A DNA stretch of 61,409 nucleotides, the filler included, from an uncultured Thermoplasmatales archaeon (lineage in GTDB: Archaea > Thermoplasmatota > E2 > DHVEG-1), in the NCBI GenBank assembly GCA_964517155.1. It is 4 parts of 4 records of this genome, joined end to end, with 100 filler letters (N's around TTAATTAATTAA, not from the genome) between each part and the next. Parts side by side here need not be neighbours in the genome. Positions count along the whole stretch, not along the records: positions 48,675 to 57,713 come from CAZFAZ010000080.1; 3 more parts are not named here. One strand, written 5' to 3'. Under the pieces are notes generated by a model. The model saw only the letters and a list, made by a program, of their open reading frames with translations, did not search any database and was not told the DNA's origin. Positions 1-61,409 of this stretch are shown here, in pieces; the stretch's first letter is position 1, and every line of letters begins with the position of its first letter. Made by a program: the position numbers and the translations under genes.

Positions 1-1164
1 AGTGTTGCCCGTAAATTAGATTTTTAGGGAGAAAACCCATAACGTTTTTTTACCAATCAAGAAAACGGGATGGATCTCTCCCTTGAGGTGAATCGTTCAA
101 CCATTTAAAAAACATCACGGTGACATACATCCTGAAACTTGGTTGCAGGATGGGATGTAAATCATGAAAAATAGGAAGAAAAGTAAGTATAGTGGAAAAA
201 AATATAAGAGATATAAAAAAGGTTTTTGGAAAAGATATAAGGGACAAAGAAAATGGAAGTACCATCATTGCATACTTGAGATGAAACGGATTTTAGATAA
301 GAAACCTAATCCTTACCATGTTCGTCCACCAAATACAGTTGGACGACCACCAGCAAATCCTAAGGATATTCTGATATTTCTGATGTTTAAGCAGTTATTC
401 TGTTTATCATACATAGATACTGAGAGTTTTTTATTGTGGATATGTGAGGATAAAAACTGGCTGATGGACTCTGTTCCTGATGCCAATACTGCTCAGGAGC
501 ATATACGTGATATCCCGCTTTCTTATCTTAAGGATATGTTGAAAGAAACTATTCGTTGTCTGAGTGATCATGAGGTGACGGTAATAATTGATGCGACAGG
601 GTTATCGTTGAATCAATATGGCCAGTGGATAACAGTGAGAAATAAAAAGAAAAAAGTCAAAAAGAAGTTTATCAAACTTCACCTGGCTTTGGATAAAAAG
701 AGTGGGAAAATCCTAGTGGGTATCTGTTCAAAAGGTTGGAAACATGACCATAAGTTCGGCGTGCAGATTGTCAAATCGTTGAGACGATCGCTTGCCAGAC
801 AAAAGACATCTATAGATATTGAGCTTTTAGATTCCGGGTATCTCTCCCGGGAGATGACAAGTGAAATTGAAAGATCCCATGCGACACCATATATCAAGAT
901 GAAAAAGAACTCTACCACAAGATCTGGGAGAAGTCCCTCTTGGAAAAGAAATATCCGTTATCAAAAGGATCAACCTGAAGAGTTCATGAAAGAGTATTGT
1001 TACCGCGTGGTGATTGAAGGTGTTATCTCTGCGTTGAAGAAACTATTTGGTTCAACGGTCTCTTCCAGAAAGAGACCTCATCAAAACGTTGAGGTATTAT
1101 GCAGGTTGATTTTATGGAATTTTATGCATTAAATAGGAGAAAAAATGAATTTACGGGCAACACT
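1..1164 (+). mobile_element. IS5-family (IS4-superfamily DDE) insertion sequence
   Basis: Perfect 17-bp terminal inverted repeats AGTGTTGCCCGTAAATT (1-17) and AATTTACGGGCAACACT (1148-1164) enclose one transposase ORF. The left flank lies outside the window, so no target duplication can be checked. Confidence 0.92.
164..1132 (+). CDS. DDE transposase, IS5-like
   Basis: Motifs IIDATG...KLHLALD, LLDSGY and the Y(2)R(3)E(6)K signature YCYRVVIEGVISALK. Confidence 0.92.
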   Translation: MKNRKKSKYSGKKYKRYKKGFWKRYKGQRKWKYHHCILEMKRILDKKPNPYHVRPPNTVGRPPANPKDILIFLMFKQLFCLSYIDTESFLLWICEDKNWLMDSVPDANTAQEHIRDIPLSYLKDMLKETIRCLSDHEVTVIIDATGLSLNQYGQWITVRNKKKKVKKKFIKLHLALDKKSGKILVGICSKGWKHDHKFGVQIVKSLRRSLARQKTSIDIELLDSGYLSREMTSEIERSHATPYIKMKKNSTTRSGRSPSWKRNIRYQKDQPEEFMKEYCYRVVIEGVISALKKLFGSTVSSRKRPHQNVEVLCRLILWNFMH

Positions 1165-1242
1165 GCATTATTTAATGACATATTCATTCTCGAGTTTTTC
1201 ATATTGTAATCTTTTATAATCTTTTGTAAATCTGCAAAAAAA

Positions 1243-1878
1243 TTAATTTAATTTTTTTTCAACAAGAATCCATATTTTGTCTTTGAAGAAGATCTTTGCA
1301 AAGATATTTTGCCCAGTTCTCTTTTGTTTGTAACCTACTTTTATTAATAGATGTTTGAAATTTATTGAAGGCGTATTTAGAAAAGATATAATCCCATAGA
1401 TAAATTTTTTATTTCTGTCTTTTGCAAATTTCTCTCCATGTTCTACAAGCTGTTTGCCCAATCCACAATATTGAAAATCAGGCAAAACCCCAAAGAATTC
1501 TATTAAGCACTTATCTTTGTCTACAGGACGCGATAAATATCCTCCAAATAGTATAGCCCTAATACTCGTTATTAACCCAAGTTTACTTATAAAAATCTTT
1601 AACAGAGAAAAAAAATCATAACGTATCTCATGAATACCTAGAGATATTGCTCCTGCAATCTTATCACCACATGTTGCAACAATAATATTTTCAAGAGAAA
1701 ATCTGTGCTCTAATTCGTCTATAAGTATTTTTTTTATTTCTTTAGAATTTTTACCAAAAACTGTTTGCATATCCTCTGAGAAACATGAAAGCATTACGTC
1801 TACAATACCTGGAATATCATCAGTATCTGCTTTTCTTATAACAAAGGAATGCATATTATATCTCATGAAAATAGACAT
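1243..1878 (-). CDS. GNAT family N-acetyltransferase
   Basis: N-terminal IRKADTDD and acetyl-CoA motif A GVLPDFQYCGLGKQL. Confidence 0.8.
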   Translation of the reverse strand: MSIFMRYNMHSFVIRKADTDDIPGIVDVMLSCFSEDMQTVFGKNSKEIKKILIDELEHRFSLENIIVATCGDKIAGAISLGIHEIRYDFFSLLKIFISKLGLITSIRAILFGGYLSRPVDKDKCLIEFFGVLPDFQYCGLGKQLVEHGEKFAKDRNKKFIYGIISFLNTPSINFKHLLIKVGYKQKRTGQNIFAKIFFKDKIWILVEKKLN

Positions 1879-2028
1879 TATTAAATCTTGCTTATATACA
1901 CAAAAAAATCGATTCTAGAAACAAAGATAACTAATTTTTTTAATAAATGCCCAATTTTAAACAAAAGTAATTTATACTTTAATAATAATTAATATATTAA
2001 GTTTTTATAAATCAGGGGGAAACAAAAT

Positions 2029-4530
2029 ATGAAAAAAATAATAAGTATTTTTGCCGTAGTTTTTTTAATAATAAGCGGGTTAGGAACTATTGGAACAAGT
2101 ATTAATGAAACAGAATCTGTATTTAAAACAACTTCAACAGATATAAGTTTTTCAAGACTTAGTTTAAAACAAACAGATGCTAATTATACAGAATTAGAAC
2201 TAGAAGATGTATCAACTTTTTTAATGGAGCCAGGTAAACCTGTACTTCCAAAAGTTGTAAAAACTTTTGAATTACCTTTTGGTGCAAAAAATGTTAATGT
2301 TGATGTAACAATAAGTGAAATTTTTGAAAAATATACAACAAAAGAAGTTCGTCCATCTTTGCAGATGTTGCCTCTAACAAATGTGGAAAAACCAGTTAAT
2401 TTGCAAATAAAAGATTTAGAAATATATAGCAGTGATGAACCTTATCCTTCAAGCTGGTATTCATATAGTCTTCACTCTGGTCTTAATAAAGATAACAAAA
2501 GAGTGACTTTTGTTGTAGTTCATCTGTATCCTGTTAGATATATTCCAAATGCTGGAAAAATACTGCAAGCAGAAAGTAGCAACATAAAAGTTACTTATGA
2601 ATTATCCCAAGATACTCTAAAAACTAGTACTGTTTCATATGATCTTGTAATTATTGCTCCTTCATTATTTGAACCTTATCTAGAAAAACTTGTCAATCAT
2701 AAAAATGATATTGGTGTTAAAACATTTTTAAAAACAACTGAAGAGATATATGCCGATTCCAAATATGATGGTGTCGATAAATCTGAAGATATAAAACTTT
2801 TTATCAAAGATGCAATTGAAACTTATGACATTACTTATGTTCTTTTAGTAGGAGGTCTTAAAAACCAGTTTTTAGCAAGGCCTAAAGATGATGCAAATCA
2901 AGGCGTTAAAGGCTGGTATCTACCTGTTCGCTATACAAATCTTTATGATCAACCTAAGTTTCCACTTAAATCCGATGATGATATTTTTGACCCTGGTGTT
3001 ATAAGTGATTTGTATTTCGCAGATATTTATGATGGTGAAGGAAACTTTTCAAGTTGGGATCCAAACAATGATGGTGTTTTTGCTGCTTGGGGTAAAAAAG
3101 GTGTTGAAGATGATGAAGACATTGACATGGTTCCTGATGTTTGTGTTGGCAGGCTTGCTTGTAGAAATATTAAGGAAGTAAAAACAGTTGTTGATAAAAT
3201 CATTACTTATGAAACAACTGAGATTGCTGACTCTGATTGGTTTAATACTATGACAGTCATATCTGGTGATGGTTTTTTAGATCAGGAGGATTGGGATATC
3301 CAATGGGATACAACAGGTCTTAAAAATGGTTATTACACAATTTATGCGCAAAGTTTTAACAAGGAAGATGAAGAAAGTCTTGTAGAGACCATTCAAATAA
3401 AAATTGACAGAGAGCAAAAAACATTTTTGACTTTTAAACATAATGATTATTTAAATCCTGATTTAGGCAGTGGTTATCCGGCTCCACCTATAGTAGAAAT
3501 TGTAACGGTTTCACCTGGAGATATTTTAGGTTATGATGATTTTACATATACTCCTGGTGAGGGCGAAGCATATTGTAACAATTTTAACCCTTGGGCAAAT
3601 ATAAGTTATGTAAACGGGGTTTTAACTATCCGTGGTAAATCTTATGATCCTAAGCCTTATGGAAATCTTACAGATATTCATGTTTGGATTAAAGACAAAA
3701 ATGGTGATGTTATATTTTCTGATTGGAGATATGATTTAGATATGTATTACGAGGGCGAGTGGACAACTGGTGAAAAAGCAATTTACGGCAGAGGCGGAGC
3801 TCTTTATTACATGGATGGTTTTGAAAAAGATATACTCTGGTCATCAAATGGAAGATACAGTAATCAAATGGATATTTTAAACGCTTTAAACAAAGGTAGT
3901 GGTTTTGTATTTATGTCTGGTCATGGAAGTCCTAACTCATGGGGTGATCACTATCCAGGTGTTCCTGGAAATAGACAACATGGGAGTACAGGTAGTTTAA
4001 CTGTTACAAATATTAGACCTTGGCCGCCATTTATATCATATCCTTTATATCCAATTGATAGTTTAAAAAATGGCGAAAAATTACCAGTAACTGTGATAGG
4101 TGGATGCCACAATAGTCAATTCAATGTTTCAATGGTACTTGGCGTACTTGACTTACTAGCATATTATTTCCCACAAGCAAAAGAACTTTATATGTGGTGT
4201 CATGGAGTACCAGTTCCTGAATGTATGGGTTGGAGATTTGTAAGAAGTCCAAACGGTGGTTCGATCGCCACAATCGGCAACACAGGTCTTGGTTATGGTA
4301 TGCCGGGTAAAGATCTTACAACAGGCGGTGGAGATGGCTGGATAACAATTGAATTTTTCAGGCAATACGGTGAAGAAGGACAAACTGTGCTGGGAAATGC
4401 TCACACTCAAGCAATTACTACTTATATACAGACACATGATATGAATGATTTTGAAGCAGGACATCCAAAAACTGTACAACAATGGGTATTACTTGGTGAT
4501 CCAAGTCTTCAAATTGGTGGTTATAAATAA
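2029..4530 (+). CDS. Secreted peptidase C25 (gingipain-like) with propeptide
   Basis: Signal peptide, propeptide PGKPVLP, YVLLVGG, VGRLACRN, catalytic His (SGHGS) and Cys (GGCHN), terminal LLGDPSL. Upstream SD GGGGG. Confidence 0.9.
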   Translation: MKKIISIFAVVFLIISGLGTIGTSINETESVFKTTSTDISFSRLSLKQTDANYTELELEDVSTFLMEPGKPVLPKVVKTFELPFGAKNVNVDVTISEIFEKYTTKEVRPSLQMLPLTNVEKPVNLQIKDLEIYSSDEPYPSSWYSYSLHSGLNKDNKRVTFVVVHLYPVRYIPNAGKILQAESSNIKVTYELSQDTLKTSTVSYDLVIIAPSLFEPYLEKLVNHKNDIGVKTFLKTTEEIYADSKYDGVDKSEDIKLFIKDAIETYDITYVLLVGGLKNQFLARPKDDANQGVKGWYLPVRYTNLYDQPKFPLKSDDDIFDPGVISDLYFADIYDGEGNFSSWDPNNDGVFAAWGKKGVEDDEDIDMVPDVCVGRLACRNIKEVKTVVDKIITYETTEIADSDWFNTMTVISGDGFLDQEDWDIQWDTTGLKNGYYTIYAQSFNKEDEESLVETIQIKIDREQKTFLTFKHNDYLNPDLGSGYPAPPIVEIVTVSPGDILGYDDFTYTPGEGEAYCNNFNPWANISYVNGVLTIRGKSYDPKPYGNLTDIHVWIKDKNGDVIFSDWRYDLDMYYEGEWTTGEKAIYGRGGALYYMDGFEKDILWSSNGRYSNQMDILNALNKGSGFVFMSGHGSPNSWGDHYPGVPGNRQHGSTGSLTVTNIRPWPPFISYPLYPIDSLKNGEKLPVTVIGGCHNSQFNVSMVLGVLDLLAYYFPQAKELYMWCHGVPVPECMGWRFVRSPNGGSIATIGNTGLGYGMPGKDLTTGGGDGWITIEFFRQYGEEGQTVLGNAHTQAITTYIQTHDMNDFEAGHPKTVQQWVLLGDPSLQIGGYK

Positions 4531-4564
4531 AGCCATCTTTTTTTATTTTTTTAAAAATATAAGT

Positions 4565-4990
4565 TTATAGTTTTGCTACAAACTCATCTACTTTTTCTTG
4601 CCATTCTTTGGGTAAACCATTTCCTTCTTTTACACCATCTCCAATCTTGAAATCTATCTCTGCAATTTTAATCATTTTTTTCTTATCAAGTATTTTCTCC
4701 ATCTTTGAAAGAGTGCTTTTTTTCATAGCATGAGTGTTAATTATAGTATATTTTTTATCTTGCAGGCCTTCAAGATTTTTCATAAAGGTTTTCATATCTC
4801 TTTGTATGCTAAATGCTTCTGTGGGTGCTGAAAATACGTATAAATCTGCATTAGGCATTGCTTTAGGATCTGCTTCATTTGTCTTAAGGATCTTTGTATC
4901 TGCTTTTTTGTCCTTTAGTTTTTTTGCAATATACTTTACTATTTTTTCTCCATTGCCGTATCTTGACCAATAAATAATTACACATTTCAT
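4565..4990 (-). CDS. Flavodoxin-like protein
   Basis: IIYWSRYGNGEKI FMN loop and DLYVFSAPT. Confidence 0.8.
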   Translation of the reverse strand: MKCVIIYWSRYGNGEKIVKYIAKKLKDKKADTKILKTNEADPKAMPNADLYVFSAPTEAFSIQRDMKTFMKNLEGLQDKKYTIINTHAMKKSTLSKMEKILDKKKMIKIAEIDFKIGDGVKEGNGLPKEWQEKVDEFVAKL

Positions 4991-5093
4991 AGTTACACAA
5001 AAAAGGAATTTAGATTCTTGTATAAAAGGTTAGTTAAATACCAATTTTTTTAAAATAAATTGTTAAATACACTTACTTTATTTTAAAAATCAT

Positions 5094-5711
5094 ATGGTAA
5101 TTGAACAAATCAAAGTAGGTTTTGATAACTTCAGCTATATTATATATGATACTCTAAACAACGAATCAGCTGTTGTCGATCCAAGTTTTGATATTAAAAA
5201 ACAAGTTGCTTTTTTAAAATCAAAAAATCTTGAATTAAAATATATCATCAATACTCATCATCATAGCGATCATACAAGTAAAAATAAGAAGTTAAAAGAA
5301 CTGTATCCAAAAGCAAAAATAACTGTCTCAGAAGTACATATAGATACATTTGATATAAAACCCGAGATTAAGGTTTCCAACGACTCGGAGTTAAAAGTAG
5401 GCAATATAATTCTTAAATTCCTACTAACACTCGGTCATACACCTGATGGTTTATGTATAATAATTGATAATAAAGCAATTTTAACAGGTGACACACTTTT
5501 TATTGATAATTGCGGTCGTGCAGATTTACCTGGTGGAAATATAATTGATTTGTTTAATAGTCTGCAAAAGATAAAACAGTTACCAGATAATTTAATTGTT
5601 TATCCAGGTCATGATTATGGGCCCAAACCTTTTGATAACCTTGGCAATCAGAAAAAAACAAATCCTACATTTCTTGCTAAAAATTTAGATGAATTTTCAA
5701 AAATACATTAA
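5094..5711 (+). CDS. MBL-fold metallo-hydrolase (glyoxalase II-like)
   Basis: THHHSDH, GHTPD, TGDTLF and YPGHDY motifs. Confidence 0.88.
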   Translation: MVIEQIKVGFDNFSYIIYDTLNNESAVVDPSFDIKKQVAFLKSKNLELKYIINTHHHSDHTSKNKKLKELYPKAKITVSEVHIDTFDIKPEIKVSNDSELKVGNIILKFLLTLGHTPDGLCIIIDNKAILTGDTLFIDNCGRADLPGGNIIDLFNSLQKIKQLPDNLIVYPGHDYGPKPFDNLGNQKKTNPTFLAKNLDEFSKIH

Positions 5712-5743
5712 AAATAAAGATGTTTATAAAAAAAAATAGTTTA

Positions 5744-5765
5744 TAAGGGATTAAAAAATCCCTTA
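5744..5765. terminator. Hairpin between convergent genes, possible bidirectional terminator
   Basis: TAAGGGATT-AAAA-AATCCCTTA, a 9-bp perfect stem with a 4-nt loop, between two convergent stop codons. Confidence 0.45.
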
Positions 5766-5798
5766 AGATTCTGTTTTTATATCTATATAACGCTAATA

Positions 5799-8639
5799 TT
5801 AACCTTCATTTATAGGTTCATATGGGTTAAATGCTGGATCTCCATAAAGCGTAAATTCAAAGTATGTAGTATATTTTGTTTCCTCATGTGCCCCATAAAC
5901 ATCAGGCGCATCAGCACTGCTACTAGACATAGACAATGGGGGAGTCCAAAACAGTTCCCAAGATGCATCTTCAGGAAGATATATGTTTTTAGCAAGTTTA
6001 AATGCCTCGCCTGAACTACAATCTTTTTCTTTCATAAAATCACATATATCTTCATATAGTTTGAAACCAAAATGAAGATCTGGATATATTCCCTTCTCCA
6101 CGTTCTTTTCCCATTGTTTGCGTGCTAGCCATACTGAAAAAGGTGTATCATACATCTTGTTTTTACCTGGTAAATAACCCCCAGGTATGTTTGAACCTGT
6201 AGTTGAAGCGATAATAGTTCCTACACCTGCATGAACATGCGCCATTACTACATTTTGTTCAGGATATACTCCATCTATTTTCCCACATGTACAACTATCT
6301 AAAAACATAAAGGATGGGCCCATATCAAGTCCTACTACTGATGAAGGAATATAATTTTTCCCAAGGCCAAACGACGGCCCGAGCCACCCGCCACCTATTG
6401 GTGTAAGTCTTCGAGTGATTTTCTCTATAATTTTACCAAATCCTGCAGATACAAGATCTGGACCATCCATACCATAAGTTGCAATTGCCCCATGACCATT
6501 TGCAAAGATATAATTACTGTTCTCCATGTATTCTCCGCCTTTTACAACATGATCACCTATCAAATTTCTCATATCTGATTTTCTCCAAAGTAGTTTGTAT
6601 AATATGTTACTACTCTTGATTTCATCTAGTTCTTTTTCACTGTATCCTTCTATCATACCTTCGGTTTTCAAAGCAAAGTTTACATCAAAACCCATCGCCT
6701 CAGCTGTTAGCTCTTTTATACGTAAACCACTTATTTCAGTAGCACCTGTTTCATGTTTCCACGGCCCATTAGCATCCATAAACCGAACAATGCCTTCAGT
6801 AAGCGGAATTTTACTTGCAATATTTTTAATTAAGCTGAAAACCCCAAACCATTTTTCAAGCGCATGTCTAATCAATGGCTTCTGATGATCAACACCATCA
6901 CCAATAATAACTGCAAAGTTATTCTTCCAGCCCTCCATATTTTCAATAATATCAGTATAAAAGAGGCTTCTGAGTATTAATGCGTTTGCATCTTGGGCAT
7001 CCCATGCAGCTACACGACCAACAACATTTTCCATATGCGGAAAATCACTGTATATATCCTGTGCTTTATTGGACCAATCATATTTCACAGGATCAATATT
7101 TCCATATATAGTATCACTTGCTGTTCCTCCACCCCCCATGGCATATGCTGTGTCATCTATTCCATCGCCATTTATGTCGCCAAACGGCTCTAAAAGATTT
7201 TGATATATGTATTGTGGAATAACTGTTGGATCACCAACTATTGCAATACTAAAATCCTTTTTATCAAAATAATCGCGTAAATATTTGAGGTCACCAACAT
7301 AAGTTTTTTCATCTAAAGTCATACATGCAATTTTTGCTAAAACATTATTTAATGGCATATGAATATTATCATAAACGTGTTTGTTGGAAATTGTTGTTAA
7401 TTCTTGATTGTAGCGAGGCATATAAAAACCTGGTATTTTTTGACCGTTTTCATTTCTAATATTATCATTTGCTGTAAAAGCAAAATCTGATTTACCAAAT
7501 ATTAAACCTTGATGAAACGCAGTTAGATAAGGAGCCAAAGTAGAAAGTCCTTTCATCATTGGATATACAGGGTTCTCCAATTTTTCTATAGTAACAACAG
7601 CTGATTCATCAGTTGGACCATAAATATTGTATTTAACCCCACCTCGACCATATATTACAGATTCCCTATAAAAGTTATATCCTACTATGTTTCCTTTTGT
7701 ATCTCTTATTCCCATAGCATGACCTCCATCTGTTACCTCATTTTGTTGTAAAACTGGATGAATATCCTTTAAATCTGCTCCAATTGTAAAGCTTATGGGT
7801 TTATCTGAATTTGATTCAATTTTTACCAAAGCATAAGTATAATCTGTAGGTATAGTAAAAGACCAATCTTCAGATTTTTCTCCAAAATATATTTCAGTAG
7901 AATCTAAAACCTCAGGCATATGTGCATCTGCTGGATTTGTAAGAGTAAGATAATTTATATCACCAAATTTTTTCATAAGTATCCGAATTTGTGCATCAAC
8001 GATTTCATCTACATTGTTAAATTTTAAAGTATCTCCATAACCCAAAAGGTTTTCCCCACAAACTATTGTTTTTTTAACATCAAGAGCCCTAAGAACCTCT
8101 GTTACTTCGTAATCAATATTATCAGTAACTATAACAGGAATGCTAAGATATGATGCAATAGGTGTTGCAATTAAACCAAGAAAATACCCACATTCATTAT
8201 TTTCAATTAAAATAGCTGCGTCACTGTTTTTCCAAAAATTTTGTGCGATTTCCAATGATACTTCTTTTGCTGATTTAGAGTCATCTATCAGATAATTATT
8301 GAAATTATACTTGTATAACTGACTCTTTATTTTTGTAACAGCATCAGAAGGATTTTCTAAATTTTCAACATATAACGGTATAGCTTCTTTTGTACCTTCT
8401 GCACCATAATGAACTGCCAAAGGTGTTGCAATCAACGGATAGAACGGATCAGTATCTGTCACAGTTATTGCTGTTGGTAAGTCTTTTAACTCTTTCATAA
8501 CACCATTTATATTTTCAAAATCTTTTGCTTCTGCAGAGGTTAATCCTTCTTGCACTGGGTTGTAATAATATATACCAACAGATGCTAGGACTAACATAAC
8601 TACTCCTAAAATTACTATAACTTTATCGTTTTTTTTCAT
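5799..8639 (-). CDS. N-terminally membrane-anchored C25-family cysteine peptidase-like protein with CWB2-like repeats
   Basis: N-terminal TM helix, IVGDP, VVGRV, FANGHG (His), FLDSCTCG (Cys) and terminal LYGDPAFNP. Confidence 0.75.
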   Translation of the reverse strand: MKKNDKVIVILGVVMLVLASVGIYYYNPVQEGLTSAEAKDFENINGVMKELKDLPTAITVTDTDPFYPLIATPLAVHYGAEGTKEAIPLYVENLENPSDAVTKIKSQLYKYNFNNYLIDDSKSAKEVSLEIAQNFWKNSDAAILIENNECGYFLGLIATPIASYLSIPVIVTDNIDYEVTEVLRALDVKKTIVCGENLLGYGDTLKFNNVDEIVDAQIRILMKKFGDINYLTLTNPADAHMPEVLDSTEIYFGEKSEDWSFTIPTDYTYALVKIESNSDKPISFTIGADLKDIHPVLQQNEVTDGGHAMGIRDTKGNIVGYNFYRESVIYGRGGVKYNIYGPTDESAVVTIEKLENPVYPMMKGLSTLAPYLTAFHQGLIFGKSDFAFTANDNIRNENGQKIPGFYMPRYNQELTTISNKHVYDNIHMPLNNVLAKIACMTLDEKTYVGDLKYLRDYFDKKDFSIAIVGDPTVIPQYIYQNLLEPFGDINGDGIDDTAYAMGGGGTASDTIYGNIDPVKYDWSNKAQDIYSDFPHMENVVGRVAAWDAQDANALILRSLFYTDIIENMEGWKNNFAVIIGDGVDHQKPLIRHALEKWFGVFSLIKNIASKIPLTEGIVRFMDANGPWKHETGATEISGLRIKELTAEAMGFDVNFALKTEGMIEGYSEKELDEIKSSNILYKLLWRKSDMRNLIGDHVVKGGEYMENSNYIFANGHGAIATYGMDGPDLVSAGFGKIIEKITRRLTPIGGGWLGPSFGLGKNYIPSSVVGLDMGPSFMFLDSCTCGKIDGVYPEQNVVMAHVHAGVGTIIASTTGSNIPGGYLPGKNKMYDTPFSVWLARKQWEKNVEKGIYPDLHFGFKLYEDICDFMKEKDCSSGEAFKLAKNIYLPEDASWELFWTPPLSMSSSSADAPDVYGAHEETKYTTYFEFTLYGDPAFNPYEPINEG

Positions 8640-8815
8640 TATTTTTATCCCCCATAATTAATTTATATTATTATATTAGTATATTTATATCTTTCTATAT
8701 AATAGTTTCTATTTTAATTAGACTAGCATATTAGACTTTATAGTATAATATTAATCTAGACAATACATTTAATAACAAAATGTATTATTACCAAAAAACT
8801 CATAGGAGAAAAAAC

Positions 8816-9187
8816 ATGACAGATGTTGAAATGTCCAAACAGCTGCAGGATCAGATAAACAGGCTGCAACAAATGAGAATGCAACTACAAATGTTAATGC
8901 AACAAAGACAACAAGTAGAATTAAGACTTAAAGAAACTCAAGAAGCAATTACCGAAATACAAAACACTGATGATAAAACAGCGATTTACAAAAGTATAGG
9001 TGCTCTCCTTATTAAAACAAAAGGAAAAACCGATGTTTTAAAGGAGTTAAAAGAAAACGAAGAATCTCTTGAACTTAGGAAAAATACTCTTGAAAAACAA
9101 GAAGGTAGAACCAAAGAAAAAGTAAATGAATTACAAAGCAAGATTCAAAATTCTTTAAATGTTTCTCAAGACTCTGAGGAGAGTTAA
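8816..9187 (+). CDS. pfdB: Prefoldin beta subunit
   Basis: Coiled coil-hairpin-coiled coil with IYKSIGALLIK. Start placed at the ATG after SD AGGAG. Confidence 0.93.
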   Translation: MTDVEMSKQLQDQINRLQQMRMQLQMLMQQRQQVELRLKETQEAITEIQNTDDKTAIYKSIGALLIKTKGKTDVLKELKENEESLELRKNTLEKQEGRTKEKVNELQSKIQNSLNVSQDSEES

Positions 9188-9190
9188 ACT

Positions 9191-9526
9191 TTGAGCAAAC
9201 CTTCTGATGAATGCAATAATGTAGATATTTTAGAAGAAAACAGACGATCACCTGCAAAATTTAAAGAAAAAACAAATATTTTATTTAAAATTCTTTTGGC
9301 AATTGGTTTTATTTTTATTGCCATATCTGCTATTTTAATGTTGATTTCATCAGAAGAAAACAAATATAATATTTTATCAGAAATTTTTCTTGCATTATCA
9401 ATTATTTTACTTGCTTTTTCAGCCATTATGTATTTTTTCAAAAGACAATTTGATAAAATTGCAGATATAGCGGATGAAATAGAAAATAGTGTTTCTGAAG
9501 AAGATTTTAAAGAAAAAAGCAGTTAA
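9191..9526 (+). CDS. Hypothetical two-TM membrane protein
   Basis: Two hydrophobic helices; starts 3 bp after pfdB. Confidence 0.6.
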   Translation: MSKPSDECNNVDILEENRRSPAKFKEKTNILFKILLAIGFIFIAISAILMLISSEENKYNILSEIFLALSIILLAFSAIMYFFKRQFDKIADIADEIENSVSEEDFKEKSS

Positions 9527-9539
9527 AAAATTATAGATT

Positions 9540-10376
9540 TTATTTTCCGTATCTCCTTTGTCTTTTCTGCACGGTTCTTATTGCTTGTAAAAAATCTCTT
9601 TTTTGAAATGCAGGCCAATATACATCTGAAAAATATAGTTCTGAATACGCAAGCTGCCATAGTAAAAAGTTTGATATACGCTCTTCACCAGATGTTCTAA
9701 GTATAATATCTGGATCAGGTATACCATTTGTATAAAGATATTTTGAAACAATTGGTTCTTTTATCTCTTCTATTTGTATTTTATTTTCTTTTACATCTTG
9801 TGCTATTTTTTGTATTGCTTGTATTATTTCTTCACGACCGCCATATGCAAGTGCTATGTTAAACGAGTATTTATCATATTTTTGGGTTTGTTGCATTATT
9901 TTTTTTGCTGATTCAGAGATATCTTTTGGTAGTGATTCAATATGTCCAATTACTCTTACTCTGACCTGGTTTTTATGTATTCTTGAATCTTTTGTAGCTT
10001 TGTCTAGCTCTTGTTTGCATAAGTTCATAAGTGTTTGTACCTCATCTGTACTTCTATAAAAGTTTTCTGTTGAAAAAGCATAAATTGTTAAATTTTTAAT
10101 CCCTAGCTCAAAACACCATTCTAGTACTTCCACTATTTTTTCTTTTCCTATTTGATGTCCTGCCTCTGGTTTTAAACCCAAATCTTTTGCAAAGCGTCTA
10201 TTTCCATCCATGATTATTGCTACATGTTTTGGCATAGGGTTTTGTTTTGTTTCATCTAAAAGTTTTATATCTTTAAAATCACTAATTTTTTTGGATACTA
10301 AATTGTATGCATCTGAATTGTAAATCATTGCACCTATTTTTCTTAATACACTGCTTTTTACAGCATATTCTTCCAA
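9540..10376 (-). CDS. uppS: cis-prenyltransferase (polyprenyl diphosphate synthase)
   Basis: HVAIIMDGNRR, YAFSTEN and RTSGEERISNFLLWQ. True start may be ATT at 10430. Confidence 0.95.
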   Translation of the reverse strand: MEEYAVKSSVLRKIGAMIYNSDAYNLVSKKISDFKDIKLLDETKQNPMPKHVAIIMDGNRRFAKDLGLKPEAGHQIGKEKIVEVLEWCFELGIKNLTIYAFSTENFYRSTDEVQTLMNLCKQELDKATKDSRIHKNQVRVRVIGHIESLPKDISESAKKIMQQTQKYDKYSFNIALAYGGREEIIQAIQKIAQDVKENKIQIEEIKEPIVSKYLYTNGIPDPDIILRTSGEERISNFLLWQLAYSELYFSDVYWPAFQKRDFLQAIRTVQKRQRRYGK

Positions 10377-10546
10377 GTCATTAATTTTTTTTCCGGCTAA
10401 ATCTTTTAGCGTAAGTTTTTTAATAGGAATTTTTTACAACCCCTGGTTTTAATCTATAATAATTGGTTGTATTTAAAAATGTTTGAAAAAGTAGATTATA
10501 TATTAAAAATATTATAGGAATACAAATTTTTTAGCTGAAATAAAAA

Positions 10547-10705
10547 CTATTTTTTGTTTTTATTTACAAATTTTTTGATTTCCTCGATGTTTTCAAGTAT
10601 CATTTCTGCTTTTCTAAGTCCAAATCTAAATGGGTATGCATCGTTTTCATCTTTTTTTATTGCAATTACTGGATTGCCATTATAATCTTCAACTTCTACG
10701 ACCAT
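10547..10705 (-). CDS. Small 52-aa hypothetical protein (not in ORF track)
   Basis: SD AGGAGG then ATG. Translates to MVVEVEDYNGNPVIAIKKDENDAYPFRFGLRKAEMILENIEEIKKFVNKNKK*. Confidence 0.75.
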   Translation of the reverse strand: MVVEVEDYNGNPVIAIKKDENDAYPFRFGLRKAEMILENIEEIKKFVNKNKK

Positions 10706-10929
10706 TTTATTTTGCCTCCTTATTTAATCAGGGTAGTTTTATTATATATTATATACTTTTCTTTTATTTTATATATTATATTAGTTTATACTATTATATA
10801 TTATTTTTGTTGAAACTGAAAATTATAACGCAATATTGGTCACACCCCAAAACAAAGCACTATACATCGGTAAAGTATATATATGCTATTTATTATCTGG
10901 GATTTCTTAAAAAAATTTAGGTGATAAAT

Positions 10930-11151
10930 CTGGGAAATATACGACAGACCTATATCAAAAACGTCGCAATTGACCTTGCTATTAAATATCCTGCTGAATT
11001 TAAACATGATGATTTTCAGCATAATAAACATAAAGTTGATGAGTTTACTGATGTAGAAAGCAACCTTCTTAGGAATCGTATAGCAGGGTATATTACTCGC
11101 TATCTTGCTAATCAAAAAAAAGGACCAAGAAAGCAACCTGATTTTGAGTAA
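10930..11151 (+). CDS. rps17e: 30S ribosomal protein S17e
   Basis: GNIRQTYIK...LRNRIAGYITR. Probable CTG start after SD AGGTGA. Confidence 0.95.
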   Translation: MGNIRQTYIKNVAIDLAIKYPAEFKHDDFQHNKHKVDEFTDVESNLLRNRIAGYITRYLANQKKGPRKQPDFE

Positions 11152-11208
11152 CAACCCAAAATTTATTTTAATAGTTGTTTTTTCCCTGATACTTGGGGGC
11201 GAATTTAA

Positions 11209-11894
11209 ATTAACATAATTCAAGAAGCAATAAAAGAACTTCAAAAAGGAAAATTCATACTTATTTTTGATGATGATAAACGTGAAGGAGAAACAGATCT
11301 AGTAATAGCATCAGAATTTGCAACTCCCCAATCAATAAAAACTATGAGAAAAGATGGCGGTGGCTTAATATTTTTAATGACCTCAAAAAAAATTGCTGAT
11401 AAACTAAAACTTCCTTTTCTGTCTGATATGTACTCTTGCATTAATGATAGATATCCTGTTTTAAAAGAACTTATTGCAAATGACATTCCTTATGATTCTA
11501 AATCATCCTTTTCACTTTATATTAACCATAGAGATACATTCACAGGTATTACTGATATAGACCGCAGTCTTACAATGAAAAAGTTTGCAAGTCTTACTAA
11601 AAAAATTCAAAGTTTAAACGACGGTGTTGCAACAAAGATGTTTGGTAAAGAGTTCCGCTCCCCCGGACATATTCCAATTTGTGTAGCAGCAGAAGGGCTT
11701 TTAGACGAAAGAAAAGGACATACTGAACTAGTTATATCTATGATGAAAATGGCAGGTTTATCTCCTTCAGGTGGCGGCTGTGAAATGATGGGGGAAAATG
11801 GCAGAGCACTTTCAAAGGAAAACGCAAAAAAATATGCAAAAGATAACAATCTTGTCTTCATAGAAGGAAACGATATAGTTGAGGCTTGGAAAAA

Positions 11895-11907
<13 letters not shown>
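11209..11907 (+). CDS. ribB: 3,4-dihydroxy-2-butanone 4-phosphate synthase
   Basis: Frame open from ATT 11209, encoding IFDDDKREGETDL, then TFTGITDIDR, FRSPGH and RKGHTE. Confidence 0.93.
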
Positions 11908-12823
<916 letters not shown>

Positions 12824-12832
12824 AAAAAAAAT

Positions 12833-13255
12833 ATGGTAAAAGAAGAAAAAATAAGAATTGGAGCTGCTGTATCTGAGTTTAACTACGATATTACTATGAT
12901 GATGCTGGAGCAAGCAAAAGAGCATGCAATTTTTTTAGGTGCAGAAATAAATCATATTGTAAAAGTCCCCGGTGTCTTTGACATGGGGCTTGCAATTAAA
13001 AAACTACTTCAGAAAAAAGATGTCGACGGAGTAGTAGCTCTTGGCGCTGTAATCGAAGGTGAAACCGAGCATGATGACCTTGTAATTCAACATGCCTCAA
13101 GAAAAATAGCTGATCTTTCTATTGAATATGATAAACCAGTAGGTCTTGGTATTTCAGGACCAGGTATGACTCGTCTGCAAGCAGAAGACAGAATTGAACG
13201 TGCAAAAGCAGCAGTTGAAGCAGTTGTAAAACTTCATAGAAGACTTAAACTTTAA
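12833..13255 (+). CDS. ribH: 6,7-dimethyl-8-ribityllumazine synthase
   Basis: VSEFNYDIT, VPGVFDM, LGAVIEGETEHD and GISGPG. Confidence 0.95.
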   Translation: MVKEEKIRIGAAVSEFNYDITMMMLEQAKEHAIFLGAEINHIVKVPGVFDMGLAIKKLLQKKDVDGVVALGAVIEGETEHDDLVIQHASRKIADLSIEYDKPVGLGISGPGMTRLQAEDRIERAKAAVEAVVKLHRRLKL

Positions 13256-13275
13256 AAAAAATAATCAATATCAAT

Positions 13276-13818
13276 TTATTTTTCTTTATCTATCATCTTA
13301 AAAAGAGAAGGCAGATGAATAGTATAAGAACCATCTTTTTGAATAATAATTGGTTCTTCCTCAAGAAGTCCTTTTATATCTATTTTATAACTACCTGGGC
13401 GCTCTATATCAATAGTTTCTGGTCTTCTTTCCTGCTGCATTTCTGATTTTATTTTTTCAATTCTATCTTTTCTATAACTCTCATCTGTTAAAATACCAAC
13501 GTTTTCTTTATTATCTGGTTTTATTTTTTCTTGTTTATCAGATAAATGTTTCTCCATTGCTTTACGGACATCTTTTGGTTTAATGTTTATCCATTTACCA
13601 TATTTATCAACAATTTTATCTCCTTCTGAGCCCATGAGTTCTAAAAGAGTTTCATTAATATCTTTTCCAACTTCCTCAGTGATTTTATGTCTTTGCTGTT
13701 CATCAAGTGGTTCTTTTGTAAAGAAAAATCTGTTCCCGCCACAATCTGGACAACCTTTTAATAGCTGGGAGGAACCCTCCTCAAATGTTTTACCACATTT
13801 AAGACATTGATGAGGCAT
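13276..13818 (-). CDS. oapC: Zn-ribbon protein OapC/ArvC (DUF2072)
   Basis: MPHQCLKCG...LLKGCPDCGGNRFF and C-terminal GSYKIDI/DGSYTIHLPS; third gene of the operon. Confidence 0.85.
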   Translation of the reverse strand: MPHQCLKCGKTFEEGSSQLLKGCPDCGGNRFFFTKEPLDEQQRHKITEEVGKDINETLLELMGSEGDKIVDKYGKWINIKPKDVRKAMEKHLSDKQEKIKPDNKENVGILTDESYRKDRIEKIKSEMQQERRPETIDIERPGSYKIDIKGLLEEEPIIIQKDGSYTIHLPSLFKMIDKEK

Positions 13819-14196
13819 TTATCTTGCTCCACTACCTGAAATAATTTTAGTTTGAATCATATCATTATCTTTTTTAATCATTTTTAAAAGATTTGCAGGG
13901 CCTATAAGTGTCATACGAGGTCTTTTAACCATGCCAAAAAGCTTCTGAAGAAACGTAGGTGTATCTTCACCATATCCTTCCATTTCAACTCCGATGAAAG
14001 TATCATGTTCTATTTCTTTCATAGTTCGCTCTATAAGACTTGCTTGTTCCATTGGTGTAAGACCCTGTTCAAGCACAAGTATTTTTCCGTGTTTAACTTC
14101 TTTTATTATAAAATTTAGTTTTTCTTCAGAGGTAAGTCCATTGATTTTTTGTCGCGATATAAGATTAAAAGCAATATCTACATCTTTCTTGGTCAT
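13819..14196 (-). CDS. oapB: OapB/ArvB (DUF2073)
   Basis: ILVLEQGLTPMEQASLIERTM, FIGVEME and TLIGPAN. Confidence 0.85.
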   Translation of the reverse strand: MTKKDVDIAFNLISRQKINGLTSEEKLNFIIKEVKHGKILVLEQGLTPMEQASLIERTMKEIEHDTFIGVEMEGYGEDTPTFLQKLFGMVKRPRMTLIGPANLLKMIKKDNDMIQTKIISGSGAR

Positions 14197-14201
14197 GTAA
14201 A

Positions 14202-14858
14202 TTACCTCCTTTTCTTCTTTCGTTTTTTACCAAAGTGTTTAATCATTGTAGAGTAAAGAGTATCCGAATTATAACCTGTTAAAGCACTAATTGGTACAAC
14301 TGGATGCTGTGGAAACGCAGATTTAAGTGTTGCAGGACTTGACTCCTCCATATCTATTTTATTTGCAGCAATAAGAACAGGCAGGTTTCTTGCTTCAAGG
14401 TTTCCAAGTATTGTAACATTAACCTGTGTGAAAGGATCCTGCGTTGAATCCATAACAAGAAGTACCCCGTCGATATCTTCTAACCATTTAATCGACTCAA
14501 TCACACCTTCTGTTGCTTCTTTTGCACGCATTTTTGCTTCTTCTTTTGTAAGACCCCATGTATTCATAAATTCTTTAAAATCAACTTTTGTAGAAATACC
14601 TGGCGTATCCACTATATCCATGAACAGTGATGAATTACCGTTATCAACTTTTACGTCTTTTTTCCATTTAGCACGGCGTGTTTCATGAGGAATTTCTGAA
14701 ACACTACCCATGATATCACCAGTCCAATCACGTAAAATTCTATTGGCAAGAGTTGTTTTACCAACATTTGGGGGACCATAAATTCCAATTTTTGCGTGTT
14801 TTTTACCAAAAATTTTTTGTAAAATAGCAGAAAAACTACCTTTTCTAAATAGACCCAT
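14202..14858 (-). CDS. oapA: Era-like small GTPase OapA/ArvA
   Basis: GIYGPPNVGKTT, PHETR, DTPG, ANKID and SAL motifs; DPFTQVN. Confidence 0.9.
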   Translation of the reverse strand: MGLFRKGSFSAILQKIFGKKHAKIGIYGPPNVGKTTLANRILRDWTGDIMGSVSEIPHETRRAKWKKDVKVDNGNSSLFMDIVDTPGISTKVDFKEFMNTWGLTKEEAKMRAKEATEGVIESIKWLEDIDGVLLVMDSTQDPFTQVNVTILGNLEARNLPVLIAANKIDMEESSPATLKSAFPQHPVVPISALTGYNSDTLYSTMIKHFGKKRKKKRR

Positions 14859-15057
14859 CCGTTTTTTTCCTCCTAGTAACTAGGTAAATATGTAAAGAAA
14901 GGTATGCTAATAATAGTTTATTAGTTTAATGGTGTGAGTATTTTTAAATTAAATAAAATATCAAAAATTTAATTTATCTGTTAAATTTATGAAAATCCTT
15001 AAATATCAACAAGTTCATTATCATTTCTAATAATTTTAATCTGGGAGGCAGAATTGT

Positions 15058-15969
15058 ATGGCGGAGGAAAATAAAATCAAAGCAAATTATGAGAATTTGG
15101 ATTCACTTAAAGAAAAATTAGTTGCTGTTACAAGTGAAATTGATGCAATTAAAAGCTCTTTTGCAAAAAGCACTGAAGATCTATCAAAAATACAAGGAAT
15201 GCTCAGCATAGGCCACATTGAAGACATAAGTGGAGTAATAGAAAAATATGAAAGTCGTGTTGCTGAAGCAGAGAAAAAAAGAGCAGAAGCAGCAGATAGT
15301 TCAAAAAAATACAGCGAAGAACTTGAAAAAGAAAAAGAACGTCTAATAAAACTGTGGGATGCTTACAAAAACCAGGAAGAAGAATTAAGTAAAACTGAGA
15401 GTAAATTTGCAGAATACGAAGATCGTGTTAAAACAGCTGAGGCGACTCAAAAACAAATGCAAGATGACTACACTGCAAGAATTAAAACACTTGAACAAAA
15501 AGTTGCTGAAAATGAAAATAAAGCACAACATTTTGAGGATTACAGACAAAAATGTGAAGAATTTGATACAATTAGAAACAATCTTGAAACAGACTTATAC
15601 AATTTAAAAGAAGAAAACACGAGAAAGGAAAATGAGATAAACCAGTTAAACGAAAAACTCTATAAAGCAAGAGAAATGGAAAACTATGCAGAATACAAAG
15701 AAAAATATGAGGAGGTAAGCGCAGAATACGAAAGAGAAAAAGAGCGTCTTACAAAACTTTATCAGCTTTATGAAGAAACGGATAACGAATGCAAAAGACT
15801 CAAAGAAGAAAATGCAAACTGGCAGAAATGGTACAACGAAAAAATGGATATGTTTAACAGACTTTTATCAGCTACACCACCAACTGCAGCAACACCAGTT
15901 ACACCTGAAAACCCGATAGATAACCCAACAATTAAAAAGAAAAAAAAGCTTAAACTAGGTAAAAAATAA
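15058..15969 (+). CDS. Long coiled-coil protein with Pro/Thr linker and polybasic tail
   Basis: E/K-rich heptads throughout; SD GGAGG. Confidence 0.8.
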   Translation: MAEENKIKANYENLDSLKEKLVAVTSEIDAIKSSFAKSTEDLSKIQGMLSIGHIEDISGVIEKYESRVAEAEKKRAEAADSSKKYSEELEKEKERLIKLWDAYKNQEEELSKTESKFAEYEDRVKTAEATQKQMQDDYTARIKTLEQKVAENENKAQHFEDYRQKCEEFDTIRNNLETDLYNLKEENTRKENEINQLNEKLYKAREMENYAEYKEKYEEVSAEYEREKERLTKLYQLYEETDNECKRLKEENANWQKWYNEKMDMFNRLLSATPPTAATPVTPENPIDNPTIKKKKKLKLGKK

Positions 15970-15981
15970 AAAATTCTTTTT

Positions 15982-18087
15982 TTATTTTATTTTTATATCA
16001 CTATATCCTTCTCGGTTTTCTGTAACATAGATTATATTTTCCATATCGTTTTTTAAATCCTCGATATGAGTTATAAGAAAGATTTGTCTAAATTTTGAAG
16101 AAAGAGAGTTTAGTGCTTTCATAATGTTTTGACGACGTAAGTAATCCTGTGAACCAAATATTTCATCAAGAATGATAAAATTAAATATACCGCCGGCACG
16201 CTCTGTTATTACTTCAGAGATTGCAAGTCGTAAACACAAGTTTGCAAGGTCTTCTTCACCACCACTGAAACGATTTATGTTGTATAGTTCGCCATCATCA
16301 TAAATTTTAAGATCATATTTTTCATCAAGCTCGACTTCAGGGTATTTACCATTTGTAAGTCTGTTGAAAAAATCTGATGCATAGCTAGACAGCGTTGGTC
16401 TGATTCTAGATATTAGAAATGTCCTAAAATCAGACATTAAATCAGATAATATCAAAAGATATTTTACTGTGTTTTTTTCTTCTTTTATTTGTTTTTTATA
16501 TTTCTCAAGCTGTTCGATTTTTTCTTTGAGATTTTTTATATTTTGATCATTAAGTTTGATATTGTTTTGTTTTCCTTGCAATTTGAGTTTTAACTCAGAA
16601 AGTACATCTTTTTTATCTCCAAGTTTTCTTTGAGAAGCTTCGTATTTTTCGAAGAATTCACTTGCTTGTTTCTTTGTTTTTTCAAAAATTTTTTCATCAA
16701 AAGAAATTTTACCTAGTTCTGTTACACATATTTCTTTTTTATCTAATGTTTGAATTTCACCTTTGAGCTCTATGTTGATATGTTTTACCAAAGATTCTAT
16801 GCTTTCTTTTTCACGGAGTTCTTTTTGCAAATAATTGTATCTTTTTTCAAGTGCTGTTTTTTCACGAAGGGTTCTTTCTTTTTTCTCAAGTTGTTCTTTG
16901 ATTTCCTTTTCAAATTTTTCTTTTTCATCTTTTTTTGTTTTGATATCTTTTTCAAATCGTTTTATCAAAACATTATATTGATCTGATAAAACTCGCTCGC
17001 ATGTTGGACATTCTGCCGCGGGTCCCATTTTTTTTATGCTTTCTTTTTTTGAATTGATATCAGTGATATCTCTTTGGATTCTTTCTGAAAGTGTTTTTCT
17101 TTTCTGTATTTCTCTTACAAAGTTTTCAAGTGTTTTGTTTGTTTCATTTATTCTTTTTTCAATCGATTTTACATCTGAATCAGTGTTTTTAAATTTGTTT
17201 AGTTTTTTTGTCTCTTCTTGTAGTTGTTTTTGTCTTTTTAGTATTTTTTCTTTTAGTTCTTTGATTTCTTTTTCAAGTTTTGTTTTGTTTTCAAAAAGTG
17301 TTTTTTGCTCTGCTTGTTTTTCTTTGTCTTTGTTTAGTTTTTCGTATTCTTTTTTGTTCTGTTCAACTGTTTTTTTAAGGTTTTCAAGTTCTTTTTCTTC
17401 TTTGTTTGTTTTTTCGGAAAGGCTCTTTATCTCTTTGGTTATTTTTTGTTTTTCTTGTTCATATTCTTTGATTTGTGCTTTGTAGACTTCGTCTTTATTT
17501 TTCTGATTTTCATCCAAAAGATCTTCGCTTAATCTTTTGATAGTGTTTTCTTTTTGTTTTTTGTCTGAATTGATTTCTTTTACTATATCGTCAAGTGAAT
17601 CGATTCCAAGCATACGAAGTATAAGTGGTCTTCGTTCACTTGCGTTCATACTGCTAAGTGCATTGAGTTCTTTTTGTCGAGCAAATATACTTGTAAAAAA
17701 GGATTTGAAATCCATTCCAAGTTTCTTTTGTATAAAGCGTGTAACAGAATCCGCACTTGTGGCTGCAACTTTTCCATTCATTGTTGCAGTTGCTTGTACA
17801 GTAAGACTTTTGCCTTTCATCTCGCGGACTACTCGGTAGTTTTCACCTTCGAATACAAATTCAAGTTCGACGCGGCATGGATCGTTGGATGGCAGGTTCT
17901 TTGTTTTGATTTGATCAGCTGCGGTTCTTGCAGCAGCGGGACCATACAAAACCCAGGAAATTGCTTCAAAAATAGTGCTTTTTCCAGTACCATTAAGTCC
18001 TACTATTCCTGTTATACCGTCTGGAAAATCAATGGTTGCATTTTTGAATTTTCTAAAGTTTTTGAGTGTAAGATTTTTTATTATCAT
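15982..18087 (-). CDS. rad50: DNA double-strand break repair ATPase Rad50/SbcC
   Basis: Walker A GLNGTGKS, zinc hook CPTC, signature FSGGE and Walker B ILDEIFGSQD. Confidence 0.93.
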   Translation of the reverse strand: MIIKNLTLKNFRKFKNATIDFPDGITGIVGLNGTGKSTIFEAISWVLYGPAAARTAADQIKTKNLPSNDPCRVELEFVFEGENYRVVREMKGKSLTVQATATMNGKVAATSADSVTRFIQKKLGMDFKSFFTSIFARQKELNALSSMNASERRPLILRMLGIDSLDDIVKEINSDKKQKENTIKRLSEDLLDENQKNKDEVYKAQIKEYEQEKQKITKEIKSLSEKTNKEEKELENLKKTVEQNKKEYEKLNKDKEKQAEQKTLFENKTKLEKEIKELKEKILKRQKQLQEETKKLNKFKNTDSDVKSIEKRINETNKTLENFVREIQKRKTLSERIQRDITDINSKKESIKKMGPAAECPTCERVLSDQYNVLIKRFEKDIKTKKDEKEKFEKEIKEQLEKKERTLREKTALEKRYNYLQKELREKESIESLVKHINIELKGEIQTLDKKEICVTELGKISFDEKIFEKTKKQASEFFEKYEASQRKLGDKKDVLSELKLKLQGKQNNIKLNDQNIKNLKEKIEQLEKYKKQIKEEKNTVKYLLILSDLMSDFRTFLISRIRPTLSSYASDFFNRLTNGKYPEVELDEKYDLKIYDDGELYNINRFSGGEEDLANLCLRLAISEVITERAGGIFNFIILDEIFGSQDYLRRQNIMKALNSLSSKFRQIFLITHIEDLKNDMENIIYVTENREGYSDIKIK

Positions 18088-19223
18088 TTTCCTTCGTCAC
18101 GTGCTTGTATTTTTTCAATATAATTTATTCCAAGTTCTTTTATTGTGTCAGAATCCTCTAATTTTTGTGCTTCTAAAAATTTTGAAAACTCGTTTACAAG
18201 TGCATCTATCTTAGATGTGTTTGCTTGTTTTTCTCCTGCTTCTTTTTTTGTGATATTTGCTTTTATTTCGTAGTGTACTGCATCTTGTGTTAGTTTTCGA
18301 ATTTCTGAAAAATCAAGGTTTCTGTAAACCGCTGATGGTATGTCATCAAGAGTGATTCTTATGGTTTTTTCTTTTGGTTTTGCATCTGTTACTTTTTCTT
18401 TTATTTTTTTCATGATTTCTTCTAGTTTGAGATTTGAGCATTTTATAGGTTTTATATCAACCATGGGTCTTGTTTTTAGTTCTATGAATTTAGGTGTGAT
18501 TTTATCTGATATATCAAGTTCGATGAATCCTTTTTTATCAGTTGCATCTGTAAATGTTAGGCTTTCTGTAGAGCCAGAATAATATGCATTGTCTGCAAGA
18601 ATTGAGTATCTATGAAAATGACCAAGGGCTATATAGTCAAAGGATCTTGAAAGAATTTTTGCAGGAATGATGAGTTCGTTGAACTCATTCATTGAAAAAT
18701 TCATAACACCTGTGACTGAGCCGTGTGATACGAAAATATTGTAATCCGATGATTTATCGGGTTTTAGTTTTTTTAGTTCTTCATCATATTCTTTTTTTGT
18801 ATTGCATTGTGGTATCGCATGAATCATAATTTTTTTATCATCTATCTCAAAAGGCAGTGTTTCGTATTTTGATTTGTATACAGGATAGGTATGCTCTATG
18901 TTGTCAAAAATACTGAATATATGACCTGTTTCTTTTATCTTAGGCTGCTCATGGTTTCCTGATATAATCACTATTGGTATCTTCTTTTTTGTAAGTCTAA
19001 AAATCTGATTTATTGCAAAAGTGATAGCCCTATTATTTGGCCTTACCGCATCAAACAAGTCTCCAGCATGAATTATCAGATCTGGTTTTGCGCTTATCGC
19101 ATAATCAACAAATTCTTCAAATGCTTTGTAGACATCCATCTCACGCTGATTTATCCCATCGGGTGTTGCCTTGCGGTAGGCAGAATAGCCAAGATGTGTA
19201 TCAGAAACATGAAGTATTTTCAT
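18084..19223 (-). CDS. mre11: Mre11/SbcD nuclease
   Basis: SDTHLG, AGDLFD, GNHE and ALGHFH; overlaps rad50 by 4 bp. Confidence 0.93.
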   Translation of the reverse strand: MKILHVSDTHLGYSAYRKATPDGINQREMDVYKAFEEFVDYAISAKPDLIIHAGDLFDAVRPNNRAITFAINQIFRLTKKKIPIVIISGNHEQPKIKETGHIFSIFDNIEHTYPVYKSKYETLPFEIDDKKIMIHAIPQCNTKKEYDEELKKLKPDKSSDYNIFVSHGSVTGVMNFSMNEFNELIIPAKILSRSFDYIALGHFHRYSILADNAYYSGSTESLTFTDATDKKGFIELDISDKITPKFIELKTRPMVDIKPIKCSNLKLEEIMKKIKEKVTDAKPKEKTIRITLDDIPSAVYRNLDFSEIRKLTQDAVHYEIKANITKKEAGEKQANTSKIDALVNEFSKFLEAQKLEDSDTIKELGINYIEKIQARDEGK

Positions 19224-19236
19224 AATTTTATCAACT

Positions 19237-20622
19237 TTATTTCAAACGAGCAAGTTTCATAGAAACAATATCACAGACAAGGGTTTCTGCATCAAGCGTT
19301 GGAGCAATGGGTGGTGCATATGCTGTCTCTAGTTTTTTTAAGGTTTCTATATCAAGATCTGCAAGAATTGCGCATGCAAAAGTATTGATTCTTTGTGCTG
19401 CTTTATCCCCTACTGCTTGAGAACCTAGTATCTTTTTTGTTTTTTCATCTACGTTAAGTTTTATTGTTATTTTTTTACCACCTGGAAAATATTCCGGAAG
19501 TGATTCTCCATTATATTTTGCAGAAATAACTTTGTAATCCATAAGTTCTTTATTTGTAAGTCCTACTGCAGCAACTTCTAGTCCAAAAAAAGTTGATGTA
19601 CATGTTTGCAGCATACCATCTGGCAGAGAATATTGTCCACCAGCAGCATTTATCCCTGCAGCAACTGCTTGTCTTACAGCTATACTTCCAAGCCCTACAG
19701 GCACATCCTTTTTTGATATATAATCTATGAATTCTGTACAGTCGCCTACAGCATAGATATTTCTCAAACTTGTCTCAGATTTATTATTTACCACGATTCC
19801 TCCAAATTTTCCAAGAAGGCACCCAGCGTTTTTTGCAAGCGTAGACTCAGCTTTACAGCCAGTTCCAATTACCAAGATATCAGTTTTTATCTTTGCTTCA
19901 GAGTTAGTGTTTTTATCTTTAATTATTACGTTTGAAACTTTGTTATCTTGTGTTTCAATTCGTGTTACAAGATGATTTGTGATAAGTTGTATTTTATCAG
20001 ATATTTCTTTTTCAATCAAATCTGACATGTCACTGTCAAAGACTCTTGGAAGAATGTTTTCAAGGGCTTCAATTACTGTTACCTTAAGTCCTTTTTTTTT
20101 AAAGGATTCTGCAAGTTCAAGTCCAATAAAACCAGCGCCCACTATTACTGCAGAAAAACCTTTTTTAATAAAACTTGATATTTCTTCTGCATCATTTATT
20201 GTTCGTAGTACAAATACGCCTTTTACAAGTTTATTTTCTGATTTTATATTTTCAATTGGCGGGATAAAAGGTTTTGCACCTGTCGCAATAATTATTTTAT
20301 CATAGTTTTTTTCAATTGTATCTTTTTCTTTTCTTGCATAGATTATTTTTTTGTTGGTATCAATTTTTTCTACGTTTGTATTTAGAAATAAATCAATTTT
20401 TTGTTTTTTGAACCATTCTTCATCAAATTCTATTAAATCATTTATTTGGGGTATAACACCAGATATAGCATAAGGAAGACCGCATTTTGAATACTGTGGA
20501 TATTTTCCTTTTTCAAAAACTGTAATGTTTGCTTTTCTATCTGTTTTACGGGCAAACTGTGCAGCGGTTCCGCCACCAGCACCACAGCCAATTATTACTA
20601 TTTGAGCATCTTCTTGATTCAA
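19237..20622 (-). CDS. NADH oxidase / CoA-disulfide reductase family flavoprotein
   Basis: IIGCGAGG, YSKCGLPY redox Cys, ATGA, GAGFIGLE, YAVGDC and YAPP. Confidence 0.88.
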   Translation of the reverse strand: MNQEDAQIVIIGCGAGGGTAAQFARKTDRKANITVFEKGKYPQYSKCGLPYAISGVIPQINDLIEFDEEWFKKQKIDLFLNTNVEKIDTNKKIIYARKEKDTIEKNYDKIIIATGAKPFIPPIENIKSENKLVKGVFVLRTINDAEEISSFIKKGFSAVIVGAGFIGLELAESFKKKGLKVTVIEALENILPRVFDSDMSDLIEKEISDKIQLITNHLVTRIETQDNKVSNVIIKDKNTNSEAKIKTDILVIGTGCKAESTLAKNAGCLLGKFGGIVVNNKSETSLRNIYAVGDCTEFIDYISKKDVPVGLGSIAVRQAVAAGINAAGGQYSLPDGMLQTCTSTFFGLEVAAVGLTNKELMDYKVISAKYNGESLPEYFPGGKKITIKLNVDEKTKKILGSQAVGDKAAQRINTFACAILADLDIETLKKLETAYAPPIAPTLDAETLVCDIVSMKLARLK

Positions 20623-20738
20623 AATTTTTTTAACCCCCCACGAAATGGATTAATAGCAATAAGTCTTTTAATTGTTTTTATTAATTTTTAATAAAAAGGA
20701 AAGTATGAAAATAATAAAAATAAGTTAAAAAGAGAATA

Positions 20739-21671
20739 TTATTTTTTCTTTGTGCTTGTCTTCTTTGTTGTTTTCTTAGCAGGAACTTTTTTTTCGGCAG
20801 TCTTTTTTGCTTTTGGTTTTTTGTCAAGTTTTTCTTTTTTTGTTGTTTTCTTTGGCTTTTCTTCTTGTGGTTCTTCTGCTTTCTCTGTTTCTTTAGGCGC
20901 GTCTTGTTTTATATCTTCTTTAGCCGTTTCTTCTAAATTGTCTTCTTTGCCTTCATCTTTGATATCTCCAGTTTCCTCGTCTTTTTTCGTTTCCTTCTTT
21001 GCTTTCGTTGATTTTTCTTCAGGTTTTTCTTCTGTTTCTTCTTTCTTTTGTTTAGGTTTATCAGCAATCATTACGCTAGGCTGTGCGATTACTTCTGTTT
21101 TGTATATCTCAATTCTTTTTACTGGATAAAGTTTTTTACAGTTTTTGTAAAGTTCACTTCCAAGTTTTCCATCGATAATCATATGAACAAACTCTGAAAG
21201 CGTGCTTGAACTTGCTTGTTCAGTAATTGTTTTTTTCATTGATTCTCGTACTATTTTTTTCTGAGAGTTTTGTATACGTTTCTCTGATGCTGCAAAAGGT
21301 TTAACACGAATTTGAGCACCATCTCTTGTTGTAACATCGTATATACCTTCAATTTTTGAGCGCCGTCTGCGGATAAGCCTGCGTAAATAATCTGATGTAA
21401 GAGCATGACCTATAAATTGAGTATGTGCATTGTTTTCTTCAACATTTTTTACTTGGAAATATAAAACGATATGTGATTTTCTAAAATCATTTGTTAAATC
21501 CTGCAGTGATACTCCGGTTACACGGTTGATTAAATTATCCGGATTGTCTGCTAGTGTATCTGCAACTGTTACACTATCAAATGATGCTGGTGCAAGTATA
21601 TTGTACCATGTTTTTGCTTTCCATCTATCTTTTACCTTTCGGGCAGCTGTTCTCGATCTTGCCTTTGCCAT
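20739..21671 (-). CDS. rps3ae: 30S ribosomal protein S3Ae with long charged C-terminal tail
   Basis: KDRWKAKTWYNILAP, SDYLRRLIRRRRSKI and KKLYPVKRIEIYK. Confidence 0.95.
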   Translation of the reverse strand: MAKARSRTAARKVKDRWKAKTWYNILAPASFDSVTVADTLADNPDNLINRVTGVSLQDLTNDFRKSHIVLYFQVKNVEENNAHTQFIGHALTSDYLRRLIRRRRSKIEGIYDVTTRDGAQIRVKPFAASEKRIQNSQKKIVRESMKKTITEQASSSTLSEFVHMIIDGKLGSELYKNCKKLYPVKRIEIYKTEVIAQPSVMIADKPKQKKEETEEKPEEKSTKAKKETKKDEETGDIKDEGKEDNLEETAKEDIKQDAPKETEKAEEPQEEKPKKTTKKEKLDKKPKAKKTAEKKVPAKKTTKKTSTKKK

Positions 21672-22228
21672 ATTTATCACTTAGTTAAACATATATATTA
21701 ATTTGAGTTTTGGGTAATATAACTCCTTATACTTAAAACATACCGATGATATAGTAGTTCTGAAAGTAATGAGTTAAACAGAGAATTTTGTATAAAACTC
21801 TAATATAAATATCCTTCCCCAAAGATGATTTTTGTCTGTATAATGAAGAATTAATTATTTTTTCTCCTTGGAAAAAGTAAAAATCAAAACAGAAAATCTA
21901 ATATAAATTAACCAAAAAATGCATCACAGATCCAGATATTACACATGTTACCACCCGCCAAGATCAATAGTATACAAAACAATTCCAAAATATTTAGAAG
22001 TAATCAAATGATCAACTTTTCTGTTTTTAGCTTTAATATAAAAAATAGTATTATAAAAATATTAACATATTTTATATAAAAGAAATAAATGTATAGTTTA
22101 GAAATTTAAAATCAAAAGTATATTTAATATTTTAAATTGATAAAAAATTTTATTTTATAGAAATATTTATATATTAAGTTTCATACCAATATAATAAAAC
22201 TAAAACAAATATAAAAAGGTGTATAAAA

Positions 22229-25200
22229 ATGAACTTAATCAAAAACAAATATATAATCATAGCAATAATGATGCTTTTTTTGCTAACTACAACCAATCCA
22301 ATTATTACAAATGGCTTAGTTACAATAGCAAGTGCTGATCCAATTTGTAGTATCAGTGCCCCTAGTGAAGTATGGGGTGGGGAAACATTTAAGGTTACTG
22401 CTTTAGTTGACAATAAAACTTGTAATTTTGCTAATATAAATTTTAACGGTGAAAGTTCAGGTGACCAAAACCCATATGATTTTACAGCCCCCGCGGTTAC
22501 AGAAGAAACAATAATGCAAATAACAGTCTATTTCAGCGAAATTGATCCCGCCATACAAAAAAGTGCAGACATTAAAATTAAGCCAAATGCCCTTGAAGTT
22601 AATGATCAGTATATTACAGATGCATCAACTTTTCATGTATTTGTTAAAGACAAAACAGAAAATCCGGTGAATGGGGTAACTGTTTATGCCGGATGGGGTG
22701 AAACACGTACTACAGGAATTAATGGAAAGACAATACTTCCCTTTTCAGGAGTACCTCCAATACCTGAGGGTGACGATGACAAACAGTATCCTTTATCGGT
22801 TTCTAAAACAGGTTATGGAAGTGATGCTGCAATCATATATGTAGAAAATGTAAACATTGCACCTATGGCGCCTAATATTGGTGGACCGATGATTGTTAAT
22901 GTAGGGGAAAATAATGTTTATGACTTTACTTTTTCAGGTGGCATTGACCCAGATTATATTCTGGGTAATGGTGTAACTGTAAGATATGATTATAAATGGG
23001 CATTGTCAGACTCTTGGAAATCAACAGGGTATGTCTATTCAGGAGGTTCTGTTACAGAGTCCAACTATTGGGATGAACCTGGCGCATATGTAATAATGGC
23101 AAAGACAGTTGACAAACATGGTGAAGAGAGCAGTGTAAGTACTAAGACGATTACTGTAATAAATACTATACCTGATGCTCCAGCTTTGAATGGAAAAAGA
23201 TATTATGCAGATGAAGAAGCTGCATCTTTTACTGCAACTTCAAGCGATCCTGAAGGACACAATGTAAAATATGAATTTGAGGCAACAGGATCAAATGGAG
23301 GACTTGTAGTACATAGGTCGGGTTGGATGGATAGTGGAAGTGGATATACAGCAACACTCGGCTTAACTAATGGTGTAATCTATAACGTTAGAGCCAGAGC
23401 AACAGATCCTTGGAAAAATGAAAAAGGTGACTGGTCTGATTGGTCAAATACAATAAGAGTAGTAAAAGGCAATATAGCACCAGACACACCAGGTAAACCC
23501 TCTGTAATTGAGAAAGATGGCACTATTCGTAAGTTTTCAGCGGTTACTACAGATGAAAATTGTGACGAGAGTTATGGTGGTCCTGATAAATTAACATATA
23601 TATTTGATTTTGGTGATGGAACAACGGCACATGTAGGACCATCAAATCCAGGTGTAACAGTAGAATCGCCACGCCATGATTATACAGAACAAACAAAATT
23701 AATACAAACCTACAACGTAAAAGTAAAAGCAATAGATGAACATGGTGCAGAAAGTGGTTGGTCCAAGAGTCGTTTAGTTACAATACTTAACAATAATGCA
23801 ATAAATGCGTATGCTGGTATGGCAATGACCGTAGAAGCAGTAAAAACAAATTATGTATATAACATGGTTCCAAATTATGCTATTGATGGAAACGGAAATA
23901 TATTAGTTACAGATGAAAGTTATTCAATTATAGCCAATCAAGATGGAACATATGACATAGAACAAAATGGACAAATAATAAAACAAGGTCTTGACTCAAC
24001 TGAATCTGTACAAAACTATATAACATCATCTGATCCAACAAGTTCAACAAATACAGATACACCTACTAATAACAATAATCAACAACCACAAGAAACCACT
24101 CAAAACCAAGCACCCTCCGTCTCAATAAACGGACCAAGCACAGGAAACACCGGACAAACACTATCTTTTAGTTCATCAGCAAGTGACCCTGATGGAAGCA
24201 TCACAAGATATGACTGGTACTATAAAGGAAGCTGGCATAACAATCTTGGATCAAGCATCTCAATAAGTTATCCAACAACTGGAACTAAAACAGTCAAAGT
24301 CAAAGTCTACGACAATGATGACGCAACAAACACTGCTACAAAAACAGTAACAATAACAGCTAGCAGCTCATCAAGCTCATCATCAAGTTCACCCTCCTCT
24401 TCAACAGGTTCCCCATCTAGCTCATCAGGAGGAAGAGCTACTCTTTCAATTCTTGCAGATGACGAAAAAACACAGGATAATTCAAATTCACAAACAATAA
24501 CTGTCGCAGTTCGTTTTGCAGGTTCTGTATTTTTATCAGATGGCTCAGAATATACAGAACTAATCAATGAAGAACCAAATATCATAAAAAACAACATAGA
24601 AGAAAATAATGACTTTAGTTACAAAACAATTAAAGAAAGAATAATTGAAATTATAAAAAAATTTATAGAAAACTTCCAGTTAAATTCAAAAATAATATCA
24701 ACTGAAAATAATCCTTATGAAGAAAAACAAGAAAAAAACAGTGATTATTCCAGTCAAAATCAAGACTTAACCGATAAAACATATCTAACAGAAGACAAAT
24801 ATGAAGAAATAGAAGATGAAGAAATAAACTTAGATCTAATAAAAATAATTTGGGATTTTGGTGATGGACATAAAGGCTATGGAGCAAACCCATTACATGT
24901 CTACACTGTAAGCTTCTCAGATACTTCAGAAAACAAAGATGAAACAGAAAGAGAAATACATTACAACATTATACCTATTGAAGACAAGATAATACCAAAT
25001 GATATCAAAGATGCAACAAATGATGAATCTGCAGATGTATTATTGATAAAAACAATAAAATATGAAGTTACAATGTATGTTATCTACGATAAAGACGACA
25101 TTGTAAACAAAGACAATGTAGATGAAATAGACCTTGAAGCATTTGAAATATTGGATATAGACACAACAAGTGTAACAATAAAAGAATTCAACCCAAATGA

Positions 25201-25300
25201 AAACCCATTACTAAGAGAAGGACTTATATCAGTTAAAGGATTAGATAATTTACTAATCAAAAAAGATAAACTAAATCTAGATACATGCATGCATTTCTAA
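22229..25300 (+). CDS. Secreted/cell-surface PKD/Ig-like repeat protein
   Basis: Signal peptide; PKD motifs FDFGDG, ASDPDGSITRYDW and WDFGDG; Ser/Thr-rich linkers. Confidence 0.8.
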   Translation: MNLIKNKYIIIAIMMLFLLTTTNPIITNGLVTIASADPICSISAPSEVWGGETFKVTALVDNKTCNFANINFNGESSGDQNPYDFTAPAVTEETIMQITVYFSEIDPAIQKSADIKIKPNALEVNDQYITDASTFHVFVKDKTENPVNGVTVYAGWGETRTTGINGKTILPFSGVPPIPEGDDDKQYPLSVSKTGYGSDAAIIYVENVNIAPMAPNIGGPMIVNVGENNVYDFTFSGGIDPDYILGNGVTVRYDYKWALSDSWKSTGYVYSGGSVTESNYWDEPGAYVIMAKTVDKHGEESSVSTKTITVINTIPDAPALNGKRYYADEEAASFTATSSDPEGHNVKYEFEATGSNGGLVVHRSGWMDSGSGYTATLGLTNGVIYNVRARATDPWKNEKGDWSDWSNTIRVVKGNIAPDTPGKPSVIEKDGTIRKFSAVTTDENCDESYGGPDKLTYIFDFGDGTTAHVGPSNPGVTVESPRHDYTEQTKLIQTYNVKVKAIDEHGAESGWSKSRLVTILNNNAINAYAGMAMTVEAVKTNYVYNMVPNYAIDGNGNILVTDESYSIIANQDGTYDIEQNGQIIKQGLDSTESVQNYITSSDPTSSTNTDTPTNNNNQQPQETTQNQAPSVSINGPSTGNTGQTLSFSSSASDPDGSITRYDWYYKGSWHNNLGSSISISYPTTGTKTVKVKVYDNDDATNTATKTVTITASSSSSSSSSSPSSSTGSPSSSSGGRATLSILADDEKTQDNSNSQTITVAVRFAGSVFLSDGSEYTELINEEPNIIKNNIEENNDFSYKTIKERIIEIIKKFIENFQLNSKIISTENNPYEEKQEKNSDYSSQNQDLTDKTYLTEDKYEEIEDEEINLDLIKIIWDFGDGHKGYGANPLHVYTVSFSDTSENKDETEREIHYNIIPIEDKIIPNDIKDATNDESADVLLIKTIKYEVTMYVIYDKDDIVNKDNVDEIDLEAFEILDIDTTSVTIKEFNPNENPLLREGLISVKGLDNLLIKKDKLNLDTCMHF

Positions 25301-26091
25301 AATGCATCAACAATCTTTATATTTTTTTTAAAACCCTCTTTTTTTATTTGTTCTCTAATTTCTTTATAAAATTCATCATTTTTAACTCTATCTATAAAAA
25401 AGTTTTCAAGTTCAGAATTCAAACTTAATTTTTTTGAAAGGTTTTCAACAATTCCTATTTTTAAATTAAATTTATCAATCATCACTTCAGATACTTGATA
25501 TTTTTTAAATGATTCAAACATCTCTACAATTTCCTCAAGTTTAATTGTTGGATAAATTGGTCCAAAAAATACAGTAGTTTTAACTCCGTTTTCGCTTAAT
25601 ATTTTCATTGCATTAAGCCTTTGTTGAATCGATGATGCGTTTGGCTCAAGTATTTTTCTTTCAGAATCATGTAATGTTCCTATGCTAAACATTACTTCAA
25701 TATTTGAAAACTTTGAAATTAAATCAATATCTCTTAGTATTAAATCAGATTTTGTCTGTATATGCACAGGAAAATCATATCTTAAAAGTTGTTCCAAGCA
25801 GTATCTTGTCAGTTTGTATTTTTTCTCCAGTGGCTGATATGGATCTGTAACTGTTGAAATTCCTACTACGCCTTTTTGTTTTTTCTTAAGTTCTTTTGAA
25901 AGAATATTTGCAATATTTGTTTTAACATTTACGAAACCCCCCCATTCTTCTCTTTTAATTCTAAGAATATTTGGTACATAACAATATACACAAGCATGCT
26001 CACATCCGCGATATGGATTAAGTGAATAATCAAGTCCTGGCAGGTTTGATTTTGAAAGTGCTGTTTTACAGTTTATTTCATTTATTTTCAT
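25297..26091 (-). CDS. Radical SAM protein, spore photoproduct lyase (SPL)-like
   Basis: NPYRGCEHACVYC, STVTDPYQPLE and IQTKS. Confidence 0.88.
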   Translation of the reverse strand: MKINEINCKTALSKSNLPGLDYSLNPYRGCEHACVYCYVPNILRIKREEWGGFVNVKTNIANILSKELKKKQKGVVGISTVTDPYQPLEKKYKLTRYCLEQLLRYDFPVHIQTKSDLILRDIDLISKFSNIEVMFSIGTLHDSERKILEPNASSIQQRLNAMKILSENGVKTTVFFGPIYPTIKLEEIVEMFESFKKYQVSEVMIDKFNLKIGIVENLSKKLSLNSELENFFIDRVKNDEFYKEIREQIKKEGFKKNIKIVDAF

Positions 26092-26093
26092 TT

Positions 26094-27375
26094 TTAGAAA
26101 TCCTCAAGTCTTTTTTGATATAGTTTATTTTTTAAGACTGCACTGTTTTTTATCCATCTTTGAAGTGGTATATCCATAATTTGCGAGATATGAATCATTG
26201 ATTGATCAACTGTATCAAATTTTTCATATGGTTTTCTTAATGCTTCTCTTACACTTTCCCTAACGTTCCATACACCTATTGGCATAATATAACCAGGATG
26301 AGCCTCACGCAAGATTACTACTCCGGCTTGTCTTCTTTCTTTGTTTAAAAGCTCATTTACTGCAAGTCTTGCAGAATAATAACATCCTCCGATTTCAGCA
26401 TATGTATCTCTTCCTTTGTAGAATTCATATGAGTTAAAAATAGATATTCCCCGACCATATGGATTCCAAGTGGTATTTGGATACCATGCTTCTATCAGTT
26501 CATACATCCATTCTGTTGGCAGCATAAGAACTATCCAGCGGTTGTCAAACTGGTTATGTTGATACACGCGATATTCATTAATAAGTGGATAGCTTTTAGT
26601 GTTCTTCATAAGTGTTTCGCCAATAGTTGAGTCAACTGCTGTAATACTCCAACGTGTTGGTACAAACCTTCTGAATTTTTTAACTCCAAATGCTCCAACG
26701 CTAAATGCTCTTTGTATTTTAGAAATATTTACTCCATCTTTATACAGATTAAAAACTGCTTCACGTGATTTTAAATCTGTATCATAGTATGCTTTTTCAA
26801 TATGCTGCTCATATTTTGGGTTTGTGATATCAAATTTTTTAATTGGTGCAGACGGCCCATGCGGCTGTATTTCATCATAAAAAGCAATTTTACCATGTGG
26901 TTTTTTTGAAAATATGGCTTCTGTAAAAACACTATTTTTGGAAAGCGCAAGTTCTCTGGTGAATTGTACTGTTTTATGTGAATTTTCTACATCGTAGATA
27001 TCTACCAAGTGTTTACCGCGTATCAGCATCGAGCGAAAATCTACTATATCATCTAGTGTTTTATCAAGCCATAGCTCTGGTGTATCAATTATTGATGTGT
27101 CACCCATAACTGGTGGTATCATAGGCCCCTATTGAAACTTTTGGATAACCTATTCTTCCAACAAATACACTTGGTGGTGATGCTCCACCTATTTTTAATG
27201 TGTTTATTAGTGGTTTTAGTTTATCACTAGAATGATATTTAACTATTACAGGGCAGCGTGATTTACCGCATAAAAATTTTGTTCCACGGCACAAAGCACA
27301 CAGGCTAAATGATTCTTTTTTAGTAGTTTTTAAAAGTTTACTTTGATTCTTTGAATAATGTATTTGAGTTTTCAA
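26094..27375 (-). pseudogene. nreA: Nre-family DNA repair protein (NreA), split by a single-base frameshift
   Basis: Upstream ORF has CALCRG..LCGKSRCP and SPPSVFVGRIGYPKV. Downstream ORF has VPTRWSITAVD, GGCYYSARL, PIGVWNVRE and C-terminal PIP box QKRLEDF. There is one extra G in the run at 27126-27129, which may be a sequencing error. Confidence 0.85.
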
Positions 27376-27560
27376 GTATTTTTATGATTTTATTTTATGT
27401 TTATATAGATTTTGAGAGGGTTATTTAACGTATAGGGATTTTATGTTAATTAAAATATAGTCTTTAAATCATAATAATTATAAGAACAATAGGATAAAAT
27501 ATATAAAGTATTAAATATAATAATATTGTTGCATATATTATATATTTATAAAAATTTGAG

Positions 27561-30500
27561 TTGATATGTATGAAATGGGGAAAACTAAACAAAATTAAAT
27601 ATTTTTTGACAGCTTTTATAGTGCTTTTATTGCTAACTACAACATTAGTAAATCCTATCAGTGCAAAAGAATCTAACAAAGTTTATACAGAAGGCTTCGA
27701 AAAAGGAGTCACATACCAGCCTTTTATACCAATAAAAAAAGCAATACTTGTAAATTTTGATAAAGACACACTAATCGATGATTATTCATATCTAGCTAGC
27801 ATACCTGCAAGTGTTTTCAGTAACGAAAACACAATATATGCAAACCCGTTATTACTATTCCAAGCAGATAAAACATATCCTGATGAAGAAAAATACAGAT
27901 TTTTAAATGATTATTCAGGCACACAGTATCTCATGGAAGATTGGATGGGTTATTGTAATGGTCAAATGGATAAACTAACAACAATAAATGTGAAACAAGC
28001 AGAACTAGACCCTAGCTGGAAGGCAAAAACAACAACAGAAATACAAGGCAATAATGTTTTCAAAATAGCAAGTGAAATAGCAGAAGACGAATGGTCTTAT
28101 TCAGATGAAGCAGTGATAGCGGTGATAGAAGAAAATTATGAAAAACCAGACTATGCCCGTACAATTGGTACAATAGATGGACAAATACAGGGTAATATAG
28201 GTACAGATAGCCTAAAGATAAAAAGGCCTTATGGCCCTGCATCAGAATATAAATATTTCTCTATTGAAGAGGAATATAAATATGTAGAAGTAGATCTTTG
28301 GTATCCTGCAATAGTTAAAAAATCACCCATATTAAAGATGATCCCTGGTTTTGCAGGAGCTGTAGGCATTACTCTTCCTTCAGTTGATCCGGATTTACAA
28401 ATTTTTTGCAAATATGAAAATGATTGGCTTCAAACTGCTGCAGCAGCTGAAATGGCAATAACTAAGGGCCCACATGAATCATGTTTTTCGTATGTCTACG
28501 AACCTGGTGAATGGCGTGTTGGCGTAACAAACATGCCAACCGAAGGTGGTGACGATAAATATTTTATAAATGAAAAAGGACTTATTGGCCTTGGAAGATA
28601 TGAAGTATATGGAGATTTTAAAGACGCAGTTAAAAATCTTATATATGGTGTAGACGAGTTTAATGTAGATGTAACTAAGTACCCCGGGGTTGAAGAAATT
28701 ATTCCAGACGTTCCTCCGTTTGGCTGTCGCAACGCTGATTTTACTCTCAGTTGGAATGATGATAAGACCACTCTTGGTCTTACAATAATTGGTCCATCTG
28801 GTGAAGAACTTGAATCTGTGATGGAAAAAGATGTTGACAAACAAGAGATTCATTTTGACATGTTAGGGGAGTGTCTTGAGGGAGAAAACTATCGCGTAGT
28901 TGTATATGCTCTAAATGATATTTCCAGACCTATTAATTACAAACTTGAATACAGCTGGCAGCAAAACATCACTCGTAAAGAAGCAGATCTTTTAGCATCA
29001 GCATGCCAAGGAGCAATACTTGGAAGTATAACAAATAATCCATTACTATATGTAACACCAAAAAACATACCAGAATGCACAAAAGAAACAATTCTAAAAC
29101 TAGGAGTAAAAAAAATAAACATAGTTGATTTAGGTGGATATCTATCAAAAGAAAATAAAGATAAATTATCAAACCTAGTAAATATAAAAAATCATTATAC
29201 TGAATACAAAAATATATATGACGATATTCTTTTTAAAACAAGTTCAAACAGCATAGTCTTTTCAACAATAGATCCTTGGAGTTATTGGTATTATGAAAGT
29301 AGCCTTAGTGAACTAAAACCTAATGGTAAATATGATGGAGCCTTTTATTTTGGGCCTGCATCTTATGCTGCAGCCATACATGGAACACCGCTTTTACTTG
29401 TTGATAATCATCCTGAGTTATCTGGTGCTGTCACATGGCATCGTGAATTCTGGAGGAAAAATGCAAATGGATTTAATCTACCCCCAGTTTCATGTATGTT
29501 TTTAACAGGCAGTAAAGTTCAAAATTTTTTAAGAGAATATGGTCTTGACAAAGAAGGTCATGAATCAATTCTAACTGTTGCAGGTCAGTATAATATTGGC
29601 CCTACTTGGGCCCGTGTTTTTGCCGGTGTTGCAAGCCCGGGTGCCATTATTGGTACACCTGTTGATACAACTAATCATATTGCAAGATGCTTATTTTATC
29701 CTGGCTTGATTTTTGAAAATCCGGCTTTAAAAGGACCTGTAGAGCTTGAAACAGGCAGTATAAGTGAACGCGCAAGATCGGATATTTTGCATCCGCTTAA
29801 AGGCCTTATCGCGCGTCTTGGTTTAAAAACACCAGGCCTTAGTAACCTTAAAATAATAAAACCATCTCAGGTTGAAAAATTTGAATACCCTGTTCTTCAT
29901 ACTTATGGATGTTACAGTCATCGTTTCAATGAAAGAGCATCTGAATACTGGGGCATTAAATATCAGACGCGCAATGGAAATATTCCGGGGGAAACAATTT
30001 CAGGCCTTGAAATAGATATGGGAACTCGTGAAATCTTTGAAGGAAAACCGGGTAGCTTTTTACCAGATATGTCTACTTCAGTCATTGGACCATTTTATTG
30101 CGAGAAAGCAGGATATAGTAATGCATTTAGTACAAATTATGATGTAACAATTAATAATCTAAATCAAGGAGTAATATCTTGGTATATGGTTTTACATGGT
30201 GTGTCATTTGAAGGCGGACAACTTGCATGGTGGCAGCCAGTATCTGAAACTTTAGAATCAGTTGGAATTCCTTCAAAAACTGCTAACTTGATTAATAAAG
30301 TTCTTGGAGTGCCGTTGGGTCTTAACCCAAACGAGGAAAATCCCTGGCGAGGTTATGATATGTTATGGGGTAGCACTGAAGAACCGGATTCAGCATTGCT
30401 TAATTCAGAAATTGGGTTGTTAACAGGTTGGTTTAATCCTTTTTTTGACCCGCTTGGACGAGGCATTCTTAAAACCGGCCTTGATATTGTACCAACACAT

Positions 30501-31169
30501 AGGGCAGGTTATTATGATGGACTTATTGGACCATACAGTATTACAGCCATGATTGCAAAATTTGCCTACACTCATCCTGCGACTCAAATCGATGATGAGC
30601 TTGATAATTTGCATTCAATGAATTTTCATGCAGGATCTTGTTTGATAGCATGTAACTACCTGCAGATTGCTCTTATGAGGCACGGATCGGTACTTCAGGA
30701 GATGGACCCATGGCCTACTTCATATTGGGCAGGTTATGTTGGCCAACAGGTTGCAAAGGATTATGCTCTTGGTAAAAGCGCTGGTGAAGCATATTCAGAA
30801 GCAATTACAGAAATAGGTATTAAATACCTATTTGAAGAAGATGAAAAAAGAGTTTGGTGGTGGGATACAACCGAAAATATGGTGTTATTTACAGATCCTG
30901 ATTTACATGTCTGGGTTGCGAGTGATGAATACGATCCTGAAGCAAGAAATCATTGGGAAAAAAAGGATTTTGAGTCACTTAGATTTGATTCCGAGTTAGA
31001 CCTCTTTGGCCACATGCCATTTGGTGCAACAGAATACCCAAATCAGCGTAAACCTATGTCTTTCTTAGAAGAAAACATACTATTTATTCTTGTTGTTTGT
31101 CTGATATTAATCTTAGTGGCATATCTGGCTTTATTTTCCAGGAAAAAACAGAAAAACAAGAAAAAATAA
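27561..31169 (+). CDS. Large cell-surface protein, divergent C25-peptidase-like with CWB2-like repeats
   Basis: Signal peptide, VLHG (His), HAGSCLI (Cys), LFTDPDL, C-terminal TM helix and basic tail. Confidence 0.65.
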   Translation: MICMKWGKLNKIKYFLTAFIVLLLLTTTLVNPISAKESNKVYTEGFEKGVTYQPFIPIKKAILVNFDKDTLIDDYSYLASIPASVFSNENTIYANPLLLFQADKTYPDEEKYRFLNDYSGTQYLMEDWMGYCNGQMDKLTTINVKQAELDPSWKAKTTTEIQGNNVFKIASEIAEDEWSYSDEAVIAVIEENYEKPDYARTIGTIDGQIQGNIGTDSLKIKRPYGPASEYKYFSIEEEYKYVEVDLWYPAIVKKSPILKMIPGFAGAVGITLPSVDPDLQIFCKYENDWLQTAAAAEMAITKGPHESCFSYVYEPGEWRVGVTNMPTEGGDDKYFINEKGLIGLGRYEVYGDFKDAVKNLIYGVDEFNVDVTKYPGVEEIIPDVPPFGCRNADFTLSWNDDKTTLGLTIIGPSGEELESVMEKDVDKQEIHFDMLGECLEGENYRVVVYALNDISRPINYKLEYSWQQNITRKEADLLASACQGAILGSITNNPLLYVTPKNIPECTKETILKLGVKKINIVDLGGYLSKENKDKLSNLVNIKNHYTEYKNIYDDILFKTSSNSIVFSTIDPWSYWYYESSLSELKPNGKYDGAFYFGPASYAAAIHGTPLLLVDNHPELSGAVTWHREFWRKNANGFNLPPVSCMFLTGSKVQNFLREYGLDKEGHESILTVAGQYNIGPTWARVFAGVASPGAIIGTPVDTTNHIARCLFYPGLIFENPALKGPVELETGSISERARSDILHPLKGLIARLGLKTPGLSNLKIIKPSQVEKFEYPVLHTYGCYSHRFNERASEYWGIKYQTRNGNIPGETISGLEIDMGTREIFEGKPGSFLPDMSTSVIGPFYCEKAGYSNAFSTNYDVTINNLNQGVISWYMVLHGVSFEGGQLAWWQPVSETLESVGIPSKTANLINKVLGVPLGLNPNEENPWRGYDMLWGSTEEPDSALLNSEIGLLTGWFNPFFDPLGRGILKTGLDIVPTHRAGYYDGLIGPYSITAMIAKFAYTHPATQIDDELDNLHSMNFHAGSCLIACNYLQIALMRHGSVLQEMDPWPTSYWAGYVGQQVAKDYALGKSAGEAYSEAITEIGIKYLFEEDEKRVWWWDTTENMVLFTDPDLHVWVASDEYDPEARNHWEKKDFESLRFDSELDLFGHMPFGATEYPNQRKPMSFLEENILFILVVCLILILVAYLALFSRKKQKNKKK

Positions 31170-31234
31170 AATCTTTTTTTTCTTTTTAATCTTTCAAAAT
31201 ACTTATTTAAGTGATACTGTATTTGGCTTTTTGT

Positions 31235-31748
31235 ATGCCATCAAAAAAATATACTGCACAGAAAAGAGAAGATCTGAAATCAAAAAAGCAAAAACAGGGT
31301 TCATCAAATGCATTAAAACCGTTTTTAATTACAATAGTTGTTTTAATTTTAATTGTCTCAGCAGTTATTGCAGGTCTTTCTTTTTTAGGACAAGACTCAG
31401 CTATCGAGCCAGAGGTAAACACTGCACCTAGTCTAAAAGCAGATTATGTTGTTTTTAGTATGAATTCAACTGGTAACATAATTGATGTATTGTTAAATGA
31501 TGAAGATACTGATGGAGATATCCTAAATATAACTCAAGTTGCTAATCCTTCAAATGGTATCGCAGAAATCATTGATAATCAAATAGTTTATACACCTGAT
31601 GCTGATTTTATGGGTGTTGAAAAGTTTACGTATAAAGTAAGTGATGGAAAAAAGCAATCTACTTCAACTATTAATGTAGTTGTTGCAGATAAGTATCCTA
31701 TTGCACTTATGGATACTAGCAAAGGTATGATAGTTTTAGAGCTTTATA
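31235..31748 (+). CDS. Membrane-anchored Ig-like domain + cyclophilin-type peptidyl-prolyl isomerase (3' truncated at contig end)
   Basis: TM helix; IDVLLNDEDTDGD...YTPDADFMGVEKFTYKVSDG (cadherin/Big-like); IALMDTSKGMIVLELY matches a cyclophilin N-terminus. Confidence 0.75.
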
Positions 31749-31848
31749 NNNNNNNNNNNNNNNNNNNNNNNNNNNNNNNNNNNNNNNNNNNNTTAATTAA
31801 TTAANNNNNNNNNNNNNNNNNNNNNNNNNNNNNNNNNNNNNNNNNNNN
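31749..31848. other. Artificial contig linker
   Basis: N-run + TTAATTAATTAA (stops in all six frames) + N-run, 100 bp. Confidence 0.97.
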
Positions 31849-32313
31849 TCGGAGGTTATAAAACGTACACTTATATCTTTAATAATTGTTGCTCGCTCTA
31901 AAACATCTGATGATTACGCTTGGGCATCTATTAAAAAATTGTTAGGAGAGTTAAAAGATAAGTACAGTTTCTTAAGATTCATAAAAATTAAAGATATATC
32001 AATTATAAATTACTCTATTGAAGACATAAATGTTTTTTCTGATTTTGATAAAGTTAAACCAGAACATGTGGGAATGGCAATACAAGATATAGTTGATTTA
32101 TTAAAAAAGTATCTTGGCGCAAAAGCAGGTTATTTTTTCATTGAAGAATTTAAAAAAGTTCTTGGGGAAAAATATCACGACGTAATAAAAAAGATGGGTG
32201 TAGATTTAAGACTTATCGAACTGCAAAAAGAATTATCTGGGTTAGAAATTAAAAGTTACAAGATAAAGGAGTCTTCTGGCTCAAATATTGCTTTTGTTGA
32301 AAAAATAAAGTAA
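31849..32313 (+). CDS. Hypothetical protein (5' truncated)
   Basis: Frame open from the contig edge (SEVIKRTLISL...). Confidence 0.65.
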   Translation, partial: SEVIKRTLISLIIVARSKTSDDYAWASIKKLLGELKDKYSFLRFIKIKDISIINYSIEDINVFSDFDKVKPEHVGMAIQDIVDLLKKYLGAKAGYFFIEEFKKVLGEKYHDVIKKMGVDLRLIELQKELSGLEIKSYKIKESSGSNIAFVEKIK

Positions 32314-32324
32314 ATTTTTTATGA

Positions 32325-32399
32325 TGGGCCTGTCCAGATTTGAACTGGAGTTTCTAGCTCCCAAAGCTAAAAGGATGGACCAAGCTACCCCACAGGCCC
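32325..32399 (-). tRNA. tRNA-Pro(UGG), intronless, CCA not encoded
   Basis: GGGCCTGTGGGGTAGCTTGGTCCATCCTTTTAGCTTTGGGAGCTAGAAACTCCAGTTCAAATCTGGACAGGCCCA folds as a cloverleaf with anticodon TGG. Confidence 0.96.
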
Positions 32400-32471
32400 T
32401 TTTAGATTCTGTGGATAGAAAACCTAATATTTAAAAACTTTTATCTAATTCTAATGTATTTCAAGTCTTAA

Positions 32472-33182
32472 ATGGCTTTTAATATAAGAAAACCGGGGCA
32501 TATACTAGGCTTAATCTTATTTTTGTTTTCTTTTTATTTGTTTTTTATCGATCCTTTGTTAGGTTTTTTAAAAGTATTTTCTTTTGCTAGCGTCTTAGGT
32601 ATAAATAATTTTATATTTTTTGGTATTTTGGTTATTTTATTATTTTTTATAATTCCATTTGCCTGGTATTTTTTGATAGATGGTTATTCTTTTGAAAAAA
32701 TGTTTGAAAAACTTAGTTTGCATGGAGAAGGAATTGATATTGCTTTTTTGTGGGGGGTTATCGCAGCTTTATTAATGTTTTTGACAACCATTGTTTTTTC
32801 TTTTGTTTTGATCTATTTTATGAATGTTAATCAAGAATCCTTAAAAACTGTTCTTGAAACAGCAGCAGGTTTGTCTGCTATTTCAATGATAATTATTTTC
32901 ATTCAAACAATTGCAGCTGAGATATATTTTAGAGGTTTTATACTTGAAAAAATTAATTCTTTTGCAGGTAAAAATATAGCTGTTTTTATAACTGCTGTTT
33001 TGTATGGTATTTTACATTTGTCATATGGAGATTTTTATCCTGCGGTTTTACCAATTTTTTTAGGAATAATTTTGGGATATGTGGTTATTAGAACAAAAAA
33101 TCTTTATTCGGCTATGTTTGCTCAAATATTTTTTAATTTAATAGTTTTTATAACATATGGTTTAGCTCAAACTTTGATTTAA
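32472..33182 (+). CDS. CPBP (CAAX/Abi) intramembrane protease homolog with degenerate motifs
   Basis: Multi-TM protein; AAEIYFRG, YGILH and AQIFFN. Confidence 0.8.
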   Translation: MAFNIRKPGHILGLILFLFSFYLFFIDPLLGFLKVFSFASVLGINNFIFFGILVILLFFIIPFAWYFLIDGYSFEKMFEKLSLHGEGIDIAFLWGVIAALLMFLTTIVFSFVLIYFMNVNQESLKTVLETAAGLSAISMIIIFIQTIAAEIYFRGFILEKINSFAGKNIAVFITAVLYGILHLSYGDFYPAVLPIFLGIILGYVVIRTKNLYSAMFAQIFFNLIVFITYGLAQTLI

Positions 33183-33246
33183 AAAATACAGATTTTACTT
33201 AGATAATTGGAAACTTTTATGAAAGGGTATATTTTACCGGTGTCAA

Positions 33247-34056
33247 ATGGACTTTAACATTAGAAAACCTGGAAATATATTTGCTTTACTGCTTGTTTTA
33301 CTTAGCTTTCTTATATTCATCGGGTTACCTTTATTTACATTTTTTTCACCAATGGCTCTTGAATCTGAAAGCACTTTTGATATTCAGGATCCTAACCTTC
33401 CCGAGACATTTCGCTTATTTTTACAGGTATTTATTGTGGCATTACAGATTTTTTTGTTTGTTGTATTTATGATATTTGTTCCAATTATATGGTATATTGT
33501 TGTAAATAAACTGTCTTTTAAGGAGATAAAATCTCGGTTAAACCTTGATTTTAAAAATTTTGATAAAGCGGTTTTATGGGGTTTGTTGACAGTATTTTTA
33601 ATTTATTTTGTAAATATTTTAATGAGCGGTTTGATTCATTTACTAGGATATGATTTAAATCAGATGAGCAATGTAGGTGATATTGAGCGTATTTTAGGGT
33701 CGTCTATTGCAATATTTATAATTATAGCGTTTCAACCCATTGGTGAAGAGATTTTTTTTAGAGGTTTTTTGCTAGATAAATTTAACTATATCTTTAATAG
33801 AAAAAAAATTGATGAAGAAAGTTTAATTTATAAGTATAAACTCCCTGCAGTTTTTGTAACTTCTTTGTTGTTTGGCGTTGCTCATATGGCATATGGAAAG
33901 CCATATGTTTTTTTAATGACTTTTGTTTTTGGCATGATACTTGGTCTTGCTGTAGTAAAAACTAAAAATTTGTATACAAGCATTATTGCTCACATGCTTT
34001 TGAACATTGTTACTTTTGTTATCTATTTTTCATTTAAGGATATTTTAGGTTTTTAA
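33247..34056 (+). CDS. CPBP (CAAX/Abi) intramembrane glutamic protease
   Basis: GEEIFFRG, FGVAH and AHMLLN. Confidence 0.88.
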   Translation: MDFNIRKPGNIFALLLVLLSFLIFIGLPLFTFFSPMALESESTFDIQDPNLPETFRLFLQVFIVALQIFLFVVFMIFVPIIWYIVVNKLSFKEIKSRLNLDFKNFDKAVLWGLLTVFLIYFVNILMSGLIHLLGYDLNQMSNVGDIERILGSSIAIFIIIAFQPIGEEIFFRGFLLDKFNYIFNRKKIDEESLIYKYKLPAVFVTSLLFGVAHMAYGKPYVFLMTFVFGMILGLAVVKTKNLYTSIIAHMLLNIVTFVIYFSFKDILGF

Positions 34057-34116
34057 TAGTTAATTCTTTAAAGTAGTTTTGTATCCCCAATTAGAGAATT
34101 GAGGGTGAAATAAAGT

Positions 34117-34572
34117 ATGGTAAAAGAAAGAACGTTTGTGATGATTAAACCAGATGGCGTACAACGTGGTTTTGTAGGTGAAATTATAAATCGTTTTGAG
34201 AAAAAGGGTCTTAAAATTGTTGCTATGAAAATGGTATCTGTAAGTAAAGAGCTTGCTGAGAAACATTATGGTATACATAGAGGCAAACCTTTTTTTGAAC
34301 CTACTGTAGAATATATTACTAGTTCTCCTGTTGTTGCAATGGTTCTTGAAGGTTTTAATGCAATTGAACTGGTCCGCAATATGATGGGTAAAACTAATCC
34401 TGTTGAGGCAACTCTGGGTAGCATCCGTGGTGATTTTGGTCAGTTCATCGGCCGTAACATTGTTCATGGCAGCGATGGAGCAGATACTGCTAAATTTGAA
34501 ATTAATTTATGGTTTAAACCGGAGGAACTTTCAAAGTATGTACGTATTGATGAAAAATGGCTTATTGAATAA
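34117..34572 (+). CDS. ndk: Nucleoside diphosphate kinase
   Basis: TFVMIKPDGVQR, GSIRGDF and NIVHGSD. Confidence 0.97.
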   Translation: MVKERTFVMIKPDGVQRGFVGEIINRFEKKGLKIVAMKMVSVSKELAEKHYGIHRGKPFFEPTVEYITSSPVVAMVLEGFNAIELVRNMMGKTNPVEATLGSIRGDFGQFIGRNIVHGSDGADTAKFEINLWFKPEELSKYVRIDEKWLIE

Positions 34573-34630
34573 GCCTTTTTTTGATTTTGTCGTTGGTTTT
34601 ATAATAGGTTATTTGATACGGCTTTAGCAT

Positions 34631-35554
34631 ATGGTTTTTGACAGAAAAACGCTGGTTGTTCCAAATAATACAAAATTTGAGGAAAAAACTATTATCACTA
34701 AGGGCGATGTTGTAATTGGTGATCGTTGTCTTATACAGTTTGGTATCAAAACCGATGGTCGTATTTTTGTTGGCGAGCATGTAATAATCGATGGTAATTT
34801 AGAGTCAACAGGAGATGTTCGCGTTGATATTTTTTCAAATATTGGTGGTAGTGTTAAAAGTGGTGGTAATGTTTATTTTGGTGAGAAAGTAAAAGTTAAA
34901 GGTAAACTTTCTTTGAATGGCGATCTAGATGTTGGCGATAGTGTAGAAATTGATCAAGGTTTTGAAGCCAAAGGTTGGATTAATATTCGCAGTCCAATAC
35001 CTGTTGTTATATATGTTTTTATATATCTTATGCAGTTGTTGAAAATGGGGCATTCTGAAGAAATAGAGCGTATTCTTTCAGAAATTGAGGAAAATGATGG
35101 GGATATGATTCCTATCTCTGAAACATTTTTGTTTATTCCAAATAATTCGATTATTGGTGTCCAAAAAACAAAAGTTGATTATAATGTTAAAATAGGCAAA
35201 AAAACCAAGATACTTGGAAATTATGAGGCAAAGGGAAATATTTTCATTGAAGAAAACGCAGTTGTCCATGGTAGTTTAAAATCGACTGGTGATATATTCT
35301 GTGATAAAAAAGTAAAAATACATGGAAATATTGATTCTGGTGGAGATGTAAAAATAGAAGAAGAGACAAATATTGCAGGAAAAATATCTGCTGAAAAAAT
35401 CTTTCTTACTAAAACCAGTAGCGTTAACGGAGAGTTATTTGCAAAAAACGGTATATCTTTTAAGTCTCCTTCAAAGATTCATGCAGAAGAAAAAGTTGAA
35501 AGATTTGAAAAAGATACAGATATAGTAGACGAGGTTGATAACCTCCTGGAGTAA
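34631..35554 (+). CDS. Beta-helical bactofilin-like (polymer-forming cytoskeletal) protein
   Basis: Repeated [IV]xG[NS][IL]xxxG[DN]V units in two blocks separated by a hydrophobic helix. Confidence 0.7.
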   Translation: MVFDRKTLVVPNNTKFEEKTIITKGDVVIGDRCLIQFGIKTDGRIFVGEHVIIDGNLESTGDVRVDIFSNIGGSVKSGGNVYFGEKVKVKGKLSLNGDLDVGDSVEIDQGFEAKGWINIRSPIPVVIYVFIYLMQLLKMGHSEEIERILSEIEENDGDMIPISETFLFIPNNSIIGVQKTKVDYNVKIGKKTKILGNYEAKGNIFIEENAVVHGSLKSTGDIFCDKKVKIHGNIDSGGDVKIEEETNIAGKISAEKIFLTKTSSVNGELFAKNGISFKSPSKIHAEEKVERFEKDTDIVDEVDNLLE

Positions 35555-35560
35555 ATATCT

Positions 35561-36766
35561 ATGGGTATGCAGATAGGAATAGTTGGAAAACCAAACGTTG
35601 GTAAATCCACTTTTTTTAATGCTGCAACTGAGGCACATGCCGAGATTGCAAACTATCCTTTTACAACAATTGATGCAAACCATGGCGTAATGTATGTTAG
35701 AAAACCTTGTCCTTGTAAAGAATTCAATCTTTCATGTACGCCGCATAATTCTAAATGTGTAAATGGTGTACGTTTTGTTCCAATTGAAGCAATAGATGTT
35801 GCAGGTCTTGTCCCAGATGCATGTAAGGGTCGAGGTCTTGGCAACAAATTTTTAGATGACCTGCGTCAAGCCCATGCTTTGATACATATAGTTGATGCAT
35901 CAGGTAGCGCAGATGCTGAAGGAAACCCTTGTGGTTTAGGACAATACGATCCGTTGCTCGACGTTGAATTTCTTGAAAAAGAAATAACTATGTGGCTTTT
36001 AAACATTATAAAAAAAGACTGGGATACAATTACAAGAAGGTCTGAGCTTGAATCAAAAAAAATAGAGTTTATGCTTGCAGATAAGTTAACAGGACTTGGA
36101 ATAAATGAAGATCATATACATCAAGCAGTCAGAGAATTAAAACTTGACATAACAAAACCTTCAAGATGGACTGATGAAGAACTTATAAATTTTTCAGCAA
36201 ATATTAGAAAACAAAGCAAACCAATGCTTATTGCTTTTAACAAATGTGATATTGCAAAAGAAGAATTTATGTCAAAATCAGAAATATTAAAAAAACAAGG
36301 ATATATTGTTGTTCCAACGAGTGCAGAATCAGAACTTGCGCTTTCAAATGCTGCAAAAAAAGGCTTTATAAATTATACTCCTGGAAGTAATAATTTTGAA
36401 ATATTACGGCCATCTGAGCTTAGTGAAAAACAAAAAAAAGCATTGGAATATATTAGAGAACATGTTCTTGAAAAGCATGGGTCTACAGGTATACAAAAAT
36501 GTATAGAAGAATCAGTTAAAATGCTTGATTTAATCGTAGTTTATCCTGTTGAGGATGAAACACATTTAACCGATAAACAAGGTAGAATACTTCCTGATGC
36601 ACATTTCATGAAAAATGGCAGTATTGCAAAGGATTTAGCATACAAAGTCCATACAGATTTAGGTGATAATTTTATAAGAGCGATAGATGCACGAACTAAA
36701 AGAGTCATTGGTGCAGATTATAAACTTAAAGATGGAGATGTAATAAGGATAGTTTCAAACGCCTAA
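35561..36766 (+). CDS. ychF: YchF/OLA1 family ATPase
   Basis: GKPNVGKST, YPFTT, DVAGLV, GLGNKFLDDLR and C-terminal TGS domain. Confidence 0.93.
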   Translation: MGMQIGIVGKPNVGKSTFFNAATEAHAEIANYPFTTIDANHGVMYVRKPCPCKEFNLSCTPHNSKCVNGVRFVPIEAIDVAGLVPDACKGRGLGNKFLDDLRQAHALIHIVDASGSADAEGNPCGLGQYDPLLDVEFLEKEITMWLLNIIKKDWDTITRRSELESKKIEFMLADKLTGLGINEDHIHQAVRELKLDITKPSRWTDEELINFSANIRKQSKPMLIAFNKCDIAKEEFMSKSEILKKQGYIVVPTSAESELALSNAAKKGFINYTPGSNNFEILRPSELSEKQKKALEYIREHVLEKHGSTGIQKCIEESVKMLDLIVVYPVEDETHLTDKQGRILPDAHFMKNGSIAKDLAYKVHTDLGDNFIRAIDARTKRVIGADYKLKDGDVIRIVSNA

Positions 36767-36769
36767 ATT

Positions 36770-37987
36770 TTATTTTATTACGCCTTCTTTACCGCATCTA
36801 GGGCATTTTATTTTTGTTGCTCCTTCTTCATTTTTAATTGTTGTAAAAATAAAGTCGCATGCAGGACATTTCACATTATATTTTTTGATATTTTTTTCTT
36901 TTTGTGTATTATCTTTATCTAACTGTTTTTTTATTTTTGAATCTTGTGTTTCTTTTAGTGGGTCTTTTTTTGCTTCAGCTTTTTTATCTTTAGAAGTTTG
37001 TGTTTTATCTTTATATGTTTTTTGCTCTTCATTTATGTTTTTCTTTTTATCTATTGCTGAAATCAATGCTTTTTCAAATGATTCAGATAGTTTAACATCA
37101 CTATTTGTATCTTTTTTTTGTTTAGGCTCATTATCTATATATTCTTCTGAAAAAGGAGATTTTTTTTCTTCAACAAAATCAATATTTTTTTTATCTGTTA
37201 TACTTTTTTCATCTTTTATTTCTTCTTGCAATTCATCTATTTTTGACTCTTTTAGAACATCTTGTTTTTCAATTTTTTCTGTTTCTGTTGATTCTAATCT
37301 ATCAATTTCAGAGGATAACCAGTTTTCTATGCCTTCTTTTTTATTTTTAAATTTATTCATGTTTATCTGCTCTTTGTTTTCGAAAGTTTTTTTCTGTTGA
37401 TCATTTTTTTGAAAGGTTTTTTTCTGGTTTTCTACTTTTGTTTTTATTTTTTTGTTTTCTTTGCAAGATTTAAATGATTTATGCACATAAGGCAAGGCTG
37501 TAATATTATATAAAATTGAGATTAATCCAATTATGATTAATATTATTAATATAATATATGAATATCTAAAGTGTTGGGCTATATTTGTTAATGATATTTC
37601 CTGAGATGCAATTACTTTAAAGATAAAATTAAGATATATGTAACACAGCAGACTGCTGAAAATAATTGAACCACATCCCACTATTAAAAATAAATAACTT
37701 GTTATTTGACATTCTTCAGATATATCTAATATAACTCCAAAAAATGCAATAAATATACAAATAATAAGTGCCCATATAATAATATTTACTAGATTAAGAT
37801 CGTAATATAATTTTTGGATTTCAGCGTTTTGAGAATGCTGCATGTTTTCAATATTAAAATAATTAGATTCATTGCTGTCTTGTAGTGTAATAATCGGTAA
37901 AAAAGAGTTTAGCATTAATACAAGTATACTTAAAAATAGTATACGCAGAATATTTCTTTTAATAATTCTTGCTAAATCTGTTTTCAT
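36770..37987 (-). CDS. Hypothetical four-TM protein with charged linker and C-terminal Zn ribbon
   Basis: Four hydrophobic segments; CPAC...CPRC at the C-terminus. Confidence 0.7.
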   Translation of the reverse strand: MKTDLARIIKRNILRILFLSILVLMLNSFLPIITLQDSNESNYFNIENMQHSQNAEIQKLYYDLNLVNIIIWALIICIFIAFFGVILDISEECQITSYLFLIVGCGSIIFSSLLCYIYLNFIFKVIASQEISLTNIAQHFRYSYIILIILIIIGLISILYNITALPYVHKSFKSCKENKKIKTKVENQKKTFQKNDQQKKTFENKEQINMNKFKNKKEGIENWLSSEIDRLESTETEKIEKQDVLKESKIDELQEEIKDEKSITDKKNIDFVEEKKSPFSEEYIDNEPKQKKDTNSDVKLSESFEKALISAIDKKKNINEEQKTYKDKTQTSKDKKAEAKKDPLKETQDSKIKKQLDKDNTQKEKNIKKYNVKCPACDFIFTTIKNEEGATKIKCPRCGKEGVIK

Positions 37988-38796
37988 CTAAGTTTTACTC
38001 CATGCCTTATAATTTTTGAAGAATTCTTTGTAGTTTTTTCATCAAGTATTTTTTCAAATTCATTAAAATTAATTTTTAATACAGCTATTGCTATTTTTAA
38101 AATACCTGATACAATAAAAATTAATACAACAGGTGTAATAAATACGACTACTAACTTTTCAAGGTTGCCAAGTACATTTTGTATATTATAACCTATCAAG
38201 ATGTTGGCACCCATAAATTTAACAGAAATAAAAATGAAATATATAGATAAAATAGCAGTTATTAAAGCAAAAAAAGCATGAAATAATCTGTATTTTTTAA
38301 TTGAAAAATCACGTTTCCTAAAAATTATTTGAAAAATAGTAAAAACAATTCCAATTGCAATAAACGCATAAAATATGTAAGATTGAACTTTGGATGTTTT
38401 AGTTAAATCATATGACGATATGCCGATAGATTCATAGCTTCCTTCAGATTTAAAAAAATTGGTAAAATTTGTATCATTGCTTGAAGTTTCTATTTCACCG
38501 TTATTATTATAAAAAAATTCATTGTTTTTTGACTCTGATATTTTATTGTCATATTTTATATATGCCCAGGGCACCAAGTTTAGAAGTATTAGGCAGAATA
38601 TGCTGATTAATATCAAACAAAATCCTAATTTAAAAAAAGGTTTTTTTATAGGTTTTTTAATATTTTCTTTTTTTGTGTTATTAATCGTTGTAGAAGCCTT
38701 TTTGAAGTTTTCATCTAAAATTTCTTGTTTTATTTTTTGTTCTTTTTTTGTTATTTGAAAATCTTCTTCAAACTCTTCATCTTCAAACGGATCCAT
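37984..38796 (-). CDS. Hypothetical four-TM membrane protein
   Basis: SD GGTAGG; four hydrophobic segments; 4-bp overlap with the next gene. Confidence 0.7.
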   Translation of the reverse strand: MDPFEDEEFEEDFQITKKEQKIKQEILDENFKKASTTINNTKKENIKKPIKKPFFKLGFCLILISIFCLILLNLVPWAYIKYDNKISESKNNEFFYNNNGEIETSSNDTNFTNFFKSEGSYESIGISSYDLTKTSKVQSYIFYAFIAIGIVFTIFQIIFRKRDFSIKKYRLFHAFFALITAILSIYFIFISVKFMGANILIGYNIQNVLGNLEKLVVVFITPVVLIFIVSGILKIAIAVLKINFNEFEKILDEKTTKNSSKIIRHGVKLR

Positions 38797-38907
38797 GAGT
38801 CTTTCCTACCACCAAAGGTTAAACAAATATTTTACTATTAAATGTTTTGAAAACATAAACTTTCTTAAAAACTTTTATTTTATATTAAAAATTTAACGTT
38901 TTTTTTA

Positions 38908-38952
38908 ATATGCATATGCAACTGCATTATACTAAAACATATTCATATGCAA
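38908..38952. promoter_or_regulatory. Candidate transcription-factor operator pair
   Basis: ATATGCATATGCAA (38908-38921, containing palindrome TGCATATGCA) and ATATTCATATGCAA (38939-38952) in a divergent intergenic region, next to a TATA-like TTTTATAT. Confidence 0.45.
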
Positions 38953-39038
38953 ATCAGGTTTTTATATACTTATGACATTAGGTATATGGGATAGCACACT
39001 CTAAATAATATATTTTATATTTTTAGGAGGAAAAGGAT

Positions 39039-39392
39039 TTGACAAGTAGAACGAAATCTCGATATAAGATAACAAAGGCTGCAGATAAAAAAATATTATT
39101 GGAAGACATTCCAAAGAAGACAATGATGGTAACAGTATATGCATTAAGATGGTTTTTCTTTCTTATATTTTTATTTATAACTATAGGAATAATTGCACTG
39201 TTTTTAACAGGTGGGGAAAATTATGTTCAGATGATTCTTACATATAGCATAACTGGTTTTTTCACGTTTTTTATGGGTTACTTTGGATGGATTTTAGCGC
39301 AAGGTGTAATGGATACAGTATCTGGAAAAGATGATTTGTCACAGAAAGGTACTTCATTTTATTTAAGTAAAAGTAAAAAGTTCAAATACTAA
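39039..39392 (+). CDS. Hypothetical two-TM membrane protein
   Basis: SD AGGAGG before TTG; two TM helices. Confidence 0.7.
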   Translation: MTSRTKSRYKITKAADKKILLEDIPKKTMMVTVYALRWFFFLIFLFITIGIIALFLTGGENYVQMILTYSITGFFTFFMGYFGWILAQGVMDTVSGKDDLSQKGTSFYLSKSKKFKY

Positions 39393-39450
39393 TACTTACT
39401 TTTTAATAACCTCTTTCTTTTTACATATTTGTATAAATACATTATAAGAG

Positions 39451-40296
39451 GTGAAAAATCATTTGATAATTTTTGATAATCATCTTCATTTAAGACGTGA
39501 TGGTCGTTTTATAGATGCTGTAAAAGAATTCAAAAAAGCAGGTGGAACCCATTTTGTTTTGTGTCAATATCCTATGCCTCATATTGTTTTAAAAGAGAAA
39601 AGCTATAAATCCTGTTATCTTGAAACACTTAATATGGCTGATGAAATACGAAAAAAAGTTGATGTTGGAGTTTTTGTAACTGTAGGGCCATATCCTGTTG
39701 ATTATTTGAAGTTTATTGAAAAATTTAATAGAGCTCAAGCAATTGAAATTATGAAAAAAGGAATGGATGAAGCAGCAGAACTATGCAAAGAACGTAAATG
39801 CATTGCAATTGGTGAGATAGGGCGTCCTCATTTTCCAGTTGATGAAACAGTTTTAGCAGATTCAAATGATGTATTGTTATACGGCATGCAAAAGGCAAAG
39901 GATGCAGGTGTTCCTGTTGTTTTGCATACTGAGAGCACAACACCTGAGACCTGTAAAGAATTTGTTGAAATGGGTAAAAAAGTAGGTCTTAAAACTGATA
40001 AAATCGTTAAGCATTTTTCACCGGCTTTAATTCTTAAAGAAGAAAATCATGGTCTTATGCCATCAGTTATTGCAAGTGAAAAAAATATGCTGGAGTCTTT
40101 TAAGAAAGGTGACAGATTCATGCTTGAAACAGATTATATAGACGACCTTCGCAGGCCTGGGGCTGTTTTAGGTCCTAAAACTATTCCTAAAAAAACTATT
40201 TTATTGCTTAACAAAGGAATTATTTCAGAAGAAAAGATTTATAAAGTTCATAAGCAAAACCCTGAAAAAACATATGATATAGATTTAAATTTGTAA
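39451..40296 (+). CDS. TatD-related metal-dependent hydrolase
   Basis: DNHLH, IGEIGRPH, VLHTE and LETDYIDD. Confidence 0.88.
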   Translation: MKNHLIIFDNHLHLRRDGRFIDAVKEFKKAGGTHFVLCQYPMPHIVLKEKSYKSCYLETLNMADEIRKKVDVGVFVTVGPYPVDYLKFIEKFNRAQAIEIMKKGMDEAAELCKERKCIAIGEIGRPHFPVDETVLADSNDVLLYGMQKAKDAGVPVVLHTESTTPETCKEFVEMGKKVGLKTDKIVKHFSPALILKEENHGLMPSVIASEKNMLESFKKGDRFMLETDYIDDLRRPGAVLGPKTIPKKTILLLNKGIISEEKIYKVHKQNPEKTYDIDLNL

Positions 40297-40420
40297 GGAT
40301 AAAATGCAAATTATTTTTGATGTAAAACCTGAAATAAACTTATTTTTTACATTTTGACTTTTTAACGCAAAAATCTTTTATATTATCTTTTACAAAAGTT
40401 AAATGCGGGGTAGAGATAAA

Positions 40421-40948
40421 ATGATGAAAAATAATGAAAATAACATTAAAGCAAAAACTTTAGGTTCTAAGAAAAAAAATAGAAAGCTTTTATCTTTTCT
40501 TATAGTAATTATAGTTATATCATCAATATTTTTGTATCTTAACCTAACTAACTATTTACCTTTTTTAAGTGAAACTAGACAACCTGTTGGAACTGTTGAA
40601 CCGATAAATACTCAAAAATACATACAAGAATACCCTCAGATTAAAGAAATGCCAAATATTGATAAAATAAACTATAATGCTTGGAAAACAGATTCAACAC
40701 TTGAGCAAGTAGTTGATTCATATAAAAAAGATTTATCAAAAGATGGATACGTCCTGCAGTATGAAAATACAATAAATTTAGATGGAAAAGAATACTATGT
40801 TTTAGGTTATCTAAAAGGTCTTACAGCAGTTGGAATATTGATTTCTTCAGATTCAAATTTAGCAGATAACTACAACACAGAGGTATTATATGCTACAGGA
40901 AACGTTCTTGATTTCAAGGGTATACTAGACTGGTATCAATCCAAATAA
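40421..40948 (+). CDS. Hypothetical membrane-anchored protein
   Basis: Basic N-terminus, one TM helix, soluble domain. Confidence 0.65.
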   Translation: MMKNNENNIKAKTLGSKKKNRKLLSFLIVIIVISSIFLYLNLTNYLPFLSETRQPVGTVEPINTQKYIQEYPQIKEMPNIDKINYNAWKTDSTLEQVVDSYKKDLSKDGYVLQYENTINLDGKEYYVLGYLKGLTAVGILISSDSNLADNYNTEVLYATGNVLDFKGILDWYQSK

Positions 40949-40963
40949 AAAATACAAATTTTT

Positions 40964-41728
40964 TTATCCTATATATTTTAGTTCTTCGCCTTTTTCTTTG
41001 GACATTCCTTCAATTTCTTTTAGTTGATGAGCTATATGTTCTATTTCTTTTGCTTTTTTCTCAAGTGCAGAAAGACTTACTTTTATATTCGTAGCTTTCA
41101 TAAGAATATTTAAAACGGCTTTTGCACTTTTAGGATCTACTAAGTATCCGGGTGTTTCTCCCATAAGGCAAGCACCTTGCAAACCACGTAATTTACCAAG
41201 TCCTAGCAAAAGACCACTTGCTCCTACTATTCCCCCGCCTGGCTCATTTTTCTTAAAAATAGCGCCATATTTCTTCATTGTTTTAATTAAAGATTTATCA
41301 GTTGTGGCGCATAATACTTTAGGTTCATCTATTTCATATCCAAGTCCATAACCACCAAGAGTATACATTTCTTTAACGCCTAGGTCTTCTATTATATCTA
41401 GTATTTTTTCTACAAGTTCATATTGACCTTGCGAGGATAAACCTTGATAATCTCCTGTGAGTAGTATTAAATCACGCTGCTCTTTCTTTTTTGCTTTCCA
41501 GTAAAAAAACTCATTGTTTACAAGTTTAACTGTACCATCAGGGTTTATAAAAACTTGTGGTGGAAAATCTTTACTATACAACTCTGCAAATTTTTTTGCA
41601 TTAATTGTTTCAATTATATGTTCTGCGGCTAGTTTTCCAACATTTCCAATGCCGGGTAATCCTTCTATGAGAATTGGATTGTTTAACTTGGGTTTTTTTC
41701 CTATAAACCTAACATTTACATATTCCAT
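40964..41728 (-). CDS. Proteasome assembly chaperone PAC2 family protein
   Basis: IEGLPGIGNVGKLA, GGGIVGASGLL and CLMGETPGYLVDP. Confidence 0.9.
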   Translation of the reverse strand: MEYVNVRFIGKKPKLNNPILIEGLPGIGNVGKLAAEHIIETINAKKFAELYSKDFPPQVFINPDGTVKLVNNEFFYWKAKKKEQRDLILLTGDYQGLSSQGQYELVEKILDIIEDLGVKEMYTLGGYGLGYEIDEPKVLCATTDKSLIKTMKKYGAIFKKNEPGGGIVGASGLLLGLGKLRGLQGACLMGETPGYLVDPKSAKAVLNILMKATNIKVSLSALEKKAKEIEHIAHQLKEIEGMSKEKGEELKYIG

Positions 41729-41733
41729 ATATA

Positions 41734-41895
41734 TCACTTTTTAATAGATTTTTTTAGTTTTCTTCTGTATTTACCATAATTATCCTGTGGTGAAAATCTT
41801 GGCGGATTTTTTGTTACAGATTTATTACCGCATCTATGACAGTTCTCATCTAAGGTATAGTCATTACAGGCTTTACAATAAAATATTCTGCTCAT
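41734..41895 (-). CDS. nop10: H/ACA RNP protein Nop10 (not in ORF track)
   Basis: MSRIFYCKACNDYTLDENCHRCG...PPRFSPQDNYGKYRR, 53 aa, in the conserved position after eIF2a. Confidence 0.93.
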   Translation of the reverse strand: MSRIFYCKACNDYTLDENCHRCGNKSVTKNPPRFSPQDNYGKYRRKLKKSIKK

Positions 41896-42684
41896 TTAAT
41901 CATCAAGTTTACGACGAAACTCACATTCACCTTTATATTGTTTAATATAATCTTGTATACTATCTACTGCTTTTTTAAGTTGCTCTTCTGCGATTTTATA
42001 ATCTGGTGCTTTAACAGTTACAATGTACTGAGGGGCACCTATATATTTAACCTTAATTTCAACATCTTCATATTCACTTTTTTCAGCTTCAGACAAAGCG
42101 TTACGAATATGTTTTATTCCATCTGGAGTCCAACAAGTAAGAATAATGTATCCTTTAATATCAACAAAAGGAATTGTTATATTTGATTTTGCAACTTCTT
42201 CAAAACTTTTTAGCCAGTCGCCCTTAAAACCTTCTTTTTCAAATGATTCGATATCATATGCTGCTTCTTCAAAAGCTGTATACAATGCACCATATCTTTT
42301 TATAAGGTCTTTTCCAAAATCGTTATAACATTGGTCAACTGTTTTACCAATTTGTTTTGCAACCATTTCTAAAAGTTTTCTTGATTTTTGACTGTTCTTC
42401 CATTCTTGAATTTTATCTCTTTTTTGATGTTCATTTACTCTTTTTAAAGAAAGATCTATATGTTGTTTATGTTCATCAACATTAAGAACTTTGCAGACAA
42501 CTTTTTGTTTTTCTTTTATATGGTTGCGTATACGTTTAACCCATCCAGTTGCAATTTCTGCAATATGAATAAAACCTTCTTTACCAGGATATTCGTCAAG
42601 AGTTACAAAAGCGCCAAAGTTTTGAACCTTTACAGCGGTACCAACAACAAGTTCGCCTTCATCAGGGTACTCTTTTTTAATCAT
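41896..42684 (-). CDS. eif2a: Translation initiation factor 2 subunit alpha
   Basis: YPDEGELVV, S1 domain, HIDLSLKRV and YIGAPQY. Confidence 0.95.
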   Translation of the reverse strand: MIKKEYPDEGELVVGTAVKVQNFGAFVTLDEYPGKEGFIHIAEIATGWVKRIRNHIKEKQKVVCKVLNVDEHKQHIDLSLKRVNEHQKRDKIQEWKNSQKSRKLLEMVAKQIGKTVDQCYNDFGKDLIKRYGALYTAFEEAAYDIESFEKEGFKGDWLKSFEEVAKSNITIPFVDIKGYIILTCWTPDGIKHIRNALSEAEKSEYEDVEIKVKYIGAPQYIVTVKAPDYKIAEEQLKKAVDSIQDYIKQYKGECEFRRKLDD

Positions 42685-42693
42685 AGTATACCC

Positions 42694-42870
42694 TTATTCT
42701 ACAACCTCTAAAATTTCGCCTTTTATCTTTGCTTTTCCACCATTGGGCAATGCAAGTCTAGCACCACAGATATGACAAGAGACAGGTGTACTTGCCTTGT
42801 CGAATAAAACCTGCTCATTTTCGCAGTCTTTACAGCGAACTTTTATAAATTTACTATTAGGTTTTTGCAT
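42694..42870 (-). CDS. rps27e: 30S ribosomal protein S27e (not in ORF track)
   Basis: MQKPNSKFIKVRCKDCENEQVLFDKAST.VSCHICG...GGKAKI, 58 aa. Confidence 0.95.
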   Translation of the reverse strand: MQKPNSKFIKVRCKDCENEQVLFDKASTPVSCHICGARLALPNGGKAKIKGEILEVVE

Positions 42871-42872
42871 AA

Positions 42873-43151
42873 TTATTCACTAACCTCTACTTTTTTAGCC
42901 CTTAGACTTGGGGGCTGAATACTTTTTTTACATTCAGCGCAAGTATACTTAAGATTTGCTCTGCGTGTAGTTTTTTCGCGTCCTTCTGGTTTTGGTCTTG
43001 GAAAACCACGATATCCGCTGGTAACACGACGGAACCGGCGTTGACCTTGTTTAAGCTCACTTGCTTTTCTTTTTTTAATTCTATGAACCTCATGTGCTGT
43101 ATGTTTTTTGCATGAAGTGCAGTATCTTTTGATTTTACGTGGTCTTAACAT
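42873..43151 (-). CDS. rpl44e: 50S ribosomal protein L44e
   Basis: [28 protein letters not shown] and CAECKK. Confidence 0.95.
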
Positions 43152-43220
43152 AGATAAACTCCTTTAAATCAGACTATCAGAGTGAAAACGTAATAAGGAA
43201 GTAATATATAAAATATAATG

Positions 43221-43856
43221 TTACAAACCTAGTTTTTCAACAACTTTTCTTTTTGAAAGCATTTCTTGCATATCTTCAGGTAAAGAAACAATATCATTTT
43301 TCTTAATATTATAGCTTTTAGTATCTGTACCGACAAATGCAGGCATATCTTTTATAACACGTGCTATAGGATTTGTATTATCATTTTTTACAATAGGTGT
43401 GTCATCTTTTATTTCTTCTTTTTCAGTTTCTTTTAATTTTGGTTCTTCAAACTCGGGTTTTGTTTTATTTTCACTAACTGTTTTTTTATTTTCTAGTATC
43501 TCATCACGAAATCTATTTATCAGGTTGAGAATTGAAGAAAAAAAAGTTTTTTCAACTTCGGCCATATTCTTTATATCTGGACTTCCGCCACGAGCCTTTG
43601 AAATTGCGGTGAGTACAATTTTTTTTTCACGCTGCTCGTAAATGCTTGTAGCAATATTTTTTGTGTTTAAAATTTCTTCGTCTAATAATTTTTTTTTATG
43701 ATCTGTTTCCTCAGAATTAAGACGGTTTTTTAAATCCAATATATATTTTTGCAAATCGTTGTAAAAATCATCATCTAAATTAGTTAAAACAGGAGAGTTT
43801 TTCTCCATTTGCTGAATTTTTCTCAGAAATCTATAATTGATTTCTTCATTTGTCAT
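43221..43856 (-). CDS. GINS complex subunit (Gins51/Gins15)
   Basis: IYEQREKKIV and C-terminal B-domain DMPAFVGTD..Y...DIVSLP; located between priS and rpl44e. Confidence 0.85.
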   Translation of the reverse strand: MTNEEINYRFLRKIQQMEKNSPVLTNLDDDFYNDLQKYILDLKNRLNSEETDHKKKLLDEEILNTKNIATSIYEQREKKIVLTAISKARGGSPDIKNMAEVEKTFFSSILNLINRFRDEILENKKTVSENKTKPEFEEPKLKETEKEEIKDDTPIVKNDNTNPIARVIKDMPAFVGTDTKSYNIKKNDIVSLPEDMQEMLSKRKVVEKLGL

Positions 43857-43895
43857 AAAATTTACTTCCCCGCAAAACCAAAATGAGTAACTACG

Positions 43896-45101
43896 TTAAA
43901 TAATATTTCCAATGCCTCTGCCAATTAAAAAAACTGCAAGATGCGTAGGAATATTTCGAATACCTGGTTTTAAATCAAACATTTCATCTTTCATTTTTAT
44001 ACTAAACTCTTTTTCAATTTCAAACTCGACTTTTTCTTCAGATAAAACAACAGTATCATTTAAAGGATTAAAATCTAAAAGTCTGTCAAGTTTTATTTTT
44101 TCTACTTTTAAACCTGTTTTACCATGAAGTGAACCTGGGAGGCGGATAAGTCGTTTAATGTCACAGGTGACGGGTTCATCTGTTTCGCCTGCGCTCATTG
44201 AAACCGCGGTTTTTCTAAGAGCGTTATTTAAAAAAAACTTGCGAATGGTTTTAGATTGATCAAGGCGGCCTTCTTTAATTCTTTGAACACGCTCATCAGA
44301 TAAATCATTTATCAAATGCTGAGCATCAGTTTTTTTTACACCATATTCTTCTAATTTCTGCATAGGATCATCACTTTTTTTAATTTCTTGGACAAGTTCA
44401 ATAATCCCGCGGCTAATGCGGCCTTTCCAACCAGGTTCATCTGGTTTTGGCATTTTTAAAGTTTTACTACTTGGAATATTTCTTCCTCTAATCTGAATTG
44501 TACTTGTTATCTGTTCATGAAAAACAATTGAATCATGAATATCTCTACCTGTGATATAATCTACAATTTCTCTTCTTTCACTGCTATCAAGAAATAAAAC
44601 CACTGGGTCTTTTACATGACAATGATAACCACGTCCACCACTGAAATAAAGATCGATATATTTTTCCTTAAAACCAAAATCTTTTATTAAAAAATCAAAA
44701 ACAAGTTTGTAAAACTCTTTTTTAACAAGGTCTAACTGCTCAGGGTAGCTAAGTTTATCAGCATTAGGAAGATGATCTGAGTCTAGATCAAAAATAAGCT
44801 CTGCACCCATCCAGTCTTTCTCCTGCATAGTAGGTGCCCCAGGTGTTTTATAATAAGCTGAAGAATAATACGCATGAAAAGGCACATTTTTATTTATAAA
44901 ACTAGTAAGTTGATCTTTTTTATCAAAACCGATATGGCGCATCATTCCTTTTCCGCCGAAAAAAACAAAAGCGTATTCGCGTCTGCCAAAACGATCGGGA
45001 AGAACAATTTTATTGGATTTATAATACCTGCTAAAACTGTTTTTAACAAACTGTGCAGATTTTGCGGAAATTGAAAATTTATTCATTTTTTTACAAAACA
45101 T
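43896..45101 (-). CDS. priS: DNA primase small (catalytic) subunit
   Basis: ELIFDLDSD, FSGGRGYH and DEPVTCDIKRLIRLPGSLHGKTG. Confidence 0.95.
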   Translation of the reverse strand: MFCKKMNKFSISAKSAQFVKNSFSRYYKSNKIVLPDRFGRREYAFVFFGGKGMMRHIGFDKKDQLTSFINKNVPFHAYYSSAYYKTPGAPTMQEKDWMGAELIFDLDSDHLPNADKLSYPEQLDLVKKEFYKLVFDFLIKDFGFKEKYIDLYFSGGRGYHCHVKDPVVLFLDSSERREIVDYITGRDIHDSIVFHEQITSTIQIRGRNIPSSKTLKMPKPDEPGWKGRISRGIIELVQEIKKSDDPMQKLEEYGVKKTDAQHLINDLSDERVQRIKEGRLDQSKTIRKFFLNNALRKTAVSMSAGETDEPVTCDIKRLIRLPGSLHGKTGLKVEKIKLDRLLDFNPLNDTVVLSEEKVEFEIEKEFSIKMKDEMFDLKPGIRNIPTHLAVFLIGRGIGNII

Positions 45102-45204
45102 AAATAGATTTACATACTTTAACTTTTTATCAAAATTAATCTTTGAAATACTATAAATATCTAAGATAAAGATTTATCAAACACAAAATAATACAGGTAA
45201 TACA

Positions 45205-46383
45205 ATGAGCAGCATAATAGAAGACGAATTAATGTCATCAACTATTATAAAAAATCCAGGTGCATTAGATTTTGACTTTGTTCCAGATGAACTTATTCAT
45301 AGAGATGAGCAGCAAAAAATGCTTGCTCAGATGTTTAAACCACTGCTTTCAAATGTTTCACAAAATGCAATTATAAAAGGTTCAGTTGGAACAGGTAAGA
45401 CAGTAATTGCAAAAAAATTCTGCAATACCCTTGTAAACATCGCAAGAAAACAAGGAAAAACAATAGAATATGTACATATAAATTGTAGAAAACGAGCAAC
45501 CGATTCAATGGCATTACTTGGCGTGCTTAATCATTTTGATCCTAGATTTCCTGATAGAGGTTTTTCACTGCAAGAAATGTTGCAGGTACTTAAAAAACAG
45601 TTGATAAAAAGAAATGCACAGCTGCTTTTAGTTCTTGATGAAGCAGATGCGCTTCTGAAAAAAAGTGGTTCAAACTTGGTATATGATTTAACGCGTTTCT
45701 CAGATGAAAAATCAGCAGAAAAAACACCAGTATCCCTCATTTTAATATCACAAAAAGATATTTTGCCATTTTTTGATTCTGCATCTATTAGTACATTTAA
45801 AAGAAATAACATAATTAAATTAGATAAATACTCAAGAGATGAACTGTATGATATAATTATGCAGAGGGTAAATTTAGCATTTCATAATGCAACAGTAAAT
45901 CCTGAATCAATTGAACTTTTAGCAGATATCTCTTCAGAATGGGGTGATGCACGTTTTGCAATAGAGCTTTTGTGGAAAGCAGGTATTGCTGCAGATAATC
46001 AACATGTGCAAAGTGTTACACCTGAGCATGTTAGAGCTGCAAAAGCAGAGACTTATTCAATTGTTACTCAAACTAAGCTTAAAAACCTTGAAAAACATCA
46101 GCTTTTAACGCTTTATGCTGTTGCAAAAAGACTCAAAAAAGATGAAACAGCATATGTAAACACTGGTGATGCAGAAAAAACATATATGATAACCTGCGAG
46201 GAATACAACGAAAAACCAAGAACTCATACAATGTTTTGGAATTATCTTAAAGATATAGAGGGTGCAGGATTTATTAATATAAAACCTTCAGGTAAAGGAC
46301 ATTTGGGCACAACACAGTTTATTTCTCTTCCAGATATACCTGCAGAAATAATGATTGATAAAGTACAAGAATTATTAAAGTAA
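45205..46383 (+). CDS. cdc6: Orc1/Cdc6 family replication initiation protein
   Basis: PDELIHRD, GSVGTGKT, HINC, VLDEAD, GDARFAIELL and a C-terminal winged helix. Confidence 0.92.
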   Translation: MSSIIEDELMSSTIIKNPGALDFDFVPDELIHRDEQQKMLAQMFKPLLSNVSQNAIIKGSVGTGKTVIAKKFCNTLVNIARKQGKTIEYVHINCRKRATDSMALLGVLNHFDPRFPDRGFSLQEMLQVLKKQLIKRNAQLLLVLDEADALLKKSGSNLVYDLTRFSDEKSAEKTPVSLILISQKDILPFFDSASISTFKRNNIIKLDKYSRDELYDIIMQRVNLAFHNATVNPESIELLADISSEWGDARFAIELLWKAGIAADNQHVQSVTPEHVRAAKAETYSIVTQTKLKNLEKHQLLTLYAVAKRLKKDETAYVNTGDAEKTYMITCEEYNEKPRTHTMFWNYLKDIEGAGFINIKPSGKGHLGTTQFISLPDIPAEIMIDKVQELLK

Positions 46384-47073
46384 ATTTTTATAAATATTAC
46401 AATTTTTGTTTAAAGGACAACTTTTGCAACTCGGCTTTTTTTTACAATAAACTTTTGCAAATTTTACAATTAATGCATGAAATTCATTATAGATATTTAT
46501 TAATTCTTTATCTTTAAAGTTTTTACTGAGATCTTTTTCAAAAAAAATCTGTATATCATCATAAAAAATTTTTGTTTTGAGAGGTATTCTTTCACATAAT
46601 CTTTTAGTATATGCATCAACTACAAAAACAGGTTTGTCTCCTGCGTATAAAAGTATCGAGTCAGCAGTTTCCGGTCCGATTCCATTTAATGATAAAAGCT
46701 CGTTTCTGATAATTCCTGTTTTTCTGTCAAAAAACTTATCTAAGTTTGAGTTAAAATTGTTTTTTAGATGACTAGAAATAATTTTTAAACGCTTTGCTTT
46801 TTGATTAAAAAAACCAGAGGGTTTGATGATTTCGGTTAGGATATTAAAATCAGTATTTAGTATATCACTTATATTTAACATATTGTTGTGTTTAAGATTT
46901 GTAATTGCTTTTTCAACATTAGACCAGGCTGTGTTTTGTGTAAGAATAGCACCTATAATGATTTCAAAACGTGGATCTGTTTTGTTTTTTTTATGATATT
47001 GTTTATCTACAGGCCACCAGTTTTGTTTTCCAAATTTTTTGTATAATATTTTGTAGATATTTGTTGGTGTCAT
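46375..47073 (-). CDS. Endonuclease III-related HhH-GPD glycosylase with FeS motif
   Basis: GAILTQNTAW, LNGIGPETADSI, VVDAY and CKKKPSCKSCPLNKNC. Confidence 0.88.
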   Translation of the reverse strand: MTPTNIYKILYKKFGKQNWWPVDKQYHKKNKTDPRFEIIIGAILTQNTAWSNVEKAITNLKHNNMLNISDILNTDFNILTEIIKPSGFFNQKAKRLKIISSHLKNNFNSNLDKFFDRKTGIIRNELLSLNGIGPETADSILLYAGDKPVFVVDAYTKRLCERIPLKTKIFYDDIQIFFEKDLSKNFKDKELINIYNEFHALIVKFAKVYCKKKPSCKSCPLNKNCNIYKNLL

Positions 47074-47339
47074 GTTTCTTTTTCCAAACTCTTTTTCAAA
47101 AAGGTAAAGTAAAACTAAATAAGAAATCTTTTGATTTTTTTCTTTTGATTTTTTTTTCAAACACTTCTTTACAATTTTTCCTAATAATTTAGAATATTAT
47201 TTTAACAGAGAAAGTATTAAGGGTATTTGATAAATATGATTCAAAATAACAACCATTTGCGTTCGCTTGAGGAGTATAGAGTTTTGGAAGCAAATCTGCA
47301 TAGAGAGCTTGTTGGCTGCTGTAGAAAATATCTAAATAA

Positions 47340-48574
47340 AGTACAGAATGCTTCTTTAATAATACAGCACCGTATATTCCAAGTAACCCCAATCCCACTG
47401 ATGGCCAAACTTACTCTACAGGTAATAGGCCATCTTCATTGAGTTGGACTGGAGGAGATCCTGATAATCATACTGTAAATTATACCATTTATTACAAAGC
47501 AGGTAGCAGTACATTTACAGTGTCTGACATATTAGGTTATGCTGAAAATACAACTAGTTATAGTATTACACCTTCACCTTCTTGGAGTACAACTTATTAT
47601 TGGCAAATTGTTGCAACCGATGAGCATGATGCATTTTCTATGGGTCCTATATGGCAGTTTACCACAGGTGCAAAAAGCAGTAGTGGTACTGGAGTGTATA
47701 TTCCCCCGACCTTAACCTTAACCGCTAATGCCGGAGGGCCATACACCGGACAAACAGGTACTCCTGTAAACTTTACCGGTTCTGCAACATACGGCTCTTC
47801 ACCTTATACTTACTCCTGGGATTTCGGAGATGACTCTACTGGTACAGGAGCTACACCAACGCATACTTATACAACAGCTGGGACTTATACAGTAACACTT
47901 ACTGTTACTGATAACGCAGTGGCTACTGATGATGATACCGCGACTGTTACTATATCTGAATCACCAACACCTACTTATCCACCAGTTGCCGATGCAGGTG
48001 GATTATATGAAGGTTTAACATTTGAAGATATCACATTTGATGGTTCAGACAGTTATGACTCTGATGGAAGTATTGTAAACTACACCTGGGATTTTGGCAA
48101 CGAAACTATTCTTTATGGTCAATTAGTGACGCATAGTTATAATATATCAGGATTGTTTAACATAACTTTAACAGTTACAGATGATGACGGTCTTACAAAT
48201 TCAAATACTACAACTATAACTATAACACTTGATACAGATGGTGACGGTCTTTCTGATAATGTAGAAGAAAGGCTTGGCTCAGATCCAACAAATAACTCAG
48301 ATGTTACAAAAATTAGTATAGAAAATGAGTCGTATTTTGTTGTTGATACAACAGGTGACAGTGAAGCAGATACTTTATATAATCCAGAAACTGATACAGA
48401 TAACTCTATAAAAATAATGCAAATAGGTGGCAAAAGATATTATATACTTGATACAGACAACGACGGCATATATGATACTTTTTATAATCCTGAAAAAGAT
48501 GAATATACCACACTTGAACAAGATGAAAACGGTAGATACAAAGTAGATATAGATAAAGACGGAAAAACAGATTA
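47340..48574 (+). CDS. PKD-domain surface protein fragment (lacks a normal 5' end; 3' truncated at contig end)
   Basis: Two PKD domains (ANAGGPY...WDFGD...YTVTLTVTD) and DxDxDG Ca-binding-like motifs. Frame open only from 47340, with no signal peptide. Confidence 0.7.
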
Positions 48575-48674
48575 NNNNNNNNNNNNNNNNNNNNNNNNNN
48601 NNNNNNNNNNNNNNNNNNTTAATTAATTAANNNNNNNNNNNNNNNNNNNNNNNNNNNNNNNNNNNNNNNNNNNN
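48575..48674. other. Artificial contig linker
   Basis: N-run + TTAATTAATTAA + N-run. Confidence 0.97.
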
Positions 48675-51600
48675 TTGTATTTTACAGCAAGTCCTTGCTC
48701 TTTACATATCTTGTTTACCTCTTTTTTTAGTTCTATTACTCTCATTTCTCTACCGATAGTTGCATCTTTGTATTTCTGAAGCTCCTCGAGATGCTCTTTT
48801 ACTTTTAGACTTGCTTTTTTACCTTCAGTAATATCAATTACAGATGCAAGAGCTGCTATTGTTCCTTTGTATTTTATAAAAGTTGTATATAATCTAACCC
48901 ACATCTCTTTTTTTCCGGGTGGATAAATTCTTACCTCTACAGATGGATCTATATTTTCTCCTGCAAGCCTTTTTCTCGTTCTTTCTTTTATTAGAGCTGC
49001 ATCATCAGGATGAATGTAATCAAAAAGATTTGTTTTTTCAATTTCTTCTTCTTTTATATTAAGGATTTTTCTTATCAGTGGATTTGCATAAAATAGTTTG
49101 TTTTTCACAGGGTCATGTATATATACTCCTGATGAGGATTGTTCTATTAGTGTTCTGAAGAGTTTTTCACTTTCTTTTAATTTGTTTGTTAGTTCTTTTT
49201 GTTTTGTAAGATCACTTATTATTCCTGCTATAAGCATGGTTTTTCCATTATCATCTGGTATCGGTGATGCATTTATTTGTACAGGAATTAATGTTCCATC
49301 TTTCTTTTTGTGTGTCTCCTCTATAAGTATATGTTCTCCTTTTTTAAGACGCTCTAGAGAATCTTTCACAATTGTTGTAATATTCTCTTTTATATGAAAA
49401 ATATCATGAGGTTTTCCAACAATTTCTTCTTTTTTGTATCCATGCATTTCTGCAAATGCATCGTTTACATAAATGGTTGTGCCATCTAGTTCAAATAAAA
49501 TCACTCCATATTTTGCTCTATCAGATATTGTCTTGAATTTTCTGATTTCTTCGCTATGTTTTCTCTCTATAGTAATGTCTCTTAGTATTACTTGAACCCC
49601 TGCTTTTTCACCTTCTTTTTTCATTATGGTGTATCTACATTCTCCCCATCGCATCTCTCCGTTTTTATGCTTCCATCTAAAAACAAAAGGTTCTTTTTCC
49701 CTTCCAAGTAAGATGTCTTTGTAAATCTTCATATATTTTGGGAATTCTTTGAGGCTTATTGTTGGAAGTTTTGATACATGTTTACCAACAATTTCTTCTT
49801 TGTTATAACCTGTTATATCTAAAAATGATTTATTCACCGAAGTTACTATACCCTTCAAATCAGATGCTGCTATTCCATCTGGGGAAATCTCAATCATGTT
49901 TCTGTGTTTTTCTTCGCTTTCTTTTAATTCTTCTTCTCCAATAAGTCTCTGTATTACAACAGAGCATTGATATCCAAAAGCTTTTAAGAATGAAGAGCGG
50001 ATCTCTTTTCCTTCTTTTTTTGTAAAAATCATTAGAACTCCAAAAAGTTTTTTATCATGATATAGAGGTACTACAAACATATCTTTGATTTTTAGTACAC
50101 TCTCAACTGTTTTGCAGACTGGCTTTGGCAAAGTACCAAATAATGCCTCATACAATCCTTCCTTTAACTCTAATATAGCCCCCTTCTTTACTTCTTCATG
50201 GATTTCTTTAGGGACTTTTACTTTGATTTTTGAAATCTCTCGGCCGAGTATCTTCGCTATTTTTCCGGATTCTTCGACGCCATATATTGCTCTATTAAAA
50301 AATACGTTTTCTTTTTTATCATATAAATTAACTGCAACAATAGATGGGCCACAATATTCATACAACTCTTTTCCAATATCATTACAAATCTCATCAACAT
50401 TTTTGCTTTTACTAATCCTGATCAGAGATCTTGATAAAAACTGGTTTTCTTCCAATGTTTCTTCTTTTTTCTTTTCAGCTTCTTTCTGACTAGTTATTTC
50501 AACAAAAGAAGTTACAATTTTATCGATTTCCCGCTTCTCATCTAGAATAGGTCTTGCACTATGTAAAAACCATCTGGTACTTTCTTTTTCTGACATTTTA
50601 AGCCCAATGATTATGCCTTCAGAAGGTTTTTTTGTTTCTGCGACAATTGATAAAGGAAAATCTTTTGGCTCCATCTCAGTTTCATCTGGTTTTATTAGTT
50701 TTCCTTTCCAAAATGATAAATCCTTTTTCTTTAGTTCTTCTTCAGGTAACCCAAATATTTTTTCAGCAGTCTTGTTTACTGCAAAAACACTACCATCTGA
50801 GTTATGGATATCTATTCCAACAAGTGCATTATTAAATAACTCACGATATTTCTCTTCACTTTTTCTTATTTCGTCTTCAGCCTTCTTTTTTTCTGTAATA
50901 TCCCTACTTAATTCTACAAGATTACTGATTTTCCCCGTTTTATCAAATATTGGATAACCACGTATCTGCCAGTATCTCCCATCCGGTGTTTGTTTTTCAA
51001 TTTCTTCAGGCTTACCTGTTTTATATGATTTTAAAACCGGGCAATCATTGCATGGTTTATTTGATTGATTCCAGAATTCATAACAATGTTTCCCAATCAT
51101 ATCCTCAGGTTTTTTTCCAACACTATCAGCTGATGATTTATTTACCCATAAAATTTCCAAATCAGTATTATAATAAGAAAAAAGTTCCTTAGTTGAATTT
51201 AATATTATAGATTTCTGTTTCTCGGATTTTTCTAGTTCTTCTTCCACCTCTTTTCTTTTTGTTATATCTCTTGAAATACATAGTATTCCTTCAGGAACTG
51301 GAGTCACATTTACTTCGTAATAACATTTACGCCCATCTTCAAATTCATACACATTTAAAACAGAGTCAAATTCTCTTGTTTTCATTACTTTTTCAAATGT
51401 TTTGAAAAACGGTGTTTCTTCTACACCCGGGAATACATCCTGCAGTCTTTTTCCTATTAGTTCTTCTTTTGTTTTACCTGTAAATTTTGTAGCAGATTCA
51501 TTTACTAAAATATGCTTAAAATCGTAATCAAGGACATAAATACTATCTTTACTAGCTTCAAGTAATACCCTGTGTCTTTCTTCACTTTCTTTTAATTTAA

Positions 51601-54055
51601 TTTCTCTTTCTTTTAAATAGGTAATGTCTTGAATGGTTCCTTTACATATCAATAATTCTCCTGCTGCATCCTTTGTGCATTCTATTATTTGATTAATCCA
51701 TTTTATCTCTCCACCAGGTGTGATTATTCTTTGTTCATATGGTTCTATGTAGCCTTCTTTTAATAGTTTATCAACCCGCTTTTGGTTTATCTCGCCATCG
51801 TCAGGATGAATTAACTTTGATATGTCATCATAACTCAAAACAAAATTATCCTTTTTAACACCAAAAATATCATAAAGCCCATCGGACCACCATATTTTAC
51901 TGTTTTTTATATCCCACTCCCAGTTTCCAAGCTTGGCAATCTCTTGAGCTTTTTTAAGCCTCTTCTCACTTTCTTTCAAAGACTTCTCTGCTTCATTTTT
52001 CTCAGTTATATCTGATGTTTGCATTACAATTCCATCAAACTCACCTTTTTGGTTTTTTAATGGAACCCATGAGCTTGATGCATACCAAAAATCTCCATTT
52101 TTCTTTATAGCTTTATATGAAAAATTACCTGCATTATGATTTGTAAAGGCATCTTTGAAAAGTCTTTTTGCTTCTTCGCGATCATCATGATGAGCCCACC
52201 ATTTTATTTCTTTATAAAAATCATCTGGACTATATCCTGTAAAATCTTTTGAATTTGGACTTATATAAACTGGTAAACCTTTTTTATCTGTAATCAAAAG
52301 CATACTTGGTACTGTTTCAACGATTTTTCTGAAAATCTCTTCTTTTTCTCTAAGTTCCTTATTTTGTCTCTTGCGGTCTGTTATGTCCCTTCCAATTACA
52401 AGTACTCTTTCTTCTCCACCTATGTTTACTTTTTGAAGAATATTTTCATGCCAAAGTATCTCCCCATTTTTTGTTTTTGAACACCATTCAAACTTTTGAG
52501 GTCCTTCTTCTGTTGCTTTTTTAATCCATTCAGCGGCTTCTTTTTGAGTGTAAGGGGGTTTATTTATACTTAGGTCGCCCACGTTTAGATTGTTAATTTC
52601 TTCTTTTTTGTATCCAAATTTATCAAGAACTGCTTTATTTACATCAATTATCTCGCCGGTTTTATAATCATGAATAAAGATAGAATCAGTAGATGAATTA
52701 AAGATTGTTTCATAGTTTTCTTGTGACTGTTTAATTTTATCTTCTACATCTTTTTTTTCAGTGATATCTATTAAAGAGGCAAGAGCTCCGACGTATTGTT
52801 TATTTTCTACTAATGGAGTGGTACTTAACAAGCAATATACTCTTTTTCCATTTTTTTTCAAAAATTCAAATTCATGAATTTCTTTTTCGCTTTTTTCTCT
52901 GTTTTTAAGTTTTTCTTTTGCGATTTCTTTCCATTTATCATCCATAAAATCAAAGAGATGCCTTCCCACCATCTCTTCTTTTGTATATCCAAATATCTCT
53001 GTCATTTTTTTATTTGTAAATGATGTATAACCATCTTTGTCAATTTCCCATATTCCTTCTTGTATATTTTCAATTAAACTGTGGTATCTCTCTTCACTTT
53101 CTTTTAGATTAATTTCAAACTTTTTTTCATCTGTCATATCTCTTGAAATAGCAATTATTTTTCCATCAGCAAGATTCGCAGTAGTTTGCATATAATGCCA
53201 ATTGCCTTCTTTGTCCTTTAATCTGTATTCAAACCTCTCCACTATTTTTTCATCTTTTCCAGTTAAAAGTTTTTTCCCCTTGTTTGCAATATATTTTTTT
53301 ACAAGATTTGAAAGATTCTTTTTATCCTCAGGATTTATAAAATCAAAAAATTTTTTTCCAATCAATTCTTTTGTATCATACCCCAAACGTTCTTTATGCG
53401 AGGGACTTACGTATATAATATCTGGATTTATTGAGAAAGATACAATTGATACCAGATCACTTGTGTTCTGACTTATAAAATCATAATGATACTTTATGTT
53501 TTCTAATTCTGTAATATCCTTTGAAATAACTTCTATATGTTTTATTTTGCCATTAATTTTTTTAGGAAAAACAGAAAAAGTCATTATGTGTTTTTTTCCT
53601 TTTTTATCTTTCAAGCTAGCAGTAAAATATTTTGTTTCTTTACCTCTGATAGCATCTTTGAATGCTTTGATATATATAGAAATATTTTTTTTACTGAAAA
53701 CTCCAGGTATGCGCCAGAAATATCTTCCAATTATTTCTTCTCTTTGAAATCCTGAAAACTTTAATCCTGCTTTGTTAATATCAATAATCTTTCCCTTTAA
53801 ATCAAGAAATAAAACCAAATCAGATACTTCGTTTAAAATAAGGTTCATATAATCTTCTGCATTATCCAAAAAATCCTGACTACCATCATCTTTTAACTCA
53901 ATACCTTCAGAGTTATCCATAGAAGAATAGATTTCTTCTTGCATATCCTTATTTGCCTCCCCCGGCAGTATTTGCTCCATTTCAGAACTAAAACCAACTA
54001 AACCAATTTTTTCTTCTTCCCGCAATTGTTTAATAATTTCGGGCTCTTCTTTCAT
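48675..54055 (-). CDS. Cytoplasmic multi-PAS (about 12) + GAF sensor protein; no kinase domain seen (stop not visible)
   Basis: Repeated SEEKYR...DITE PAS/PAC units with one GAF between PAS9 and PAS10. Ends IGREMRVIELKKEVN...KY at the contig edge. Confidence 0.88.
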
Positions 54056-54085
54056 GTAATCGCTCCATGCAACTTATATTTAACC

Positions 54086-55999
54086 CTAAATTTCATCACT
54101 TTCTTTTTCATCCTTTCCACTCTGCATACCAAATACATCAACGCCTTTGAACCTGCTTTCAATATCTTCAACTGATTTCTTTGGTAAAGTAAACTTAAAA
54201 GTACTTCCCTTGCCAGGAACACCCTCGCTTTCGACCCATATGTTTCCACCATGTGCAATAACTATTCCTCGTGATATGGCAAGACCAAGACCGGCTCCAC
54301 CAAATTTCACATCACTACTTGAGTCAACCTGGAAAAATGTTTCAAAAATCCTTTCCTGTTTATCCTTTGGAACACCCCTTCCATGGTCTTCAACTTCAAA
54401 TAAAATGTTTTCTTTATCTTGTCTTACTCTAAGATTCAACTCAGATTTTTCAGGAGAAAACTTAATAGCATTGTTTAAAAGATTAATAACGACTTGTGTA
54501 ATTCTATCTTTATCAACAATGAGAGTTGGTATCTCTCCTTTTACCTCTGTTTTGATAGTAATTTGTTTTAGCGAAGCAGATGATTTCATTGTCTCATCTA
54601 CTTCTTTTATCAAAACAGGAATATCTGCTTTTTCAGGTACAAACTTCATAGTACCGGATTCAAGCCGTGAAATATCCAAAATATCCTGAATCAGATTATC
54701 AAGCCTGGTTGCGTTTCTTTGAACAACCTCAAGAGCGCTTTTCTGTTCATCATTTATTTTTCCAAGATTGCCCTTTAGCATCATCTGAATATAACCTTTG
54801 ATAGAAGACATAGGGGTTCTAAGCTCATGAGAAGTTATATTTAGAAAAGCAGATTTTATGTAACTTAGTTTCTGCAAATCTTTATTTTGACTTGCGATTT
54901 TTTCTTTTGTTTTCTTCAGATTCTCAGAGGTCTCCTGCATATCCTCCATAATGTTTAATGCAGCAAGCTCTGTTTTTCTAAGATCACTTATCCTCTCTTC
55001 CTTTTCTTTTTCATTGACAATACTACTTGTTATATCTCTTGCTATGACCATTAAATTTTTTTGATCATCTTCTGTTTTAACAGGTATATACATAGTATGA
55101 AAGTATCTTTCGCCTCTCTGAACCTCATTTTCTTGTGTTTCTCCTGTGTTTAGAGCCTTTAGAGCAATTTCTGTTCTCTGATTATCAACATCAGGTGGCA
55201 GCATCTGATGCATATTCTGCCCGATTATTTTTTCCTTTTCAACACCAAAATTTTTGGCAATTGTTTCATTTGCATCAAGTATTATCCCATCTGTTGAAAG
55301 AACAGTTATCCCATCTGGAATAGTATCAAATAACTTCCTGTATTTTTCTTCAGTGGTTTTTAATTTTTTTTCAACCGAAAAATAGCTACCAATCCCACAT
55401 TTATCTGATTTTTCAGATTCAGGATTAATAAAAATAAGAGATAGGAATATATAACTTATAACAAAGGCAAAAGCAGAAAAAGAAGCATTCTCAAAAATTG
55501 TAATACCTGCAAAAATTGAACTTACTATAAATAAAAAAAAGTATAGATATGATATGTTTCTTGTTTTATAGTAAAGATAGGCAGTTGCAACAAAAACCTC
55601 CAAGGCAATTATTTGTCTAAGGTAATGTGGAGCTGTTGTTGCATCAAATGGTAAAAATATAAAAAAGATGCATGCAAAGGTTATTATTAAAAAACTGTAG
55701 AATATCTTGCTGTAATCTTTTATTTTGAAAAAACTTTCATTTACTGCAAAAAACACTGCAAACATCAGAGGAATAGATGAAAAACCTAGTATGTTTACCC
55801 ATAAAACAGATGTGTTTCCAGAATTTGCGTTTAGATTGCCTGTAAGAATCCCAATAAAATATAAATTTGAAAGAAGAAACGAAATAGAAAACATAAGTTT
55901 TCTTTTATCCTTGGACTTGTAATGGAGATAAAGTAGGTAAAGCCCAATAATCATACTAAAAACAAGTACAACAAGCCACATATGGTTATCAGGCATCAA
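54086..55999 (-). CDS. Membrane-bound PAS sensor histidine kinase
   Basis: About 6-7 TM helices, PAS, H-box SHELRTP, N-box NLLNNAIKF, G1 DHGRG, F-box FETFFQ and G2 GAGLGL. Confidence 0.93.
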   Translation of the reverse strand: MMPDNHMWLVVLVFSMIIGLYLLYLHYKSKDKRKLMFSISFLLSNLYFIGILTGNLNANSGNTSVLWVNILGFSSIPLMFAVFFAVNESFFKIKDYSKIFYSFLIITFACIFFIFLPFDATTAPHYLRQIIALEVFVATAYLYYKTRNISYLYFFLFIVSSIFAGITIFENASFSAFAFVISYIFLSLIFINPESEKSDKCGIGSYFSVEKKLKTTEEKYRKLFDTIPDGITVLSTDGIILDANETIAKNFGVEKEKIIGQNMHQMLPPDVDNQRTEIALKALNTGETQENEVQRGERYFHTMYIPVKTEDDQKNLMVIARDITSSIVNEKEKEERISDLRKTELAALNIMEDMQETSENLKKTKEKIASQNKDLQKLSYIKSAFLNITSHELRTPMSSIKGYIQMMLKGNLGKINDEQKSALEVVQRNATRLDNLIQDILDISRLESGTMKFVPEKADIPVLIKEVDETMKSSASLKQITIKTEVKGEIPTLIVDKDRITQVVINLLNNAIKFSPEKSELNLRVRQDKENILFEVEDHGRGVPKDKQERIFETFFQVDSSSDVKFGGAGLGLAISRGIVIAHGGNIWVESEGVPGKGSTFKFTLPKKSVEDIESRFKGVDVFGMQSGKDEKESDEI

Positions 56000-57713
56000 G
56001 GTTTTTACCCCCTATGTTTTTGTTTGATTCTAACCTTTTGATTTCTTTTTTCAACTCAGCCATCTTCAGCTCTCTTCCAACTGTCACCTTTTTAAACTTT
56101 TCAAGCGCCTCTATTTTATTTTGCAGTTCATCTGTTCTTTTTTCAACTTCTGTTTCAAGTTTTTCATTATATTTTTTCAGATTCGTAGCCATTTGAGTAA
56201 AAGATTTTGCAAGATCTCCTATCTCATCATTTGAGTTGATATCAATTGATGTATCTAAACTTCCTTGACCAATTCTTTGAGCAGCATCTTTTAGCTTTAT
56301 TATAGGTTTTGAAGTTGATCTGCTGATAAATATTGAAAGCAACAATGCAATTATTGTTGTAAAAATAATAATAGGCATCAAAGTTAAAAATAATGCAGTT
56401 ATTGGGGCAAATATCTCTTCTGTTTTATATTCCATTAACAAAATCCAGCCGTTGCCCTTGTATTCTTTATATCCATTTGATATTGCATGGGAAAATAATT
56501 CTCCTCCAATTATATAATAAGATTCATTCCCTTCTTTAAAACGTGATACATGATCTTTAGATATATTTTCAAAAATTATGTACTGTCCTTTTGAATAGAT
56601 TATTTTTCCATCGCTGTTTAGTAATTTAAATTCAAAATGTATAGCATTCTGGTTTTCAACTGCTTTTAATTTGTTTACATCAATTTCATCTATTACATCA
56701 AATATCTCTTGAATGTTATAAATAATCTTTATAACACCTGATAAATTCCCCTGTTTATCATTAATACTTATACAAATAGCAAGAGAATAAAAATCTGAGC
56801 TATTATCATATTCAACATCTGTTACATAAAAACCTTCATTTTTTGTTTTCTGCCACCAATCTTCATCAGCCTGATAATAATCACTAGTTTTTCCGGTTTG
56901 TGCGACATTAGCACCATATTTATTTGTTATAAATACTTCTGGAAATAAATCATAGCCATATTTTTCTTCGTAAAAGTTTATCCTGAGTCTAAGTTCATCG
57001 GATTGTTTGTTATTTATTATTTCTTGCATAAAAGAGGTTATCTCGTCTGTTCCGACAGACGTCCAATTTTTATCTTTTTCTACGATATATCCTAAAATAT
57101 CTGTAAAATTTTCAAATTCTTCATTAGATGCACTTAAAAACTCAAACAATTCAGGATCACTATCAATATATGATTCCCATCGTTCAAATCGCCGATAAAT
57201 AATCCTATCAACAGCATCTATGCCTTCCCTTACAACTAATACAGAATTTTCTCCAATCGTTTCTTCAAAAGCAGACCGGCTGCTAGAAATAATAAAATAT
57301 CCTGATACGTTTGAAATCAGTATAACTAGTAAAAAACCTGCGATTATTTTTCTTTGGATACTAAAACGAACTGGTTTCAGTAATTTGAACTTAAAAACAG
57401 CATATGCAATAATTAACGCTGTAAAAGTTGTAAGAGTCGAGGTTAAAGGAATTATTTCTAAGTTGATATAAAAGGGTATTACTTGAGATAAAAATCCACC
57501 AATAAGAGGTATCAAAAAAGCAATTATCACATATTTTGCTTGTTTCTTATTTTTATCTGAAGGAGTTTTTTTATAAAAACTATAACAAATACCGATGCTT
57601 AATACAACAAACAAAATAACAAAGAGGGATAAAACCGGATAAAGCATCCCTGGAACTTCAACATAACCCCAATATGAAGGCTGCATTTCTTTTGTAAAAA
57701 GATCTGTACTAAA
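55989..57713 (-). CDS. Membrane sensor: 7TM-like (partial)-Cache-HAMP, no kinase domain (5' truncated)
   Basis: TM helices, extracellular EVFITNKYG...SDYYQADEDWWQ, HAMP PIIKL...DEIGDLAKSF. Ends VGRELKMAELKKEI then a stop. Confidence 0.85.
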   Translation of the reverse strand, partial: FSTDLFTKEMQPSYWGYVEVPGMLYPVLSLFVILFVVLSIGICYSFYKKTPSDKNKKQAKYVIIAFLIPLIGGFLSQVIPFYINLEIIPLTSTLTTFTALIIAYAVFKFKLLKPVRFSIQRKIIAGFLLVILISNVSGYFIISSSRSAFEETIGENSVLVVREGIDAVDRIIYRRFERWESYIDSDPELFEFLSASNEEFENFTDILGYIVEKDKNWTSVGTDEITSFMQEIINNKQSDELRLRINFYEEKYGYDLFPEVFITNKYGANVAQTGKTSDYYQADEDWWQKTKNEGFYVTDVEYDNSSDFYSLAICISINDKQGNLSGVIKIIYNIQEIFDVIDEIDVNKLKAVENQNAIHFEFKLLNSDGKIIYSKGQYIIFENISKDHVSRFKEGNESYYIIGGELFSHAISNGYKEYKGNGWILLMEYKTEEIFAPITALFLTLMPIIIFTTIIALLLSIFISRSTSKPIIKLKDAAQRIGQGSLDTSIDINSNDEIGDLAKSFTQMATNLKKYNEKLETEVEKRTDELQNKIEALEKFKKVTVGRELKMAELKKEIKRLESNKNIGGKNLDA

Positions 57714-57813
57714 NNNNNNNNNNNNNNNNNNNNNNNNNNNNNNNNNNNNNNNNNNNNTTAATTAATTAANNNNNNNNNNNNNNNNNNNNNNNNNNNNNNN
57801 NNNNNNNNNNNNN
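57714..57813. other. Artificial contig linker
   Basis: N-run + TTAATTAATTAA + N-run. Confidence 0.97.
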
Positions 57814-58932
57814 GAGAAAACAGGTAAAATACATAACTGGAATAAATTTGCAAAATTTGTGATAGACAACAGAAAAAGATTAATTTGTATAGCTGCATTC
57901 TTTGCAGTTTTATCTGTAACTCTTATGCCTCAAGTTACAACAGATGTAAATTATTTTGATTTAGCACCTTCAGGTGTACCTGAGATGGATGCAATGTTTG
58001 AATATTCTGAAAAATTTGGTGGTGGTGGAAACTTTAATGCATTTATGGTGGAAACAGAACCAGGTGGCCTTGAAGATCCAAATGTGATAGATGCAATATA
58101 TAATATGCAAATAAAAATGAGAACCGCGGGTGTGACTGTTACCTCTATTGCAGATACTTTAAAAGAAATAAATGATTTACTTACCAAAAATATAATAATT
58201 GCAAAACTTGCAAATCTTAAAGATGCAGATAATATAGTTTTTGATAAAATTGCAAAACAAGGAATAGTAAACAAAGAGCACTCAAAAACATTAATAATAG
58301 TTTCAATTCCTGTTGGTAAAAGCGTACAAGAAATAGACAAAATAGTATCTCAGTTAAATGAAATTGCAGTTACTACAAATCTGCCAAGAAATGGCCGAAT
58401 TTCAGAGCTCACCGGCCAAGATGCAGTATATGTTGCAGTAAACACAAAACTCTTTGAGGAGCAGGCTCGCTCAATGATAATTGCATTAATCCTTGTAATT
58501 GCAGTATTAATATTGATATTTAATTCATCAGTATATGGATTTTTAACAATAATACCTGTCTGCTTTGTTTTAATGTGGGAGCCAGGTTTTCTTGTTGCAA
58601 CAGATATATCTCTTTCACCTATAACAATTGTAATTGCATCTATTATGATAGGGATAGGTATAGACTATGGCGTGCATATAACACATAGGGTTAGAGAAGA
58701 AATTGCAAAAGGATACTCAAAAATGGATGCTGCAAAAATAGCAATAGAAAAAACAGGTTTGTCACTTGTAGAAGCAGCATTAACAACCATCTTTGGAATG
58801 GCATCCATATTCTTTGTAGGAGTAACTTCACTTTCAGAATTTGTAACAATAATCATATTTATGACAGGTATGTCTTGTTTAGCAGCAGCACTTTTATTAC
58901 CAATGTTTTACAACAACAGATTTGTAAAATAA
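57814..58932 (+). CDS. RND/MMPL family transporter (5' truncated)
   Basis: IGIGIDYGVHITHR, AALTTIFG and multiple TM helices. Confidence 0.88.
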   Translation, partial: EKTGKIHNWNKFAKFVIDNRKRLICIAAFFAVLSVTLMPQVTTDVNYFDLAPSGVPEMDAMFEYSEKFGGGGNFNAFMVETEPGGLEDPNVIDAIYNMQIKMRTAGVTVTSIADTLKEINDLLTKNIIIAKLANLKDADNIVFDKIAKQGIVNKEHSKTLIIVSIPVGKSVQEIDKIVSQLNEIAVTTNLPRNGRISELTGQDAVYVAVNTKLFEEQARSMIIALILVIAVLILIFNSSVYGFLTIIPVCFVLMWEPGFLVATDISLSPITIVIASIMIGIGIDYGVHITHRVREEIAKGYSKMDAAKIAIEKTGLSLVEAALTTIFGMASIFFVGVTSLSEFVTIIIFMTGMSCLAAALLLPMFYNNRFVK

Positions 58933-58940
58933 TAATTTAC

Positions 58941-59240
58941 TTATTTTCTATTAAGCCTTATACTACCTTTAAGAGATTTTATAATGCTGGAGATTTCTTT
59001 TAAAGATATGATGAAAGGTATATCAAAGATGATATTTCCCACAATTATTATAATTCCTATAATAAGATGGCCTTCCAATCCAGATATTCCTTGAATAAAA
59101 CCGCGGTTATACCAGTCCATGACAAAAATCAATCCAACAATTAAAGGTAAAAAAATAAGCAAAGGGGCAAAAAATATCTCAGTTTTGATAACCTTTACAG
59201 TATCTTTTTCTTTTTTTAAATACTGCATATCTTCGTTCAT
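58941..59240 (-). CDS. Hypothetical two-TM membrane protein
   Basis: Two hydrophobic helices; operonic with the upstream genes. Confidence 0.6.
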   Translation of the reverse strand: MNEDMQYLKKEKDTVKVIKTEIFFAPLLIFLPLIVGLIFVMDWYNRGFIQGISGLEGHLIIGIIIIVGNIIFDIPFIISLKEISSIIKSLKGSIRLNRK

Positions 59241-59247
59241 GTTTTTA

Positions 59248-59955
59248 TCACAACCAGCTTGGCATAATACCCGGGATTATAATATCACCAGGTAACTTGT
59301 ATCCTAAATAATCAATTAAAAACCATATTATTAAAAGCAGAAATGCAGGCACCATTTGTATCATAAAATCATCATCTAGCCACCAGAATTTTTTAGTTTC
59401 ACCAACAACTGCACCATATGCACCAACAACAGATGCAAGAATCATTAAAAACCATCCTGCTTTATACCAAGAAATCATAAAGAAAAAAAAGCAAATAGTA
59501 AAACCTAAAATATATACATATTTTTTATTGAAACGATGTCGTATTTCGCCCATAAATGGATCTGAGATACATGCACAAAGGATACATGGAACAGCAATAG
59601 GTTGAGGAAAAACCCATAATAATATTAAAATACCAACCGCGAAAAAAACATAGCTTCCGACACGGTTTTTTTCATACAGTCGCAAGCCAAAAAAGTGATC
59701 ACTACTAATAAATCCTTTAAGTCTAAGAAATTCAAGAGTTACAGCAAAAATAACAATTGCTGGTGGAACCCATAGTTTTAAAAGTTTAATCCAATCAACA
59801 TCGGGCAGTAAATAATAAAAGAGAAATGATGCACCAAACACATGAAAAACACGCCGATACCAGTGAGCATCAAAATCTAATGAATTAATTTTTATTTTTG
59901 CATCATTTAGTTTTTTTTTAGTATCTTGTATTCTTTCTTTTACGTTTTTTCCCAT
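59248..59955 (-). CDS. Dolichol/phytol kinase-like (CTP-dependent lipid kinase) membrane protein
   Basis: RRVFH, RLYEK, ISDPFMG and LDDDF motifs. Confidence 0.72.
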   Translation of the reverse strand: MGKNVKERIQDTKKKLNDAKIKINSLDFDAHWYRRVFHVFGASFLFYYLLPDVDWIKLLKLWVPPAIVIFAVTLEFLRLKGFISSDHFFGLRLYEKNRVGSYVFFAVGILILLWVFPQPIAVPCILCACISDPFMGEIRHRFNKKYVYILGFTICFFFFMISWYKAGWFLMILASVVGAYGAVVGETKKFWWLDDDFMIQMVPAFLLLIIWFLIDYLGYKLPGDIIIPGIMPSWL

Positions 59956-59957
59956 GT

Positions 59958-60653
59958 TTAAACAACAGTTTTTTCTTTATCAAGGGTTACAATGCCTTGT
60001 TTTCCCCCAACAATTACTTGATGAGCAAGATTAATAAATAAACCATTTTCAACTACGCCAGGTATATTATTTATAGCTATCTCCATTTGTTCAGGTTCTT
60101 TTATATATTCAAAATCGCAGTCAAGTATATAGTTGCCATTATCTGTGATAAAAGGCTCACCAGGCATTACTTCACGGCGAACCACTTCGCAATCAAGGCT
60201 CTCTAGTGTTTTTTTTGTTGCAGTCCAACCAAATTTTACGACTTCAACAGGTAATGGAAAATCGATACCTAATGCTTTTACAACTTTGCTGTCATCAACA
60301 ATAATTATAAGTTTTTTAGAGTTAAAAGCAATAATTTTTTCACGAGTAAGCGCGCCACCGCCTCCTTTAATAAGATTAAGAAAGCTGTCTACTTCATCTG
60401 CACCATCAATTGTTATATCAATTTCAGGGTGTTCTTCAATTGTTGTGAGAGGAATTTTTTCTTCTTGTGCGATACGCTTAGTCTGAATTGATGTTGGAAT
60501 TGCTTGTATTTTAAGTCCGTTTCTTACAAGTTCACCTAGTTTTCTAAGAGTATACTCTACTGTTGAACCTGTTCCAAGACCGACTATCATTTCATCTTTT
60601 ATTTGTTCAACTGCTTTTTCACCTGCTAGTTTCTTTAGTTCTTCTCTTTCCAA
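59958..60653 (-). CDS. rpiA: Ribose-5-phosphate isomerase A
   Basis: GLGTGST, DGADEVD, KGGGGAL and GVVENGLF. Confidence 0.97.
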   Translation of the reverse strand: MEREELKKLAGEKAVEQIKDEMIVGLGTGSTVEYTLRKLGELVRNGLKIQAIPTSIQTKRIAQEEKIPLTTIEEHPEIDITIDGADEVDSFLNLIKGGGGALTREKIIAFNSKKLIIIVDDSKVVKALGIDFPLPVEVVKFGWTATKKTLESLDCEVVRREVMPGEPFITDNGNYILDCDFEYIKEPEQMEIAINNIPGVVENGLFINLAHQVIVGGKQGIVTLDKEKTVV

Positions 60654-60730
60654 AAGTTCACCAAAACCTGTAATGCGGATTTAGTACAAAAATTTATACT
60701 TGTTATTTTATTACGGGCTAGTGAAGTATT

Positions 60731-61393
60731 ATGTTGTCAAAATGTGATGAGCACGGATATTATCGTGGGGAAGAATGCCCGGTTTGCCATGAAAAAGGTA
60801 AATTTTTGATGAATGAGCATGAGCTTAATGCTCTTAGTAGAATACTTGCTGGAGCATTGCGTCATTTCCCAGATAAATTAGGTCTTATGATGGATGGCAA
60901 AGGCTGGGTTGATATTGAAGAATTAATTCATTCGGTTGGAACTAGTCGATCTGGTTTCACATGGCTTAAAAAGCATCATATTGAGGCCTTAGTGGAAACT
61001 GATCCACGTGGACGTTATCAGGTAGATGGCGGTATGATTAGAGCAACCTATGGACATACAATTGATGTAAATCCTGATGATTTGCCTGAAGCTGATTTGG
61101 ACGAATATTTTTATCCTGTAACTGAAGAAGAAATAGATATAATACTTGAAGGTGGTCTTCATCCAACTGACCGGAAAAAAGTTCATCTTAGTGGCAGTGT
61201 TGAAAAAGCAGCAGAAGCAGGAAAAGTAAGAACTGAAGAGCCATTAATTTTAAAGATAGATGGTAAAAAAACTTGTAAAGACGGTATGAAAATTTATCAT
61301 GCAGGTACTGATGTTTATATAACAGATGGAATTGATGCAAAATATATTTCTAAAGTTGAAGAGAAAAAGGCTAAAAAAACTAAGAAGAAATAG
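60731..61393 (+). CDS. kptA: RNA 2'-phosphotransferase (Tpt1/KptA)
   Basis: LRHFP, KGWV, GRYQ, IRATYGH and RKKVHLS, with an N-terminal Zn-ribbon. Confidence 0.93.
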   Translation: MLSKCDEHGYYRGEECPVCHEKGKFLMNEHELNALSRILAGALRHFPDKLGLMMDGKGWVDIEELIHSVGTSRSGFTWLKKHHIEALVETDPRGRYQVDGGMIRATYGHTIDVNPDDLPEADLDEYFYPVTEEEIDIILEGGLHPTDRKKVHLSGSVEKAAEAGKVRTEEPLILKIDGKKTCKDGMKIYHAGTDVYITDGIDAKYISKVEEKKAKKTKKK

Positions 61394-61409
61394 TAACAAA
61401 CGTTTTTTT

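Follow-up and report, generated by a model that had tools for sequence, protein, structure and literature searches.

In the usual description of two-component signalling, sensing and phosphorylation are tasks of a single protein. The locus studied here, from an uncultured Thermoplasmatales archaeon (GCA_964517155.1), raises the question of how sensors that carry no kinase of their own could reach one: two otherwise unrelated kinase-less proteins sharing a terminal coil lie on either side of a histidine kinase gene. An earlier note had proposed that coils on the sensors and on the kinase are complementary docking helices, by which both sensors control the kinase in trans.

The window is the whole stretch of DNA that was analysed, 61,409 nucleotides with filler, from a binned assembly of 91 contigs. 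All three genes lie on one piece of this concatenated window, contig C80 (9,039 bp, 48675-57713). The sensor coil, GRE, is a basic helix of about 25 residues with the consensus ELE+F.+.TVGRELKM.ELKKEI. The kinase coil, MED, is an acidic unit of about 21 residues, LE.[ST]..A.LN[IM][LM]ED, present once or more per kinase. The features are as follows.

55989..57713, minus strand: gene 1, kinase-less membrane sensor (HisKA_7TM, Cache-like, HAMP, GRE tail), from ORF 55989-57686 and Pfam
56040..56108, minus strand: GRE helix core of gene 1 (ELEKFKKVTVGRELKMAELKKEI), profile match E 1.2e-23
54086..55999, minus strand: gene 2, multi-pass membrane PAS histidine kinase with one MED unit, from Pfam
54914..54997, minus strand: MED unit of gene 2 (ERISDLRKTELAALNIMEDMQETSENLK), profile match E 1.7e-8
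54827..54829, minus strand: codon of the predicted phospho-acceptor His (residue 391, H-box SHELRTP), from ORF, Pfam and MED-His spacing
48675..54055, minus strand: gene 3, kinase-less cytoplasmic sensor with 12 PAS and one GAF-like domain and a GRE tail, from Pfam, TIGR00229 and the C80-C20 overlap
48716..48784, minus strand: GRE helix core of gene 3 (ELQKYKDATIGREMRVIELKKEV), 'RV' subtype with extension EVNKICKEQG, profile match E 4.3e-19
31749-31848, 48575-48674 and 57714-57813, no strand: artificial linkers N44-TTAATTAATTAA-N44 between contigs, non-genomic

The three genes are co-oriented and tightly packed, as had been noted, with minus-strand reading frames at 55989-57686, 54086-55999 and 48675-54055. 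The 11-bp overlap described between genes 1 and 2 is 11 nt with the TTG start of gene 2 and 8 nt with the ATG at 55996; the gap between genes 2 and 3 is 30 nt, and the three peptide strings quoted at the time all occur in the translated frames. Gene 2 is a sensor kinase of the HisKA class, with an H-box His in its DHp and a HATPase_c domain: Pfam places PAS at 218-325, HisKA (PF00512) at 382-449 (E 3.8e-18) and HATPase_c (PF02518) at 496-608 (E 4.6e-30). Genes 1 and 3 were also considered as histidine kinases and rejected, since Pfam finds neither HisKA/DHp nor HATPase_c in them and both stop shortly after GRE.

Both outer genes of C80 are truncated by contig ends, gene 1 at its 5' side and gene 3 at its 3' side. 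The frame of gene 1 stays open up to 57713. Database protein P0001 (686 aa) is identical to this frame over residues 113-686 and, over residues 1-29, to an ORF start at the end of contig C60; the full-length product of gene 1 has 686 aa. Its Pfam matches are a partial HisKA_7TM, a dCache_1 below the cut-off and HAMP at 453-504, with none to HisKA, HATPase or the MCP signal domain, and the stop codon lies 19 residues past the GRE core. A methyl-accepting chemotaxis protein was rejected for gene 1 because Pfam finds no MCP signal domain behind the HAMP.

At the other end, C80 and C20 overlap exactly over 99 bp. Gene 3 runs 12 codons further on C20 and then stops, 28 residues past its GRE core with this join included, and its homologue in a relative (L003) ends 30 residues past the motif. 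The possibility that gene 3 continues beyond the contig into a HisKA domain of its own, which the earlier note had named as fatal to its proposal, thus falls away. Its description as 12 PAS plus GAF stands for the PAS part, Pfam matches being to PAS families only and TIGR00229 marking 12 stretches, whereas the GAF appears only below threshold (PF01590, 19.3 bits against a cut-off of 22.4).

The gene order was pieced together from contig overlaps, the full-length database copy and an uninterrupted relative. It reads REC-PAS-GRE, gene 1 (7TM-Cache-HAMP-GRE), gene 2 (MED kinase), gene 3 (12xPAS-GRE), a second MED kinase and a third kinase; in L003 the equivalent order is found unbroken on a single contig. 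The gene upstream of gene 1, on C60, is REC-PAS(x5)-GRE without enzymatic or DNA-binding output and has 11 residues from motif to stop, and single-domain REC genes also sit upstream on C60. All three local sensor-to-next-gene junctions overlap, by ATGA or 8-11 nt (translational coupling); the end of gene 3 shares its ATGA with the start of the second MED kinase on C20, in synteny with L003. The cluster is three sensors and two matching kinases, rather than two sensors around one. Gene 2 is the only kinase inside C80, as had been stated, but not beyond it.

Taken by itself, C80 suggests that genes 1 and 3 both dock on gene 2, since within it two GRE genes flank one kinase, and among related operons several indeed pair two GRE sensors with one kinase. 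However, there the two sensors both precede the kinase, whereas gene 3 comes after gene 2. Further, gene 3 overlaps the C20 kinase, in the same order as in L003, and tails of its type ('GREMRV...EVN..C..G') precede '[IV]S[MI]LED' kinases in 5/5 cases and 'LNIMED' kinases in none. We find it highly improbable that these two sensors share gene 2. The earlier picture of a flanked middle kinase is a contig-end effect, arising because both contig ends cut the cluster: behind gene 3 comes a MED kinase of its own, of matching subtype. As second sensor for the gene 2 kinase, the REC-PAS-GRE gene ahead of gene 1 is the likelier candidate.

It should be considered that the split genes are themselves an artefact of frameshift, misassembly or decaying kinase genes, given a bin of 91 contigs and outer genes cut by contig ends. 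This is scarcely credible. The equivalent stop/start arrangement occurs with intact frames in dozens of genomes from several phyla, a conservation on which the frameshift version was rejected, and the breaks are ordinary 99-bp graph overlaps, present at many contig ends.

The position of GRE is strikingly constant. The window together with loci L001-L122 yields 146 GRE proteins. The 3' end is complete in 145 of them, and all 145 stop at most 30 residues past the motif; neither an H-box nor a MED unit is present in any of the 146. For database GRE proteins the corresponding fraction is 155/159, and the profile matches 15,293 sequence clusters in all. A 'longer' protein search with the GRE tail as query gave none at E <= 0.01, which is weak evidence. 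The sensors have only GRE in common, their other domains including 7TM/Cache/HAMP, PAS, GAF, REC, CHASE, CHASE4 and flavodoxin-like. In the source genome the GRE profile finds three proteins (E 1e-17 to 1e-23 per genome) and the MED profile two (E 1.7e-8 and 1.5e-5); judged by these profiles, both motifs are far from chance. Pfam and NCBIfam hold no GRE or MED family, the NCBIfam matches being generic kinase/PAS models below cut-off except TIGR00229. A PDB sequence search with the GRE profile gave chance coiled-coil matches alone (E 0.3 or worse), and in the literature motif strings led to unrelated papers only, and concepts to general kinase-mechanism papers and an archaeal census, with no publication on either motif among them.

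Co-occurrence, adjacency and fusion, by which the earlier note had wanted its two coils judged, are all found, in two phylum samples and, for fusions, in a third. Directional adjacency was counted in 80 public loci. Relative to the GRE gene, a MED-motif gene is seen at +1 on the same strand in 32/63 cases, at +2 in 8/51 and at +3 in 6/40, with 1/55 at -1 and 6/363 far away. HisKA or HisKA_2 kinases make up 37 of the 69 downstream neighbours of GRE genes, and many downstream kinases have no sensor domain, only MED units before the DHp (L050, L066, L069, L072, L081). The pattern that defines the class, GRE at the C-terminus of a kinase-less protein with a MED kinase directly downstream on the same strand, is present here.

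All GRE/MED counts overstate the support, because the genomes are related and not independent; with this in mind, 301 genomes of the archaeon's own phylum divide into 31 with both motifs, 11 with GRE only, one with MED only and 258 with neither, and in 28 of these 31 genomes MED follows GRE on the same strand. In 301 genomes from the phylum of a Paceibacterota MAG (G302) the numbers are 27, 6, 2 and 266, with the motifs adjacent in 23/27. The MED-only counts are possibly too low, since A2, the profile for MED, derives from units beside GRE genes. GRE without detected MED accounts for 11/42 and 6/33 genomes in the two phyla, several of these matches being weak or at contig ends. At two loci, L134 and L125 (a contig end), no MED was seen near a C-terminal GRE.

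A third phylum, that of G301, seemed at first sight to have GRE commonly without MED kinases, at 38/301 against 3/301 genomes. This is resolved by fused, divergent MED units that A2 missed: 32 of 38 further GRE loci (37 genomes) are hybrid kinases of the form PAS-GRE-tether-MED-DHp, in which the tether is variable, of low complexity and about 50-60 residues long. Within residues 200-340 of one of these fused kinases (L123) there is no Pfam match. Proteobacterial fusions take G-M-PAS-PAS-G and M...G forms.

These data bear on whether GRE binds some other partner, for example the small single-domain receivers that most operons encode just after the kinase, or the DHp/CA core, so that the sensors are feedback targets, scaffolds or anti-kinases. 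A pair of receiver genes (about 125 aa each) closes the operons of the family, REC-PAS-GRE is one of the sensor classes, and the known anti-kinases KipI and Sda act on the DHp. However, fusions put GRE directly ahead of MED and never ahead of REC, the genome-level co-occurrence is with MED, and L050, L061 and L069 retain the GRE-MED pair without small REC genes. We therefore consider a partner other than MED decidedly unlikely.

MED always sits on the input side of a kinase or PAS module. In gene 2 its Asn lies 42 residues from the phospho-acceptor His, and AlphaFold2 predicts for this segment a single helix over residues 2-78, spanning MED (16-23) and His 61, with pLDDT 89. Among 40 non-redundant kinases the Asn-His distances are 28, 35, 42, or 46, 53, 60, 74, 81, 88, 116, exclusively residue classes 0 and 4 modulo 7, and in fused forms they are 42 or 49. 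From this model and these spacing classes the MED segment is predicted to be a continuous helix in register, as in a linker of the S-helix type.

The subtypes of the two motifs vary together. In 62 non-redundant adjacent pairs, GRE +5 Met goes with MED Asn in 56 and GRE +5 Val or Ile with MED Ser in 6, with no mixed pair; the Val/Ser group contains the pair of gene 3 and the C20 kinase. Fused forms break this pairing, L126 for example having Val with Asn. MED repeats number 1-5, without following how many sensors are adjacent. At most three lineages lie behind the covariation of Met/Asn and Val/Ser. Raw mutual information of GRE against MED columns mainly reflected variable columns that mark lineages, and it was set aside.

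A simpler account is that the motifs are mere coiled-coil end-caps that never touch, GRE closing the output helix of a sensor and MED opening the input helix of a kinase. Co-regulated neighbours would then communicate elsewhere, for instance by PAS-PAS pairing or a ligand in common, or would work side by side on one set of receivers. Both motifs do lie in long predicted helices beside S-helix-like 'RT.EL' repeats, which precede GRE. Gene 2 and the C20 kinase, like many relatives of gene 2, own membrane and PAS inputs, so outside sensors are not strictly needed. An AlphaFold2 model of a fused segment (P0016 family, A4, 8 sequences) gave helices at 4-48 and 71-124, but with a linker pLDDT <50 and pTM 0.30 it carries no packing information. 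However, the many partner kinases with MED alone offer no other input surface, because nothing else precedes their DHp, and on the sensor side GRE alone is shared. The tether between GRE and MED in the 32 fused kinases is variable and of low complexity, and therefore the signal cannot pass through a continuous helix there. Together with the joint variation of the subtypes, this makes simple end-caps a fairly unlikely account.

Among known systems, a first likeness is to HAMP, a helix-connector-helix element between input and kinase that forms a four-helix bundle in the dimer, with a connector of about 14 residues. GRE and MED would likewise form a two-helix, dimeric, coiled-coil junction between sensor modules and the DHp, and in the fused forms they have a connector. 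However, the Pfam HAMP model matches neither motif, gene 1 has its true HAMP upstream of GRE, gene 2 has no Pfam HAMP match, the connector has 50-90 variable residues, and the two helices are usually on separate proteins. We know of no HAMP whose helices are split over two proteins. A second likeness is to the signalling helix (S-helix) of sensor kinases, reportedly described by Anantharaman, Balaji and Aravind in 2006: MED is continuous with the DHp helix at heptad-quantised distances, and 'RT.EL' repeats come before GRE. S-helices, however, link domains within one chain, whereas GRE ends one protein and MED opens the input side of another.

H-NOX with HnoK is a pair of stand-alone sensor and partner kinase, and as here the gene of a kinase-less sensor sits next to that of the kinase which is its presumed target in trans. 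The interface there is a specific globular sensor domain, in contrast to a portable terminal helix on unrelated sensors, and Pfam finds no H-NOX domain in genes 1 or 3. Chemoreceptor arrays (receptor-CheW-CheA) also combine many kinase-less receptors, long helical output regions and one histidine kinase, but the MCP signal domain, CheW and CheA are absent here, and the proposed coupling to ordinary HisKA/HisKA_2 kinases is directly from helix to helix. Finally, archaeal REC-PAS/GAF regulators without known output have been catalogued, and protein-protein contacts proposed for them (Galperin et al. 2018, PMC5847659). The REC-PAS(x5) gene upstream of gene 1 resembles these regulators. In the parts of that census available to us no output element is named, and C-terminal GRE is a candidate for the missing output here.

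Taken together, position, adjacency, co-occurrence and the fusion order of GRE before MED strongly support reading the two coils as halves of one conserved signalling junction. That part of the docking-helix proposal stands on sequence comparison. The motifs with their positions, the gene order, co-occurrence, fused forms, helical continuity and register are direct results, while we infer GRE-MED contact, the direction of signalling and the assignment of sensors to kinases. A complex prediction with two copies of the gene 2 MED-DHp (A3) and two of the gene 1 GRE tail (A1) scored 0.01 against a mark of 0.32, which speaks neither for nor against binding.

A modular system, in which separate input and kinase proteins are joined by a dedicated GRE/MED helix pair, is the reading we consider reasonably probable. 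In such a system the GRE helices of a sensor dimer would pack on the MED segment of a kinase dimer, and the conformational state of the sensor would travel along the kinase coiled coil to the phospho-acceptor His. Gene 1, an outside-facing Cache sensor, and the upstream REC-PAS-GRE protein would feed the gene 2 kinase, and gene 3 with its 12 PAS domains would feed the next kinase, on C20. The kinases would then phosphorylate single-domain receivers, two of which come after the kinase in the operons of relatives.

The wider proposal, that GRE and MED are a universal, portable plug and socket by which sensor modules, and likewise kinase modules, can be swapped throughout bacteria and archaea, is tentative, and we give it slightly less than an even chance. 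If it is true, any GRE-ended protein would drive any module opening with a compatible MED, and a few residues would choose the partner (Met or Val at GRE +5, matched to Asn or Ser in MED). Several sensors could converge on one kinase, tandem MED repeats would be several sockets, and proteins with MED in front and GRE at the end would be relays. This would be a wiring layer of protein contacts upstream of phosphotransfer, especially conspicuous in lineages with small genomes (Patescibacteria, DPANN archaea) and perhaps reusable for synthetic sensors.

That the two helices recur, adjacent or fused, in many bacteria and archaea suggests that separate sensors are connected to a kinase in a manner not described before. 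If a short helix at the end of a sensor suffices for coupling, it would explain both the thousands of 'orphan' PAS, GAF, Cache and REC proteins without output domain and the kinases without input domain. It would further give a rule that predicts sensor-kinase partners from sequence only, and a compact, transferable connector for sensor engineering. The fused forms with long flexible tethers would be its natural single-chain version, suited to structural work.

The window consists of four contigs from a binned genome of 91 contigs and 1.585 Mb (completeness 90.8%, contamination 0.51%), joined by linkers. As the linkers are artificial and the contigs unrelated, gene neighbourhoods that span a linker are not real. 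The stretch 48675-57713 is precisely contig C80, 9,039 bp. The features needed here are the following.

Linkers and C80 genes in the window
31749-31848, 48575-48674 and 57714-57813: artificial linkers, N44-TTAATTAATTAA-N44, joining contigs C76, C78, C80 and C89
55989-57713, minus strand: gene 1, sensor; HisKA_7TM (partial), dCache_1 (sub-threshold) and HAMP by Pfam
54086-55999, minus strand: gene 2, histidine kinase; PAS, HisKA and HATPase_c by Pfam
48675-54055, minus strand: gene 3, sensor; only PAS families by Pfam, 12 stretches by TIGR00229

The three open reading frames lie as the earlier note described them: the overlap of genes 1 and 2 (11 nt with a TTG start, 8 nt with an ATG start), the 30-nt gap between genes 2 and 3 and all three quoted peptides are present. 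Pfam finds no kinase or MCP output domain in genes 1 and 3. The GAF domain ascribed to gene 3 is only a GAF-like region scoring under the Pfam cut-off, and contig ends truncate both outer genes.

The neighbouring contigs supply what is missing. The frame of gene 1 is still open at the end of C80, so its 5' part is cut. Residues 113-686 of P0001, a database protein of 686 aa, match gene 1 exactly, and residues 1-29 match, again exactly, an ORF starting at the extreme end of contig C60. That ORF starts within an ATGA shared with the stop of the gene for an 840-aa REC-PAS(x5) protein; the C-terminus of this protein is again GRE, the basic helix that closes the kinase-less sensors. At the other side, C80 begins with 99 bases that also end contig C20 and occur on no other contig; end overlaps of 99 bp are frequent in the assembly, affecting 48 contig ends. 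Followed across this overlap, gene 3 has 12 more codons before its stop, where an ATGA also holds the start codon of the gene for a 638-aa HisKA_7TM-PAS-HisKA-HATPase kinase. Gene 3 thus does not run on into a HisKA domain of its own, which would have spoken against its role as a separate sensor. The helix before the DHp domain of the C20 kinase reads ELATISMLED and represents MED, the acidic unit found ahead of DHp; a third kinase of 300 aa, without a motif of this type, comes next. In a related archaeal MAG (locus L003) the entire arrangement is found on a single unbroken contig.

Gene order in L003
TM protein
REC
REC/PAS-GRE
gene 1 homologue (GRE)
gene 2 homologue (MED kinase)
gene 3 homologue (GRE), stopping 30 residues past the GRE motif
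7TM-PAS-MED kinase

From the contig joins and this synteny, the real cluster contains three GRE sensors, two MED kinases and a third kinase. The pairing of the two helices proposed earlier is retained, while the local topology, two sensors flanking one kinase, has to be given up. Scanned by regex, the whole genome yields no GRE or MED protein beyond the cluster's own three and two.

A few further features were seen around the cluster. The peptide EPxI[IV]KxLREEE..G opens three of its cytoplasmic proteins, gene 3 (window 54029-54055), the REC-PAS-GRE protein of C60 (L001) and the third kinase (L002:2248-3147). These are its sole matches genome-wide, homologues in L003, L084 and L112 carry it as well, and it might act as another tag, for docking or for localisation. 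Two single-domain receiver genes (L001 2732-3109 and 4836-5219) lie with a 260-aa membrane protein upstream of REC-PAS-GRE; they are conserved in L003 and probably belong to the same signalling island. Unrelated to the cluster is a secreted-looking repeat protein at window 47439-48574, cut by the end of C78, with PKD-like 'FDGS.S.D.DG' repeats followed by Asp-rich, calcium-binding-like 'DTDGDG' repeats.

The GRE helix is widespread. A profile built from 15 GRE tails (A1) matches 15,293 cluster representatives among 1.84 billion at E <= 1e-3, and 1,290 at E <= 1e-10. The protein ends within 30 residues of the motif in 155 of 159 database GRE proteins examined. Scanning one genome per species gave 529 pattern matches, 498 of which were confirmed, and by record label the best 80 of these 498 loci are mostly from Patescibacteria, DPANN archaea, Thermoplasmatales, Bacteroidota, Myxococcota and Nitrospirota. 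In a set of 146 GRE proteins (the window, the best 80 public loci and 40 further home-phylum loci) a stop follows within 30 residues in all 145 with complete ends, and an H-box or MED unit is present in none. The remaining domains of the sensors are mutually unrelated (7TM, Cache, HAMP, PAS, GAF, REC, CHASE, CHASE4, flavodoxin-like). No model for the helix exists in Pfam or NCBIfam, and a sequence search of the PDB returned no matching chain. A second GRE helix is present in four database proteins (P0015, P0017, P0092 and P0100); the pair either stands in tandem at the C-terminus or is divided between the two ends (GRE-TM-CHASE-GRE).

Genes with the MED motif cluster just downstream of the GRE gene.

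MED-motif genes by position relative to the GRE gene, best 80 public loci
+1, same strand: 32/63
+2: 8/51
+3: 6/40
-1: 1/55
Opposite strand, within three genes: 0/70
Far from the GRE gene, either strand: 6/363

HisKA or HisKA_2 kinases make up 37 of 69 downstream neighbours. Many downstream kinases have no sensor domain at all, just one to five MED units before DHp, frequently as perfect tandem repeats of 21 residues. In L066, L069, L072, L075, L078-L082 and L105 two to five tandem copies form the N-terminus of such kinases, and the copy number does not correspond to the number of adjacent GRE sensors. When the +1 gene is not a kinase, a MED kinase is usually found one or two positions further on. 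The intervening gene encodes an SBP_bac_3 solute-binding protein, FIST or a Pfam-less protein of about 200 aa (L011, L014, L016, L026, L028, L039, L042, L053, L065, L067); these genes, which belong to Patescibacteria and DPANN loci, might supply additional input to the system. The usual operon of the home family begins with one or two GRE sensors, continues with one MED kinase and closes with two receivers, each of about 125 aa. In L057, L076 and L135 the GRE sensor is of an 'EIN.LL...G...KY' subtype, and after it come a gene for a CheR methyltransferase (confirmed by Pfam in L057; in the other two assigned from size or sequence), a large kinase and a MED protein, which in L135 carries an N-terminal REC. 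The CheR gene may point to a link with methylation-based adaptation.

To what extent the two motifs share genomes was studied in samples from three phyla, 301 genomes per phylum, using A1 and a second profile (A2) made from 55 MED units, with overlap and adjacency read from coordinates in paired match tables. The home phylum has 31 genomes with both, 11 with GRE only, 1 with MED only and 258 with neither, and the phylum of G302, by record label a Paceibacterota MAG, has 27, 6, 2 and 266; the MED-only counts are possibly too low, as A2 was built on units adjoining GRE genes, and the genomes are related, so the counts are not independent. MED lies downstream on the same strand in 28/31 and 23/27 of the genomes with both, and five of those in the home phylum are from other families.

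In the phylum to which G301 belongs (by record label a Bacteroidetes MAG), GRE matches 38 of 301 genomes but A2 only 3. This looks like a refutation, GRE being common where MED kinases are lacking. When all 38 remaining GRE loci of this phylum, from 37 genomes, were retrieved, the discrepancy turned out to be mostly due to fused, divergent MED units. Hybrid kinases of 825-1,056 aa with GRE and MED on one chain account for 32 loci and contig-cut fragments of the same type for two; the other four are C-terminal GRE sensors, two with a MED protein 2-3 genes downstream and two with none detected. The order in the hybrids is PAS, GRE (around residue 200-250), tether, MED (for example ALLNLVEDA or VLLNLIEDA), DHp, HATPase, REC, REC, Hpt. 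Some carriers of the fused kinase in the sample are complete genomes, among them G403, G431 and G427. The MED Asn precedes the His by 42 or 49 residues in 31 of 32, the regex giving no spacing for L159. Their tether, about 50-60 residues, is variable, acidic and of low complexity, so the signal cannot simply follow a single helix from PAS to DHp. Other fusions are found in proteobacteria.

Proteobacterial fusions
Sensor-GRE, gap of ~19-28 residues between profile matches, MED-PAS-PAS-GRE: 10 proteins
MED...PAS...GRE: 6 proteins
Kinase-REC-PAS-GRE: 3 proteins
GRE-PocR-MED-PAS...GRE

In the fused proteins GRE precedes MED every time, and elsewhere GRE is terminal. By the classic gene-fusion argument, union in one chain indicates that the two parts work together. 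Adjacency, co-occurrence and fusion, the three patterns the earlier note had asked for, are thus all found in the comparative samples, and GRE sensors are very probably functionally coupled to MED kinases.

The geometry of MED was studied in 40 non-redundant kinases with MED directly before DHp. The Asn-to-His distance is 28, 35 or 42 in 17 proteins and 46, 53, 60, 74, 81, 88 or 116 in 23, i.e. only residue classes 0 and 4 modulo 7. AlphaFold2, given the gene 2 segment and 24 relatives, predicts a single helix over residues 2-78 (mean pLDDT 89), including MED (residues 16-23) and His 61, and then the DHp hairpin. Heptad spacing and a single modelled helix indicate that MED is part of the input coiled coil of the kinase, in fixed register with the His. 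Further, five hydrophobic positions surround the Asn in the MED core, exceeding the need of a two-stranded coil; the surplus would fit the packing of additional helices. The mean charge is +1.6 for GRE 28-mers (basic) and -3.1 for MED 28-mers (acidic).

Two GRE/MED subtypes coexist in the source genome. GRELKM/GREIKM tails (gene 1 and the C60 sensor) precede the LNIMED kinase, gene 2, and the GREMRV tail of gene 3, with its EVN..C..G extension, precedes the ISMLED kinase of C20; both pairings are seen again in relatives. Among 62 non-redundant adjacent pairs, Met at GRE +5 goes with MED Asn in 56, Val/Ile with Ser in 6 and mixed pairs in 0, where the six trace to at most three lineages and fused kinases break the rule. 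At the level of sequence this is suggestive of a matching that might set partner choice. Most likely gene 1 and the REC-PAS-GRE protein serve the gene 2 kinase, and gene 3 the C20 kinase.

We infer that GRE and MED touch directly, helix to helix. The GRE helices of a sensor dimer would dock onto the MED segment of a kinase dimer, probably as a four-helix bundle, HAMP-like but divided between proteins, and docking would fix the state of the coiled coil running to the phospho-acceptor histidine. We hold this mechanism as a whole to be somewhat better than an even bet. HAMP and S-helix linkers are single-chain, whereas the proposed element is split between proteins; in H-NOX and similar stand-alone sensors the interface is globular, and chemoreceptor arrays operate via CheW and CheA.

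A literature search by motif and concept found neither GRE nor MED described. A census of archaeal two-component systems lists REC-PAS/GAF proteins without known output and suggests that they work via protein contacts, its passages on them naming no element (PMC5847659). In the light of comparative evidence that argues strongly for it, GRE-MED would be a further way in which sensors act in trans on histidine kinases, presumably by direct contact.
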